Shown here piece after piece: positions 1 through 64,000 of a stretch of DNA of 64,000 bases. This DNA comes from Heteronotia binoei. Its lineage: Eukaryota. How positions within the stretch are numbered: position 1 is the stretch's first letter; every line of letters begins with the position of its first letter. The notes under the pieces are model-generated. The model was given only the letters and a program-made list of their open reading frames with translations. It was not told the origin of the DNA and did not search any database. Made by a program: the position numbers and the translations under genes. The DNA lies in the NCBI RefSeq assembly GCF_032191835.1, contig NC_083237.1, forward strand, positions 23,498,001 to 23,562,000, read 5' to 3'.

Positions 1-799
1 GAATTCATTGTACCGCCTGTCCAGCTGAGCTCAGCAAGCTGGCACCTCCACCGCAGATTTTCTGCACCAGCCTTGTTTTTGGGGGAATCCTGCATTCCTC
101 AGTACTCCCTCCCCCCCTCCGGGAGAAAATTATATAAAATCTCTCCCTTCCAGCTTCTCATCAATTATTTATAACCTATCCCTCCTGCTGCACAAGGGGG
201 GGGGGCAGGAACACCCACCAATTAACCCTTTGGCAGCCATAGTGCACTTCCAGAGCAGTGTTTGCAGATCTGGAATGGAACCCCAGGGACCCTCCCAAAA
301 GTCCACTCATCAGGCGACAATTGCTTCTTCTCCTTTCAAGAGTTAAACGCAGTAACAATATAAAAAAAGAGAAAGAACCCCCCCTTGGGAAATCACAGGA
401 AACAAGCAAGCGTTTTGGGAAATCCACTTAAGAGCTGAGATTTGTGACCTGGTGCCAGATCCATTAGGCATTTTAAATAGGCATTACAGTCCCAATGAGC
501 AGATCTTGGTAGTGTGGGAGGTGGACAGTGCAAGAAAGTTCAGGAAATGCAACACTCTCCCTTTACACCCCAAATGACAGAAAAAACAGTCTGACAATAA
601 ACAAGACAAGAGTATGCAGATATCTTTCCTTCAATGTTTTTACTAAAATCTCTTGCTGTGGAGACACAGATCCAGAAAGAAGGGTGCACAGAAGAGGGAA
701 GGGAATAGGGGGTTGAAGAAGAGGGCAGGAAGAGAGGATAGATAGATGCGGCTTCATTACATTTTGTGTTAACAAAAACAAAAAGAAACACAAAAGAAG

Positions 800-805
800 T
801 TTATT
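800..805 (-). terminator. MAZ: MAZ polyadenylation signal AATAAA
   Basis: + strand TTTATT about 1 kb past the stop, followed on the minus strand by a U/GU-rich tract (ttcttttgtgtttctttttgtttttg). Confidence 0.75.
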
Positions 806-1801
806 TTAAATGTCAGGGGGGTTCGTTTATATATATCATACAAAAAAAGCGAGAGATTCTAACCCCAAACTGGGGGGCTGCATGCAACAAGGAAGGTAAT
901 TTGAGGGTGGGGTACCAACGCTTGGCGTGGAGGGCTGACACGCTTGGAACACGAATCACAAGATAAGCCAAGGGAATGGAGCATTAAAACAGACATCACA
1001 GAAGAATGTGCTGGGCAAGGAGGGAAGGCCAGAGCAGCTCCTCAGCAGGGGGAATGGAGGGCATAGCGCATGGAAGCCCTCCTCTGTCCCATCGCACCAC
1101 AACCCTATCACCCCAGATGTGAGCTACAGGGACCCAGCAAGCCTCTCAGTCCTGATTCCCACCCCATTTCTAACCCCTCTGTGGGCTCCCCAAGCTCTGT
1201 CGACTCCTCAACCAACACCCCATTAAACCAGCTCTCAGCTCCCCTCCAGCTGCAATGCTGCCCCACAACTGTGGCCCACAGCGGCCCCAGCCTTGACCCT
1301 CCACTTTCGATGCCTGAGCCAAGCCTGCCAAGTCTTCTTGTCCCACATTCTCATTCATTTCCATGTAGTTCATTCAGGGGCTTATGTGGGCACTGCTGGA
1401 ATGGGCAAGAGACTGATGGTGACAAAGACAGTAGCATTTAGGCCAAGGACAGGGGAGGGTGCATGGATTTTAGGGGCTTTTGTGGGGGTTAAAAGTGAAG
1501 GGTGCTGCTAGAGCAAGGGAGTCAGTAAAATCAGGCTGCTCTCTGAATGCGCACAAAGCCCTTCCATGACCCTCAGAACAAGGCGCCCTCTGAACAAGAG
1601 AGGCTGTCTCAGCTGGACAGGTGCTTTCCCAGCCCCATTATTCTATGTGCACAGGCAGGGGAGAGAACGAATGAAACCACCATTAAATTAGACACCCAAA
1701 TATGGCCAATGCGTATCCATCTGGGCATGGAGGCTCCAGCTGCCAGTGAGGGAGAGGGATGGGACTGGGAGGGTCGGCTCCTGCCTCCCCACTCCCACAA
1801 A

Positions 1802-1923
1802 TCACCAGGGCTGCGTGGGGAGGGCTTGGCTCACAACGGAGGCTCCCTCCATGGGCAACACCGTGACGGCAGCAGGAGGTGGGGCCGAGACGGCTGCCGC
1901 GAGGGGGCAGACCTCACCCGTAC
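1802..1923 (-). CDS. MAZ: MAZ last coding exon (MAZ-1 C-terminus, GTGEVCPLAAAVSAPPP...QALPTQPW*)
   Basis: Acceptor ttcttcccccacag, phase 1, TGA at 1802-1804; matches the recalled human C-terminus GTGEVCPM...LPSQPW. Confidence 0.93.
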
Positions 1924-3026
1924 CTGTGGGGGAAGAAAGATGCACATGGTCAAATGATTGGTCATTTTCAGGACCTGCTGTATTTCTTAAACTAGCTTCC
2001 TTCCTGTCACCCTCCTGTTTTAAACTGGAGTGCTAAGGTAGAAGACTCATGTAGTGAAGAACAGATGCAGCTGCCCCTTCCTTTACCTCAAGCAGAATTC
2101 TGGAGAGTAGGTAATACATTCCCTAAAGAAAAAGTACCCATTTTTCGATGACCTACAGAAGAGTACCTTTCCTGAAACGACAGACAACACTCAGCATCAT
2201 CTGAGGTCCATACAAGAATCAACTGGATTGGCCTGCACTAACTTGACATTTTTGAGGCCCTCTACTAAAGGCAAGACTTATGTACTGCAATGCATGCCTT
2301 AACATTATGACAGTGGGCAGTGATTGTTGTTATAGTTCGTGACAAGAGGGTAAGGGATCAGGTTAGTTCCCTCAGGGGACTCCATTTACTGTAGCTCTCC
2401 AGAACAGCAATGCAGAACATAGCCCAACAAATGGAATACATCCACAGCAGTGAACGGGACTGGAAAATCTGCCATCACACCCGATGGCCATCTCACGCTA
2501 ATGCATCCACTGGCTGGTATTCTGTGATCATCACTACATTCTCAATCAGCAGAGTAAGAACTGTTGTTTGGTTCGAGGGAAATTCTATAAAACCCGAAAA
2601 GAGCTAAAACAAATCTCAAGGTAATTCAGGGGCTCCAGTATTACTTGATGTTTCTTGCAATGGTTGAGACAAAAGACTTCTCTGTTACACACTGAAAAAT
2701 AACAGGATCCTGTCAAATTCAAATTAGAGAAAGCTCAAAATCTCAGGATGTCAAATTCAGCACCAGATTTTAGGTTCCAACCTTACAGAAAGAACCTGCA
2801 AAAGATTTCCTTTGCATATACTTGCAAGCTGGCAGACAACTGCAATATACAAGCACTCAAACACTGGCAGAGGGATGTTAGTTTAGGATGCAGCCGCCCC
2901 AGGGGAACTGGGGTTCACCCTTCTCCCATCTAGAATTCAAGGACACCCTATGGGATAGATGGGCCTCCCCTCCCCATTCCCCAGGACAGAAGGAAGCGGC
3001 TCTTGCCTGGTGGCCCGGCCAGCGTT

Positions 3027-3214
3027 TCACCGCAGCGGTTGGCCCTCAGTGGCCGCGGCCCCTTCTCCTGCGTGCGTCTGCAGATGCCCGTTGAGCTGAG
3101 CCGGGGTCTTGCAGTGCACGCCACACAGCTTGCAAAGGAAACGCTCCAGCCGCGGGGCGGCCAGTCCGTGGTCCTTGACCGCGTGGACCCTGAGGTAGGC
3201 CGCTGTGGTGAACC
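3027..3214 (-). CDS. MAZ: MAZ alternative exon adding zinc fingers 7-8 (GFTTAAYLRVHAVKDHGLAAPRLERFLCKLCGVHCKTPAQLNGHLQTHAGEGAAATEGQPLR*)
   Basis: Acceptor ttctccccctcccgtag, phase 1; C2H2 pattern; matches the recalled MAZ-2/SAF-2 exon; not shown in the ORF track. Confidence 0.92.
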
Positions 3215-4763
3215 CTACGGGAGGGGGAGAAGGACAAAAACCAGCCAGGTCAGTGTCCGGCCTACTGAAAGCGCACCCCAGTGACCTATAACGTTTGGCT
3301 GTGCCTCACCCTAGAGGCGGCTGCGTCTCAGCACCTAGTGTGGTTCCAGTGCAACAGGTGCTCCTAAGGGTAACTTCATCCCAAAGGTGGCTGTGTCTTG
3401 CCACCAGGCAATCTATCACTGTATGAACAGCTAGCCCCACCCTAGGGACAGCTGCATCTGGGCACCATGAAAATCTGTGGTAGGAACTTAAGTCTCTTTA
3501 ACACAAAATATCAGCATTTCAGTCCTAGATGAGAAATATCTAGAAGAAAAGATCTCACCTGTTTTCCCACCCCCACACTCATGCTAAATCTACTAACAAC
3601 TTCTCAGCTACATGTAATTCACTACAAGCTACTTTAAAACCATAATGGGATTTCAGGAAGTGATTAGTAGCAAATTGCTTCCTTTTGATTCATAGAATCC
3701 AGATAGCTATTTGGGTTAATAGTGTAATTTTTAATATAAGTAAATGGATTATCTAGATAAATAATCCAAAAAATTACTACAGATGACAAGCATGGCTACA
3801 ATGAAGATTCATGAGGACCTGTAACTTCTGACTTTTCCCAGCTAATCTGCACATTGTCCAGCCAGTTTTGATTAATGATCTCGTGTATATTAAATCTTGT
3901 GTCAAAAGAGGCAACAAACACGTCAGATAAATAAAGCTGAAAGAGGTGCAGTTAACACTTCACAAACTATTTTTATCTTTCACTTACAGAACATTTAAGC
4001 CATTTAAGCTTCTGACAAGATGGAATTAACAAGATGCTTGGACAAGTAACAGTGGAGGGGGCATTATGAGCTAGTGAAACAGCCAGCCAATTTGTTTTAT
4101 TGTTGTCTAAAGAGAAAATAGGCAGACTAAACAACAGCTATATAGAAAAGAGCATAATGATGTTATCAAGAAGTTTCTTCTGGCCTATTAAATGGAGGCC
4201 TTCACTTGCAATCTTTTCTTAATACTCACAGAAAGCAAGTTCAGTTATAAAAGAATGTTAGATTTCTTTTAGACACAGCTTATTTCTTTTAAAGCAAGAC
4301 TGCACAACTCATGACCTACCAGATGAATGCAGTCCTCAGGCTATACACTGTGACCCGCTACAAAGCAGGAACATTTCCCCCCTCTGTAGTTTTGGAGCCC
4401 CAAGAAGGCAGCAAAAACAAGAAGTTTAAGGAGGCTCTGGTGGGTCACCATTCATGGCTGCTAGGTTGTGTTGAAGTGCATGGGTCACAAGTTGTATAAA
4501 TCTCTTGCTAAACTTAAGAAAAATAATGGGAAAATTAGGCTTGACTGTTCCAAGCTAAGAGTGAGATATCTGGGAAGAAAAAGCAAGCAGGCTATTTACC
4601 AGAATGGATTAGCAAGCCTGACTTTTGTTCTCAGCTGGAACAATAAAGGAAGAAACTTTTATGTTTTACTACCTGAAGATACCATTTTGGCTGCTAGTGC
4701 TCTTCAAATGCAGATAACGTATTTTTTTCAGATTCCCTTCCCTACACTGGCCTGCCCCCTTAC

Positions 4764-4935
4764 CTTTGTTGCACAGTTCACAGACATGATTCGGCCCTTG
4801 GCTGTGTACTTTCATGTGGTCCGTGATGTAGGCAGAGCTCAGCATCTTTCCACACACATGACACGGCACCTTCTCCTCGTGACGGACCGTGTGAGCACGC
4901 AGCCGATCCTTGGTGGCAAAGGCCGCTTCACATCT
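4764..4935 (-). CDS. MAZ: MAZ exon 4 (RCEAAFATKDRLRAH...HVCELCNK)
   Basis: caacag acceptor, G|gtaagg donor, 172 nt, C2H2 fingers. Confidence 0.95.
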
Positions 4936-5223
4936 CTGTTGAAATGGGTAAAAGAACAGTAATGATCCTTGGGGAAAGAATGGCATCTCTGGTGGCCAGC
5001 TTTTTCAAGGCAACTAGAAGCTATGAGACCAGCCCATGGCCAAGATTCCCTTTCAATACACCATACCTCAACTCTGCTCCCACTTCCAATTAAAAGTTGC
5101 CACCATCTCCATCCCTCCTCTTTATCATGGAAATGAGTTCTTGGGTAATCACTATACAGAATAAAGACAATGATGGGAGTGTGGGGGTGTCTATACAACA
5201 GTACTGTCAATGGGAGAAGATAC

Positions 5224-5287
5224 CTCACATTTGAAGGGCCTCTCTGTTGAGTGGACTTGCCGTACGTGACTATTCAAATGGTCCGGC
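5224..5287 (-). CDS. MAZ: MAZ exon 3 (PDHLNSHVRQVHSTERPFKCE)
   Basis: ccatag acceptor, GAG|gtatct donor, 64 nt, phases 2 to 0. Confidence 0.95.
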
Positions 5288-8200
5288 CTATGGAAGGGCA
5301 AGAAAAACGTAAATCAGTCATTTGATCTTGGCTTTTTATTTTCCAATACAAAACCCTACCTCTACTTGCCCATCTTTCAAGAACCTTTCCCTCAGTCTCA
5401 CACTAACCTAGTGGAATATTAATATTACACCATTCTTATGGAAATAAACTAATTAAACATTCGGCTACAAACAAATCTGAAAGTCTGTGCTCAGTAAACA
5501 ATATATGAAATCCTTTGCTGCAACCTTTACCGCATCTTAGAACTAGCACTGCCACTTTCAATCACTTATATGCACATTTACCATTTTACTGGCAGAGTGC
5601 CAGAGTGCCTTTAACAGCTGCAGGCACTGAAAATATGCAGCCTTCCCCCCCACCCCCTCTACACTGGCGATGGCAGCACTTCTTGAGTGTATCATTCAGA
5701 CACAATAAAAACCAGCCATTAAACAGTTACAACCCCAAAGTTCCTTATTCTTGCTCTTACTTATTTCAGAACACGCATAGGACAGTTAGAAGTACATTGA
5801 TACAAATTTAGGTGGGGTAGATTAGGCACTTATGGAAACTCTTTAAGTGCTTGCAAGCTGGCTATGGGGGCATTTGGGCACTCAAGGTTGATTAATTAGT
5901 CATAGCTGAGATGCAGGTGAGTACTACAAAATAATTTAAGGTAATAAAAAAGTCCAAGGAAAATGTAAAGTAACTCCCAAAAGATCAACTATCAGCATGC
6001 CAGCTAAAGCTAGAAAAGGAGGCCTAAAAGCTAGAATGTTCATGAGGGTTAAAAAATGTAGTGTTAAAAACTGAGCAGCTCAACTTGATTTTGAAATATT
6101 CACACCCTGCCTTTTCCCATTAATTCAAAGTAGCTTTTTATAAGTAGTTTGCCTACAGCCACTTTCTGAAGAGTTATACCCAGCTTTTTTGTGGGTGAAA
6201 AAAAAGGAGAGGCCCCTTCAATGCTAAAGATGGGCTATGCTCGGAATCAGGGGATCTGCATGTTCAAAAGCCGTGCAGGGAGGGGCTGTAGAAAGGAGGG
6301 GAATCTGGCAATATTGAGTGAAAAAACTGGTTGGTTTCCAGCCATTTGTCCTATTGATTGGAATTTATAAAATTCCTTGCCTTCACGATAAGAAGTTTCT
6401 GCCAAGTTTTTAACAAGAGCGCAGAAAAGATCATCAGATGCTGTCTTCTGTATCCATTTCTTTCTTTCTCATAGCTCATATTTATGCTGTGACACCACCA
6501 GTATTCCCGCCTTTACAATTTAAAATTTTGTAACAAACCTTCAAATTGAATTTTGAAGTGTCTTACTTAAAAAATGAACTTTTTAGTTCTTTCACTGTTG
6601 AAAGTTGAAGGCCTGAAAACAAAATCTGTTCATTTCCTCTCATTTGTGTGAAGAGCTGCTGCTGGTCTGGGTACACTGCTGCATTTTCTAAGGGCTCATA
6701 GAAAAACCTAAAAATCATGGGGCAACTGACTAATCAATTTCCTTGGTTTTCACATCCACATATTCAAGTACTTCCTAAAGCATGAGAGTGATGTCAGTAT
6801 CCTGGCTATTCCATATAACGCATGTTCATGCAGAATCTGGGCCTAACACAGATAGCCAAACTACGTTAGGTTTTTTTAAAACAATCTTTTACAAAAGGTG
6901 AATTTACAGAAAACTGTTAACATGAAAACAGCTTCTGCTAAAGGCTCAGAAACCCAAAGGGAAAAATCGTGCTATCAACAGGCCTTTTTGGTCAGGTTGC
7001 AATTATTTTAGTGCCCTGTACAGCTCACTCCTGTGACTTCCGCATTCCCTCTGCCCCATTCTGAAATCATGATTTCCCTGGCCTCTCCTCCTTGCAGTTG
7101 GCAGTGTGCTCCATGTTCCTGCTTACAAATTCCATGCTCTTGAAAAACCTAACTCCTGTAAGTAGAACTATAGGAAATTATTCAAACTATTATGGAGTCA
7201 GAACAAATTTTGAGTCTAGTTGCACCAACACGGCTGCCCACCTGGATCTATTATACACTGAGTTATTGTTTGCGTTCAGTTTGCTCCTTTATGGGTTCAC
7301 CTGATGTCTGAGACGAAGTTGCAGAATTTCTTATCCAGTGTTTTTAAACAATTTTAAAATCATTTTTACTGTGGAAAAACTGTTGGAAATATGGGAACAG
7401 GCCATCTGACAAATAAGGAACTTGGGGAATAGGAAGACAAGATGCCTGCTATCAATGAAGGGCAAAATACAAATATAATAAACAATCCTGATCTCTATTG
7501 TTTGGTTATTCCAGTATTTGCCAAAACATTGCAAATCATTTGGACTTGTTATGCAAAATAATATGCAAATGTTTACCAACTTCAAAATAAATACAAGATT
7601 TTGGTAATCCTGGTGAAGAGTACACATTCCTGGTCTTCTGAAGTTGTTTCCAGGCAAACAGCAGCTTTGAACATTTACTGAATTCACAGTTTTATCAGCC
7701 TCTTATAGCTGTCTTCTCTTGTGATCTATTTTCTAAGTTATAGGGTTTCAACTGTTTAGTCCCTGTGTGGTAAATGTTAAAAAAGATTTTTTTGTGGTTC
7801 TCATTTTTATTCAGTTTTGACCTTATATTTAGTATCTTAAGACTGCAAAATATTTTCAAAATAATTAAAACTCCAATCTCAGTACACAGACAAATATTTC
7901 TAGGCTGGATGCCAGCACAGTGTCATGCCATCACTAAAAAAGCCTATGAAGGTTTAGTTTTCAGTGTAGGTTTTTCCCTCCACAAACTGACCTCATTTTT
8001 ATTGCTTGTTCCAAGTACAGGAAATCACATTGTCTGATCTTTCTTAGACTGTGGGGAATTGCATGTTAAAAGAAAAAAAATCCCAGTCTTGTTTTAGGTA
8101 ACTTTACCCTATCAAGAAGACTTCTAGCTTTATTGCTGGCATGGTAGTTTTACTTATGCAGGGAGTAATATTCAACCATGCACTTCATGCCTGAAGTGAC

Positions 8201-8990
8201 ATAATTCATGAAAGACTTACCCTGTACTATTCCTGGTGCTGAGTTACTAACACCTGGATATGTCATAAAACTATAAGCATATCTGTGTAATCTCGGCCCT
8301 TTCCCACTGAGTTTTTGCTACCCTTGTAAACTGCATCTCTGAGACTTCACATTTTTCTTTCTCAGGTCTGCTAAGATGCTCTTATCCCAGCAGGAAACCT
8401 TCACTAGCAAATGCATTTTATGACAGCCGAGAAAAACTACCATTTTTTCCCTACTGTGTTTCAATAGAATTATTGTGTGATAGGGAAGCTCTCTGGTGAG
8501 GTTTATACAGTGCCAAATTAAAATCAGTCAGTGACCACACCCAAAAAGAGATTTGCTTTCACACGTCTGTATCCCATTCTCACATATTCATTTATTCAGC
8601 TGGAACATGTGCAGAACTCAGGAAGCTCCTGCTAACAATGGAAGCAGAAGCTAGATTTCCGATGCTGCCCTTACTGGGAGGCGTCAAATATCTGCCAGTA
8701 TTCCTTACAAACTCCCTAAGGAATCAAATTTGGGGCAAACAAAGCAACCAAGAGTAACGGAGGAGCTAAGGGGCAGCAGGCCTTATCTGGTATAGAGATT
8801 TCCCTATGCTTGGTTAATGGGAAAATCTAGTCTTTCCTTTTTTGTCCCAATAGCTCAACCTGTTCAGTATGTGGTAAGCAAATGTTTTATCTGAAGTATA
8901 TTTCACAAAAAGACAACCTCCAACTTGGATAAGCCCTGAAATAACCCCCATTTGAACTATTTCCTTCCAGCACCCTTAACTCTCTCATAC

Positions 8991-9781
8991 CGTGAGAAAC
9001 TCTTCCCACAGTGGCTGCAGATGTACGGCTTGTGCACAGCACCATCATGTGAACGGACGTGATAGCTCATGCGGTCCTTCCGCTTGAACCGCTGCTGGCA
9101 GACAGGACACTGATAGGGCTTCTCATCTGAGTGTGACAGCTTATGCCGATTGAGGTGATAGACGTCCCGGAAGGCTTTCCCACACATCTCGCAAGCGTGG
9201 TTCTTCCGGATGCGTTTGCCTGATGCTGTAGTGGTCACCAGCCCTGCGCCTGACCCTGTTGTGTTCCCTGCCCCTTCAGCAGGGACAGGTGTTGCTGGGG
9301 TTGTCCCACCGATGGCTGACACACTAAGCAAGCTGAGGGGAACCATAGTGGGCATCTTCATGGTCGTAGGTCCAGCACGGGAAGCTTTGGCTCCCGTGTG
9401 AATAGCTTCATGGCGCCGCAGGTTGTAGCCATTTTTGAACTCTTTAGCACACAGGGAGCAGATGTAGGGGCCTTTGCTCTTCGGCTTCTTCTGAGCCTCA
9501 CCTTGCTGTGGTGTGGCAGGAGCTGCCTGGGGAGTTGGGGCTTGGGTGGTTTGAGTGGTTGGTGCTACCTGGCCCCCACCACCTTCAGAGGCTGAAGGCT
9601 GCTGCTGTTTCAGGGCAGCTGTGTCTACTGTGGAGGCGGTCGGTGCAGAAGCTGTGGCAGCAGCAACTACAGCTGCAGCTGCAGCTGTTTCCTGGGCAGC
9701 AGCCAAGACAGGCAGGAGGTCCACTTGGAGGGACTCAGCAGAGGTGGCTGACTGTTGGGGAGGGGCTGCTGTGGTGGCAGT
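8991..9781 (-). CDS. MAZ: MAZ exon 2 (Ala/Pro/Gln-rich region, LQVDLLPVLAAAQE, fingers 1-3 and start of finger 4)
   Basis: ORF 8957..9838; ctattcag acceptor, CG|gtatga donor; KSKGPYIC and GKRIRKNHACEMC motifs. Confidence 0.95.
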
Positions 9782-10017
9782 CTGAATAGAAAGAAAAGAG
9801 ACTGTGTAATTAAGACAGTGATGAATATCCAATTCCAAACTGCTGTAGTGTACGCATAAATCAAGAAAGAGAACTGGGCTCAGCTAGCTGATTTCCATTT
9901 CAAATGAGGATATTAATTTATAAAAACAAACTAAAATCAACCTAGAAATACACCAAAGGAAGGTTGGATTAATTACTATATATGTAACATATACCATACC
10001 AGAGCTGCTCTCTAGAT

Positions 10018-10508
10018 CAGGGATGTTAAACATGCGGCCTGGGGGCTGAATCAAGTTCCTGGAGGGCTCCTATCAGGCCCCCAAGCAACTGGTTCTTGTC
10101 TGCTTCCTTCTCCGTCTCTCTTGCTTCCTTCTGCATCATTGCTTGCTTTGCAAGACTCGCTCAATTGCACAGGAGCTACAGAGCAAAACCTCTATTTTCT
10201 CCATTGACTGAGGCTCCTTCCCCTTCTGGTCCCTTGGGGAAGGAGGGAAAGAGCCAGAGCTTCCTTTGCCCAGTTCCCCGGATCCCATGGGAGAAATACA
10301 AAGAAAGCACCTTTAAGACTAATGAGCGCTAATGTTTTAAGCATGTTTTAATTTGTTTTTTAAAATCTTTGTGTTTGTCGGTGTCCATTATAAAGTTTAT
10401 ATCTCTGCTACCTAATCTTGAATAGGTACACACATGGCCTGGCCCGACACAGCCCGGCCTCATTTATGTCAGATTTGGCCCTCATAACAAATGAGTTTGA
10501 CACTCCTG
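10018..10508. mobile_element. Non-autonomous hAT (Charlie-like) MITE
   Basis: CAGG...CCTG imperfect terminal inverted repeats; perfect 8-bp TSD CTCTAGAT (10010-10017 and 10509-10516); related copy at 44365-44773. Confidence 0.85.
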
Positions 10509-13039
10509 CTCTAGATTCTTAGTGTAATAGTATCTGATTGTGCTCCATGTGTGGCATCTTCTCATTTTGGTCTTAGAACACAGCTTCACTATAGCTATGT
10601 CTCTGGTGGATTTTTACTATCATAGAAGGCAGGATCAAAGGGCACATTCCAGGTCCATGATATTTACTGGCAACCTAACTGTGTGGAATAAGCAAAACGA
10701 GCAGGAATACGCAGAGTAAGAATTCTTTTTGTCTTAGACTGTGCAAACAAAAGAGAGAATGAAATGGCTCATCTCCCAGTCCAACATCTGAAGCAGGGGA
10801 TACAGCAAAGCACACCAGGAGGCCATCTTAGAATCTCCGTATAAAGAATATAATAGTCCTGCTATACCAGACTAGTGGTCCATCTAGTCCAGCATCTTAT
10901 CTCACACAGTGGCTTACCAGTTATTCTGGAGGACCAACAATAGAGCGCCTTGAGGCCTTCTCTTGATGTTACCTCCTGGCACTGGTATTCAGTGGTTTAT
11001 ATATCTTGCAGAAAAGTGGGATATAAATGTAATGACTAAGTGATTACAGAGATTAGAAGCCCAATGCCTGAATGGCCCTAAATACTACCTTACTCCTTCC
11101 TTCCAGAGCACTTGTCCATTTAACTGTTGAGTACTTGCTTTGTTCAGAGCTGTGTTGATCACAGGCATTACGCCTGGACAGTGTAAATAAAGGGGAAGGA
11201 TCACTCCATTCTTATTGTTTGGTTGAACTCTGAGTCCAACAGAGAACAGACTATCCCACAGTGCTCTTTATGACAGTTCTGTCTCCAAGGAACCCCCCTA
11301 GCCTGAGATTTTAGTTGTGTGCATTCACTTTTATAAATATAATGGATAAGCATGCAGATTTAGAAGGCAAAACTGCTGGCATACCTGTGCACTGTGAGGA
11401 TGAGTACGCATGCATGAATACCAGTGTACCTATGTTTGTGCTGGACCAGAGATAAGAACATGACTACATGGCTTAGATGGATATTGTTACATCAAAACAT
11501 GCTAGAGGCGGAGTTCAACAGAACTACCAATTAGAAGGGCTTACCAATTAGAAGGACTTACCAACTCCAGTAAACTTCCGGTCACCTCTTAAGAGGTTCA
11601 AGGAGTTGAGAATCTACATGGATGCCCTTCATGCTGCAAAAGGTAGATCTGGATATCCCTCACTGAATACAGAAACATCTGAGATGGCCCAAGATCTCTC
11701 AGGGAGATTCACAGTTAAATGGAATTTATTTTTTTAAAAAATTCATTTATTCCTCGCCTCTCCTCCAAAACAGCTTACATTGTTCTCTCCCCTTTTTATC
11801 CTCACAACAACCTAGTGAGGTAGGTTCGGCTGAGCATAGGTGACCATCTTAAGGTCATGGCAGAGTGAGGATTCCAAATCCTAGGCCAATTCTCTAACCA
11901 CAGCACTACTCTGAATTTAACCCCGGGGCACCTCAAACCTAGTCTAGCATTCTACCCACCATACCACACCAGTTCCTATAGAACTTAACACAGTACCAGT
12001 AATTTCTACAGCATAAAAAACTTTTTCATGCTTCCCTAGCCACAATTTTTATAACTTGCAGAAACTGTTGTTTGAATAAACAAATTTTGTTCAGTCATCC
12101 CTCTGCCTACATCAATTTCTTTTGTTTCCTCTTAGCATGACATTAACCACAACAATCCAGTACTCTGCTCCAGGCCTGTTTTAAAATATATATATTTTAA
12201 GATTAGAACAGATCTGCGAAATAAATTTACTAAATTCATTGTCTCTCTTGGATCTTTTGTAGTATATTTACAACTGTGCATAGAAAGACCATCTCCCCAG
12301 CATACAGTATTTCTCACACTACAGAAAATCAGCTGGGTGGTTATTTAGAGATCTGGAATACACTTCAGCATCTGGAGAAACTTTCCACCAGATTAAAATT
12401 AGTCATGTACACCCATAACTCTGGTTAAAGTAATCAATTAAGTATGCAACATCTTTTTTCAGAAGCAAAAAATTCAGGGAGCATCAGCAATAGTTTTCTG
12501 ATATTAAAAAACATGAAAACAAAGGCAAGACAGACACCAGTTTGCTGTTATTCTCTGGCCAAAATATTTTCTTGATATTGACAACAGAAATAAATCAGAG
12601 CTGGAGACCAGGTATTTACACCTGTTAATCTATGAAATCTATGCAAATATTCATTTGAAAAGTTCACACACATGCAACAAAGTTTCTCAAGAAGTCAAGG
12701 CTGTTTTACTTTGACCAGCCTTTTATATTTATTTAAAACACAAAGGAAATGTTAACCTTTTTGGAATGCATCTTCATAACTCAATGTATAAACTAGAGCC
12801 AATCAGTTTTTTGTTAAAAGGGTTATCCTCATTAGCTGCCCTGCAGATGTAAGATGAAGGGTGTATCTAGAATCCAGCCACATAGCTATCTAGGAGATAG
12901 TCGAGAATGCTAAATTGCCTCCACTCCCCCCCTCCATATAGACATACAGCAAGGAAGCAGTATGCTAAGGAGATAAAACTTCAGTAACTCTTATAAACAT
13001 AGAGACAGAAGGAAGGAGTTAGGGGAGATATGGCTTTCC

Positions 13040-13790
13040 TTATTTATTTATCAGATTTATATCCTGCCCTCCCCTGAAAGGCTCAGGGCGGCTAACAACA
13101 GTTTAAAAACATTAGCAAACATATTAAAATTAGATCTATAAAAACATTTCAATATATATTAAAAATCTGAGATGTCAAGCTTCTGTTTTCCATTATATTA
13201 ATTCAGTGAGATTGTCGATGCTGAAGGTAATAGCCACCTCCACCTAACCATTAAAGGCAAGTTTGAAAAGTTCAGTCTTACAGGCCCTGCGGAACTGTGG
13301 CAGGTCCCGCAGGGCCCTGATGTTTTCCGGGAGGGCATTCTACAAAGTGGGGGCTATTACCGAGAACACTCTGGCTCTAGTGCTGGTCAATCGAGCTTCT
13401 TTCGGTCCAGGGATCTTAAGGAGATTTTGAGACCATGAATGTAGTGCTCTCTGGGGTACGTATGGGGAAAGGCGGTTCCGAAGGTAGACAGGTCCCAGGC
13501 CATATAGGGCTTTAAAGGTTATAACCAGCACCATGAAGCGAATCTGGAACGCCACAGGCAACCAATGTAACGCTTTCAGCATAGGTTGAATGTGTTCCCG
13601 TACAGGTAGCTCCATTAACAACCTGGCTGCTGTGTTTTGCACCCGTTGCAGCCTCCAAAGTTGAGTCAAGGGCAGCCCCATGTAGAGGGCATTACATTAG
13701 TCTATTCTCGAGGTGACCGTTGCATGAATCACTGTTGTCAAGTCGTCGCACTCCAGGTATGGAGCCAACAGCCTTATCTGCCTTGTAAAT
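13040..13790 (-). mobile_element. L2-type LINE 3' fragment
   Basis: ORF 13340..13681 LQRVQNTAARLL...LKALHWLPV...FKALYGLGPVYL, typical L2 ORF2 C-terminus; (tatt)n tail. Confidence 0.8.
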
Positions 13791-14271
13791 GAACCGCTAA
13801 TTTCTCAGTTTATGACCATTTGGGAAACCTGAATCCAAGTCCCCAGTCAGTTGCTTGTAACCTTGGACAAGTCACACATGCAGCCAAATCTTAGGCATGT
13901 CTACTCATAAGTTAAGTTTCACTGTGTTCAATGGGACTTACTCCATGTAAGCTCACAGAGAATAAAATCTTCATTTCCCTACACAAACACAGCAAAATGG
14001 AAGTGAGCAATTTCTCAGACGAGTATTAGGAAAGAGAAGATTGTAAAGCACTATATAAACTAATTGTTTATGCAGCATTTCACATATATATATGACCCAT
14101 ACTGCTCTGAAAAGTTGTCTCAATTATGTCTCACTGTGCTTTTTAAAATGAGCCACAAGCACTTTATGATATATTCTGTGTGCCACGTATGAACAGTTAG
14201 AATATGCAGAAGTGTTTCCAAGTGTTGAAGTCATAATTGTGCCCACAGCTAGCTTGTCAAAGTCCAAGCTT

Positions 14272-14840
14272 CATAAGAACATAAGAGAAGCCATGTTGGA
14301 TCAGGCCAATGGCCCATCCAGTCCAATACTCTGTGTCACACAGTGGCAAAAAAAAAAAAAAAGGTTCACAAGTGGGGCTAGAAGCCCTTCTACTTTGCCC
14401 CCCCCCCAAGCACCAAGAATACAGAGCATAACTGCCCCAAACAGTTCCAATAATATGCTTTGGCTAATAGCCACTGAGGGACCTCTGCTCCATATTTTTA
14501 TCCAAACTTTTTTTATCCAAATCAGATGCATAATGACTAGTGTGAAATTGTGTAGCAACCTGAAGAACAGAACAGAATTGGAATGGACCTCCAGGGTTAT
14601 CTAGTCCAACCCAATGCACAATACAGGAAATTCACAAATACACCCCCCGGGGGGGGGGGGGGCTCACAGTGAACCCTATTCCATGCCCAGAATATGGCAA
14701 CCCCCCCCCCCCACCAGGATCCCTGACCAAACTGGCCTGGAGAGGAACTGCTTCCTGACCCCAAAGTGGCAATCATCATTTCCCTGGGTGTGTAAGAAAG
14801 GGCCACGAGAACTAAGCAATGATGCAACCCCTTCCCTGAA
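14272..14840 (-). mobile_element. Two adjacent CR1 3'-end fragments
   Basis: cataagaacataaga and gaattggaatggacctccaggg..atctagtccaaccc termini; approximate bounds. Confidence 0.6.
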
Positions 14841-17199
14841 GTATCCCCGTTAAACATAATGGCTTACTTCTGAGTAAAGGTGCTTAGGTTCAAACAGTAC
14901 AGCAGTTCATACAGAAAATAATCATTTTTATTGCTTTAAATTATTTTAACTTTCCCAAATCCAAGGAATATGAGGCTGGTAATTAAAATAAATTAATAAG
15001 GGTGAATTAAACCACCAATTAGCCTCTGCATACCAAGAAGCTGTGCTGAATTTAGAAAAAGCTCAAGCTATTGTTAAAATCCAAAGTAAACTCAGAAAAG
15101 TGTGCTAGCTGATTTCATTAGTTTGGTAACTGACAATTAAAGATAAGAGGGGTTCCTCCCCCCTCCCCCCGTAAAACAGCATAACACTATATTTATATCT
15201 GGACTTCAAACCTCTGCTGTGAACTTTACTGGGTGATCTTGGCCAAATCATTTACACTCTGCCTCCATTCCACGTCTGAAAAAGTAAGCTATCTTCAAAT
15301 AACTGATTAGGAGGCTGGTTAAATCAGTAACTTTATCATAGGCACTGACTTCTGGTTTGTTTCTGGGCTCAATTCAAAGTATTAATTTTGACCTTTAAAC
15401 CGTAAATGGCTTGGGTTCAAAAGGATTATGTCTGCATGTTATGAATCTGTCCTAGTTTTGAAGTCTGCTACTGGGGCTTTGATAATGGGAACCTGCCCTA
15501 TCGGAAATATGACTGGTGAAGACTCATAGGAAGGTGTCCTTAGCTGCTGCCTACAAGTTATGTAACTCCTTCCTTCAACATGTATGACTAGCACCACTCT
15601 TACAGGCCTTTTGGCATAATATGTAAAACATCAGTTCCACAAGGGCTTTGAGCAGTACCTGGCTGTTGCCTCATGATTTTATTGCTGTTTGATTTTTAGT
15701 GTTCTGTTGTTTAATTTTACTGATTATTGTAGTCTGTGTTTTTATTTATTGTTAGCTGCCTTGAATATTTTTTTTCCAAACAAAAAGGCAAAATACAGAT
15801 TTGGTAATCTATATACAGAAATAAAGCCTCCACAATGGTTCATGTTTCCAACGTGTTCATTACTCTTCCTCACTTGTTGCACAGAGAGCTCACCTGAAAG
15901 GGACTTTGACTGCAGCCCTGAGCAGCAAAAAACCTGGACTGGATTTCTGTCCCAACCTGCAGCGGGTTCTGTGTATGACTCTGCTAAATGTAAAGAAGAA
16001 AGAAGATCAGAGAACCCTAGAAAAAAAGAACACACAAGCTGGGACAGGGGCTATCAAACATCAAAGGGTTAAACTAACAAAGGCAAGGGGGGCAAGGACA
16101 AGAAGGCAAGGAGGTGGCTGAGATCAGCTTCTCAAACTCCTTCTGGAACAACTGAAGTGAGAACAGAACTTAGGAACCCAGGACATCCAATAAGTCAACT
16201 CCAGGTTGGAGGAAGAAGCAGCAGGAGAGGAAACATGTTTGAATTAATGTCTTCAGGCTACACACAAACTTGGGAGAACCTGCTGGAACAGGGTAAATGA
16301 ATAAATGATGTTGCTGGGGAAAGGGGGAAATCAGAGAGGAAGGAATAGTTGTTTGTGAAAGAACAGCAGCATGGGAGAGGAAGGTCAAAAACAAAGAAAA
16401 GCAGGGTGTGAACCAAGTGTCATGCTCTAAATGTTGGTGCATGAGAGATTATTAGAGAGACTGCTGCTGGCGAGAACAGTGGGCTAAGGCCCCTGAACAA
16501 CAGAAGGTTCATATTGACAGGCATTGTGTTAGGTATGTATGGGATCTGCATAATGTAGGAGTAACAAACGAACTTTGAGGAACCCAGGTGCTCAGGGAAA
16601 AGGCCTACACAAGGGCAGAACACTAGGATCAAGAGGAGCAGCATAGGACCTGATAGGGCACATATACAGGGATAGAAGAAATTGTTAAGAGTTAATGGGG
16701 CAGGAATGGGAGAGTCTGCCTATCTTAAAGGCCTAGGCAAGACTGCAAACAGGAAACCATGGGTGGGAGGAGTAATGCTGACTGGAGGTTCACAAGCAGA
16801 TAGATACCTAGTGAAAAGAGAAGAGGGTGTGCAAGGAGGTTATTCTTTGGCCAGGCCCGGAAATGGGAGGAGTTACAGGTGTAAAGAGAAGGCTTGGAAG
16901 TAGCAGGGGGAAGAGTTTGGGAGACGTGGGGGAAGGTCAGGGCTACAAGGTAAGGGAAGAGGTCCATGGTCCATATGCTAAAGGGTTTTGGCCAGACATG
17001 CTAATTATCAGAATGGTACACTTCTTACTGGTTGAGCCTAAAACCGCCAGTCAACCAATGTACTAAAATATATTTTGGAGCAGAAAAAATTTCTCTTTCA
17101 GCCCTGTATAGTGGCATGGGACCACCTATACCGGAGTTCCCAGGCAGGCAGCCCACGCTACACCTGTTGGCCCCTAGAAGTCATTACCTCTCTGCCTAG

Positions 17200-18480
17200 T
17201 ACTGAGTACATACACTTTGGGGCAAGTACTAAGGAAATTACAGGGTGGCTTTTTAAAAAGATGCCTGCGTGGCCCATCCCCGACGTGAGGCGAAGGGGGG
17301 AGAGAGAGGGAGCCCCCTTGGGTCTGGGTGAGAGAGGTGGTGGGGGCGAAGAACATGGAAGCATTTTGTTTGCAGGGGGGGTAGTGCGGGACGGCTGCAA
17401 GGCTCGTAGGTGGGGGGCGGACGCCGCCTTTAACAGGCAGGGGAAGCTGCGGCGGGGGCATTTTTTGACAGGCGGGTCCTTCCCTGGGAACGGGTCTGGC
17501 GGGGGGGAGCAACTGGCGGGGAAAAGCGCGAGGGGCTGGGCAGAGCGAGCGCGAGAGGGAGGTGACCGTTGGCGGGGGGGAGAGAGGAAAGAAGCGCGAG
17601 GCGTAGGGAGGGGCTGGGCACAGCGAGCGTGGAGAACGAGGGGGTAGGGGGAACGCAAGGCAGCGCTGGGCGGAGGGAGGTGACCGTTGGGGCAGCGCGA
17701 GGCGGGGGGTGGGGGTGGGAGCGCGTGCTGAGTGCGCCCTGCTGGCCCGCACGCGCAAGGGCCCCCGCCCGCTGGGATTCCCGAGGGGAGGGGCGGGGCA
17801 GGGAGGGTGTGAGCGGGGAGCCGAGAGCGATCGCTTGCGCTCTCTTGTCCTTTCCTGCTCGCGCTCCCCCCCCTCTTTTTTTTGGCGGAGAAGGGAGGGG
17901 GAAGGTGGAGGAAAGGGGAGGGGGGGTTACCTGGAAGATGAAGCTGCTCCAGTTGCTCGGGTCCATGGCGGCGGCAACGAGCGGGGGGGCTCAGCTCCTC
18001 CAAAGGGGGGGTCGGGAAGGGAGGGGGGAGCGAGTGGGGAGCAGCAGCAACGTCGCGCGGGCGGGGGGGAGAGGTGGGAGGGGGAGCGAGCGAGGAGGCA
18101 GCGGCGCGAGGAAGCCTCGGCGCGCACGCTGATTGGCCCCTTCTGCGCGCGCGCGCCCCCCTAGGCGCCACTGCTTCTCTGGGCGGGGGAGGGGGGTAGA
18201 GAGAGGGGGTGTGGGGAAAGCGGCAGGTAGCGATTGGGTGGGGCCGCAGTGCTCGTCCCCGATGTGCGCGGGATCGCACAAAGGACCCCACGTGTGCTGC
18301 CTGCTGATTGGGCGGAGTAGCAAAGCCTCTGCCCGTGGGGCTTTTTTCTCTTTCAAAGGCAAAAGTTGATTGGTTGCTCCCGAAGCGGCCGCGCGCGCGA
18401 CTAACGGTTGTCGTCTTCCCCTCCCCGTTAGTTTTCAATTACGGTCCCTTCTCACAAAATGGCCGCCAGGTTGAGAGTCC
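17200..18480 (-). promoter_or_regulatory. MAZ: MAZ CpG-island promoter and 5' region
   Basis: Dense CpG; several CCAAT boxes (ctgattggc near 18129 and 18304); GGGAGGG runs; YY1-like AAAATGGCCGCC near 18457. Confidence 0.85.
17931..17966 (-). CDS. MAZ: MAZ first coding exon (MDPSNWSSFIFQ)
   Basis: gccgccATGG Kozak context, CAG|gtaacc donor, phase 0 fits exon 2; resembles the VEZF1/MAZ-family N-terminus. Confidence 0.88.
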
Positions 18481-19989
18481 ATTTGTCCATATTGTTATTT
18501 TTCTTCCTGCGCTCATAATGTGCACTTAAAAAGAAATGTACACCACAGCATATTTTGAATGCGTTTTGTTAACGAACAGAGGTGCGTGAAGCAACGCGTG
18601 TATTTTATACACACTAACCTAGAAATGCGCAAAAGGATACATTACTAGGTTGGAGGCTGCTTACTACTGAAAACATTATTTCCTTTTCAAACACCGTCTG
18701 TACCTATCATGAAACCATGTATGCAAATCCCGATAAATTAATGGCAGTTGCTTATAGGAATTCAGCAGCCTTATAGTGTTGACCTCAATTCCTGCTGCCC
18801 CCCGCCCCGTTACACAATCTTCCATTGGTACTACTCACAAGGAATAAAGATACATGTTTTTCAGACTTTTAGCAATATGCATATCTTTTCTGTTAAAGAA
18901 TAATTTCATTAAATCAATCCCTAACCTTAAATTATCCTGTAAAGGCCTCCAAATGCAGTGAATATAATCTAGAGTTGTCACAACTAGGTACTGGATAGTA
19001 TACGGTAAATTGGGTGGGTTTTTACCAAGTCTACAATTAAAGGCACACTTTTGTGCCTGAGGTTAAGCAATCACAAATGCTGTACACATGTATATGGTCT
19101 ACGTTATCAAACTACCAGTTCAGTTGTGTGAACCCACATTTCAAAAGTTTTTGCAGTTCATAGTTTCCCACTTGAAGGGTTGTGGGAACAGTATTGAAAG
19201 TCCCCACCAAAAGGTAAGACTAAATCTTGCCTATTGTTTGTGTGATTTAGGATTGCCTACGGCACCTAGGTGACAGTGGGCCAGGTAAATTGACCACAGC
19301 CTTTCATAATATTTCGTATTTTATAGCGGAAGAATGATACTTCAACCAACTGATTAAGACGAGGAATTAAGATCCACAAATGTGTTCTAAACCGACAAGT
19401 CAGGGTCAGGAAATGGCCACCGGATTGGCAAGAAATACCCAAACGCTCACTTATGGCAAAGATGGGAATTAGCTAACTGCTTTAATCAAGAGCCGGTGCT
19501 ACTGCAGCAGTAGCATGAATTATGGCTGATCAGCGTAATACCGTGTACATATTTACTCCGAAGTACCATTTCCGGAAGCCAGATAGCACGTTAAAGAGTA
19601 TTTTTAATAAAGTGTGCATATAATTGCTACCCGACTTGCATGCATCCTAAAGAGGGAAGTGCAGTGAGTCTTACTTTCAAATAAGTGGTCAGGAATCCAA
19701 ACTTAATTACAGCAGTCTTGCAGCAAACGTACCTTAAGGTGCCACAAGACTCCTGCTTATTTTTGCTGCAACAGAGCAAACACAGGTACCCATCTCGAAG
19801 CCATTGCCACGTTCGTAGTTAACAGTTTAAACATAACATAAAATGGCTGACGGATTAGCAGCAAGGCAACGGAAAATGACACGTACACCCTTTCCTGCTT
19901 GTATAATCCTCCTTTCAGCCGGCTGCCGCCTGCTCCTCCTGAAGACTCAAGAGGCCAAAAAGTACCAGAAGGTGACAACTAGCAACCCT

Positions 19990-20450
19990 TCACAGTTTTG
20001 GAGGAATAATTATCTCCACGCGCATGCGGGGTGGGAAGTTGAAAATCGGCGCCGCGATCTTAACGGGAGGGGGGAAATACGCATGCGCTTTGGGAAGAGT
20101 CTGGGGCGTAACAGCGAGCCGTGCATAGGGGATACGGAGGCTCTGCGAAAACAATACGCTCGTGCGCAGTACGGCTCGGTGCTTGGGTGTGTCGCGCGCC
20201 CGGGTAGATCAAGGATGTTGTAAACAAATTAGGGCGCCTGCGCCTCTAGCGGCTTGCGGTTCACCGTTGTTAGAAGCTTACAGCGCATGTGCGGCGGGAG
20301 GCCTGAAGCCCAGGCAAATTATCGGGGTCCGTCGGTCTGCCTGTTAAAGATGGCGAACCAAAGACGTGATTGTCGCATGCGCACGGAGGGCAGCCAACGG
20401 TTGCTAATCCTGCTGAAGGATGTGCGCGCATAAAGTAGACTGCTAAAAGA
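19990..20450. promoter_or_regulatory. Small CpG island with NRF1 and YY1 motifs, no gene assigned
   Basis: GCGCATGCG 20020-20028, CGCATGCGC 20080-20088, CGCATGCGCA 20374-20383, AAGATGGCG 20347-20355. Confidence 0.65.
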
Positions 20451-20477
20451 TTGAGAGGACGAAATATATAGAACGAC

Positions 20478-20972
20478 TAGGGTTGCCAAGTCCAATTCAA
20501 GAAATATCTGGGGACTTTGGGGGTGGAGGCAGGAGACATTGGGGTGGAGCCAAGATCAAAGCTGTGACAAGCGTAATTGAACTCCAAAGGGAGTTCTGGT
20601 CATCACATTTAAAGGGACAGCACACCTTTTCAATGCCTACCTTCCATAGGAAATAATGGATAGGGGCACCTTCTTTTGGGGCTCATAGAATTGGACCCCC
20701 TGGTCCAATCTTTTTGAAACTTGGGGGGTAATTTGGGGAGAGGCACTAGATGCTATACTGAAAATTTGGTGCCTCTACACCAAAAAACAGCACCCTCAGA
20801 GCCCCAGATCAATTCTCCATGATTTTCTATGGGGGAAAAAAATCTCCATAGGGAATAACAGAGTTCCCAGCAGACATTTCACCCCTCCCCCCGCTTTCTG
20901 ATGACCCTGAAGCGGGGAGAGGGCCTTCAAACCGGGGTATCCCCTGCCCCCACCTGGAGATTGGCAACCCTA
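20478..20972. mobile_element. hAT-type MITE with TAGGGTTGCCA terminal repeats
   Basis: TIRs at both ends; 8-bp TSD AGAACGAC/AGAATGAC; related fragments near 24.2-24.9, 36.5-36.7 and 38.0-38.5 kb. Confidence 0.75.
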
Positions 20973-23049
20973 AGAATGACTAGGATCTACAGTATAAGGC
21001 AGGGTTTCCGTTAATACAATAGTCTCCAGGCTAAAAAAGCAATTATAAATGACTAATTAAAGTTCATTTTAAAATGTTTTGTTAGCAAGTCGCGAAGCGC
21101 AATCATGTATTGTGTGTTCCCAGATTTCTGATAAAACTTTCCAGAGTTCAAATAACTTCATATAACATTATCTCCGTAATCCTTACAACAACCTATGAGG
21201 GAGGCCAATATTACTCTGGGAATCGAGATTTCAACAGACTGAAAATCCTTTTTGCCCCTGAACTTGTCTTATGTGTAGGGGGTGCTTTTGCGTCATAGCT
21301 GAGGGGGAGGGGGGGAGGGAGGGTTGAATCCAGTTTCAGTGTAATCTGATTCCTACACTAAAAGCAGCTTTATTGTCAAAGTCAGCATATGTATTGGTAG
21401 ATAGTGTTCATCTCTTCTACTGTGAACTAGCTGGTGTTAAAGTCTTTTTTCCCCTGATGGGGGGAAACACCAGCTGCCAAACAACTGTTACAAGCATACC
21501 CTGTCCTGAATCATGTTGTGTTGGCATGTCTCCCCCCCCCCCTCAGCTTTCTTTTCTAGCATTGTTTCTTTGTCTTTATTAGTTGCATAACTGGTAAAAT
21601 TATAGATGTCCAAGTATTCTGTAAAAGGGGAATTGGGGAGGGATGCTTTCCACCAATCTAGCACAAGTGATTAACAACCAGATCTCCTCCTCTGATGCCT
21701 GAAGAATCCAGACCTCAGTGAGGCATAATACAACAGAGGCCAGCCTCCAGAGCAGCCATTTTCTCCAGGGGAACTGATCCATGCAGTCTGAAGATCATGA
21801 ACATATGAAATTGCCTTATATTGCGTGATGCCCCGTCCAGGTCCATATTATCTACTCTGACAGACTGTGGTTCTTCCTACTTTCAGGAAGATGTACTTTA
21901 TACCACTTACTACCTGAAACTTGCAAAGGAACTTCAGAAACAGACAGGAACAGGAGACTGCTGAATTACAAGTTATTACAACACTCAGAGCAATGGAACA
22001 CCCAGGACTTAACAGAGATATTGGCTTCTTATCTCACTACACATGCTAAGTCACTCAATTCTCACTTATACCCAGAAATCATACTTTGTTGGTCTTAAAG
22101 GTGCCACTGGATTCAGATTTTGTTCTGCTGCTTCAGACCAACATAGCTGCCCCACCTGAATCTACCTAAACCTTGTCACTGGAGTGGAGAAGCCAGGAAT
22201 TGAACCTGGGAATTTCTGCATGCCAAGCAGATGCTTGGTTACTGAGCCACGGCCCTTCCCCTAAAATACTTTTCAAATTATGTTTTAATGTATTGGTTTT
22301 TAATTCTTCCAGGAGCCCATTTTTATCTGAAAAGTATGGTGAAGATACAATAAATATTGCGGCTACAAACCTCTGTTAGACCATTGGTCCATTTGTCCCT
22401 AGCCTCTCCTGCTGTGACGGGCAGCCATCCACTGGCCTAGAGGTCAGGCATGACTCTTTGGTATCTTCTCTGACATCCTGCAACTGGGCCATGTGAGGAC
22501 TGGAGCATCGTAGGGAAAGGGTGTGCTGTGCCACTGAGATCAGAACCTTCCTACCTACAAACATGTGGGAAAAACTCTTTATGGACCAAGAAGAAATAAC
22601 CTTAAATGTTCATACACCCATAGGCAAGTAAAGGACTCAGTCACCATCTTTAGCATCTGTATATACTTCTCTGTGTGTTCCTTTCATCTTTTTTCCCTAG
22701 CAGAGTAAATTTTTAATAGAAGAAGCCCAGCAAGAATTCATTTGCATGTTAAGCCACAATCCTGACTCACCATTGTTTCACACGGGGCTTTTGTGTAGAG
22801 AAAGCCCAGCAAGAACTTATTTGCATATTAGGCCACACCCCTGATGCCATGCCAGCCGGAAGTGCGTTCCTGCAAAATAAAAAAAGAAGCCCCTGGCAGA
22901 GTTTATGACCTAAGAGTTTCATGCCAGGTAGACTTTCAAAAGGTAAAGCGCCTTGACTACGGCATCTCCTTTCTGGGATAAGCGCCTCCTCTCGATTTCT
23001 TTCTTGTTGCTTTCCTGTCCAGCAACACCTTCCCAGTCATAAGGAGGAG

Positions 23050-23830
23050 GGGGCATGCCATTATGCTAGTTTAACCACACCACCTCCTGCGACGGCTGCG
23101 AAGGCGCTCTAAAAATACACGTAATAACCAGCTCCTCTTCCAGACTTGGGGGCGGATGATTTGTCCCTGGTTTGATAACCCCACCCGTCTTTTAAGCGGC
23201 GCGATCCCTTTTTCGCCAACCCTTTTCACTTTAACAGCCTCCCCGCCACTCTCGATTTCGCTCCTCCTCTGCCAGGAACTGTGCGCTGCTGGGGTTTTCC
23301 CTGGCAGCCTATTTAACTCTTCAAAAAACCTCAACAAGCTGCCTGCCTGGTAAGTTTTCCCTTCCGTTGATCAGCGACCGACCCCTTTCCTCGATCGGAA
23401 CGGACAATCCAGTGAGTCCTCGACCCTCAGACCCTTTTCATCCTCTGATTGTGGAAGATGCGCAAGCGATCGAGAAAACCCGGAGAGCTCAGATTTGCAA
23501 GGAGTTGCAAGGGGGGCGGGGGAGAGAGGGAAGGATTTTAGTACAACACTGAGAAATGTAGTCGTGGTTTTCCTGCGTCAGAGATCGAGGTCCATTTCCC
23601 TTTCTCGAAGGCTGTGATTTTTGCACTTTCCCGCAAAATGTGGGCCTGCCGGCAGGGGATCCTCACTGTTCTAAACCTTTAATGCGCGTAGTCCTCATGG
23701 GCTGGGCTACTAGCCACAAGTTTCCTTGCCATTGCCTCCGATATCCTGATTCTGCAGTGTGGGATTGGGTGGGGCCTTTGCCTAGCCGCTATGGGGCGTG
23801 GGCCGGATTAGCTTCTGGTTAAAACTCAAC
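23050..23830 (+). promoter_or_regulatory. MVP: MVP promoter, non-coding exon 1 (donor after 23349) and start of intron 1
   Basis: CpG-rich; GGGGTTTTCC 23291-23300; TATTTAA 23310-23316; CTG|gtaagt donor; TSS not determined. Confidence 0.7.
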
Positions 23831-24064
23831 CTGCCCGATTGGTTTGCTCTGTTTGTTGAAGGCTCAAGTGTAAAAAGGCGCAAATAGTTGCCAGTGGTAG
23901 ATACAAAAGGTGTCAACAGATTTCATTCTAGTTCTGGCCCTGCCGGTTGTCGGGGGTGGGGAAGGAGGATGAGTCAGAGAAAGCCCTCCTCCAGCGGTGA
24001 CCTCTTCCCCGTGTTTTCAGAGTTCTGAACATTTGCGTGACTCTCTTCCTCCTCTGGAGACAAA

Positions 24065-24186
24065 ATGGCAGCTGAATCTATAATCCGGATCCCACCCTAT
24101 CACTACATCCACGTCTTGGACCAGAACTCGAATGTGACTCGAGTGGAAATGGGTCCCAAGACCTATATACGGCAGGACAATGAAAG
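24065..24186 (+). CDS. MVP: MVP coding exon 1 ([41 protein letters not shown])
   Basis: Exon starts at 24021 after ttttcag; aaaATGG; AG|gtgagc donor; vault repeat sequence. Confidence 0.95.
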
Positions 24187-25911
24187 GTGAGCGGGAGGGG
24201 AGGGGGCCTGAAGGGTGGGGACCCAGAGGAAGCCTTGCAAATAGGGTTGCCAGGCCCCCATGGCTGTCAGCAGGGGATGGGTTCCCAACTCCAGGCTGGG
24301 AAACTTGAAGATCTGGGGTTGGAGCCTGGGAAGGACAGGGACCTCAGTGGGGTACAGTGCCATAAAGCCCACCCTCCAGAGCATCCATTTTCTCCAGGGA
24401 CACTGATCTCTGTAGTCTGAATTAGTTGTAATTCCAGGGGATTCCCAGGTCCCAACTGGAGTATGGTATCTCTATGTTGCTAGGTCTGAGTTGGGAAATA
24501 CCTGGAGACTTTGGGGGTGGGTCTGGGACAGGGTGGGGTTTGGGGAGGGGCTTCAGCAGGGCTTTTTTGCAGAAAAGGCCTAGCAGGAACTCATTTGCAT
24601 ATTCAGCCACACCCTCAGATGTCACCATTTTTTCACGGAGGGGTTTTTTATGGAAAAAGTCAAACAGGAACTTGTTTGCATGTTAGGGCACACACTCCAT
24701 GCCAAGCCAGCCGGAACTGTGTTCCTGCTCAAAAAAACAGCGGGGGGGGGCTCAGAATGGTACAATGCTGTAGACTAGAATCCACCCTTCAAAGCAGCCA
24801 TTTTCTCCAGGGGAGCTTATCTCTGTCCCTTGGAGATCAGTTGTAAAAGCGAGAGATATCCAGACCCCATCTGGAGGCTGGCAACCCTAGAGAAGTGCAA
24901 TGGATGCCCAGCAGGGTCTGAGCCTCAGCCTAATTTTGGGCCCTTTGCCCCATGGCTAGTAGAGAGCAAAGGGAAGCCAGGACACTGTTACTGCTCTTGC
25001 CTGGAAGTTTTCTCCCATGGCCAAATGCACCTTCTCTTTCTTCTTTTTATTTCTTGAGCATGCATTCCTTCTGACCAGGTTTTCCCTCCTTGAAACTATC
25101 TTCACAGTGCTGATATTTATTCAGTACATTTTTTTAATCCCACCTTTCCCTCCCAAGCATTGTGGATGGCTATGCGTGGTCCCTCCCCTCTTGTATTTTT
25201 CCTCACACCAACCCTGTGAGGTAGGCTAGGCAGAGAGTTACTCGGCTGGGATTCGTGGCAGAGTGGGGTTTTGAATCTTGATCTCCCAGATTCTAGTTTA
25301 CCACCCTAACGGCTACACCTGCACCCCTGTAGCTTCTTAGCAGGAGTTTCCTAGAGCAGCAGTTCCCAGACTTACTGGTAAGGTGAAACAAAGGTCCAGA
25401 TTTACCTGGTGTGGTGACCCAGCCAGGGCTGGCTGAATGTTTCCTGGGCAAACTATGATCTTAGCACCTGTCTGGTTCAGCATTCCTTTTTCTGCAGCGG
25501 CTGTCCAATAAACATTGCATAACATCCAATAAACATTGCACAAAAGGGTGCGGCCGGCCATACTATGAACCCCAAGCAAGCTGCATTTCAACACGCACAG
25601 CCTGTGCATATGGAGGTTTACCTTCCAGCTTTTGACTACCTCTAATCCCACCTCAGATTCTCAGAAGCTCACTCTAGTAACTGGCGGGACACTTCTTACT
25701 CGAACAGCAATATATGCAGTGAAGAAGAAAAAAATACTAGTTAATGTATGACATGATGATACTGTTTCCAGGGCCAGATTTTGGTTTCCAAAACCAGTGA
25801 AGGGCAATGGAAAGGGCAGGGAGTGGCCATTAGTGAGGATTGGCCCATGACCCACTTGTAGAGGCATGGGTCATTTTGGGTCCCAACCAACAGAGAAAGA
25901 CTGTCTTAGAG

Positions 25912-26413
25912 CAAAGGTCCCCAACCTTTTCGGCACCAGGGACCGGTTTTGTGGAAGACAATTTTTTCACGGACGGGGGGGGGGGGGCGGGGATGATAGT
26001 TTCAGAAAGATACAATTGTGCACATTATTTCTGTTAGTTTGGTATAATGGTTAAGTGTGCTGACTCTTATCTGGGAGAACCAGGTTTGATTTCCCACGCC
26101 TTCACTTGCAGCTGCTGGAATGGCCTTGGATCAGCCATAGCTCTTCGCAGAGTTGTTCTTGAAAGGGCAGCTTCTGGGAGACTCTCTCAGCCCCACCCAC
26201 CTCACAGGGTGTCTGTTGTGGGGAAGGAAGATAAAGGAGATTGTGAGCCACTCTGAGAATCGAAGTACAGGCAGGATATAAATCCAATGTCATTGTCTTC
26301 TTATTACTATTACTATATTGTAATATATAATGAAATAATTATACAACTCAAGGCCCGGTAGCTAACAGCTACAGACCAGGACTGGTCCACGGCCCAGGGG
26401 TTGGGGATCCCTG
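25912..26413. mobile_element. hAT MITE carrying a nested SINE
   Basis: ggtccccaacc...ggttggggatccctg ends; perfect TSD TCTTAGAG on both sides. Confidence 0.8.
26033..26302 (+). mobile_element. tRNA-headed SINE (Squam3-like)
   Basis: Box A/B-like head, ctctcagccccacccacctcacagggtgtctgttgt core, ataaatccaat tail; at least five near full-length copies in the window. Confidence 0.8.
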
Positions 26414-26586
26414 TCTTAGAGAAAAGCACTTTACTACCAGTGTTTTCAGGACTTCTCAGGAAGGACATAAATCCACCCTGGTAGAGATCTACTGCCCTGG
26501 AGCTAAGATCTACTTCTCCCAGCTAAAGGGAATCTACAAGCCTGAGAAACTAGTTGCACCTTTGTTCATTTTCCCTCCCTTTTCAG

Positions 26587-26782
26587 GATTGTCTTTACCC
26601 CCAAGAAGATGGTGATGGTCCCTCCACGCCATTACTGTATCATCGTCAATCCGGTGGTTTGGGGAGAGGATAACGCAGTCCAGTTCGATGCGGTGGGGCA
26701 AGTGCGACTCAGACATGCTGACCTGGAGATCCGACTGGCCCAGGACCCTTTCCCTTTGTATCCAGGAGAGGAGCTACAACAG
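26587..26782 (+). CDS. MVP: MVP coding exon 2
   Basis: VPPRHYC...[25 protein letters not shown]; AG/GT junctions, phases fit. Confidence 0.96.
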
Positions 26783-27028
26783 GTAAGGGTAGAGTTTGAG
26801 TTCAGTGGGACCGTTAAGAACTTAAGATCAGGTGTGGTCAACCTTGCTTAATGTAAGAGCCACATAGAATAAATGTCAAATGTTTGAGAACCACAAGACA
26901 TGAATGTCAGATGTTGGAAGGCAGGTAGGCAGGAAAGCAAATAGATTGGGAGGTGGAGGTGGAAAGAAAGCAACATTAACTTAAAGAAAGTCGCCCTGAG
27001 CCCATCAGGGGAGGGTGGGATATAAATA

Positions 27029-27065
27029 TAATAAAATAAATAAATAAAAATAAATAAATAAACAA
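27029..27065. repeat. (AAAT/AAAAT)n simple repeat
   Basis: Direct reading. Confidence 0.7.
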
Positions 27066-27533
27066 ACTTTAAATGCTTTCTCCAAGCTGGCTGATTTGGG
27101 CAGTGGGGGCTTCAAGAGCCATACAATATATGTGAAAAATCCACATGTGACTCCTGAGCCGCAGTTTGTCCACCTCTGTTTAAGACTAACAAAGTTTTAT
27201 TCATGGTATAAGCTTGAAAAAGCTCTGTACAACTGCAGGGTCCTTGCACCATGCTGACTTGCCAGGGTGGCCCTAGACTGTCTGGCAGTCTAGGCAAGGC
27301 TAACGTCTGGTGTCCTTCCCGCATTGATAGTCATCAAGTCACATGGGGGCACCCAGTTTGGCACCCCCAGAAGGCTGGCACCCTAGGCAATCATCTAGTT
27401 CGCCTAGTGGCAGGGCTAGCCCTGTCGGCCTGTGTGTGCCTAGAGATTTCTGGTTGTCCACTGGAGTGGACTCCTGGGATTGCTGCCTCCAGGACCTCCT
27501 TTGCCTGACATCTCCACCACTCTCCCTCTCTAG

Positions 27534-27657
27534 AGCGTTACACCTCTGCAGATCGTCTTGGCTAATACGGCCCTCCATCTCAGAGCTCTTCTGGACTTTG
27601 AAGATGACCGGGATGGGAAACACATTGCTGGTGACGAATGGCTCTTTGAAGGACCTG
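27534..27657 (+). CDS. MVP: MVP coding exon 3
   Basis: [24 protein letters not shown]...GDEWLFEGP. Confidence 0.95.
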
Positions 27658-27738
27658 GTAGGCAGCGATCAGTTCCTTTTCTGCCCAGTGCGATTGGAGG
27701 CCTGGTCTGCTCTCATCACGTGCCTCTTTTGTTCACAG

Positions 27739-27870
27739 GCACCTACATCCCCCGCAAAGAGGCCGAGGTTGTGCAGACCATCCAGGCTACCATCATTCGG
27801 TCCAACCAAGCCATAAAACTTCAGGCCCGCAAGGAGTGTGTCGACAGAGAAGGAAACAGACGTGTGACAG
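27739..27870 (+). CDS. MVP: MVP coding exon 4
   Basis: [19 protein letters not shown]...RRVT. Confidence 0.95.
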
Positions 27871-27953
27871 GTACCGTCTCTGTCTCTTCCACAGCCGCCA
27901 GAGGGCTCTTTTTCTGTCTCTGATAGATCCTCCTCTTTCCCTTTTCTTGGCAG

Positions 27954-28048
27954 GTGAGGAGTGGCTGGTCAAACGGGTTGGAGCTTATTTGCCTGGAGTC
28001 TTTGAGGAAGTGGTTGACATTGTGGATGCTGTCGTGCTGACGGAGAAG
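27954..28048 (+). CDS. MVP: MVP coding exon 5
   Basis: [31 protein letters not shown]. Confidence 0.95.
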
Positions 28049-28129
28049 GTGAGCGTCTTGTTTGCTGCCTCTAGTGGCGGGTGGAAGAAGTCCTCTTTAG
28101 GGAGTGTCCCAGGGGACTCTTCTTTTTTT

Positions 28130-29020
28130 AAAATCAATTTTATTAATATAAACAAAATAAGTTACAGGAATTACCAAAACATCAGTTTGGTTATTGCTTC
28201 ATAATCCCAAGTGAGGAAGAATACAAAAAAGGGATAATACAACAAAGCTAAATCAAAATATTGGTAAATCTACATTGGAATAAAACCATTAACAAAATAT
28301 TAATAAATCATAATACTTAATCCCATACGATGAATCTATAATTCAGTCCTCAAATTACAAAACTATGAAATGTTGTCTGAGCACTTCGGACTCCTTGGCT
28401 GCTCTGCTTATAATTGATTGCACATTGGCAAGTTGGGAATAACTTCTTTCTTTCCTAAAGCAACATACAAGTAAATTCAAGGTGAGTAGCCATGCTAGTC
28501 TGTAGCAGTAAAATAAAACAGGAATCTGGTGACATCTTTTGAGACTTACTGAACTTATTTCAGCATAAGCTTTTGTAAGTCAGAGTGCACTTCATCCGTT
28601 ACACTGACATTTTAGTCCATTGCAACAATTAGTTTATATACCCAATTCATTTGCAAAATTCTGTGTTAATTCTACTTTGCCTATTGAACAGTTTTGCTCC
28701 CACCTACTCTTACAGTGCAAACCTAAATAGACTTGTACCCTTCTAAGCCTACTGCATTTATAAGGGCGTAACTCTGTTTACAATTGCACTATAAACTCTT
28801 TGGATTGGATCAAGGTTTTTATACCAGCCATTTTTTGTAACGTTTCCCCCCACCCATCAGTCCTCTCCTGTGTAGATTAGATCCAGCCAGTTTTTTCATT
28901 CAGTCTCCCAGTTTCTCTCCACACTACAGATCTTTTCCCATATGGCTGTTGTTTATGATCCCCAGCATAGCCTCTTTTTATTTTTTTGAGAGGTCAAAGT
29001 GAATCTCTCCTTAGTTCTTC
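28130..29020 (-). mobile_element. Possible degraded L1/Tx1-type LINE 3' region
   Basis: T-run then A-rich composition; fragments read like a LINE C-terminus; not confirmed by an intact ORF. Confidence 0.3.
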
Positions 29021-30082
29021 ACCAGCAGAAAAGCTGATTGTATCCAACTCTGTATATAGAGGAATGTGTGCTTTATGTGTCTAATGAGCTCTGACTCTTA
29101 AAACCTTACTGTGGAATAAATGCCACTGGGCTCACGTTTTATTTTGCTGCATTAACATTTTTGTAAAGGGAATAGACTGTCGTAAAATGGAATCGTTTGG
29201 GCGAATCCTGTTACAAAGGGGCATGGGTTATAGTTTATGGGACTGTTTATTGTATTCATGTCTTGTTTTTACTGCCTTGTTTTCTAATTTCTGTCATTTG
29301 GTTTTTGCATTTCTTATGCTGAATCTTAATCTGATCTTGTTCCATTCCCTTCTAACGTTGCATTCCCATTTGATGTCTCATGCTGTTCCTGCTGCGTTTT
29401 GCAAGCTGCCTTGAGTCTCAGTGAGAAAGGGGGACTACAAATAAATAGTAAAGAAATGTGGGCTTTTTCCCTCAGACTTAACAAACTAGAAAGATAACAA
29501 TATGTAAGAGGAGGGGATGGTAAAGGCAGAAGAGGGAGATCTGAAGCTGCCAGCCTGAACAAAGGGAATGTTTGTTCGTATCCTGTTGGGGGTCAAGGCT
29601 GATCTTCCTTGTGATTTATAGAAAGGTGTTCTTATTTGAATGGACAGATGGGAACTCTTTTGTAGCCTTTGGGTGGTGAGGAAGGTGCCCTTCCCCTTGC
29701 CTTAGCCATCCCTGGGCAAATGGCAGTTCCTTTTTCCAGCGAGGAGGTGGGTTGGAAGAAAAGTCCCAGCAGCTTCCACTGGGCCTAGGTCAGCCTTCAT
29801 CTTGAGATGGAGTTCTTCATACAGGATACTTGCCAACATTTGGATCCCCAGAAGTGACCTCTTTATAACCAGTGCTCTTGCATGGAGCCTGGTGTTTGCA
29901 AAGGTCTCTGAACATGCTGCTGTCATGAGCGCTCACTGAAGATCTCTGTGTTGTAGCAGCGATTTCCAGTCTGTGCATTGCAAGGATCCTGCAGATTGAA
30001 TGTTTGACTCTCTGAGGAAGAACCTCAGTAGGGGGGTTCCTGCGCTTTAACATCCTTCCTTTGCCATATCTCTTCCTCGAAG

Positions 30083-30319
30083 AAAGCGCTACATCTCCGG
30101 GCCACCAAGACATTCAAGGACTCCCGGGGAGTGGCGAGGAAGACGGGGGAAGAGTGGCTGGTCACCATGGCTGACACGGAGGCCCACATCCCCGATGTTT
30201 ACGAGGAAGTGCTGGGCATTGTTGACATCACCACCCTGAACAGCTGCCAGTACTGTGTGGTTTGTGACCCGGTGGACTCCAACGGCAAGCCACAACTCGG
30301 GCAGAAGAAGGTGATCAAG
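30083..30319 (+). CDS. MVP: MVP coding exon 6
   Basis: [28 protein letters not shown]...GQKKVIK; AAG acceptor, 237 nt. Confidence 0.93.
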
Positions 30320-31529
30320 GTAGGTCTGTGCCCGGGCCCAGGTGTGCAGCAGGCTGGCTGGGCACCCTGGCTGAGCTGCCAAAAGTGTCACAGCAATCTT
30401 ATCCCCACCATTCTAGTAGATCTACTTACACTTCCCTGGTGCCTTCATTTACATATGTTTGGCAGCAGGCCTGGGAGATACTGTTAGCAGCTTCTGTAGC
30501 ACCCTGGTTCTTCATCCAGGAATTCTGTCTGCCTTAACAGGTCAGCCATAGAGTTCTTTGCATTGCCAAGGAGTCTGGAGCATATTCTAGGTGTGTCATT
30601 AATTCATGCAAAGGGATCTTGCCGAGACATGGTCTGTTATGGCTGTGTCTTCAGGAGATGATTTGTAGTGGCAGGCAAGCCCCCTGTTGGGAGAGCTTCT
30701 CTGCCACTGCCAGTCCTTCTCTAAGGATCCACAGAACACCATTTGAAAGGCAGTCTTGTAGCCTGAGTGCTTGGAAGGGAGACCTCCTTGGAATACCAGC
30801 AGTCAGGAGGCTTGGGCAGGCTCTATTCAGTCACCTCTCTGCATATGCTCCAGGCCCCCGGTACAGGTCAGTCACCAGAGGTGACCATGACTCTCAGTTG
30901 TGCACACGCAGGCACATGCACATACAAAATACCAAAAAAGAAAAGCGGTCTTGTAGACGATGCATCTATTCCCATCTGTGTGGAGATGGGCTACACTTGC
31001 ACCCAGAACAAGGTCTCCATTTTACTGGAGGAAGGGGTGCCATTATTTTGTGCATGTGGCAACTGGATCTTTCCCACAGGTATGTAAACCTTAGTGCCAG
31101 TTGTAATGCACAGCTGCTGGATGAGTTCATGCCACATTTATTGTAATGTCTTCCTTAGCATTGGAGCATTTTGCTCAGCCATATTGGAGGGTGAAATTCC
31201 TTACCTACTTGAGGGGTCCAAGCCATCATCTCTGCATCCCCAAAACACCCTTCAGGCTTGGGGTAGGATCCTTGGAGCCCCCACCTGCTGCCCGTAACCC
31301 CCCCTGCCCCCTCCAAGCCTCCTTCATGCGTGCCATTGCTGGATTTCCAAAGGCCTCTCTTAGGGCAGAACAGCTGCCCCGTGTCCCTGCCTGCTGAAAG
31401 CGGTCTGTCATTGAGTCTCCTCTCTTTCCGCTGACCGAAGGCAGCTGTCGCCACTACCCTTGACACCCTTCTCTGCCTGGGGCAAGTGTTTCTCTGCATT
31501 CTTGGGGTTTGGGTGGGGAGGACCAGTGA

Positions 31530-31660
31530 GCGGGCTTCTAGTGTCCTGGCCCCACAGATGGACCTCCTGATGGTTCCTGGGGTTTTTTGGCCACTGTGCG
31601 ACACAGAGTGTTGAACTGGAAGGGCCACTGGCCTGATCTAACACGGCTTCTCTTATGTTC
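31530..31660 (+). mobile_element. CR1 3' end
   Basis: ggccactgtg..acacagagtgttgaactggaagggccactggcctgatc...tcttatgttctt. Confidence 0.65.
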
Positions 31661-33771
31661 TTCCTTGGCTGCCACCACTAGCCTTTCCATGTCCCTTGTG
31701 TGCTTTTACAAACACACTGTTTTTTAAACGTGAAGTGTTCTCAAAATCAGTCCATGGCAAAATGTTAAACAATGCACAGGTTGCCAAAACACATAAAGGC
31801 TCTTGAGGGAGGCCCTGGAAGGTGGGGGGGCTACCTCCTACACTCACTTTAATGGCATTTGGAAGCCAGAGGCAGGAGGGCTCCCAGCTGGGGCTGGCCC
31901 CGGGCACCCTGGAGGGGTGCCCAGCTGCTTCCTGCTTTCCTTCTGGATGGCCCTGTTGAATGCTGTTGGAAGCTGGTGGGGGAGGGGGCGTCAGCTGGAG
32001 CTGGATTCAGTCTCCACAGAGCCCCGCTGGGCTGCTTCTTGCCCTGCCTTTTGCTCGCTGGTGATGTTTGGGTCTCTAATGTTGGTAGGTGTACCTTCTG
32101 CGATTAAGGGTTTATCTCTGTCCAGCTATGGAAGTGGAATCCCAGAAATGCAGCATTACAGGGAGATGTATGTTATCAGCTAACCCTGTATATTTTTTGT
32201 CCGTGTGCCAGAGGCAAAGATTTCAAGTGAGCCCTGTATGTTCCAGAGCTGGTCTGGTTCTAGGAACTTTGGGCAGACAGTGCTCAGGAGACCCTCCTCC
32301 CCTCCTGTGCCCACCACCAGGACCCTTGCTTACATTCTCCATTCTTTGTTCCCACATACCACCACCTTTTTGTTGCATGCTCCTGCCTGTCTGCTCTTGG
32401 CCTCTCCCACCACCTGTGCTTGCAGCCACCAACATGCCCATTCCTCGGTAGTGCTAGGCAGGGATTTTTTTTGTAGCAGGAACGCCTTTGCATATTAGGC
32501 CACACACCCCTGATGTAGTCAATCCTCCAAGAGCTTACAGGGCTCTTCTTACAGGGCCTACTGTAAGCTCTAGAAGGATTGGCTACATCAGGGGTGTGTG
32601 ACCTAATATAGAAAGGAGTTCCTGCTACCAAAAAAAGCCCTGGTGCTGGGCAGTGGACATGGCTGGGAATGGCACTGCTGTGACTGTGCAGAGCGCCACT
32701 CGCACCACCTGCACCCTCTTTCCTGGGCAGCCAGGAGCATAGCAGGTGGAGGGCCTGTGAGCAAGGGTGGGGGGACGGAAGGGAAGGCAGGTAGCAGAGA
32801 ATGTGGGTGGGTGGGCAGGGGTCAGTGGCAGTGGGCCCTGGAGGAAACCCTGGCACCTGCTGGCCTTGTCCCAGATTGTCAGTTCCTTGCTTAGCAGATG
32901 GCTCTTGGATTTGCCTCCAGAATTTGGCCCCTGAAAACATCCCTTCCTTTCCATGCACAATCAGTGGAGGGAGACCCTCATCTGCCCCTCACAACACTGC
33001 CCCTCTGCTGTGCTCTTGCAATCTGTGAACACAGTTCTAACTGGCATTTCTCCGTGGAGCCAAAGAGAGGCTGTACCTCTGAGGCGAAAGAACTGTTTGA
33101 GAATGTTCTGAAAGTGTTGTCTGTACTCAGCCTGTATTGTGGTTATATTGAAGAGAGGGATATTATTTATTTAGATGAGTTCTGGGCTGTGCTTTTCATT
33201 TAAAAAGAAATGCTCAAAATAGGTTATGAAATTAAAGCATAACAATACAAGAATTTTATGTCAATCTGAAAGAACTTCTGAGGTCCTGCTTTTGCTGCCT
33301 TTTGGTTCCACGGTTGGCGATGACTGGAGACAGGGCCTTTTTCTGTGGTGGCACCCAGCCAGTCTCAAATATTCATTTGGCACCGTTTATGGGTTTTTTT
33401 ACATGCCATGTCTTATTTTCTTGAACAGTTGATGGGTTGTGTGTGCATACACCTTGCTATCTTGTGGTTGTTATGTTTTTGCACTGCCTCTTTCGGATAG
33501 CTTATATTTCATTGTGGTCATATGCCAACCTGGTAGCAGAAAGGAGAGGTATGAATATTTCAGGTACCCAGAGTGCATAGCTCAGGGAAGATCCCAGGGG
33601 CTTTCCAAGGTGTCCAGTTAATTGTTTTTCCTGACTGGAAGTGCTTGCTTATGTTTATGGCCCTGGGTCTCCTAGATGGGAAGGGACTGTTTGAATGACT
33701 ACATTCAAACAGGCTGTTTGTTAATAGCTATTTTGGGTCCATGTCCCTTGTAGGGGCATATATGCACACAT

Positions 33772-33942
33772 CAATACTCCCTCTAAGCTATAGAGTCTTG
33801 TGAGCAAAAATGCTACTTCATGAGCTATTGGCATGAAATTTGTGAGTTCTGGGGCCAGTTTTCTTGAGCCAAGAAAATGTGTGAGCTAGAGACTAAAATA
33901 CTGTGAGCTAGCTCACACTAACTCAGTTTAGAGAGAATATTG
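33772..33942. mobile_element. Short MITE (caatactccctctaag...ttagagagaatattg)
   Basis: Terminal inverted repeats; second copy at 40524-40717. Confidence 0.65.
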
Positions 33943-34084
33943 GCGCACATATAGAGCAAGTCAATGAACATAAGGAAGAGGGAACCAGGAGAAATGCAGA
34001 ATTTCAAAATGCCAAAATACAGACACACTCTCCCAGGCTAACGTCTTGAGCCTCACTTGTGTGTTTCTCACATCTGCTTTGCAG

Positions 34085-34210
34085 GGGGAGATGTCATTGT
34101 TCCTGCAGCCTGGAGAATGGCTGGAGAAAGGGATCCAGGACACTTATATCCTCTCGGAAGATGAGGGGCTCTTGCTCCGTGCGCTTCGACCCTTTGAAGA
34201 CGAGAACGAG
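34085..34210 (+). CDS. MVP: MVP coding exon 7
   Basis: [42 protein letters not shown]; GAG|gttaga donor. Confidence 0.92.
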
Positions 34211-34300
34211 GTTAGACCTGAGGGCTACGTTGGGTGGGGAAGGGGGAAAGGTGAGCTCTCCCAGGAAAGCACTGGAATATTTCTCTCTTTGCCTCCTTAG

Positions 34301-34459
34301 GATGGGGAGGAAGTGACTCGCAAACCAGGTGACCGCTGGCTGATCCAGGGGCCTCTGGAGTATGTGCCACCTGCAGAGGTGGAAGTGCTGGAACGGCGCC
34401 ATGCCATCCCGCTGGCAGAGAATGAGGGCATTTACGTGCGGGATATCAAGACTGGGAAG
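34301..34459 (+). CDS. MVP: MVP coding exon 8
   Basis: [24 protein letters not shown]...[14 protein letters not shown]. Confidence 0.94.
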
Positions 34460-34689
34460 GTGAGCAGAGCAGGTGGTGCAGCCACTTGGTGGCATGGCTC
34501 TCATCCTGTGCAGCAGAAACACTTTTGGGAATGAAAAAAAGACTTCCAAGGACACCTCTAACAAAAGTTGGATCCTGACAGTTCTTTCCAGCTGATCTCT
34601 CCCACTTTTTCTTCTCACAGACCACATCTTGTGTCATTTTTCTGCATGTTGAGTCTGGCAATCCCTGGCACAGATCCCAGTAGGCAGCC

Positions 34690-35045
34690 CTGTTGGTCTG
34701 AAGCAATAGAACAAAGCAGTAGACAACTTAGTTGGTCTTAAAGGTGCACTTGTCTACTGCTTTGTTGAGTCCCTGGCACAGTAGCTTTTTCTTGTCAGTA
34801 GAACAGCTGGTAGCTCCAATCCAAAGAGTCAGAGCTTCCCTGACCCGACTGTAAGTATGCCCACTTAGATCTGTGAAAAGTAGAGTGTGGTTTCTAGTCA
34901 GGAACTTCCCAGGTCAAACTAGGCAAGATGCTGGCAGATCTTGAATTCTTTAAGTCTAAGCTGACATACATCAGACAGGCACTCCATGCATCTGATGAAG
35001 TGTGGTCTGACTCTTGAAAGCTTATGCTGGAATAAAGTTAGTTGA
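34690..35045. mobile_element. Penelope-like terminal-repeat fragments with a hammerhead-like core
   Basis: gttggtctgaagca..gaacaaagcag, ttggtcttaaaggtgc, ctgatgaag...gaaagcttatgctggaataaa. Confidence 0.55.
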
Positions 35046-36231
35046 GGGAGGAGTTTCTCAACATGGATGACATGGAGCCCACCAGCATCTTTCCTGGGGC
35101 CTGCCAAATGTTTTTAGAAAGAGGGTGGGGTTAGGTGGGCCTTTAGCCCAGCAGGGCTTCTGATTGGTCACTGAAGATTTTATTGGCTTTGCAGATTTTG
35201 AAAGATGTTTTGGCAGCAGCTGCCACTACAGCTCAAGGATCTGTGACTGGAGGGAAGCTGTGGCAGCCATTTTATGGCTGGCTCCACCTCCTCTTGGCAG
35301 CCATTTTGTGGCTGCGCCAACCATACTGTGTCAGAATTCCAAAGGTGCCTGCAGCTCGGAAATGTTGGGGACCTCTCATTTAAGGTACCGTGGGACACTT
35401 GTTTAATTTTGTTGGAGTTCTGTGTTTAGAGCTCTGTCATGGCTTTTTTAAAAAAACCAACAACCAAGCAGGAACCAAATTTGAATAAAGAAAGTGAATG
35501 TTTAACCACACTGTTTTCTAGAGCTGAAACAGCTTGAGGGAACTGCTGCTTTCTCTGTTGAGCCATGCACTGGGTTGGATCCCATCATCCTTTTTGCTCA
35601 ATTGCCTGACCCACATGCCTTTTGTCCGTGCAGGTCCCATGATCTACTGCAAGGGCTGCCAGGCCAAGTGAGGGAGGCTTCCCGTAGGCACCCCATGGCA
35701 GGAGGGCTTGCCACATAGCACTTTCATGTCATTTCTGAGGGAAACCTGGAAGTGACATTGGGTAGCTCTAGGAATCAACAGAGAATGGGAGCTCGGGAAG
35801 CAGGACGTAGGAAGAGTACATGGTTTTACGTATGCTATGACATCACTTCCGGGGAAAACTCTGGAGTAGATGGGCATGACGTTGGATCTGTCCATGCCAT
35901 TCTTACGTTGCGGGTTTTCTAAGCGTGCAGCATGGCTTGCTTATTGCAGTCACCCAAGACCCTGGCTCTGCAGTCGACTCTTGCAGCACACACCTGACCA
36001 CTTGTGCTCTGGAATGGAAAAAATTCTTTAGTGGGGGCTCGCAAGTGGGTCAGCTCTGAGAACTGTAAAGACAGCTTCCCTTGAGAAAGCAGTTGTTTCA
36101 GGCTGTCATGGTAACTTGCTGGCCGTGGGAACCCTATTTTGTGTGTGTGTGTATACCAATCTTTTGGTGTGGAGGCTCAGCAAAACCCTCAGTCTTTCTC
36201 TCTCTCTCTCTCCTCTCCCTCCCCCACCCAG

Positions 36232-36470
36232 GTCCGAGCTGTGATTGGCCACACTTATATGCTAACTCAGGACGAGGAGCTGTGGGAAAAGGAGCTTCCT
36301 CCCCATGTAGAGGCCTTGCTGGGCTTGGGGAGGGACCCATCTGTGGATCGCTCCAGGGAAGCCTCTGAAGGGGGCAGTGGGGCACCCCGTGATCAGACCC
36401 GGGTGGTGACCTATCGTGTCCCTCACAATGCAGCAGTGCAAGTGTATGACTACAAGGAGCGTAAATCCAG
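36232..36470 (+). CDS. MVP: MVP coding exon 9
   Basis: [23 protein letters not shown]...[16 protein letters not shown]. Confidence 0.95.
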
Positions 36471-37150
36471 GTGAGAGGACTGGCAAGACCATGGATGGGA
36501 GGGTTGCCAACTTTCAGGTGGCACCTGGAGATTTCCTGCTATTACAGTGGATCTCTAGATGACCAAGATCAGTTCCTCTACATAAAATGGCTGCTTTGGG
36601 GAGTGGACTCTAAGGCATTGTACCATGCTGACCTCCCTCCCCTCCCCAAACCCCACCTTCCTCAGGCTCCACCCCAAACCTATTTCCCCAACCTAGAGCT
36701 GGCAACCCTAGTGAATGGGTTTCCTTGACTGTGTTGAGGCAGCAGATCAGAGGGTGGGGCCCAGGTGGGGAGAGCCTAGGAAATACCTGGCCAGAGGAGC
36801 GGAATTTGCAGGAGGTGAGGCAGAGGGGGATTGTGACATCCAGTTACAGGGGAATCACTGTCCAATGGTGCTTCATTCAGTTTTGCAGACTTTCATGATT
36901 CTTGTAATGAAACCCCAAATTTGCAATGGGATATAGTCCTATGAACTTTCTTGCTTCACAGTACTTACCTATGAGAGTGTGTAAGGATCGGTTTCTGTGT
37001 AAACTGCAATTTGTATGAATTCTGGATTTGTAATATTTTGAAATAATCATGCATGTTGACAATTGGTTAGTGGTTTATTGAGTTTGGTAGAGGCTGGTAT
37101 TCACAGAACTGTGTGTTTTCCTACTTGTTGGCAACCCTAGGTCTGAAGTG

Positions 37151-37424
37151 GAGAGCCAGTTTGGAGTAGTGGTAAAGTGCACGGACTCTCGTTTGGGAGA
37201 ACCTGGTTTGATTCCCCACTCCTCCACCTGCAGCTACTGGAATGGCATTGGGTTAGCCATAGCTCTTTTAGGAGTTGTCCTTGAAAGGGCAGCTGCTGTG
37301 AGAGCTCTCTCAGCCCCACCCCTTCACAGGGTGTCTGTTGTTGGGGGAGAAGATATAGGAGATTGCAAGCCGCTCAGAGTCTCTGGTTCAGAGAGAAGGA
37401 TAGGGTATAAATCTGCAGTCTTCT
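37151..37424 (+). mobile_element. tRNA-headed SINE copy
   Basis: Same consensus as 26033-26302. Confidence 0.8.
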
Positions 37425-39456
37425 GCCGCTGCCACCTCAGGACTCATTGTCTCCTGGTGCTGGGTGTGAAGAGCAGGCCAAAGAGGGGATAGAGTCTGAA
37501 AGGAGGGGCAGGGAAAGGCAATACATTGAAGGAAAGATTTCCTTGAAATAAGAAGCACCAGCCCTTCCGGCTGCCTGGAATTTATGGCCTGCAGTTGGCA
37601 GGAAACCTTTCCTATCGGTCTCAGATCCCTGGAGAAGCTGCTGGTGGTGGTTACTCAGCGTCAGCATTTAGGAAAATGTACACTCATGCTCCAAAGAGAA
37701 GAGCTGACACCGAAGGCAGCTCATATGACTAAGTCGTGCTCAAATTGGTGCCCTGTTTCACTGCGGGAAGAAGCCAGTTATGGAGGCCTCGTGTGAGGCC
37801 AGTGTTTTGTGTAGGCTTTTGAAGGGTTTTTTCCAGCTTCCAAAACATTATTTTCCAGCTTCCAAACCATGGTGTAATTGCACACTCAATGATGATCTAG
37901 TTAAAACAAGCCTCTACAAGCTTCTGAACAGAACTGATTTTCAGAAAGTGGCTGAGTGAGAATCCAATTTCCCTGCTTCTGGGACTCCAGGAGGGAGGCA
38001 ACCATATGCCACCATTTCCAGGAACAGGGTTACCAGGTCCTAGAAATGTCTGGAGACTTTGAGGGGTGGAGCCAGTAGACTTTGGGGGTGGAGCCAAGAG
38101 CAAGGGTGTGACAAGCATAATTGAACTCCCAAGGGAGTTCTGGCCATCACATTTAAGGGGATCGCATGCCTTTTAAATGCTTTCTCTCCATCTGGAAATA
38201 ATGGATGGGGCACCTTCTTTTGGGGTTCATAGAATTGAACCCCTTGGTCCGATCTTTTTGAAACTTGGGGGGTGTTTTAAGGAGAGGCACCAGATGCTAT
38301 GCTGAAAATCTGGTGCCTCTACCTCAAGCAACAGCCTCCCCAGAGTCCCAAATACCCATAGATCAATTTTCCATTATACCCTATGGGAATCAGACTCCAT
38401 AGGGAATAATGGAGTGTCCAGCAGACATTTCCCTACCCCCCACCCCGCTTTCTGATGACACAGAAGTGGGGGGAGGACCTCCAAACTGGGAGAACCCCTG
38501 CCCCCAACTGGGAATTGGCAGCCCTCCTGGGGAGAGAGTTCTGATGCTCTGGGGTGGTGGGTGGTGGTTGAGAGACCCCAAACTGACCAGAGATGATGGA
38601 TGCTGGTTAGTGAGAACTGCTGTATGAATTATCTTGACAATGTTGCACTTTTATGTTGAGTCTCTCTTGGAAGAAGTGATCAACGAAACAAGAGATTAGT
38701 CGATTCCTTTTATGGGACTAGGGACTACTACCATAATTGTCCCTTGACGGAATGCTTTAAAATGACAAACCTTTGAATGAACGTTCTGAAAGAACTATGG
38801 GAGTTTTTATCCCTTTACTCAGCATTCCTTGTGGATTTATAAAAGCAGGAAATGTTTAGTGAAGGTTTCTGCTCTTTATTGTGGGCTGTAATTGTATTGT
38901 TAGATTGGAATACATCTTATGAGATGCTTTGACATATATTTGAAAAATCATTATATAATTCTATACAGCCTGCATAGTACTTTTCATTATTTGGGTTTAT
39001 GATACCTATTGGGAGGGTTTTTTTTCCAGGGGAACATGGCAGAACAGAGTTCTGGAACCTCTTGGTGGAAAAATATTTAAAGTTCATGAGGGGTACCCAT
39101 GTGTTTCTCCTTCATTTCCTTCACTTCTGGTACCTCTTTTTCCAGAAAAAACTCTTGGTATTGTGTAGCACAGCCTCCAGGTGGGCCCTGGGCTTCTATC
39201 TACAAAGATCAGTTCCCCTGCTTCAGAGGGCAAACTCTATGATACATTATAGATTTTTAGGTGAAATCCCTCCTCAAGTCCACCCCTCTAAGGCAATGTG
39301 TCCAAATTTCCAGGAATTCCCTAGGCTGGAGTTGGCAACCCTAATTATGAAACCTGTAACAGGAGCTTCATGGGACAATCTTAAGTGCTGGGGAGGTTCA
39401 GCAGGTGTGTGTGGGGGGATCTCCAGCCTAAGAGTCAGTGCCTCTCTTCTTTTCAG

Positions 39457-39654
39457 GGTGGTTTTTGGACCAGAATTGGTGCTTCTGGCCCCAGATGAGC
39501 AGTTCACAGTTCTGAGTCTGTCCGGAGGGCGGCCTAAGCGGCCCCATGCCCGCCGTGCCATCTGCCTCCTCCTGGGGCCTGACTTCTGCACTGACATCGT
39601 CACCATTGAGACAGCTGACCATGCCCGCCTTCAGCTCCAGCTGGCCTACAACTG
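39457..39654 (+). CDS. MVP: MVP coding exon 10
   Basis: VVFGPELV...[20 protein letters not shown]. Confidence 0.96.
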
Positions 39655-39845
39655 GTGAGTGTCTGGAGGTTAGAGACCACAACTGGGCGTTGGGGGGGGA
39701 ATAAGAGGGGGGACTGCAGTGGGGTAGGGTGTAGTGGCAATCTGTGCAGAAAGGTGGAGAATCTCTTGTCAAAGAATGACATCATAGTTAATGTATGCAA
39801 ATCAAGCAGATTTATGCACTCTTGAATACTCTGCATGCCTCGTTC

Positions 39846-40080
39846 TGCCAGCATGGTGTAGTGGTTAAGAGCAGTAGGCTCTAGTCTGGAGAGCTGGGTT
39901 TGATTCCCCCCTGCCCGCCTCCATGTGACGCCTGCTGGGTGACCTTGGAGGCAAGTCTCTGTTCTCTCAGAGCTCTCTCAGCCCCACCCACCTTACAAGG
40001 TGCCTATTGTGGGGAGAGGAAGGGAAAGGCAATTGCGAGCTGCTTGCTTTGAGGCTTCTCGGGGTGGAGAATTTTCTTCT
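39846..40080 (+). mobile_element. tRNA-headed SINE copy, shorter subfamily
   Basis: ggtgtagtggttaag...gggtttgattcccc head and the same 3' core. Confidence 0.75.
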
Positions 40081-40523
40081 TATACATTCCAACGTATTGA
40101 ATTTGTAATATATGGGGGTAACGAGGAGTTGGCGGGGAGGGGAGCAGGCATGGCAGAAGAAATTTGGCTCAGGGGAATCAAAGAAGTTGGAAATGGCAAC
40201 ATAAGCAAGGAAGATGAAGTGTTCTGCTGGATTCTATGGCCCCATCCCCAAATGACTGGAAGTCCTGCTCAAGAAAGATAGAGACTGGGGCATAAGCAGC
40301 CACAGAGTGGTCTTAACCAACGGGCAACAGGGGCAGCTGCCCTGAGCCCCTTCTCACAGCCCCACCCCATAAAGCAGGGGAGAGCAGCAGAAGCGCAGAC
40401 TCCTGCCACAGCTTGGACCTTCCCCGTTTGGGGCTCGGGCAGGTGGCTTCCAATGGAGGTGTGGCCATGATGCTCAGAGCCCCAGAATCACTGAGGCTGC
40501 CCCTTTGTGCAAGAGGTCCTAAG

Positions 40524-40717
40524 CAATACGCCCTCTAAGCTTTGCAGTCCTGCGAGCAAAAATTCTACTTTGTGAGCTACTGGCATTAAGGTTGTGAGCT
40601 ACTGCATAAATTAGTTTGCTCTGGGGCCATTTTTCCTGAGCTAAGACAAAAATGTGCGAGCTGGAGGGTAAAAACCTATGAGCTAGCTCACGCTAACTCA
40701 GCTTAGAGAGAACATTG
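40524..40717. mobile_element. Short MITE, second copy
   Basis: Shares TIRs and body with 33772-33942. Confidence 0.65.
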
Positions 40718-40788
40718 GTCTTGGGTAAGCACCAGTTCTGCTTGAGAGTGACCATGGGGGTCTTAAATTCTTCTCTTCCCCCCCCCAG

Positions 40789-40924
40789 GCATTTTGAGCT
40801 CCCTGCTGCTGCTGAGGCCTCCCGCCTCTTTAGTGTTCCAGATTTCGTAGGTGATACTTGTAAGACGTTGGCCTCCCGCATCCGGGGGGCTGTGGCTGCT
40901 GTCACATTTGATGACTTCCATAAA
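40789..40924 (+). CDS. MVP: MVP coding exon 11 (shoulder domain)
   Basis: [45 protein letters not shown]. Confidence 0.95.
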
Positions 40925-41625
40925 GTGAGTTGCAAGTTCCGCTTTTCTCTCTGCCTCCTTCTCCTGCAGAATGTAGCTTGGCAACTCTCGCCTACCTTGG
41001 TCCTGGCCAGGTTGCACAGCTGGGAGTGGGCAGCAGTGTTGTGCCCCCCGCCAGGGGATACTACTGGAAGTTCTGCATCAGCTTGGCCTTGTAGGCAATT
41101 CCTCTGAGCTGAGGAACAGCCTTTATCACATGGGAGATGGATGGGTAAGTGGCAGGGTAGCCAAGTCTGGGTTGGGAAATTCCTGGAGATTTCATGCTGG
41201 AGCCTGGGGAGGGGCCTCAGCGGGGTATAATGCCCCACACTCCACCTTCAAAAGCAGCTATTTCCTCCAGAGGAACTGATTTCTGAAGTCTGGAGATCAG
41301 TTTTAATTCATCTGGAGTCTGGCACCCCTGAGAGGTGATATCTGTCTTCCTCAGCCTAGTGGGTCAGACCAGTGGCTCATGAAAGCTCATCCCCTGCCAC
41401 AAATTTTGTTAGTCTTTAAGGTGCTACTTTACTCTGCCCGGTGAATATTGTTAGGGGCTGGCCACGACACAACTTGTTAGAAGGGGAACTATTTTTCATT
41501 TTTTCCGGAAAATAGCATTAGTGGTGCTGGCCATCATTAAAGCCGCCATTAGCTTTGGCATGTTTGCGCCAATGAGCAGCGCCTGGAATCTGTGGCAGCC
41601 CACTGACTGTAACCAATGTCCCCAG

Positions 41626-41837
41626 AACTCCAACCGCCTCATCAGCGCGGCCGTGTTTGGCTTTGATGCCGAAGGGAAGCTGCGAGGCTCCCTGCGCTTT
41701 GCCCCCAATGGCCTCATCATTAGCAGCATCGACATCCAGAGCGTGGAGCCCGTGGACCAGAGGACCAGAGATGCCCTGCAGCGCAGCGTCCAGCTGGCCA
41801 TCGAGATTACCACCAACTCTCAGGAGGCTGCGGCTCG
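41626..41837 (+). CDS. MVP: MVP coding exon 12
   Basis: [12 protein letters not shown]...[32 protein letters not shown]. Confidence 0.95.
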
Positions 41838-43102
41838 GTATGGATTTGTTCTGGGTGGGAAGAGGGGGCAAGTCCACAAGGACGGCACATAATCAGACGG
41901 TTCCTTGGACTTTTTTCCCTGGGCTCTAGTGGCCCTCTCTCCTCTTCTGTTGGCATTAGCATCCGTGTCCCTGATCTCTTCCCTCTGCTGCCTAATCCCA
42001 GAACATTGCACACAGCCAGTCTCCTTCTGGAATTATTGGGAATTGATCCTCCCCCTGCCCTGAGTTGTGCGTTCTTAGCACTTTAACTAGGAGGGAAAAA
42101 CTGGGCCAAATAAAATGTCAGCTCCGTGGCCTGCATTGATTGTGCAAGACAACTATACTTAAGTTTTTTTGGGGGGTGGGGGGGTGGGAATAATTTTTTC
42201 TCATCGGTTACAAGAACAGATATAAAAAGTCAAAGGAACTATGCAACCTCAGGGTCTTTGGGTTGAGTTATGGGGGAACATCTCTAACTGGCCTTCTTGA
42301 TATTTTAACAGGGCTTTTTTTTGTTGTTTAAAAAAAAAAAAGCCCAGCAGGAGCTCAGCAGGGCTCCGGGAAGCCCCATCGCTGCCTTTCCGGCTCTGCC
42401 TTCTTTCTTTCCTTTTTTTGAGCCGGAGTGCTGGCCAAGCCAGCTGGGGCAGCACTCCAGTGTGCTCCAGCTCAAAAAAAAGCCCTGCACTTTAGTTTCT
42501 GAAAAGCAGCATGAAGGCCTGGGTTGGAGAACACTTGATCTGTTCTGCAGCATACCACTTTCCCTGATAGAAATTGCTTTCCTGCCCCTAAGCTGCTGCT
42601 GTTTATTTAGTTCCTTTGTAGCCCACCAGCAATAGGGGAGACAAGACAGGAACAACAAAGGTACCCATGTAGTGCATCCCCTCCCAAGGCAGCTCGATTT
42701 CTGTCAAGAAAATGGCAAGGCAGGGTTTAAGAGTACTGCAGCTGTATCCAAATCCTTTCTTTCCTCCTGCAGTATGGAGGCTTTCCAGCACTGAAGGGCT
42801 GAGCTGTCTTATGTTTTGACCTTCAGTTGTCCCTCTCCCTCTCCCCCCCTCCCCGTCTGGCTTCCAAGTCTCTTGGCCCCATTAAAGTATTGCTTTCCAA
42901 ACTTCCAGCACTGCTCGGAGTCTGCTCCTATTGATTTTCTCTTCTCTGACTTCCCAAACTCTGAGATTGCAAGCGCCACCCCCCAAAAAAACCATCCAGC
43001 CCCATCTCTCTCCTGAGGGCCACCCTCTAGTGATCAGACATGGAGGAATCTCTTTCAGCTTCCATCCTCCAATTTTGGATCCCCTCTTCTCTTGTGTCCC
43101 AG

Positions 43103-43219
43103 GCACGAAGCCGAGCGACTGGAGCAAGAAGCGCGGGGACGCTTGGAGCGGCAGAAGATCCTTGACCAGGCTGAGGCAGAACGGGCCCGGAAGGAGCTTC
43201 TGGAGCTGGAAGCTTTGAG
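43103..43219 (+). CDS. MVP: MVP coding exon 13 (cap helix)
   Basis: [38 protein letters not shown]. Confidence 0.96.
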
Positions 43220-43304
43220 GTGGGGAGGGATGGAAGCTGGTGGGGCAGGTGGGGTCCACTCGGCACCAGGCAGCATCCGCCCTCGTTCTCTCTCCTCCCT
43301 GCAG

Positions 43305-43431
43305 CACGGCGGTCGAGAGCACCGGGGCAGCCAAGGCTGAGGCCCAGTCCCGAGCAGAGGCAGCCCGGATTGAGGGCGAAGGTGCGGTCCAGCAGGCCAG
43401 GCTCAAGGCAGAGGCCACGGCCATTGAGACG
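43305..43431 (+). CDS. MVP: MVP coding exon 14
   Basis: [26 protein letters not shown]...AIET. Confidence 0.96.
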
Positions 43432-44364
43432 GTGAGTCTGACTGTCCCTTCTCGTGTCCTTTGCTGGTCTTGCCTCCTGCGCAGCTCTTTTTTTCTGATT
43501 TACTTTTATACTCCCATTTTTCTCCCCAATGGGGGACCCAAAGCAGCTGATAGCAGTCCCCTCTTCTCCATTTTACCCACAACAGCCCTGTGAGGTAGGT
43601 TAGGCTACAAGTGTGTGGTTGGCTCACGGTCATCCAGAAAGCTTCTATGGCAGTGGGAATTCAAACCTGGGTCTCTCAACTCATAGCCTGGCACTCTTAA
43701 CCACCACACCCTGCTAGCTCTGAGCCTGTGCCTGCTTCTGCCATCTCAGGCTGAGACAAAAAGACTAGGAAACAGGGTGAAGGAAATCAACATCCTCTTT
43801 AAAAAAAATTTGTGGTAATTGCTGTCCTTTCCCCAAATCACTAAGTCTTGTTTATTCTCCTCCTTTCTGTTTTGCAGTCCTCAAGTATCTTTTAATTGTG
43901 CCTCTGTTTCAATAGCAGTTTTGTCAAGGGCACAAACTTCGCTGGATCTGATCCTTAATCCATCCAGTCCAATATCCTCAGTTCTCACAGTGGCCAACCA
44001 GATGCTCTGAAAGGCTCACAAGTAGGGCCCAGAGGCCAAAGCCTCTGTTATCCTCTCCCCCTAAACTGGTTTTCAGGACTGTGCTGCTTTTGACAATGCA
44101 GGTTCCATTTAGCCATCGTCATGGATACAAGGCCTATCAATAGCCATCCTTTAGGAATTTGTCTGATTCCTTTTTCAAGTGGCCATCACCCCCTGCTGCA
44201 GCAGGGACTTCTGCAAGTTAATTTCCCTTTCAACTGTGCCTTTTTCCTACTAGAGACTATTGTGAGTCCTAGTTTATAAGCAAAGTTCTTGCATGTTCCT
44301 CTGTTTGGAGCTATGTGGCCTTCAGGTGGTGTAAATGCAATTGCTGTACATGTTATTGTTAAAA

Positions 44365-44773
44365 CAGGGGACTCAAATGTGTGGCCTGGGAGCTGGATCA
44401 GGCCTCAGAGGGTTCTTATCAGGCCTGCGAATAAGTCTGGTTTCTTCTCCCTCTCTCTTGCTTCCTTCTATGTCACAGCTTGCTTTGTCAGGCTTGCTCA
44501 ATTGCACAGGAGCTACAGAGCAAAGTCCCTTTTCCTTCTTCTGGCTGTGGCTCTTCCCCCTCCTCATCCCCTGGGGAAGGAGGGAAAGAGCCAGAGCTTC
44601 CTTTGCTCAGTTCCCTCAATCACACGGGAGAGATGTGAAATTTTTAATTGTGTTTGTTGGTGTCCCTTATAAAGTTTATATCTCAGCTACTTTTATAACA
44701 GACATAGCCCGGCCTGACAAGGTCTCATTTATGTCAGATCCTGCCCCCATAACAAATGAGTTCGACTCCCCTG
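44365..44773. mobile_element. Second copy of the same hAT MITE family
   Basis: Shares internal sequence with 10018-10508 (ttgcacaggagctacagagcaaa; ggggaaggagggaaagagccagagcttcctttgc). Confidence 0.8.
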
Positions 44774-45030
44774 ACTTAAAAGACTCCTTGCCTTTCATTA
44801 GCTTTTGAAGACCCACGCCTTAGGTCAAGACTATCACACCAGCTTCAGTGCTGGGCACAGTGAACTCTTATAACATTCTGTGGGTCCCAGCAGCTTCCTC
44901 AGTCTTTGGGGCTGACGGGTACAGGAAGGCTCTTGCGGTCTTCTTCATGTAGTTCTGTGTTCTTGAATTGGATGGGCTTCCTAAAGTTTGATGCCAGTCA
45001 GTGTCTCCCATGATACATTTGAAAGTATTT

Positions 45031-45770
45031 TCATAGAATCATAGAGTTGGAAGGGACCTCCAGGGTCATCTAATCCAGCCCCCTACACAATACAGGAAAT
45101 TCACAAATACCTCTGCCTCCCACACACCCCCAGTGACCCCCGTTCCATGCCTTTTGATTTAATTTCAACCTGTTGGTTCTGGTCTGACCTTCCGGGGCAA
45201 CAGAAAACAATTCTGCACTATCCTCTATATGACAGCGCTTCAAGTACTTGAAGATGATAATCATATCACCTCTGAGTCGTCTCCTCTCGAGGCTAAACAT
45301 ACATCCTTCAACCTTTCGTCTTAGGACTTTGTCTCCAGACCCCTCACCATCTTCGTTGGCCTCCACTAGACGCATTCTAGCGTGTCTATATCTTTCTTAA
45401 ATTGTGGTGCCCAAAACTGAGCACAATACTCTAGAAGAGGTCTACCTAGAGCGGACTAAAGCAATACCATCACTTCACGTGATGTGGACACCATGCTTCT
45501 GTTGATACAGCCCAAAATCGCATTGGCCTTTTTAGCTACTGCATCACACTGTTGGCTCATGTTCAGAATATGGTCTACCCTGACTTCTAGATCCTTTTCA
45601 CACATACCACTGCCAAGACAAGTCTCTCCTATCCTATAATTTTGCATTTGATTTTTTTCCTACTTGATGGAGAACTTTACAATTATCCCTGTTAAAATTA
45701 ATTTTATTTTAGCCCAGTTTTCCAGTCTGTCAAGATTGTCCTGTACCTGACTTTGCCTTCTACTGTATTT
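45031..45770 (-). mobile_element. CR1 LINE 3' fragment
   Basis: catagaatcatagagttggaagggacc tail; ORFs FSLERRRLRGDMI..FKYLK and EKDLEV.VD..LNMSQQCDAVAKKANAILGCI. Confidence 0.9.
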
Positions 45771-46014
45771 GTAATTTTGACCCCTTGAACATGTGAAGTT
45801 GCCTTATACCAAACCAGACTATCGGCCCATCAAGTTTAGTACGGTCTACTCAGGTCGGCAGCAGTCTCAGGGGAAGGTCTTTCCCATCACCCACCACTTG
45901 ATCCTTTCCGATGGAGATGCCAGAGATTGGGCCCAGGGTGCTAGGCAGATGCTCCGCCACTCAGCTACAGCTCCCCACCTCCCTCACTCCCTCTTCTCCC
46001 ATCAATCCTCACAG

Positions 46015-46203
46015 GCATCAGAACTACAACGCCTGGCTAAAGCTCGGGAACAGGAGCTTGGCTTCTCCAAGGCTCAGACTGACCTGGATGTGGCCCGTGC
46101 TGAAGCTTTGGCTGCTGTCGAAGTGAAGAAATTTGAGGCTGTGATCCAGGCAATGGGGGCCGGCACCATCCGTGACATTGCTGTGGCTGGGCCAGAGATG
46201 CAG
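46015..46203 (+). CDS. MVP: MVP coding exon 15
   Basis: ASELQRLAKAREQEL...IRDIAVAGPEMQ. Confidence 0.95.
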
Positions 46204-46380
46204 GTGAGAAGGCTGGGGGAAGGTGGAGGTGGTTCTTTTGCAAAGGGCCATAGCAGAGGGGTGAAGGGATGAGCGGGCCAAGCAGATCTGATGGCTTCTA
46301 GTCCTGGGGAGCGTGAAATGTTGTTGAGGGATGGGCTTTTTTGAGACAGTGACGGGATTCTCAATTTCTCTTTCTCGCAG

Positions 46381-46503
46381 GCAAAACTGCTCCAGGGCTT
46401 GGGTATCCAGTCCACACTCATCACGGATGGTTCCTCCCCGATTAACCTTTTCACAGCTGCCGGAGGACTGTTGGGGATCCTTCCCAAGCCTTCCACAGCC
46501 TGA
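46381..46503 (+). CDS. MVP: MVP last coding exon ([40 protein letters not shown])
   Basis: The 16 exons sum to 2532 nt = 843 aa plus stop, with no frameshift. Confidence 0.95.
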
Positions 46504-46708
46504 CAGGTGCCGGAAATACATACCTCTCCACCAGGCTTCGGAGTGCCTTAGGGATTGCTGGGGCTGGGGCGAGTCTTCCTTCCCAGTTGGGCTGCCCTTG
46601 AATGTGCCTTCACTTGAGCCTTATATTCTGTTTTCTTCTGTAATATGAAAATCATGTATTTTTTTCTCCTCGTGTTGCTTGCTTAAAGAAAGCCAAAGAA
46701 TAGTTTAC

Positions 46709-46714
46709 AATAAA
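46709..46714 (+). terminator. MVP: MVP polyadenylation signal AATAAA
   Basis: About 205 nt after the stop, followed by a U-rich tract. Confidence 0.8.
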
Positions 46715-46861
46715 GTCATCTGCAATTTCTTGCCTCGTCTTTTTTACAGGTGGTTGCTTTTTTTTCTGGGAATGTTTTAAAGGAGGGAGAAAAACTGGGA
46801 TGAAGGGGGAGGTGCGTATATTGTGAGGTCATAGAATGTTGGCAAGGCCAAGAAAGCAGCA

Positions 46862-46955
46862 ATGCTGAGTCAAGGGGAACTTCTGCTGCTCCGTCTCCTG
46901 TCCTTTTTTACAAGTTTCACTAGGGTGGCCCTGAATGACCCCCGAGAAGTGACAG
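46862..46955 (+). CDS. C16orf92: Putative FIMP/C16orf92 exon 1, signal-peptide-like (MLSQGELLLLRLLSFFTSFTRVALNDPREVT)
   Basis: Hydrophobic N-terminus; strong CAG|gtgagc donor; phase 1 matches the next exon; assigned by phase and character, not by sequence identity. Confidence 0.6.
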
Positions 46956-47440
46956 GTGAGCACAGGTCCTCCTGAACTACTCCCTCCAAGTACATGTGGC
47001 CCATCACTCAACTCCACCTGCACCCTGAATAGCAAAACTCAACCACTTGCAGGAGACCTCATTTGGCACTAACAGATTGTTTGGTTACAACTGAACTTCA
47101 TCCTGGGCGTGTTCGGGTATGGACTGTTTAAACTGTCATGGCTTCCAACTAAGGAATCCTGGAAACTGTATTTTTTAAGAGGGAAAGAGGGGACTAGAGA
47201 TTTGTGACTGGGAGTTGACAGCATCCTCACAAAACTGTTTATGGGGTCTGTGAAAACCCTTGGAAAGGGCAAAAGTCTTTTGAAATTTAGTTTTAGACAA
47301 GTGGGAGACCCATAAAGACTTGTGGGAGCTGTTCTACTTTCCCCTCCCATGAAAACCTCACAGCCTTGCCCTTTCCTTTCCACCTACTAGCCAAACCACC
47401 TTAATCTGCCCCCCCCCCCAATCTTCACCTGTCCTTCCCT

Positions 47441-47720
47441 TGCCAGTTTGGTGTAGTGGTTAAGTGTGTGGACTCTTATCTGGGAGAACCGGGTTTGATT
47501 CCCCACTCCTCCACCTGCACCTACTGGAATGGCCTTGGGTTAGCCATAACTCTGGCAGAAGTTGTCCTTGAAAGGGCAGCTGCTGTGAGAGCCCTCTCAG
47601 CCCCACCTACCTCACAGGATGTCTGTTGTGGGGGAGGAAGGTAAAGGAGATTGTGAGCCACTCAGACTCTGAAATTCGGAGTGGAGGGCGGGATATAAAT
47701 CCAATATCATTATCATCCCT
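47441..47720 (+). mobile_element. tRNA-headed SINE copy
   Basis: Same consensus. Confidence 0.8.
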
Positions 47721-49194
47721 TCTTCTGGCAGCCTCTTAACTGGGAAAACTATGGCCCAGTGCATGTGGGACATCTGAAGGGAATGAGGGAGTACACATCA
47801 TTTCCCCCATATCCCCATCTCTGCACTCTTTTTTCCCTTCTCCTGGCAGCCCCCATATTCTCACAGTTCTCTGCTTCCTTCTTTCATTTCCCCCCACCAC
47901 CAACCCACCTACCTTTTATCTGCCCCCCCCCCCCCCAGTCTTTGGCTATATTGCTATTTATGCCCTGTCTTTATCTACAGTGGGGACCCAAAGCACCTTA
48001 CATCATTCTCCTCCCTTCCGTTTTATCCTCACTGCAACCCTGTGTTTAGTCCGAGAACCTGTGATGGGCTCAATGCCACCAAGTTTGCTTCCATGGCAGA
48101 GTGGGGATTTGAAACCCACTGGTCTGAAACTCTTAATTACTGGACCACCCTGGCTGTCATGAGGTGGCTGCTCTTAAACAGAATCAATCTACCAGGCCCT
48201 GGGTGAGTAATGCAAATGCCCAGCAATATTGCAGTTGCACTGAGGACAGTCATTTCTTAAAGCTACAGGTATGGCCTGTATGGGGGGGGGGGAGGTGATA
48301 GTATCCATTTTTTCCCTTAGATTTCAGGGTGCTCCTCCCCAAATCTAGGGCTTTTTCAGGTTAGCAGAAAGATCTGTTTTGTCTAGCCATGGCTCCAATC
48401 TCTGGATTTATATATCCAAAGATGTGGCCATGTTGAGAATTAGATCTTGAGTTTGAATGATAAAGGCACTGGGGGACGGGGAGTCTCTTGCCTTCATGGC
48501 ATCCTATAGATTCCCAGTACATTATACCTCATCCAGAACTTATAACACCTACATTCATCTTGCAGTTTGTGCTGCACAGAGAAACATCTTCCCATGTCCT
48601 TCCCTTTCACCCAGTCCAATGACTGTGGGATGTCTGCTCAACAGCACAGGGGAGCGGTGGGCATGCCGTGCTTTCCTATGGAAGGCCCTGTGTCGCTGCC
48701 AAGCCACTGCAATGGAACTTCCAGAGGGTGGGTTTCCCCAGGTTTTTGTCCAGTCCCCACAGCAACCATTCCCTTTGTCCCACTGGGGGGTAGGGGCTTT
48801 GCCCAGGGTTCTTTGGAACTAGTAAACTGCATACTGACATGTTAACTACTGATCTTTTTTTAAAAAAAAAACACTCCCCAAGCTGCTTCAGTGGCACAGT
48901 GGAGACAATGGGGAAAAGAGAAAATCTCGACTATCCCCAATATACATGCTACCCTGCCTACCTTTATCACCATCTTTCCTGAAACGTTGCAGCAGAGCAA
49001 GTTTGGGAGGAAAAACTTTCTCCAGTAGAACACGGCACTTGAGCCTGAAAGATTCTACAAACCCTAATGATGTTACCAGCCGTGAAAACCTGAAATCTTT
49101 GATAAGTTTGGGAAGTATTGCAGGAAGCAACCAGAATGGTGTAGAGAAGAATCTCAATCTTTATGTAGGGAGGGGAGGATAGAGAAAAATGCCT

Positions 49195-50165
49195 CCTATG
49201 CTGTAAACATAGTTTATTTCACTAAGGCTTTTGATAAGGTTCCACATTCTATTCTTGTTGGCAAGTTGGTAAAATGTGGCTTGGATCGTATTACTGTTAG
49301 GTGGATCTGTAACTGGTTGACAGATTGCACCCAGTGTGTTTGTTAATGGTTCTTCATCCTCTTGGAAAGATTAGTGACAAGGAATCTGTCTTGGGATGGG
49401 ACCTGTTTTGTCTAGTATCTTTATAAATGATTTGGATGAAAGAATAGAGGGAGGGGTTATCAGATTTGCAGATAATACCAAATTGGGAGGGACAGCAAAC
49501 ACAGTAGAAGACAGGCATCATTATACAAGATGATCTTGACAGGCTGGAAAACTGAGCTAAAACAAATGAATTTTAAACTAGGATAAACATAACGTTCTGC
49601 ATTTAGGTAGGAAAAATCAAATGCATCATTATAGGATGGGGGAGAATTGTCTTGGTAGTAGGTACATGTGAAAAGGATCTAGGGGTCTTAGTGGACCATA
49701 CACTGAACATGAGTCAGCAGTGTGATGCAGCTGGTAACTAAAAAGGCCAATGTGATTTTGGGCTGTATCAAACAGTAGTGTCCAGATGCAAAGTGATGGT
49801 ACCACTTTGCTCTGGTTAGATCTTACCTAGAGTATTGTGTTCAGTTTTGGGCACTACAATTTAAGGATATAGACAAGCTGGAACATGTCCAGAAAAGGGC
49901 AACGAAGATGGTGAGGGGTTTGGAGACCAAGTCCTACGAGGAAAGGCTGAAGGAGCTAAGTATGTTTAGCCTGGAGGGCAAATGTCTGAGAGCTGATATG
50001 ATCACCATCTTCAAGTACTTGAAGGGCTGTCATATAGAGGATGGTGCAGAGTTGTCTTCTGTGGCCCCAGAACCAGTGGGCTGAAATTAAATCAGAAGTT
50101 TTCAACCAAATGTTAGGAAGGGCTTTCTGTTAGAGTGGTTCTTCAGTGCAACAGGCTTCTCTCAG
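49195..50165 (+). mobile_element. Degraded CR1 LINE ORF2 3' fragment in FIMP intron 1
   Basis: aaggcttttgataaggttcc, gatgatcttgacaggctgga, aggatctaggggtcttagtggacc and atgtttagcctggag hallmarks. Confidence 0.88.
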
Positions 50166-50198
50166 TGAGGAAGGCTTTCTGGTTTCTTGGGTCTGCAG

Positions 50199-50342
50199 CG
50201 CCTGAAGAACCCAAACAGGCCAAGGAAATAAAGCCCTCTCCATCACACCCATCGCTTTGGTTCGATTATCCGGACTCCGATAAAGAGAAGATCCTTGCTG
50301 CTTACAAGCTGATTGGAGAAGAGCCTGTGTTCATCACCCCAA
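50199..50342 (+). CDS. C16orf92: FIMP/C16orf92 exon 2 (PEEPKQAKEIKPSPSHPSLWFDYPDSDKEKILAAYKLIGEEPVFITP)
   Basis: FDYPDSD...IGE.P motif matches recalled human FFDYPDSDQARLLAVAQFIGEKPIVFI; ctgcag acceptor and gtgaga donor. Confidence 0.85.
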
Positions 50343-50484
50343 GTGAGATGTGGTCCCTCCCACAGGAAACTCGGCTGCCCTGCTCCTCTTTCTGAAGGAG
50401 GAACTTTGGGGGTGGGGGAGCCAACCTGTGGTCAAGGAGCTCCCACAAGAAATCTGCCCCCCCCCCCACAATTGTCCTTTGCAG

Positions 50485-50572
50485 GCACCTTCCCTCAGCA
50501 GTTGCGGTTTATCCTGGTTGGGTCCATCCTGCTCATCCTTCTGTTCTTCCTCTACCAGATCTGCACTAAAGT
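50485..50572 (+). CDS. C16orf92: FIMP/C16orf92 exon 3, transmembrane helix (TFPQQLRFILVGSILLILLFFLYQICTK)
   Basis: tttgcag acceptor, gtacgt donor; resembles recalled human HILVGLLVVAFFFLLFQFCTH. Confidence 0.82.
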
Positions 50573-50706
50573 GTACGTGTGTCGTGGTGGCCCTTCCTTG
50601 CATGTTGTGCTGCAAGCATATTCCCCTCCCCCAGCTGCCTTTGGAGGTGATGGTTCCCTTCCACACTCCCCCCCCCCATGCACACTGATCTCCCTTCTTT
50701 TTTTAG

Positions 50707-50731
50707 GATTGGCAAAAAGGGGTCTGCCTAA
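50707..50731 (+). CDS. C16orf92: FIMP/C16orf92 exon 4 (IGKKGSA*)
   Basis: ttttag acceptor; short basic tail like recalled human NFQKGA*; four exons total 351 nt = 116 aa plus stop. Confidence 0.75.
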
Positions 50732-50802
50732 AAAGACGTCGGAAGATCAGAGTTTTGTTCCGTGGTCAGCCTTTTGCCTCCTCCTGGTAATCGCACCTGT
50801 AC

Positions 50803-50808
50803 AATAAA
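50803..50808 (+). terminator. C16orf92: FIMP/C16orf92 polyadenylation signal AATAAA
   Basis: About 70 nt after the stop; convergent with the TLCD3B 3' end. Confidence 0.7.
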
Positions 50809-52372
50809 ACACTAATGGAGTGCGAGAACTGCGATCAGAGGAAAAGTCAGGACACTTGGGATTGTGAGAGACAGTTATGGAGAAAGCTTGCAAGCTTTAG
50901 CAGCTGGTAGACCCTGATTCAGAATTTGGGTGTGTGTGTTGCTCACAGGGCTACTTCCAAGTTTTGAGGGGCCCTGGACCGAGAGTTCCCAAAGAGCTCC
51001 TCTCCCCTCTTCCAGATGCCCCCCCAAAGATGTCATTCTTCCCTCTAGCCCACCTCTATGTCCTTCCCCTGCCCACTTGCGACTCTCCCCCACTGCCTGC
51101 GCTCACAGCTGCTTGCAGCCTTCCCGAGTGGTGCTGGGCAGGGCGTGCAGCTGGCAGCTGGGTGGAGCTTTGGCAAATCAGTGAGTGGGGAGGAGTCAGC
51201 AGCAGTAGGCACTGCCAGAAGTCCTGGCACCAGATGCCCCAATTTTTTGGGTGGGGGGAGAGTTGCACGGAAAGCTTGGCAGGGGAAAGGGCAAGAAAGA
51301 CGCATCACGTGGCCCTCGGCTGGCATTAGATAAAGGCTCCTTTAATACTTTGCAGATTTCAGGTTATAAATACAGCCCGCCCATCCCCTATTTACAGCTG
51401 GATCCCCTGCCCGGTGGAGTGGGGATTTCTAGGAAGGAAAAGTGAAAGGGGGGGGGGGGCGTGTTGTGCGCTGAACTGAGGAGAAGGTGGCAAGGGGGCA
51501 GGTGCTCCCCTACTTGGTTATTGCTCGTTGGGGGGCTGACGGTGGTTAGGAAGCACCCCTCTGGTCACCTTCCCATTTCAAGGGTGTGCAATTGGGGATG
51601 TTTCTGGCGGGTGGCACCCCGGTAATACTGCAGATTACTTGCTATTCAAGCAGCACCCAAAAAAAGCCTTGGGTTTTTATTTTTGTCTTGATTGGGCATC
51701 CTATGAAAATTCCTAAGCACCTTGAATAATACTGGGGAATACTGTTGTGTCTATGGTTAATAGCAGAGAATGTCCCCTTGGTCTATCTGCCCCCACTGTA
51801 TGACTAGCATGACCCCATGCCGATGACTGGAGTTCTCTCTTCTCGCCTCCACTCAGATCATCCTGGGGCTGGCCTCGTGGGTATGATGCAAACAACTGGG
51901 AATACTTCAAATAAAACGTTTTGGGTTTTTCGTTCATTTGTTTGGCTTGGCAGAACCTCCCCACCCCCCAGAATCCCTTTGTTTTGTTTCACAGCCCCAA
52001 AGAAACTTCAACTGTACCCTGGTTCTTGGCCTTTTAAAAACCCTCCTGGCCTGAAAGTCTCCCTGCAAGAGAGATCCCATGTGTTCTCCTTTGGCTTGGG
52101 ACCCTAGCCTCACCACTCACCCCCAAGGGACTTCTAAATTGCGTATAATGAGGGTTGCCTTTGGCAACAGAATTCTGTAAGAAACCAGGGGACTTCCGGC
52201 CTGCACTGCTGTGTCCTCGGAATACTTCGCTCCAGCCCCCTTTCCAAATCCCATTTGGCCTAGGAGCCCACTCCCCCAAATACTCCAGTCCCTCCCACAT
52301 CCCCAATAAATAAATAAGTTAGAGGAAAACATGTTCTGTCCGTCTCTGGCTGAGGTGAGGAGGGGGCAGTGA

Positions 52373-52741
<369 letters not shown>

Positions 52742-52901
52742 TTATTACCACCCTCTTTCCTCCGCCAGTTTTCCTTTTAGCAAGATGGAAGGCCTGGCTC
52801 TTGCAGGCCAGGCGCTGCTTTGCTTCCCAGAAGAAACCACCTCGCCCCACCGGACCACACTCTTTCCCCAGGAAACCCACAGAATGTGGATGTGGACTTA
52901 C

Positions 52902-52997
52902 CAGAATGAGGACCTTGCCAAGGCAGACGAAAGGGGTGCTGAGTTCAGCCATTAGCATGCAGCCCAGGAAGAAGTCGCCTTTGCCCTGGCGCCAGAG
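52902..52997 (-). CDS. TLCD3B: TLCD3B exon 4 (LWRQGKGDFFLGCMLMAELSTPFVCLGKVLIL)
   Basis: ctgcag acceptor, gtaagt donor, TLC motif E.STPF. Confidence 0.96.
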
Positions 52998-53117
52998 CTG
53001 CAGTGGAAGACATGGGAGAGGAGTGACCTTTCTGGGGAGTGGCTTCCAAGGACAGAGCGCCTCCCACCTCATGACCCATGCCTTCCCAGCGGCTCCCCAC
53101 TCACCACAGACACTCAC

Positions 53118-53349
53118 CACAGACACAGGGAAGCAAACCAGCACCATGAAGAGGTGATGGACCACCATGAGGAACTCCTTGTGTAAGTAGGTGCGGGTGA
53201 CGGTGCGCAGCGATCGTTTCCCAACTGCCCCTGAGGCTGCCTCGTGCCCCTTGACCCGGTACTTGTGCCAGTGGCACATGAACATGGCATAGATGTCGTA
53301 GATGAAGTAGGGAACAGCAAACTGTGTGTAGGTTGCTGTCAGCCAGTGC
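53118..53349 (-). CDS. TLCD3B: TLCD3B exon 3 (HWLTATYTQFAVPYFIYDIYAMF...KEFLMVVHHLFMVLVCFPVSV)
   Basis: ttgcag acceptor, gtgagt donor, TLC HH motif. Confidence 0.95.
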
Positions 53350-56032
53350 CTGCAAGGGAAGGGAAAGGCACGTGAGTAGAACTGAGTTATGGGAGAGTTC
53401 CGGCAAGGTACTCAACCATCATATGAATGCAAAAAAGTCCAGCTGAATAAGACAGGTGGTCCACCTGGGTCAGCATCCTGCATCACCCAACAGTTGACCA
53501 AGTGCCCTGAAGGGCCAACAAAGAGAAGGCCCCATCTGGGAACAGGCTGAAGGTCATGAACAATTATTCTCTCTTCTCTTCATGCTCAGAAATCTACTGT
53601 CTCTGAATGTAGAGGCTCCCTTAGTCACCACACCATCTCTTGAATGAATCTATCCAGTCCTTTTTCTAAACTCATCTCTGTCAATGCCCATCGCTGCATA
53701 CATGGGCAGTGAATGCCACAATTTAAGAATTATTTCCTCCCATGCAAAATCTGTTGTGCGCCAACATCACTGGCTGTCCATGATGGCTGTTCCTATGGGA
53801 AAGGGAGAATTTTCTGTCTGCTTACTTCAACCCTCTTGCATGCATTAAGAACCCTCAACCCTCCTGCTATTTTCTCCAACTATTTGTGAGAGAATAATGG
53901 CATTGTAAATTGATCTTAGCGCCATCTGAAAGTGTCTTTTTTCCCTGTTTCAATTCTTTGGGTTTTAAATTGTATAGAATGTCTGCCACTAACTGCCCTG
54001 AGCTCTGTGAATTCAGAGAAAAGCAGTTGATAAATCAAAATTTAAAATAAATATAAATAAATACCACTGCCCCAGTCACCTTTCTTCTAAACTGGAAAGC
54101 TCCAGGCCCTTTTGTCTTTTCTAACAGAAAAGATGCTTTCACCTGCACCTTTCCCAGCCCTGCCATATCTTTCCAAAGATACAGCGACCAGAACTGCATG
54201 CAATATTCTCAATCAGGCCATATCACAGACCAATATGGGGGGCATGACTATTCTGGCTGTTTTGTTCTTCTGTCCCTTTTCTAATAATCCACAGCGTGGA
54301 GTTTGCCTCCCGGAGAAGTGGGATCTCCCCCCATCTTGGAACAAGCTGAAGGCCACAATCAATGAATATTGATGGCCTGCTGAACGCACTCCGCTTGGAA
54401 GGTCAACAAGAACGCTGTTCCTGCCTTGCCCTGTTCCCCATCAATGCCCCTTGGGCTTGGACCACAATATACGGCTCCAGCAGCGCTGGGCTCCCCTTCC
54501 CTCCCAACCCACACCAAGCGCAGCTGCCATTAGATCATGGGCTGTGATCATCCCCTTCCCTGCCCTGTCCTGCCACCAGCTCTCTGAAAGAGGCAGCCAT
54601 CATCCAGCACAACAACCAACCCAGTCAAGGCATCCTTCAATCAACAGGAAGTTTAGGTTTATTTGTGGCTGACCTGAAACCTTGTTTCAAAGCTGGGGCA
54701 GGGGGGAGCTGTTATAAAAAAATCAATAGGATAAACTCTAAAGGATTTACAGGTTTAATTCTGTTCCTTTGCTGGTGAGAAGAAGTGAAAAGTCTGGGAC
54801 TCCCAGAGGCACTTCTGGCCTTGATCCATGTGTCTCCCCCCCCCCCTCCCACAAGCAACCAGGCTGAGTCAGACACAAACCGAGTGCTGTTTCTTCAAAC
54901 AGGGGCTGTGACTTCCTGCCACATCCTGACCAAGTTCTCTTTGCCCTCCTCCCTCCCCTTCTTCGCTGCAGCTAGCCTGGGCATTTGTGCTGACAACAGG
55001 CCCTGCTCTGCAGGCAAGGTGATTCAGCCAAATGCCAGGGAAGCCAGCTAGATACTGCAGTGCTAAGCAGGACTCAGCAGCCTACATGGACTTTATGGGG
55101 TGCCTGGAAATGGGAGAGCAAAGGAGCCAGCAGGATTTGGGGGGCATTTCATTTGTGTGTGTAAGTGGGGGAGGTCCCAGTGGAGGGACCGTAAGTATGA
55201 TGTCATTTGTTGTTCCTGCCATTGGGGGAGAGGGGGTTAATTAAGGACATACTTGAGCATCATTGAAAGATGGCCAAGGAAACCTCCCATCACTTCCCAG
55301 AAAGCCTTTCTGATTCCAAGCATCAAGAGCTCATGGACACCTTTTGCAAGAATGGACAAAACTTAACTGGGATTCATTCCGACATCGGCAAGAGAACTGA
55401 GTAGTCCTGCCTCCCAAACCCCACGCTCTAGCCAATCAGAGCTCACTCCTGGAGAACCCAAAAATCCAGCCTCCAGAATAGACTTCACACACTTTGAGCC
55501 CACTCCCTTTTCAGGAAGCTCAGGAATCCGTCATCACTGGATGCCCAATAAAGCTAATTGTGGGTGCAAAGACCTCAAATCAGCAGTGGAAACAGCTGTT
55601 GCTTTGGTCTAATCCCCTGCCCTGCTCCATCCTGTGAGGGAATTAACACACATGGCCCATCGAGAGTCTCTCGGGGGAAGGGAATAATCCCCGCTAAACT
55701 CATTAGAGTGAAAGGAAACAATCTTGATGACGAAGCCAGGATGGGCTGCCTGAATGGTGAGAGAGACAGGCAGCCTGGCTCTTGGACGCACACCCTCCAC
55801 AGTCCCACCCCCTCCTCAGAGAGCTCCGGCGCTTTTAAACGTCCTGCTTGCCCTGCAGAGCTGCCCTCCTGCCAAATCAGTTTCTGCAGAGGCTTGGGCC
55901 TGGCGGCTCTCCCGGAATCCAACAGGACTGCCAAAATTCTTTCCCTGCGCTCACTTCAAAAAACTCACTGGGAAACCTTAGCTCACCTCCCCCATAGACC
56001 GCTGCGTGGGCACTTGGGACATCTGGGTAAAG

Positions 56033-56053
56033 GGGGCTGTCCATGGTGCTGAC
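56033..56053 (-). promoter_or_regulatory. RE1/NRSE (REST) site in TLCD3B intron 2
   Basis: Minus strand GTCAGCACCATGGACAGCCCC versus consensus TTCAGCACCACGGACAGCGCC. Confidence 0.8.
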
Positions 56054-56076
56054 ACAAGAAAGAGTGCTGAGTTTTT

Positions 56077-56096
56077 GCAGTACCATGGACAGCATC
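56077..56096 (+). promoter_or_regulatory. Second, weaker RE1 site in the opposite orientation
   Basis: GCAGTACCATGGACAGCATC; right half intact, left half has mismatches. Confidence 0.55.
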
Positions 56097-56577
56097 ATGC
56101 CTTGGATAGGCCAATAAGCCTTCGCGGCTACAGTTACCTTGCCCTGCTCCCAACAGCGCCCCCGTAGGGAGCCCTCTTCACAGGCAGCATTCCTTTCCTC
56201 TACCCCACCCCTTGCCCTAATAGCCTCTATGCAGGACAGAAACAGCAGGATGCTTTCTCACACAGACAAGCCACTGGCCCCCCTAGCGCCTCCTGCAGGC
56301 GAAACCAGTGCACTGCCCAGCAGCTTCCTCTTCCCAATATCGAACTGCCCTACCCTCTGCTGCACATCTGCCTTTGACATGTCACTGTCATCCAGTTCTA
56401 AATTTGGTGCCCGTCCCAGTGTGGGTGTCAGGTTTCTCACTAGTGTGACCTTGCCAACACACTGCTGGGATGGATACTGAAACCCAAGGTTTGGAAAGGG
56501 CGGGTGCGGCGAGGGGGAATGGGACAGAGGCACTGCACTGCAGCGTTGCCCTGGCATGTAGGCAAAGGCTGACTTAC

Positions 56578-56661
56578 TGGTCGTTGATAATGTGCTTGCA
56601 GGACGAGGAGACGATGTAGCCGACTGTAGAAGCCATGATGGCCTGCACAGAGGACACCAGC
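56578..56661 (-). CDS. TLCD3B: TLCD3B exon 2 (LVSSVQAIMASTVGYIVSSSCKHIIND)
   Basis: ctacag acceptor, gtaagt donor, phases 2/2. Confidence 0.95.
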
Positions 56662-57159
56662 CTGTAGAGTGGGGAGAAAGGGGGAACAGAAACAAGTTGA
56701 ATGGGCTGATTCTCCCACTCACCCATCTTCACAGAACCCACCTGTCAGCTGTTCCCAGTCTGAACTCTGCAGCTGAAATCAGCAGACCCCCCCCCCCCCC
56801 ACATTGCCCCACAGAGCCTAGCTTGTGTCATGTCAGCCCTCTCCTCCAAAGCATCACTTCCATCTGTAGCCCTTTTCCCTCTGCGCACCTACAGGACATT
56901 AGAGGGGATGGGCAACAATTCTGTGGGGAGCTGGAAGGCTGGGAGGCCCACCTGCCCCTTGACCCTGCCGCGCAACATCACGTGATTGCCAGAGACTGCC
57001 AGCACAGAAGTGTCCGGAGAAACATTCTAAGGGATGAGAGGAGCCAGGCATCTCATTGGTCCTCCCAGTGAACCCCTCCCCTGAACTAATTCTCGATACT
57101 CCCAGGCATGGCCCAGCTGATTGCCCTGATCCCCAGGACATCTTTCCAAACCCTAACCC

Positions 57160-57340
57160 TAAAAAAGAGTCCAGTTGCACCTTATAGAAGAACAAAATTT
57201 GTGAGTCACTGCTCACTTCTTCAGATTTCATGAAAGCTCCTCCCCTGCTACAAATTTTGTTAAGTCTTTAAGGTGCAACTAGACTCTTAACTCTTTTCTG
57301 CTGTTACAGATGAACACGGCATCCCGTCTTGACCTAGTCC
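57160..57340. mobile_element. Inverted Penelope-like terminal-repeat fragments
   Basis: Arms 57165-57202 and 57250-57288 are near-complementary; same family motif as at 22.1, 41.4 and 59.4 kb. Confidence 0.55.
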
Positions 57341-57977
57341 TAAAGTTCACACGCTTCAGTTTGTGGCCCCAAATATCCCAGGCAAAAGGAAAACCTACGG
57401 GGGTAATGGCTAGCATTGGTTGTCCTCATAGGTGAGTGGCAACTTATCATCCTGGTCCGGCCCCTGCTCAACCCTTTGCTGTAAATTAATAAGCCTCAAT
57501 CTCTCCCAGAGGACTCGGGAGTTCTGGCTCACAGCCCCACTGTAATCCACCAGACCATACTTGCCCAGAGAATCGAGAGCTCCCTGGCTTCTGGCCTCTC
57601 CTGACTTGTTAGTAACCCTTAAAAGGCCAAACAAACAGTGAGGAGGAGCAGTTTGCAGCATGCTGTACCCCACTCCGATCAGACCCTGGAGATCCCGGCC
57701 CCCGGCCTCTTCTCCTTCTTGGACCCACCGAGCCTCGTTATGGCAAGCGACTTCACAGCCCTTCCTCTTTACTGCAACATACACCACTCCCCTTTCCGAG
57801 GAGTCTCAACTGCCATCCCCTTTGCCAGAGCCCCAGGAAAGGGCTGCTTTCTCCCCTTCCCCTCTGAAACAACAAAGAGGATTCCTACCCTCCCCCTACA
57901 CCTGAGGCCTGCTGACCACCCGCCCGCCCGCTGCTCCTGGATCCTGGGCTGCGTCTTTTCTCTGCATCCCTGGTTAC

Positions 57978-58102
57978 CTGGCGGAGACGATGACCGCGTC
58001 GGCCTCCTCCCATCGCAGCCACGGCAGCCACTTGAGGCCGTTCTTGGACAACAAGAAAAGGCCAGGGAAGACAATGCCCCCTGCTATCAAGGCGTGAAAC
58101 AT
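57978..58102 (-). CDS. TLCD3B: TLCD3B exon 1a (MFHALIAGGIVFPGLFLLSKNGLKWLPWLRWEEADAVIVSAR)
   Basis: Matches the recalled FAM57B N-terminus; AG|gtaacc donor; absent from the ORF track. Confidence 0.93.
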
Positions 58103-59127
58103 CTCGCTTCAGGCTGCAGGGTTGGGGAGGGGAGGGGGGGCAGCGCAGATGGGGAGGGTCAGCGGGGCCACCCTCGGGGAAGGCTCATGGTTCTCTGAGG
58201 GGGGTGAGGGGGGATGGAGAGGGAAGGGGGGGATGGCGGCGTGGCGGGTTGGTCCCAAGCAGAGCTGCTGTGACAGACAGAGAGAGAGACAGAGCCGAGG
58301 GAGGGAGGGAGGGAGGGGGAGCGGGGGAGCAGCTGTCAGCACAGTGCGGGAGGAACTTAAAGAGACAGCGGCCTGGGGTGTGCAGGCAGCGGCAGGACTG
58401 GCAAAGTGGGCTGGATCAGCTGGGAGAGTAGTAAAAGCTGAGGACACGGCACAGCGAGGGGGCTGTGGGTCAGGGCTGAAATGCATTGTGGGGGAGGAAG
58501 AGAAAGGGAGGGGGGAGGGCCTGGTTGCAGGTCGAGGCTCAGCACGGTGGATAGATAGTGAATCAAATCGGAGCGGGTGGGTAGGAGGGAGGTCAGGGCT
58601 TGGGACTGCAATGAAATCAAGCCATTCTGACACTTAAAAATCCTCCCTCCCGGAGTTTCCCTGACCTGAAAGCTTTGCCTGTTTTAAATGGGAAGCAGCA
58701 GCTAATCAGACTGGGGAGGTCTCACCTGCTCTACAGCCATCTAACCGGGGAACAGAATTTAACTCTCAATGCTGGGGCATAATTCCTCCCCCCAACAATC
58801 TGTAAACCCCATCTTGCTGGGCAGGATGATTTGCCTAATCCCATAATCTGAGCCTAGTTTGTGAAGATCAGGTCAGTGTTATGCTGGAGAAGAGGTTTAA
58901 TGATGGTGGGGTGGAGAAGCACAGTTAACCCTTTCCTTCCTGTGTATTAGGGCTAATCCTCCAATAAAACTCCACCTGCTGAGCAGGTGACCCTGATGTG
59001 ACCTTTGATAGCTGGGGTGGGACAGAGGGTAGAAACTAAAGCAACAGTGACACCTTTTGGTTAAATATAAAAACTGCAACACGGTGGCTGCACAAAGTTT
59101 ACCCTGCTTTTAAACCCAAGGGGCAGC

Positions 59128-59484
59128 CGTGTTGGTCTGAAGCAGCTGAACAAAGCAGGATTCAAGTTGCATCTTTAAGACCAACAAAGTTTTATTCAGA
59201 ATGTAAGCTTTCATGTGCTCTCTCAGCCCCACCCACCTCACAGGGTGTCTGTTGTGGGGGAAGGAGATAAAGGAGATTGTAAGCCGTTCTGAGTCTCTGA
59301 TTCAGAGAGAAGAGCGGGGTATAAATCTGTATTCTTCCTCTTCTTCTAAAAGGACACGGGGATCAGGTACACAGTATACCCCTCGTCCGAAGAAGAGTGC
59401 TTTTAGCACATGAAAGCTTACATTCTGAATAAAACTTTGTTGGTCTTAAAGGTGATACTTGACTCCTGCTTTGTTCAACTACTT
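59128..59484. mobile_element. Palindromic Penelope-like element with a SINE 3' half (59220-59347) in the loop
   Basis: 80-bp inverted arms 59140-59219 and 59405-59484. Confidence 0.7.
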
Positions 59485-59544
59485 TTAAACCCTCTGAGTG
59501 ACTCTGCCCTCTCAGAAAACCCAGACGTCTGGGAGGCTTCTCAC

Positions 59545-59663
59545 CTGGCAGATACGTAGACTGCATTGACTTCTTCGATTTTTCCAAAGTTAGTCAGAGA
59601 AAAACGCAGCATCCAGAAAAGCCAAGAATAGGTGAGTAAACCCAGGATGAATAAACTGTGTAC
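59545..59663 (-). CDS. TLCD3B: TLCD3B alternative N-terminal exon 1b (VHSLFILGLLTYSWLFWMLRFSLTNFGKIEEVNAVYVSAR)
   Basis: Open frame; ends EEVNAVYVSAR like exon 1a EEADAVIVSAR; same phase-2 AG|gtgaga donor; polypyrimidine ...ttgttag acceptor upstream. Confidence 0.75.
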
Positions 59664-60498
59664 CTAACAAAAGGGAAAGAATGGTACAAATTAAGAGATT
59701 CGCATTGCTCTATTGTCCCTCTAATCAGCCCTACTTCCTAGTTATGTATCTAGTCTTTTATTATAGTCAAATTCAGGGGTCATTTTGTAGATAAAGAGGT
59801 GCCAGAGCTCATTAGCACAATTCATTTGCATAACTTATTTGCATATGCCACACACACCCTGACATCATAAGGTATACTACATGATCTCAGCTCTGCATCT
59901 ACCTGAAAATGCTTCTTGAATTACAATTGTCATAATAAAACCTTACTCCCATCATACTTTTAAAAATTACTTTTCCCTATGTGGCCACAGTGGCATGACG
60001 AAGATTTCCATTTGTCTGCTTGATATGTTTTGGTTATTTCCCCATTTTTTGTGGTGGAAATATTAGAAAGTTTGTCAAATCCTAGAATTCAGCAAAATTC
60101 TCACAGGGGGTTTGAACAATGGAGCCCAGAAGCAGGTATGGGGCGGGGAGGGTAAGAAAGAAATAGAACAATAAAATTTAGAGGTTCTGGAGCTCTGCTC
60201 CTGTGAGCTCCTGCTCAAAATGAGGCCTGGTCAAATTTATGGAAGAGAGACCTGAGGTTGTTACCCTTGATAGTAAATGGAATTTCCATGAATTGAAGAA
60301 ACCATCTTTTGAGAACCTGATGCTGGGGACAAACTATAATAACCATGCTGTATTTTAAATCTTCCAAAAACTTCTTGACTAGAAACAGGATGCTGAACTA
60401 GACAGCTCTTTGACATGACATGATTTTTTAAAAAGAAAAACTCAATCAATTGTAAACAAAGTTTATTTTTCGGTAAATTGATTTTTAAAAGTCTTTTA

Positions 60499-60772
60499 AG
60501 AGCCAGTTTGGTGTAGTGGTTAAGTGCACATACTCTTATCTGGGAGAACCAGGTCTGATTCCTCACTCCTCCATGTGCAACTGCTGGAGTGACTCTGGGT
60601 CAGTCATAACTCTCTCAGAGCTATTCTCTCAAGAGCATTTTCTATCAGAGCTCTCTCAGCCCCACCAGGGTGTCTGTTGTGGGGAGGGGAAGGAAAAGGA
60701 GATTGTAAACTGCTCTGAGACTCCTTCCAGTAGTGAAGGGTGGGGTATAAATCCAATCTCTTATCTTCTTCT
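60499..60772 (+). mobile_element. tRNA-headed SINE copy
   Basis: Same consensus. Confidence 0.8.
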
Positions 60773-62299
60773 TTAAACTCACAGTTCCAGGAGTTTTGGA
60801 TGCTATCACTATGGTTCTTGAGGTATTCTTTCCTGAGCTGTATTGCTAACCCCACATCTACTATTGGGCAAAAACTGAAACCTGATTTGCTTCAAAAAGA
60901 GTAATGTGAATACTTTTCAATGGTACCAGAATCAACAATGAATGAATTTGCTTATAGTAGCTCTCAGTCAATCAACCTACCTGTTCCACAGTCATCGTAA
61001 TGTATAGCATAGGGGGTCAATTACACCAGGGCTGTCCTGTGCATCTGCCTCTATGGAGGGTTTGGTAAGCTGGGGAGAGATCTTTCCCTAAGGAAATTAA
61101 GATGTAATTGAGACCTCTGCAGATATTCTGCTTTAACAACAGCAAAGTGACCAAATCCAAATGATACAATCAATTAGTTCCTCAGAAAGGTAATAACTGA
61201 GGCACACACAAAACAACTCAGATATCATAATAAATATATGCAGGCATCTTTCTCGATACATTCTTTTAACATTTCAGTTCAATAGCACATCAAAATCAAA
61301 TGCCTAAATAATTAGTATTAGATATGCTAATACACTAATATATAAGCATTTCTTAAGATTAATTCATCAACTGAGAACACTACATGTAATTTTTTGTTCT
61401 AACAGCTTTATGTTCAAACAAAGAGTACATTTGTGAAACCAAAGAATTTGGGCATGTACATCTGTGCTGCATTGTGGACATTTGTAGGTCTCTGCAGACT
61501 TGTCTTGCAAGAAAGTGCATCCATGGTAATTAGTACTTTCAGTAACACATAAAAGCATTACTCAAGATGCAAAAAAAAGCTGTTGAAGTGTTTGCTTCTA
61601 AATGGCAAATGAAGAATTACTTTGTAAAGATGTATATTTACTTACTAAATTATGACCATTTTGGGACAATCACTGCGGAGAACAAAGTTAATTGTACCCA
61701 ATTAGCTGTCAGGATGGACCTGGCTGTGAACTAAACTGCAGCTGGTTAATATATTGAAATCTTGGCAGCTAAAAAAAATAACTTTATTCATTTAAAAGAT
61801 ATTCTCCCTTTTTGGCTTGTGCATTCAGTAGCTTAATACAACATGCACATAAATTTTATATGCAGTCATATCATATAAACTACATTAGTTTAAAACACGT
61901 GGCTAGACAAAGGCCACATCCAGTCACAAAAATTGTTTTAGGGAGAAATACCCCAAGCCTGACAACAAAGGAATCAGTTTTCCCCAAAAACAATCCCTTC
62001 TAAATAAAAACGAAGAGGAACATTGTCGATGAATTGGGAGGAGGGAAGAGGCATTTTGCGTAAATTAAACATTAGTTTAGTTTTGAAGAATCTGGATGAA
62101 GTAAAGCGAACTTTTTTTTTTAAAAAAATTGATATTAGCTCGAATGGCACATTATCTAAAATGGTGCTTTAATAACATTTCTCTCTGTGGTCAATTTGAA
62201 TAAATCTGCATGCAGAAACTTTTGCCCTCTCCCCTCCCATGGAATTAATTAAAGGGGTGTTTCTTAATATAGTTAAACTATTACAGAATATATCTGCAC

Positions 62300-63400
62300 G
62301 CTATGTGAATTAACTGCCTGTAATTCTCTCGCTTCTCGACCGTTGCGGAGAGAAAACGAGAGATTCCTGGTTTCCATGACAACGGCACCCCATAACCGTG
62401 CGTGCAAAGGAGCACTGCGCGCATGTGCAGCGCTGCAGCCCGGCTTCGATCTCCGTCCCCTCTCGTAGGCGCACGCAGTTGCGCGAACCGCGAGTGAGTA
62501 AACGAACGAGGCGCATGCGCACTAAACAGAAGACACGGGCCTCCCGAAACTCCCGTGAACTTTGCCGCACGACGGGTTTCCCCTTCCCCAAACTCTGATT
62601 GGTTGCGGCAATGAGCCAATGGCGTTTGCTTTGAAATAATCTCGTTGCTAGGTAGATTGTTTTGCTCGAGCCCTGGTTTGTGTAACGGGATGTGGGAGGT
62701 TAAAGCCTGACAGATAATATTTAGGCTCACGATGATAAAGGGCAGAGAGCTCGAGATAGAGCAATAGAGAAATTAACGGCCGGCAGTTATCTCTACAGAA
62801 GGGGAGGGGCACGGTTTAAGAGCCCGCAGTCTCGATTGGGCTCTGTCCCCTCTTTCTATGGATAAGAGAGCCTCCTTAGTGAGGTCTCTTCGGGTGCAGG
62901 CGCCGCATTTCCGGTGGAAAGCGAGTACTGAGGCGGGGGAGGGACGACAGCGCTGCACTCCGGCCAACGCTGCTCGGGCTCTTGTGAGGTGACGTAAAGC
63001 ACTTCCGCTGGTCCTCCGCACCTTTCCGGTCGGCTAGGAATGTGACTTCCGCGGAATGATACCAGCGTATAAGTGAATTTTGGGCGCTAAACTGCCCCGT
63101 AGTGCCATTTCCGGCTATTGCCGAGGTCTCCAAGGCAACGGTGGGACGCATAGGCCTGAGACGCTCGGACCGTGTGGCTATGAATCGGAGGGATATATAT
63201 TCCGGAGGGTGGAGTTCCCGCCCCTGATGGCCGTTAATACAGTTGCGTGGCCGATGAGTAGTATTCACGGGGCTTCTGGCTCCTTCGGTATTGGCAGGAA
63301 GCTACTCCAGGGATGCTCTTTGTGCAGCTGTGGGAAAAGGGGATTGAGGGACGTCTCCCCCAAATTAAGCTTCGTTTCATAAAGAAAACATGAGTTATCC
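62300..63400. promoter_or_regulatory. CpG island, likely a bidirectional promoter (NRF1, ETS, CCAAT, RFX X-boxes)
   Basis: GCGCATGCGCA 62511-62521; several (T)TTCCG ETS-like motifs at 62.9-63.1 kb; GTTTCCATGACAAC 62370-62383; GTCTCCAAGGCAAC 63126-63139. Confidence 0.75.
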
Positions 63401-63693
63401 TAGTGAGTCCTACATCAAGACGTACTTATAGCTGAAAACAACCGCTGCTGTTTTTATGGACCAGGTGTGCAGATTCGTACAGTATGGCTTAGATGGCTTT
63501 TTGAAGGCTGTATTGGGAAAGAGTTAATATATTTGGAAGTTTGATAAAGAAGGGGAGCTTAGCCTTGATGCGGGGTAAATCCTGGTGTCTTGCTGTAGTA
63601 GTAGGTTGTCATTTACTTGGGTGCATAACAGTGGGTGAAAGTAGAAGCATGGTTGCTATGCCATGTGAAAAAATGATTTCTCTCTTCTTCCAG

Positions 63694-63770
63694 GGTCATC
63701 AATGGAGCCTCCAAGGACTGAATCTTAGTCCCGCCCATGTTGAGGTCTTCTTTCCAATGTTAGAATGGCA
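63694..63770 (+). other. Candidate 77-nt exon of an unidentified plus-strand gene continuing beyond the window
   Basis: ttctctcttcttccag acceptor and CA|gtaagc donor; no recognisable protein. Confidence 0.3.
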
Positions 63771-64000
63771 GTAAGCAGATACACCACATTTCTTTTGTAG
63801 TGACACAGTACTTTTACATCACTAGTCAAATTCCCCTGTGACTCTTCTCCAACTGGGACTAATGAGGAATGAAATATTTTTAGAAATAACTGTAGGAAGA
63901 CTTGGAAGCTAGATGTCCCAAACCAAATATTGTCACTCAGCAATGCAGATTGCTGTGGGAACATCTCATTGATGTCAAGCCATGATGTCAAGTCAGAGAA

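Follow-up and report, generated by a model that had tools for sequence, protein, structure and literature searches.

An intact FIMP (C16orf92) orthologue between MVP and a convergent TLC-domain gene in the lizard Heteronotia binoei

Gene structure and flanking genes

The window analysed here is a 64,000-nucleotide stretch of Heteronotia binoei contig NC_083237.1 (positions 23,498,001 to 23,562,000, forward strand). Between the end of the major vault protein gene, MVP, and a convergent TLC-domain gene it contains four exons which almost certainly constitute an intact squamate orthologue of FIMP (C16orf92), encoding a type-I membrane protein of 116 aa. The features of the locus, in window coordinates, are:

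46363-46714, + strand: MVP (major vault protein), last coding exon plus 3' UTR; AATAAA at 46709-46714
46862-46955, + strand: FIMP exon 1 (94 nt), ATG at 46862, donor GTGAGC, followed by a phase-1 intron
46956-50198, + strand: intron 1 (3.2 kb, GT..AG), mostly interspersed repeats
47442-47710: tRNA-headed SINE in intron 1, from sequence reading and pile-up of RNA-library contigs
48955-50136: high-copy repeats in intron 1, from pile-up of RNA-library contigs
50199-50342, + strand: FIMP exon 2 (144 nt), acceptor ..tctgcAG, donor GTGAGA
50485-50572, + strand: FIMP exon 3 (88 nt), acceptor ..tttgcAG, donor GTACGT, encoding the juxtamembrane segment and transmembrane helix
50707-50731, + strand: coding part of FIMP exon 4 (25 nt), acceptor tttttttAG, encoding a short basic cytoplasmic tail, with TAA at 50729-50731
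50803-50808, + strand: AATAAA poly(A) signal, 72 nt past the stop, identified by sequence reading only
52374-52693, - strand: last coding exon of the convergent, downstream TLC-domain gene, TLCD3B by position

The spliced coding sequence is uninterrupted over 351 nt (116 codons and a stop), with compatible exon phases and canonical GT..AG signals at all six splice sites. A sequence-only reading of the window had proposed this same model, with four phase-compatible exons, a 116-aa product and an AATAAA belonging to FIMP itself, and every coordinate proved right; for annotation, that reading correctly recovered a small gene of four exons that is invisible to ORF-based tracks. Exon 1 supplies 31 codons plus one nucleotide, comprising the start codon and a signal-like N-terminus, while exon 2 encodes the variable ectodomain, the WFDY motif (50258-50269), a short helix and IGEEP. 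The exon 1 peptide alone has no match in Pfam, and its assignment draws on alignment to exon 1 of the Podarcis, Hemicordylus and Pantherophis FIMPs, the 94-nt length and the phase being those of Podarcis. Thousands of RNA-library contigs at 90-99% stack on the repeat segments of intron 1 only, and ARAGORN detected no intact tRNA in this intron.

The predicted topology is type I, with a single C-terminal transmembrane helix and a short cytoplasmic tail. Hydropathy peaks at 2.63 (Kyte-Doolittle, 19-residue window) over residues 88-106 (50505-50561), followed by a basic tail of 10 residues, in agreement with the single-pass membrane protein of the sequence-only reading. The exon 3 motif LVGSI.LILLFFLYQI is common to squamate orthologues, and the exon 4 tail is alignable with squamate tails, those of Podarcis and Anolis ending in a ..FKKSNAG-type tail. 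At the opposite end, residues 6-25 form a hydrophobic stretch (mean 1.34) that can be aligned with the exon 1 leaders of orthologues and may represent a cleaved signal peptide. The earlier description of this N-terminus as signal-like is no more than moderately convincing, in that the leader is hydrophobic but its core (residues 7-16) is broken by Arg11 and a basic n-region is absent.

Both neighbours were identified by comparison with other FIMP loci. The last exon of MVP, whose AATAAA sits about 150 nt ahead of the FIMP ATG, is 91% identical to that of Podarcis (tblastn); a spliced RNA contig joins MVP 46014-46199 to 46377-46627, another contig extends to 46664, and the Vault_3 and shoulder domains of MVP lie at 38999-39655. 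Downstream, the TLC-domain exon shares 87% identity (106 aa) with the gene adjoining FIMP in Podarcis and 68% with that adjoining FIMP in the seal. The upstream exon of this gene has a weak TLC match in Pfam, and the atlas matches are all TLC. The convergence with TLCD3B noted in the sequence-only reading corresponds to a minus-strand TLC-domain gene, for which that name is given by position.

Family membership and orthology

Exon 2 alone matches the Pfam family FIMP (PF17672) with 27.5 bits (E=3.5e-6, profile positions 66-91), above the curated cutoff of 25 bits, and exon 3 follows in order with 13.8 bits at profile positions 102-122. The whole peptide matches a profile of annotated FIMPs with 149.6 bits (E=2e-48) over residues 1-114. 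This profile was built without the window peptide and its members were found without using exons 1, 3 and 4, so the fit of these three exons is independent evidence. The members came from an exhaustive phmmer search with exon 2, which returned reptile FIMPs with 61-83% identity in the matched region (named FIMP or C16orf92 homolog by RefSeq in squamates and turtles), and from a profile search which added Anolis, Pogona, Hemicordylus, caecilians, the coelacanth and a seal, all with PF17672. The stop-free segment around exon 2 (50117-50392, region 29-75) gave no candidate in a word-indexed protein search, which reflects a limit of sensitivity rather than absence, since the exhaustive search later found matches. 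A 47-aa phmmer query with exon 2 had no match with E up to 10 among solved structures; either the set searched does not include the 2026 TMEM95-FIMP structure, or that structure is too diverged for this query.

Gene order and intron positions extend the comparison beyond sequence. MVP, FIMP and the convergent TLC gene occur in this order in the window and in the three sauropsid loci compared for the upstream neighbour (Podarcis, Pantherophis and the turtle Malaclemys), and in the seal a convergent TLC gene also lies downstream of FIMP. The window and Podarcis have coding lengths of 94/144/88/25 and 94/144/88/28 for the four exons, and Pantherophis has 91/147/85/25; intron positions and phases are equal in all three, and the first two are also equal in turtle and seal. 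Gene structure, family membership and orthology by synteny and intron positions are demonstrated by these data, and the FIMP call of the sequence-only reading is upheld by the Pfam score, the profile match, the intron phases and the neighbours.

The annotated squamate FIMPs (Podarcis lilfordi CAI5790915.1, Hemicordylus capensis isoform X1, Pantherophis guttatus XP_034275541.1, and the 'C16orf92 homolog' of Pogona and Anolis) are 47-65% identical to the window peptide and resemble it in four-exon structure, phases and neighbours. They share its signal-like exon 1, the WFDYPD..KIL..Y..IGE.P core, the transmembrane motif and the short basic tail. The window peptide differs from them in carrying Arg instead of Gln within its signal core, and Ala at position 66 against V, I or T in the rest. 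In a phylogenetic tree the window peptide falls within the squamate clade (support 90/94) with a terminal branch of 0.5, the longest among the squamates; as its sequence is none of the annotated squamate FIMPs, it represents a lineage not yet present among them.

Identity is lower outside squamates. Homologues from turtles (Malaclemys, Chrysemys, Lepidochelys, Caretta), caecilians (Geotrypetes, Rhinatrema) and the coelacanth (Latimeria LOC106705789) are 29-45% identical and share the WFDY..IGE.P core. The turtle and caecilian homologues also share the transmembrane helix, which the Latimeria model lacks, its differing C-terminus probably being a mis-annotation; turtles retain the gene order of the window, and their models end just past the helix. 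Mammalian FIMP (mouse 4930451I11Rik, human C16orf92, grey seal P0031, of which the seal was used here) is about 32% identical, with PF17672, type-I topology, FDY and I-G-E-x-P alike, the exon 1/2 and 2/3 boundaries placed as in the window, and a convergent TLC-domain gene downstream. The seal gene differs in that its stop lies directly past the transmembrane exon, with no coding exon 4, and in that a divergent C2-domain gene takes the place of MVP upstream.

Expression, selection and alternative gene models

A run search restricted to exons 2-4 listed no matching RNA runs. A wider search returned three RNA runs at 8-9% word share, which we rejected as FIMP expression because the shared words come from the intron 1 repeats and MVP. 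Contigs from these three runs, which carry MVP of this organism, have nothing on any FIMP exon; since the tissue of the runs is not given, they neither support nor refute testis-restricted expression.

The motif-to-transmembrane core is under purifying selection. NG86 estimates of dN/dS are 0.36 overall against Podarcis, 0.09-0.19 in the 58-codon core and 0.4-0.8 in the N-terminal half, the Podarcis comparison alone being quantitatively reliable as dS is near saturation against snake and turtle.

The best-surviving alternative, which we consider unlikely, is that the gene is real but mainly yields a product other than that of the four-exon model, most likely through read-through of the exon 3 donor, with a longer tail in place of the basic one. 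The exon 3 frame is open across intron 3 and exon 4 to 50804, and the annotation of Varanus, Podarcis muralis and Zootoca includes read-through models; such models are however a frequent artefact of retained-intron reads, and the short basic exon 4 tail is conserved in lacertids, a cordylid, iguanians and snakes. Two isoforms are made in mouse. An alternative first exon is less likely than read-through: isoforms initiated in intron 1 are annotated in Sceloporus, Zootoca and Laticauda, but exon 1 is alignable across squamates, and in the window there is no in-frame ATG upstream of exon 2 before the preceding stop.

It is much less probable that the locus is an unexpressed or decaying relic derived from FIMP, with its frame open by chance. 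The lack of RNA support in runs of unstated tissue, the long terminal branch and the Arg inside the signal-peptide core would all fit a relic; against this, four exons are open, the six splice sites are canonical, a poly(A) signal is present, every family-invariant position is kept and dN/dS in the core is 0.09-0.15. Finally, the idea that open segments and splice-like dinucleotides have come together by chance, with no gene behind them, has in its favour only the shortness of the exons and the commonness of GT/AG dinucleotides, and it is already refuted by the Pfam match of exon 2, the end-to-end profile match and the conserved intron phases and neighbours.

Distribution of FIMP and the TMEM95-binding motif

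The intact four-exon gene in the window is an ordinary FIMP orthologue, and FIMP in reptiles is already known. RefSeq has entries under FIMP or "C16orf92 homolog" for Anolis, Pogona, Podarcis, Zootoca, Sceloporus, Hemicordylus, snakes, turtles and caecilians; among reptiles, the labels 'fertilization-influencing membrane protein' and 'C16orf92 homolog' cover at least 10 squamate and at least 4 turtle species. The novelty implied by the sequence-only reading does not stand, as its own proviso about existing reptile annotation had allowed. The distribution of the family has been surveyed by PSI-BLAST in a 2022 paper (PMC9482655) and also in a 2026 preprint, and with two such studies and wide naming in databases the biological gain from this locus is small. 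Part of the fertilisation literature nevertheless remains mammal-only, FIMP being said to lack clear non-mammalian homologues (PMC8488580), in line with the earlier remark that it is usually described as a mammalian factor, while the family and its TMEM95-docking motif are conserved across tetrapods. An origin at least as old as the amniote ancestor, as had been suggested, is supported, and the homologues annotated in caecilians and the coelacanth make it older still; given the one in the coelacanth, the family predates amniotes. Birds and crocodilians do not appear among the matches listed, which were drawn from at most 8000 candidates.

In a 2026 cryo-EM preprint, human FIMP docks onto TMEM95 through FFDY, with contacts at F68, F69, D70 and Y71 and at V82, F85 and I86; F68A, F69A or Y71A abolishes binding, and E88A, at the E of IGE.P, lies outside the interface and has minimal effect. 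Through the seal sequence as intermediate, where the offset is 22 at each of the ten residues that the preprint names, these contacts map to W52, F53, D54, Y55, A66, L69 and I70 of the window peptide. The [F/W]FDY loop and short helix element is present as a motif (W52-F53-D54-Y55, I70), with two helix contacts unlike human (V82 to A, F85 to L). Of the functional core proposed in the sequence-only reading, FDYPDSD/IGE.P, the FDY part coincides with the human TMEM95-binding motif, while the E of IGE.P, with the minimal effect of E88A, does not belong to it; the proposal is half right.

Mouse Fimp knockout males are severely subfertile because sperm-oocyte fusion fails, and expression is testis-specific; functional tests are limited to mouse and to human proteins. 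By homology, lizard FIMP would be made in spermatids and located at the acrosomal or equatorial membrane, where its ectodomain, made up of the WFDY loop and then a short amphipathic helix, might bind the conserved basic surface of TMEM95. The pair would then form as is required for membrane fusion between mouse sperm and egg, and testis expression and a fertilisation role would be expected by analogy with the mouse.

The first aromatic residue of the motif is W in the window and in every non-mammal seen, and F in seal and human; W-F-D-Y is found in the coelacanth, the caecilians, the turtles and all squamates. We lean, with modest confidence, towards the view that the TMEM95-binding element is ancestral to sarcopterygians with W-F-D-Y as its original motif, that mammals later changed the first aromatic residue to F, and that the complex works in reptile fertilisation. 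If so, statements that FIMP has no non-mammalian homologues would be contradicted, and lizards would offer a test bed for the TMEM95-FIMP fusion complex in non-mammalian amniotes. Given the conservation of FIMP and its docking motif across tetrapods, the complex described in 2026 is testable outside mammals. This picture of an ancestral W-F-D-Y does not originate from the window, which contributes one further lineage to it.

The FIMP gene model and its family

The four-exon model put forward by the sequence-only reading was reproduced exactly when its coordinates were read directly in the window and the segments were spliced by script:

46862-46955, +, FIMP exon 1 (94 nt)
50199-50342, +, FIMP exon 2 (144 nt)
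50485-50572, +, FIMP exon 3 (88 nt)
50707-50731, +, coding part of FIMP exon 4 (25 nt)

All introns begin with GT and end in AG after a pyrimidine tract, the exon phases fit, and the 351 nt coding sequence encodes 116 residues followed by TAA, with the WFDY codons at 50258-50269. The transmembrane helix and the gene's own poly(A) signal were also found as described, the former at hydrophobic residues 88–106 (Kyte-Doolittle mean 2.63), followed by a ten-residue basic tail, and the latter as AATAAA at 50803-50808, 72 nt past the stop. The N-terminus is indeed hydrophobic, but its core holds Arg11 and a basic n-region is absent, so that calling it signal-like is fair but unproven. The exon 3 frame is open across intron 3 and exon 4 (50573-50804), so that intron 3 retention would yield a tail of ~77 residues versus the 8-residue tail of exon 4; read-through models of this type are annotated for Varanus, Podarcis muralis and Zootoca.

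The exon 2 peptide alone (47 aa) matches the Pfam FIMP family PF17672 at 27.5 bits (E=3.5e-6, profile positions 66-91; curated cutoff 25 bits) and the exon 3 peptide (28 aa) scores 13.8 bits at positions 102-122, and the two are therefore in the right order. Exhaustive phmmer with exon 2 against 1.84 billion representatives gave 12 matches at E <= 0.001, nine of them short proteins (94-226 aa). Matches from Pantherophis guttatus, Crotalus tigris, Sceloporus undulatus, Podarcis muralis, Zootoca vivipara and four turtles are named 'fertilization-influencing membrane protein' or 'C16orf92 homolog' at source; those from Varanus komodoensis, Podarcis lilfordi and Laticauda carry no protein name, and the coelacanth match is LOC106705789. 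A profile search using an alignment of these matches added Podarcis raffonei, Pogona vitticeps, Hemicordylus capensis, Anolis carolinensis, Phrynocephalus, two caecilians and grey seal FIMP, every one with a precomputed PF17672 match.

Against an HMM of 19 of these homologues, from which the candidate was left out, the spliced protein scored 149.6 bits (E=2e-48) with residues 1 to 114 aligned; as only exon 2 had served as bait, the alignment of exons 1, 3 and 4 is independent support. Exon 1 aligns to the leaders of Podarcis, Hemicordylus and Pantherophis, and exon 4 to the short basic tails found in lacertids, iguanians and snakes. The candidate is 47-65% identical to the squamate proteins, 42-45% to those of turtles, 32% to seal FIMP and about 30% to the caecilian and coelacanth homologues, and a maximum likelihood tree places it within the squamate clade (support 90/94), with its position inside the clade unsettled and its terminal branch rather long. 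The FIMP identity claimed from sequence, for which a profile search had been proposed as a check, is thus borne out by significant scores both for exon 2 alone, above the PF17672 cutoff, and for the whole peptide, and the call of a squamate FIMP is correct. No protein in the databases is identical to the candidate, hence the copy of this species is unannotated there. The homologues from Latimeria (P0006) and the caecilians (P0029, P0030) have a WFDY..IGEKP core and a PF17672 match, and the family therefore predates amniotes, being older still than the amniote ancestor proposed as its minimum age. Mis-called last exons probably explain why the Latimeria model has no transmembrane helix.

Gene neighbourhood and previous records

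In the loci of Podarcis lilfordi, Pantherophis guttatus and Malaclemys terrapin, a same-strand gene of ~843 aa is followed by FIMP and a convergent TLC-domain gene, and the window has the same order. Pfam identifies the upstream neighbour as major vault protein (MVP) in both squamate loci; for the 844-aa Malaclemys terrapin product, which has no recorded Pfam hit, the assignment to MVP rests on size and position.

about 36226 to 46494, MVP exons, 85-94% identity to Podarcis exons
38999-39655, Vault_3 and shoulder domains of MVP
46709-46714, MVP AATAAA
52374-52693, -, last coding exon of the TLC-domain gene, 87% identity to Podarcis and 68% to the seal FIMP neighbour

FIMP exon lengths are 94/144/88/25 in the window, 94/144/88/28 in Podarcis and 91/147/85/25 in Pantherophis, and the first two intron positions are common to seal and window. 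In the seal a convergent TLC gene lies downstream, whereas upstream there is a divergent C2-domain gene (DOC2A by position) in place of the MVP of sauropsids. The stated convergence with TLCD3B 'as in human' therefore holds for the window and for a mammal, the seal rather than the human locus itself being the comparison.

Sauropsid FIMP lies in tandem directly 3' of MVP. The distance from MVP coding end to FIMP ATG is 175-370 nt in the fetched loci of other species (L001 9654-10001; L002 9632-10001; L003 9825-10001), and in the window the FIMP ATG follows the MVP AATAAA by only about 150 nt (46363-46955), which poses the question of room for a testis-specific promoter, or of a contribution from MVP read-through. 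One rattlesnake FIMP carries the name 'major vault protein-like'.

The implied novelty of a reptile FIMP does not stand, as orthologues are already widely annotated in reptiles, an outcome foreseen in the reading's own proviso. Its remark that FIMP is usually described as a mammalian factor matches a 2021 statement that FIMP is without clear non-mammalian homologues (PMC8488580); the 'reptile' BLAST behind that statement covered turtles alone (taxid 8459, Testudines), and squamates were therefore outside the search. PSI-BLAST over the tree of life gave a distribution like that of proteins of mammals and select birds, reptiles and amphibians (PMC9482655), and a similar survey in a 2026 preprint has TMEM95 appearing earlier than FIMP in vertebrates. 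The observation is thus confirmed and the gene call right, yet ordinary, and the window contributes one further squamate lineage to the known family.

Selection and the TMEM95-binding motif

Pairwise NG86 comparison of the candidate with Podarcis gives dN/dS 0.36 (dS 0.83). Over the core (58 codons, WFDY motif through the end of the transmembrane helix) the ratio is 0.15 against Podarcis, 0.09 against Pantherophis and 0.19 against turtle, the snake and turtle figures being rough because dS is near saturation; the comparison across reptiles that had been suggested thus finds the core under purifying selection. The N-terminal half has dN/dS 0.4-0.8, and the leader and proximal ectodomain are fast-evolving, as is usual for reproductive proteins.

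Mouse Fimp is testis-specific, with its transmembrane isoform at the equatorial segment, and knockout males are severely subfertile because their sperm fail to fuse with oocytes (PMC7196805), in agreement with the background given in the sequence-only reading. In human FIMP a loop (residues 62-75) and short helix (76-86) dock on a conserved basic surface of TMEM95, with V82, F85 and I86 as hydrophobic contacts; binding is lost with F68A, F69A and Y71A and is minimally affected by E88A and F93A (2026 preprint). Shifted by a constant 22 positions, all ten residues named there match seal FIMP, and no gap interrupts the alignment of candidate and seal across the contact stretch, so the human contacts can be mapped:

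human F68, candidate W52
human F69, candidate F53
human D70, candidate D54
human Y71, candidate Y55
human V82, candidate A66
human F85, candidate L69
human I86, candidate I70

Each motif residue is either unchanged or replaced by another aromatic, and the helix contacts are still hydrophobic. In lizards FIMP may bind TMEM95 and have a corresponding function. The proposed 'FDYPDSD / IGE.P' functional core is half explained: FDY is the TMEM95-binding motif and I70 of IGE.P a contact, but its invariant Glu corresponds to E88, outside the interface, and therefore TMEM95 binding as described in the preprint leaves the conservation of G-E-x-P unaccounted for. At the first aromatic position of the motif, seal and human have F and all non-mammals seen have W.

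RNA data and intron 1 repeats

A run search found three RNA runs, from libraries described as metatranscriptomic, with 8-9% word share for the whole FIMP gene, and listed none matching when limited to exons 2-4. Their contigs on 46000-51900 cover just two things, the last MVP exons and high-copy repeats in FIMP intron 1; none touches a FIMP exon in this interval, a result that is neutral on testis-restricted expression as the tissue of the runs is not given. The MVP exons are matched at about 100% identity, so that the organism is represented in these runs. The last MVP intron (177 nt, GT..AG) is confirmed by a spliced contig that runs from 46014-46199 straight into 46377-46627 with 0-2 mismatches; the same contig places the source organism, or a very close relative, in one of the RNA runs, X2.

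47442-47710, SINE of ~270 bp in FIMP intron 1, tRNA-like head with GGTTTGATTCC B-box-like element
48955-50136, further interspersed high-copy repeats in FIMP intron 1

Thousands of contigs from the three libraries, 90-99% identical, are stacked on these repeats, and the families are therefore plentiful among transcripts, or in carry-over DNA of those libraries.

What the first reader, a model, noticed from the sequence alone, without database searches (positions are those of the whole stretch)
59545..59663. Hidden paralogous N-terminal exon of TLCD3B lacking its expected start codon
Seen: a hydrophobic 40-codon exon ending in the same EE..AV.VSAR motif and phase as exon 1a, 1.4 kb upstream of it. 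It aligns with my recollection of a mammalian alternative N-terminus (MALLFLLG...F..LR..L.N...EAVLVASK). Where Met is expected there is GTA, directly after a strong acceptor whose TAG is an in-frame stop. Inference: an ancient exon duplication gives swappable first TM segments. Here translation needs an upstream phase-0 exon, perhaps from the 62.3-kb island, or starts at the internal Met (MLRFS...) and drops the TM helix.
Basis: partly seen in the sequence, partly recalled or inferred. Interest (0 to 1): 0.7.

Follow-up and report, generated by a model that had tools for sequence, protein, structure and literature searches.

The report
Annotated alternative N-terminal exon of TLCD3B
The flagged stretch is a real alternative coding exon of the lipid-metabolism gene TLCD3B in Bynoe's gecko, but public gene models already include it, joined to a small upstream exon that supplies the missing start codon, so it is ordinary.

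Summary
Minus-strand 59663-59545 is a 119-nt open exon with an AG acceptor, an in-frame TAG just upstream, no ATG at its 5' end, and a GT donor in the same phase as exon 1a, which lies 1.4 kb downstream.

It is not hidden. The window is Heteronotia binoei. RefSeq "ceramide synthase isoform X1" (XP_060111518.1/XP_060111519.1, 292 aa) maps residue for residue onto the window. Its N-terminus is a 10-codon coding part of an upstream exon (61010-60981, peptide MLYITMTVEQ, phase-0 donor), then the flagged exon, then exon 2.

The same two-exon N-terminus is modelled in at least 12 other squamates. Turtle, alligator and mammal models have the same exon starting with Met.

Profile comparison supports an old duplication of exon 1a (97% probability, E 1e-11, all 42 columns).

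That exon lies at 61.0 kb, not in the 62.3-kb island.

Exon 1b evolves much faster than exon 1a, with pairwise dN/dS of 0.35-1.1 against 0-0.2. It has stayed open and free of indels in all five squamate genomes read.

No RNA reads could be obtained, so use of the exon in this gecko rests on the gene model and on conservation. Verdict: already known, low interest.

The parts
59545..59663 (-). Exon 1b of TLCD3B (the flagged exon). It is 119 nt: 39 codons plus 2 bases. It encodes residues 11-50 of isoform X1, that is the first hydrophobic helix, a short loop and the start of the next helix.
   Evidence: 100% map of P0133; orthologues
59664..59666 (-). TAG that serves both as the AG acceptor of exon 1b and as an in-frame stop that closes the frame upstream. 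It is preceded by a pyrimidine tract.
   Evidence: the acceptor position is conserved in Gekko, Tiliqua and Varanus
60981..61010 (-). Coding part of upstream exon 0: the 10 codons MLYITMTVEQ, ending in phase 0 at the donor CAG|GTAGGT (GT at 60980-60979). The second ATG (60995-60993) is the one conserved in other squamates.
   Evidence: exon 0 peptides of other squamates
61017..61019 (-). In-frame TGA two codons upstream of the first ATG of exon 0. It fixes the start of the open frame.
61040..61175 (-). Non-coding block just upstream of exon 0, conserved in Gekko, Tiliqua and Varanus and containing TAATTA/TAATTG cores. It is a candidate promoter or 5'UTR of the X1 transcript (inferred).
57978..58102 (-). 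Exon 1a, the canonical first coding exon (isoform X2, starting MFHALIAGG...). It is 125 nt, ends in the same phase as 1b, and lies in a GC-rich island (0.62-0.66 GC at 57.85-58.6 kb).
   Evidence: a transcript contig of a related gecko runs straight through its 5' flank
56577..56661 (-). Exon 2, the common acceptor for exons 1a and 1b. Its first G completes the split Arg codon.
52373..53348 (-). The three remaining coding exons: 53348-53118, 52997-52902, and 52690-52376 followed by the stop codon.

Best explanation
The flagged stretch is the second coding exon of the alternative-promoter isoform of TLCD3B (RefSeq 'ceramide synthase isoform X1') of Heteronotia binoei. Transcripts that begin upstream carry a short exon 0 (coding part 61010-60981). 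It provides the ATG and 5-10 residues in phase 0. Exon 0 splices to exon 1b (59663-59545), which splices to exon 2 in place of exon 1a. The canonical isoform X2 starts at exon 1a, which has its own GC-rich promoter inside the 1b-to-2 intron. Exons 1a and 1b are old tandem duplicates of equal phase, so the two proteins differ only in the segment before the TLC domain: the first membrane helix and the loop. In turtle, alligator and mammal models exon 1b carries its own ATG. All squamates examined have lost that ATG and rely on an ATG in exon 0. Shown here: the sequence anatomy, the identity to the database model, the orthology, the paralogy, and conservation of frame and splice sites. Inferred: actual splicing and translation in this gecko, which of the two ATGs is used, the location of the upstream promoter, and any functional difference between the isoforms.
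For: P0133 (H. binoei isoform X1, 292 aa) and P0135 (X2, 284 aa) both map at 100% onto window exons with canonical splice sites. The exon 0 region and its donor are conserved with Varanus, Tiliqua and Gekko. In the Varanus model the equivalent exon lies 1.5 kb upstream of 1b. The two-exon N-terminus is present in models of Paroedura, Podarcis (three species), Lacerta, Ahaetulla, Pantherophis, Hemicordylus, Sceloporus, Anolis, Pogona and Varanus. It is also readable in Notechis, Tiliqua and Gekko DNA. Exon 1b is exactly 40 codons with no indel or stop in five squamate genomes, while the flanking intron alignment is full of gaps. Over two independent species pairs, synonymous changes exceed non-synonymous ones (odds ratio 2.4, Fisher p = 0.009). 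The 1b profile matches the 1a profile at hhalign probability 97.4%, E 9.7e-12, across 42/42 columns. The Pfam TLC domain starts at residue 48 of X1 and residue 40 of X2, which is at the last three residues of either exon. Turtle and rodent have an acceptor plus ATG at the 5' end of 1b. Papers treat mammalian TLCD3B isoform 2 as a functionally distinct protein (PMC7270532; PMC12588548).
Against: There is no direct transcript evidence for this gecko. No RNA run was listed, and no transcript-derived protein with this N-terminus turned up. Most support comes from computed gene models, which can be propagated by homology from one species to the next. Exon 1b is only weakly constrained: pairwise dN/dS is 0.35-1.1, against 0-0.2 for exon 1a. 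The first ATG of exon 0 (61010) is not conserved even in Gekko kuhli. The AlphaFold model is poor overall (mean pLDDT 55).
Confidence: 0.82

Rival explanations
1. The exon is a decaying relic. After losing its ATG, exon 1b is no longer translated in squamates, and the X1 models are artefacts of ab initio or homology-driven prediction.
For: dN/dS is high, with several pairs near 1. No RNA support could be obtained here. Exon-to-flank identity between the window and Gekko is only modestly raised.
Against: The exon has 40 codons with no stop or indel in geckos, skink, monitor and snake. The acceptor and donor are conserved. An upstream exon with an in-frame ATG and a phase-0 donor is retained in every lineage. 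Pooled independent pairs show an excess of synonymous change (p = 0.009). The C-terminal motif AVYVSAR and the LFILGL core are nearly invariant.
Confidence: 0.08
2. The exon is spliced in, but translation starts at an internal Met (WMLRFS, residue 28 of X1). That would give a protein lacking the first membrane helix. Alternatively the transcript is mainly regulatory, for example through an upstream ORF or nonsense-mediated decay.
For: Some snake models start at an internal Met near the end of the exon (Pantherophis X1 and Erythrolamprus, MEFCFAVY...). Exon 0 can also meet an acceptor 11 nt before the exon 1a ATG, as modelled in Gekko kuhli. In this gecko that junction would give only a short upstream ORF.
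Against: Residue 28 is Met only in geckos. The other internal Met (QME) is Ile in this species. The region upstream of it keeps its hydrophobic helix character and its frame in all squamates. Both exon 0 ATGs precede it on the mRNA, and the second has a purine at -3.
Confidence: 0.07
3. The upstream coding exon comes from the CpG island at 62.3-63.2 kb.
For: Two RefSeq transcripts encode the same X1 protein. A further non-coding 5' exon, possibly from the island, therefore cannot be excluded.
Against: The frame is closed by TGA at 61019-61017, just upstream of the exon 0 ATG, so no coding sequence can come from further upstream. In Varanus, Gekko and turtle a small gene on the opposite strand lies beyond this island. 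That fits the island being the promoter of that gene.
Confidence: 0.03

Closest known systems
RefSeq XP_060111518.1 / XP_060111519.1, ceramide synthase (TLCD3B) isoform X1, Heteronotia binoei
   Same: Identical. All 292 residues map onto the window's exons, including the flagged exon and exon 0.
   Different: Nothing in the sequence differs. I could not see how much transcript support the model has.
Mammalian TLCD3B/FAM57B alternative N-terminal isoform (MALLFLLGC...EAVLVASK; e.g. rat B1WBX0, P0040). Papers call a variant 'isoform 2', TLCD3B2/FAM57B2, the proposed effector of 24R,25-dihydroxyvitamin D3.
   Same: It is the orthologous exon: same position upstream of exon 1a, same phase, same splice into exon 2, and a hydrophobic helix followed by the A-V-x-V-x-[SA]-[RK] end.
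   Different: Mammals, turtles and alligator have the ATG at the 5' end of the exon and 42 codons. Squamates have 40 codons, no ATG, and start in exon 0. That 'isoform 2' of the papers is exactly this N-terminus rests on my memory of UniProt, not on a tool result.
Squamate isoform X1 models (Anolis H9GLM3/XP_008115347.1, Pogona XP_020654479.1, Varanus XP_044303624.1, Podarcis, Lacerta, Sceloporus, Hemicordylus, Paroedura, Ahaetulla, Pantherophis)
   Same: They share the two-exon N-terminus: a short exon 0 peptide ending ...RM(A/V)E.Q, then the 40-codon exon 1b.
   Different: Geckos have a shortened exon 0 coding part of 5-10 codons, against 15-24 elsewhere, because of small indels.

Membership tests
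TLCD3B exon 1b (alternative N-terminal exon) | Lies upstream of exon 1a in the TLCD3B locus, on the same strand, in conserved gene order | tested here: met
   Collinear blastn hits with the Varanus, Tiliqua, Gekko and Notechis loci; exon map
TLCD3B exon 1b (alternative N-terminal exon) | Sequence homology to exon 1b of other amniotes | tested here: met
   tblastn E 1e-14 to 3e-6 against squamate loci; alignment with turtle, alligator and mammal exons
TLCD3B exon 1b (alternative N-terminal exon) | Donor in the same phase as exon 1a, compatible with exon 2 | tested here: met
   Both exons end with AG|GT after codon position 2
TLCD3B exon 1b (alternative N-terminal exon) | Initiator ATG at the 5' end of the exon, as in mammals, turtles and alligator | tested here: not met
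   GTA in this gecko, and CTA, TTT, TTT in Gekko, Tiliqua and Varanus. The start is supplied by exon 0 instead.
TLCD3B exon 1b (alternative N-terminal exon) | Spliced into mRNA in this species | not testable with these tools
No transcript-derived protein was found.
Tandem exon duplicate of exon 1a | End-to-end similarity between the 1a and 1b profiles | tested here: met
   hhalign probability 97.4%, E 9.7e-12, 42/42 columns. Caveat: both are short hydrophobic segments.
TLC domain protein (Pfam PF03798) | The isoform containing the exon scores above the Pfam gathering threshold | tested here: met
   P0133 scores 107 bits against a cut-off of 24.6, with the domain at residues 48-261

The most novel reading that the evidence does not exclude
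In the squamate ancestor the start codon of the alternative TLCD3B isoform moved from exon 1b into the upstream exon 0. That added a lineage-specific N-terminal extension of 5-24 residues, while the first-helix exon drifted fast. This would be a clade-wide start-codon relocation in the isoform that mammalian work links to vitamin D metabolite signalling. It appears not to have been described in a paper.
Probability: 0.55. Interest if true: 0.25.

Novelty: already known. Interest (0 to 1): 0.15.

Why it matters
It matters little. The exon and its upstream partner are already in the public gene models for this species and for a dozen other squamates. The alternative N-terminus is also a known feature of mammalian TLCD3B. 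The one modest addition is comparative. Exon 1b is an internal exon in every amniote examined. Squamates have lost its ATG and depend on exon 0. The exon evolves several times faster than its paralogue 1a. This could guide anyone testing whether the two first helices give TLCD3B different localisation or partners.

Tried and rejected
1. RNA evidence. I gave look-up of sequencing runs a 9-kb, mostly intronic stretch. No RNA run was listed, probably because a holder needs a twentieth of the words. This was a planning error on my part.

2. A local search for the Pogona and Varanus exon 0 peptides in the window gave only background scores. The exon was found instead by DNA synteny with Varanus.

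3. A word search with the Varanus N-terminus found only Varanus and Pogona, because the other X1 isoforms sit inside 90% clusters represented by the 1a form. The listing of cluster members recovered them.

4. A word search with residues 1-78 of P0133, aimed at short transcript fragments, returned only ORFs around exon 2.

5. Look-ups of P0002, P0006, P0085 and P0063 found no contig on record.

6. Martineau et al. 2018 (PMC6063485) is not held, and no held paper gave the isoform sequences.

7. The AlphaFold model from an 18-row alignment was poor overall (mean pLDDT 55). I use only its N-terminal helix-loop-helix, at pLDDT 70-90.

8. I did not run the large representative search, because the claim does not rest on absence of relatives.

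9. I sent no exon model that I had joined myself to any search tool. The spliced protein was handled only through the database entry P0133.

Full report
**What is in the sequence.**
- On the minus strand, 59663-59545 reads as 39 codons plus two bases, from VHSLFILGLL... to ...EEVNAVYVSA.
- It is preceded by a pyrimidine tract and TAG|G. That TAG is in frame, so the frame cannot be extended upstream within the exon.
- The first codon is GTA.
- The exon ends CAG|GTGAGA with the Arg codon split after its second base.
- The canonical first coding exon, 1a (58102-57978), ends in the same way with ...EEADAVIVSA + AG|GT.
- Exon 2 begins at 56661 with the G that completes Arg.

**Species and existing annotation.**
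- A word search with an open stretch covering two downstream TLCD3B exons returned TLCD3B/FAM57B ("ceramide synthase") proteins from many vertebrates. Their N-termini fall into a 1a type and a second type.
- Listing the clusters gave two RefSeq proteins of Heteronotia binoei: isoform X1 (P0133, XP_060111518.1/XP_060111519.1, 292 aa) and isoform X2 (P0135, 284 aa).
- Both map onto the window at 100% identity with canonical splice sites.
- X2 runs exon 1a, exon 2, then 53348-53118, 52997-52902 and 52690-52376.
- X1 replaces exon 1a with two exons: 61010-60981 (MLYITMTVEQ) and the flagged 59663-59545.
- The window is therefore Bynoe's gecko. Another note of this scan names the same species. The exon is already part of a public gene model, so it is not hidden.

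**The upstream exon.**
- I had located this exon before finding that model. The Varanus komodoensis model (P0010) has 19 extra residues from an exon 1.5 kb upstream of its exon 1b.
- The Varanus locus is collinear with the window. The aligned region in the window (61175-60975) keeps the donor CAG|GTAGGT.
- In frame with that donor the window reads TGA, two codons, then ATG (61010), then four codons, then a second ATG (60995), then TVEQ.
- Gekko kuhli and Tiliqua share only the second ATG, giving MTLEQ and MALQQ.
- Toxicoferan and lacertid models have longer peptides of the form M..SF(I/L)T..A.F.RM(A/V)E.Q. Their internal Met corresponds to the gecko's second ATG.
- The second ATG also has the better context, with a purine at -3.
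- Which ATG is used remains open.
- That exon is at 61.0 kb, not in the 62.3-kb island. The TGA at 61019-61017 rules out coding input from further upstream.
- In Varanus, Gekko and a turtle a small gene on the opposite strand lies beyond that island.

**How widespread it is.**
- The two-exon N-terminus is modelled in Paroedura, three Podarcis species, Lacerta, Ahaetulla, Pantherophis, Hemicordylus, Sceloporus, Anolis, Pogona and Varanus.
- I could also read both exons in genomic DNA of Notechis, Tiliqua and Gekko kuhli, where they are not in the main model.
- Turtles (Pangshura, Pelodiscus), alligator and several mammals have the orthologous exon with 42 codons and a Met at its start.
- In Pangshura a pyrimidine tract and CAG directly precede that ATG. 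In the rodent Perognathus a tract and CAG lie 6 nt before it.
- So exon 1b is an internal exon across amniotes. What is special to squamates is the loss of its ATG and the reliance on exon 0.

**Paralogy.** A profile of 17 exon 1b peptides against a profile of 14 exon 1a peptides gives hhalign probability 97.4% and E 9.7e-12, aligned over all 42 columns. Shared features are FP..F in the helix and AV.V.A(R/K) at the end. Both are short hydrophobic segments, so the E-value may flatter the match. Equal length, equal phase and tandem position point the same way.

**Constraint.**
- In five squamate genomes exon 1b is exactly 40 codons, with no stop or indel. The intron alignment just upstream is full of gaps.
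- Pairwise dN/dS is 0.35-1.1 for exon 1b, against 0-0.2 for exon 1a.
- Pooling the two independent pairs (Heteronotia-Gekko and Varanus-Notechis), synonymous differences are 2.4-fold enriched (Fisher p = 0.009).
- The exon is thus constrained, but weakly. Strong conservation is limited to the LFILGL core and the NAVYVSAR end.

**What it encodes.**
- Pfam places the TLC domain from residue 48 of X1 and residue 40 of X2. That is from the last three residues of either alternative exon.
- The hydropathy peak in X1 starts at residue 11.
- An AlphaFold model from an 18-row alignment is poor overall (pLDDT 55). It gives a helix at residues 2-35, a loop at 36-40 and a helix from residue 41, with pLDDT 70-90 over residues 11-50.
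- The two isoforms therefore differ in the pre-TLC membrane helix and loop.
- A transcript contig from a related gecko runs unspliced through the 5' flank of exon 1a. This fits exon 1a having its own promoter in the GC-rich island at 58.0-58.6 kb.
- The likely mechanism is alternative promoter use: an upstream promoter giving exon 0 > 1b > 2, and an internal promoter giving 1a > 2. This is inferred, not shown.
- Papers treat mammalian "isoform 2" as functionally distinct: it is the proposed effector of 24R,25-dihydroxyvitamin D3 that makes lactosylceramide (PMC7270532; PMC12588548). That this isoform is the 1b form is from my memory only.

**What is missing.**
No reads could be laid.
- No transcript-derived protein with this N-terminus was found.
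- Splicing and translation in this gecko therefore rest on a computed model plus conservation.
- I sent no exon model joined by me to any search tool. The spliced protein was examined only through the database entry P0133.

**Verdict.** It is wrong about the exon being hidden and about where the upstream exon lies. The feature is already known, and interest is low.

Noticed in passing
window 59140-59219 and 59405-59484: Inverted repeat with 80-nt arms, 93% complementary and 185 nt apart, in the intron 60-400 nt downstream of the exon 1b donor. Similar pieces occur elsewhere in the Gekko kuhli locus, so these are probably two copies of a dispersed repeat in opposite orientation. They could form a long stem in the pre-mRNA next to the alternative exon.
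   Followed up: partly
window 61040-61175 (minus strand): Non-coding block just upstream of exon 0, conserved with Gekko, Tiliqua and Varanus. It includes a near-invariant stretch around TCAATTACATCTTAATT...CCTTAGGGAAAGATCTCT with homeodomain-like TAATTA cores. It is a candidate promoter or enhancer of the alternative isoform.
   Followed up: partly
window 58103-58113 (minus strand): A CTGCAG| acceptor lies 11 nt before the exon 1a ATG. The Gekko kuhli submitter model joins exon 0 to the equivalent site, which is 12 nt before the ATG there and in frame, giving MTLEQPEAE-MFHAL. In this gecko the same junction would be out of frame and would give only a short upstream ORF.
   Followed up: partly
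window 62300-63250: This CpG-rich island has short blocks conserved with Varanus. The island is probably that gene's promoter rather than a TLCD3B exon.
   Followed up: partly
L006 14170-15210 (Pangshura tecta, TLCD3B intron): A motif of about 30 nt matching window 57509-57538 is repeated about 20 times at roughly 49-nt spacing in the turtle intron. It is a tandem array absent from the gecko.
   Followed up: no
P0164 (Lerista edwardsae) and P0085/P0162 (Pantherophis, Erythrolamprus): Inconsistent gene models. The Lerista model reads exon 0, 1b and 1a in series, giving 334 aa. Some snake models start at the internal Met near the end of exon 1b. This shows the region is modelled unevenly across squamates.
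   Followed up: no
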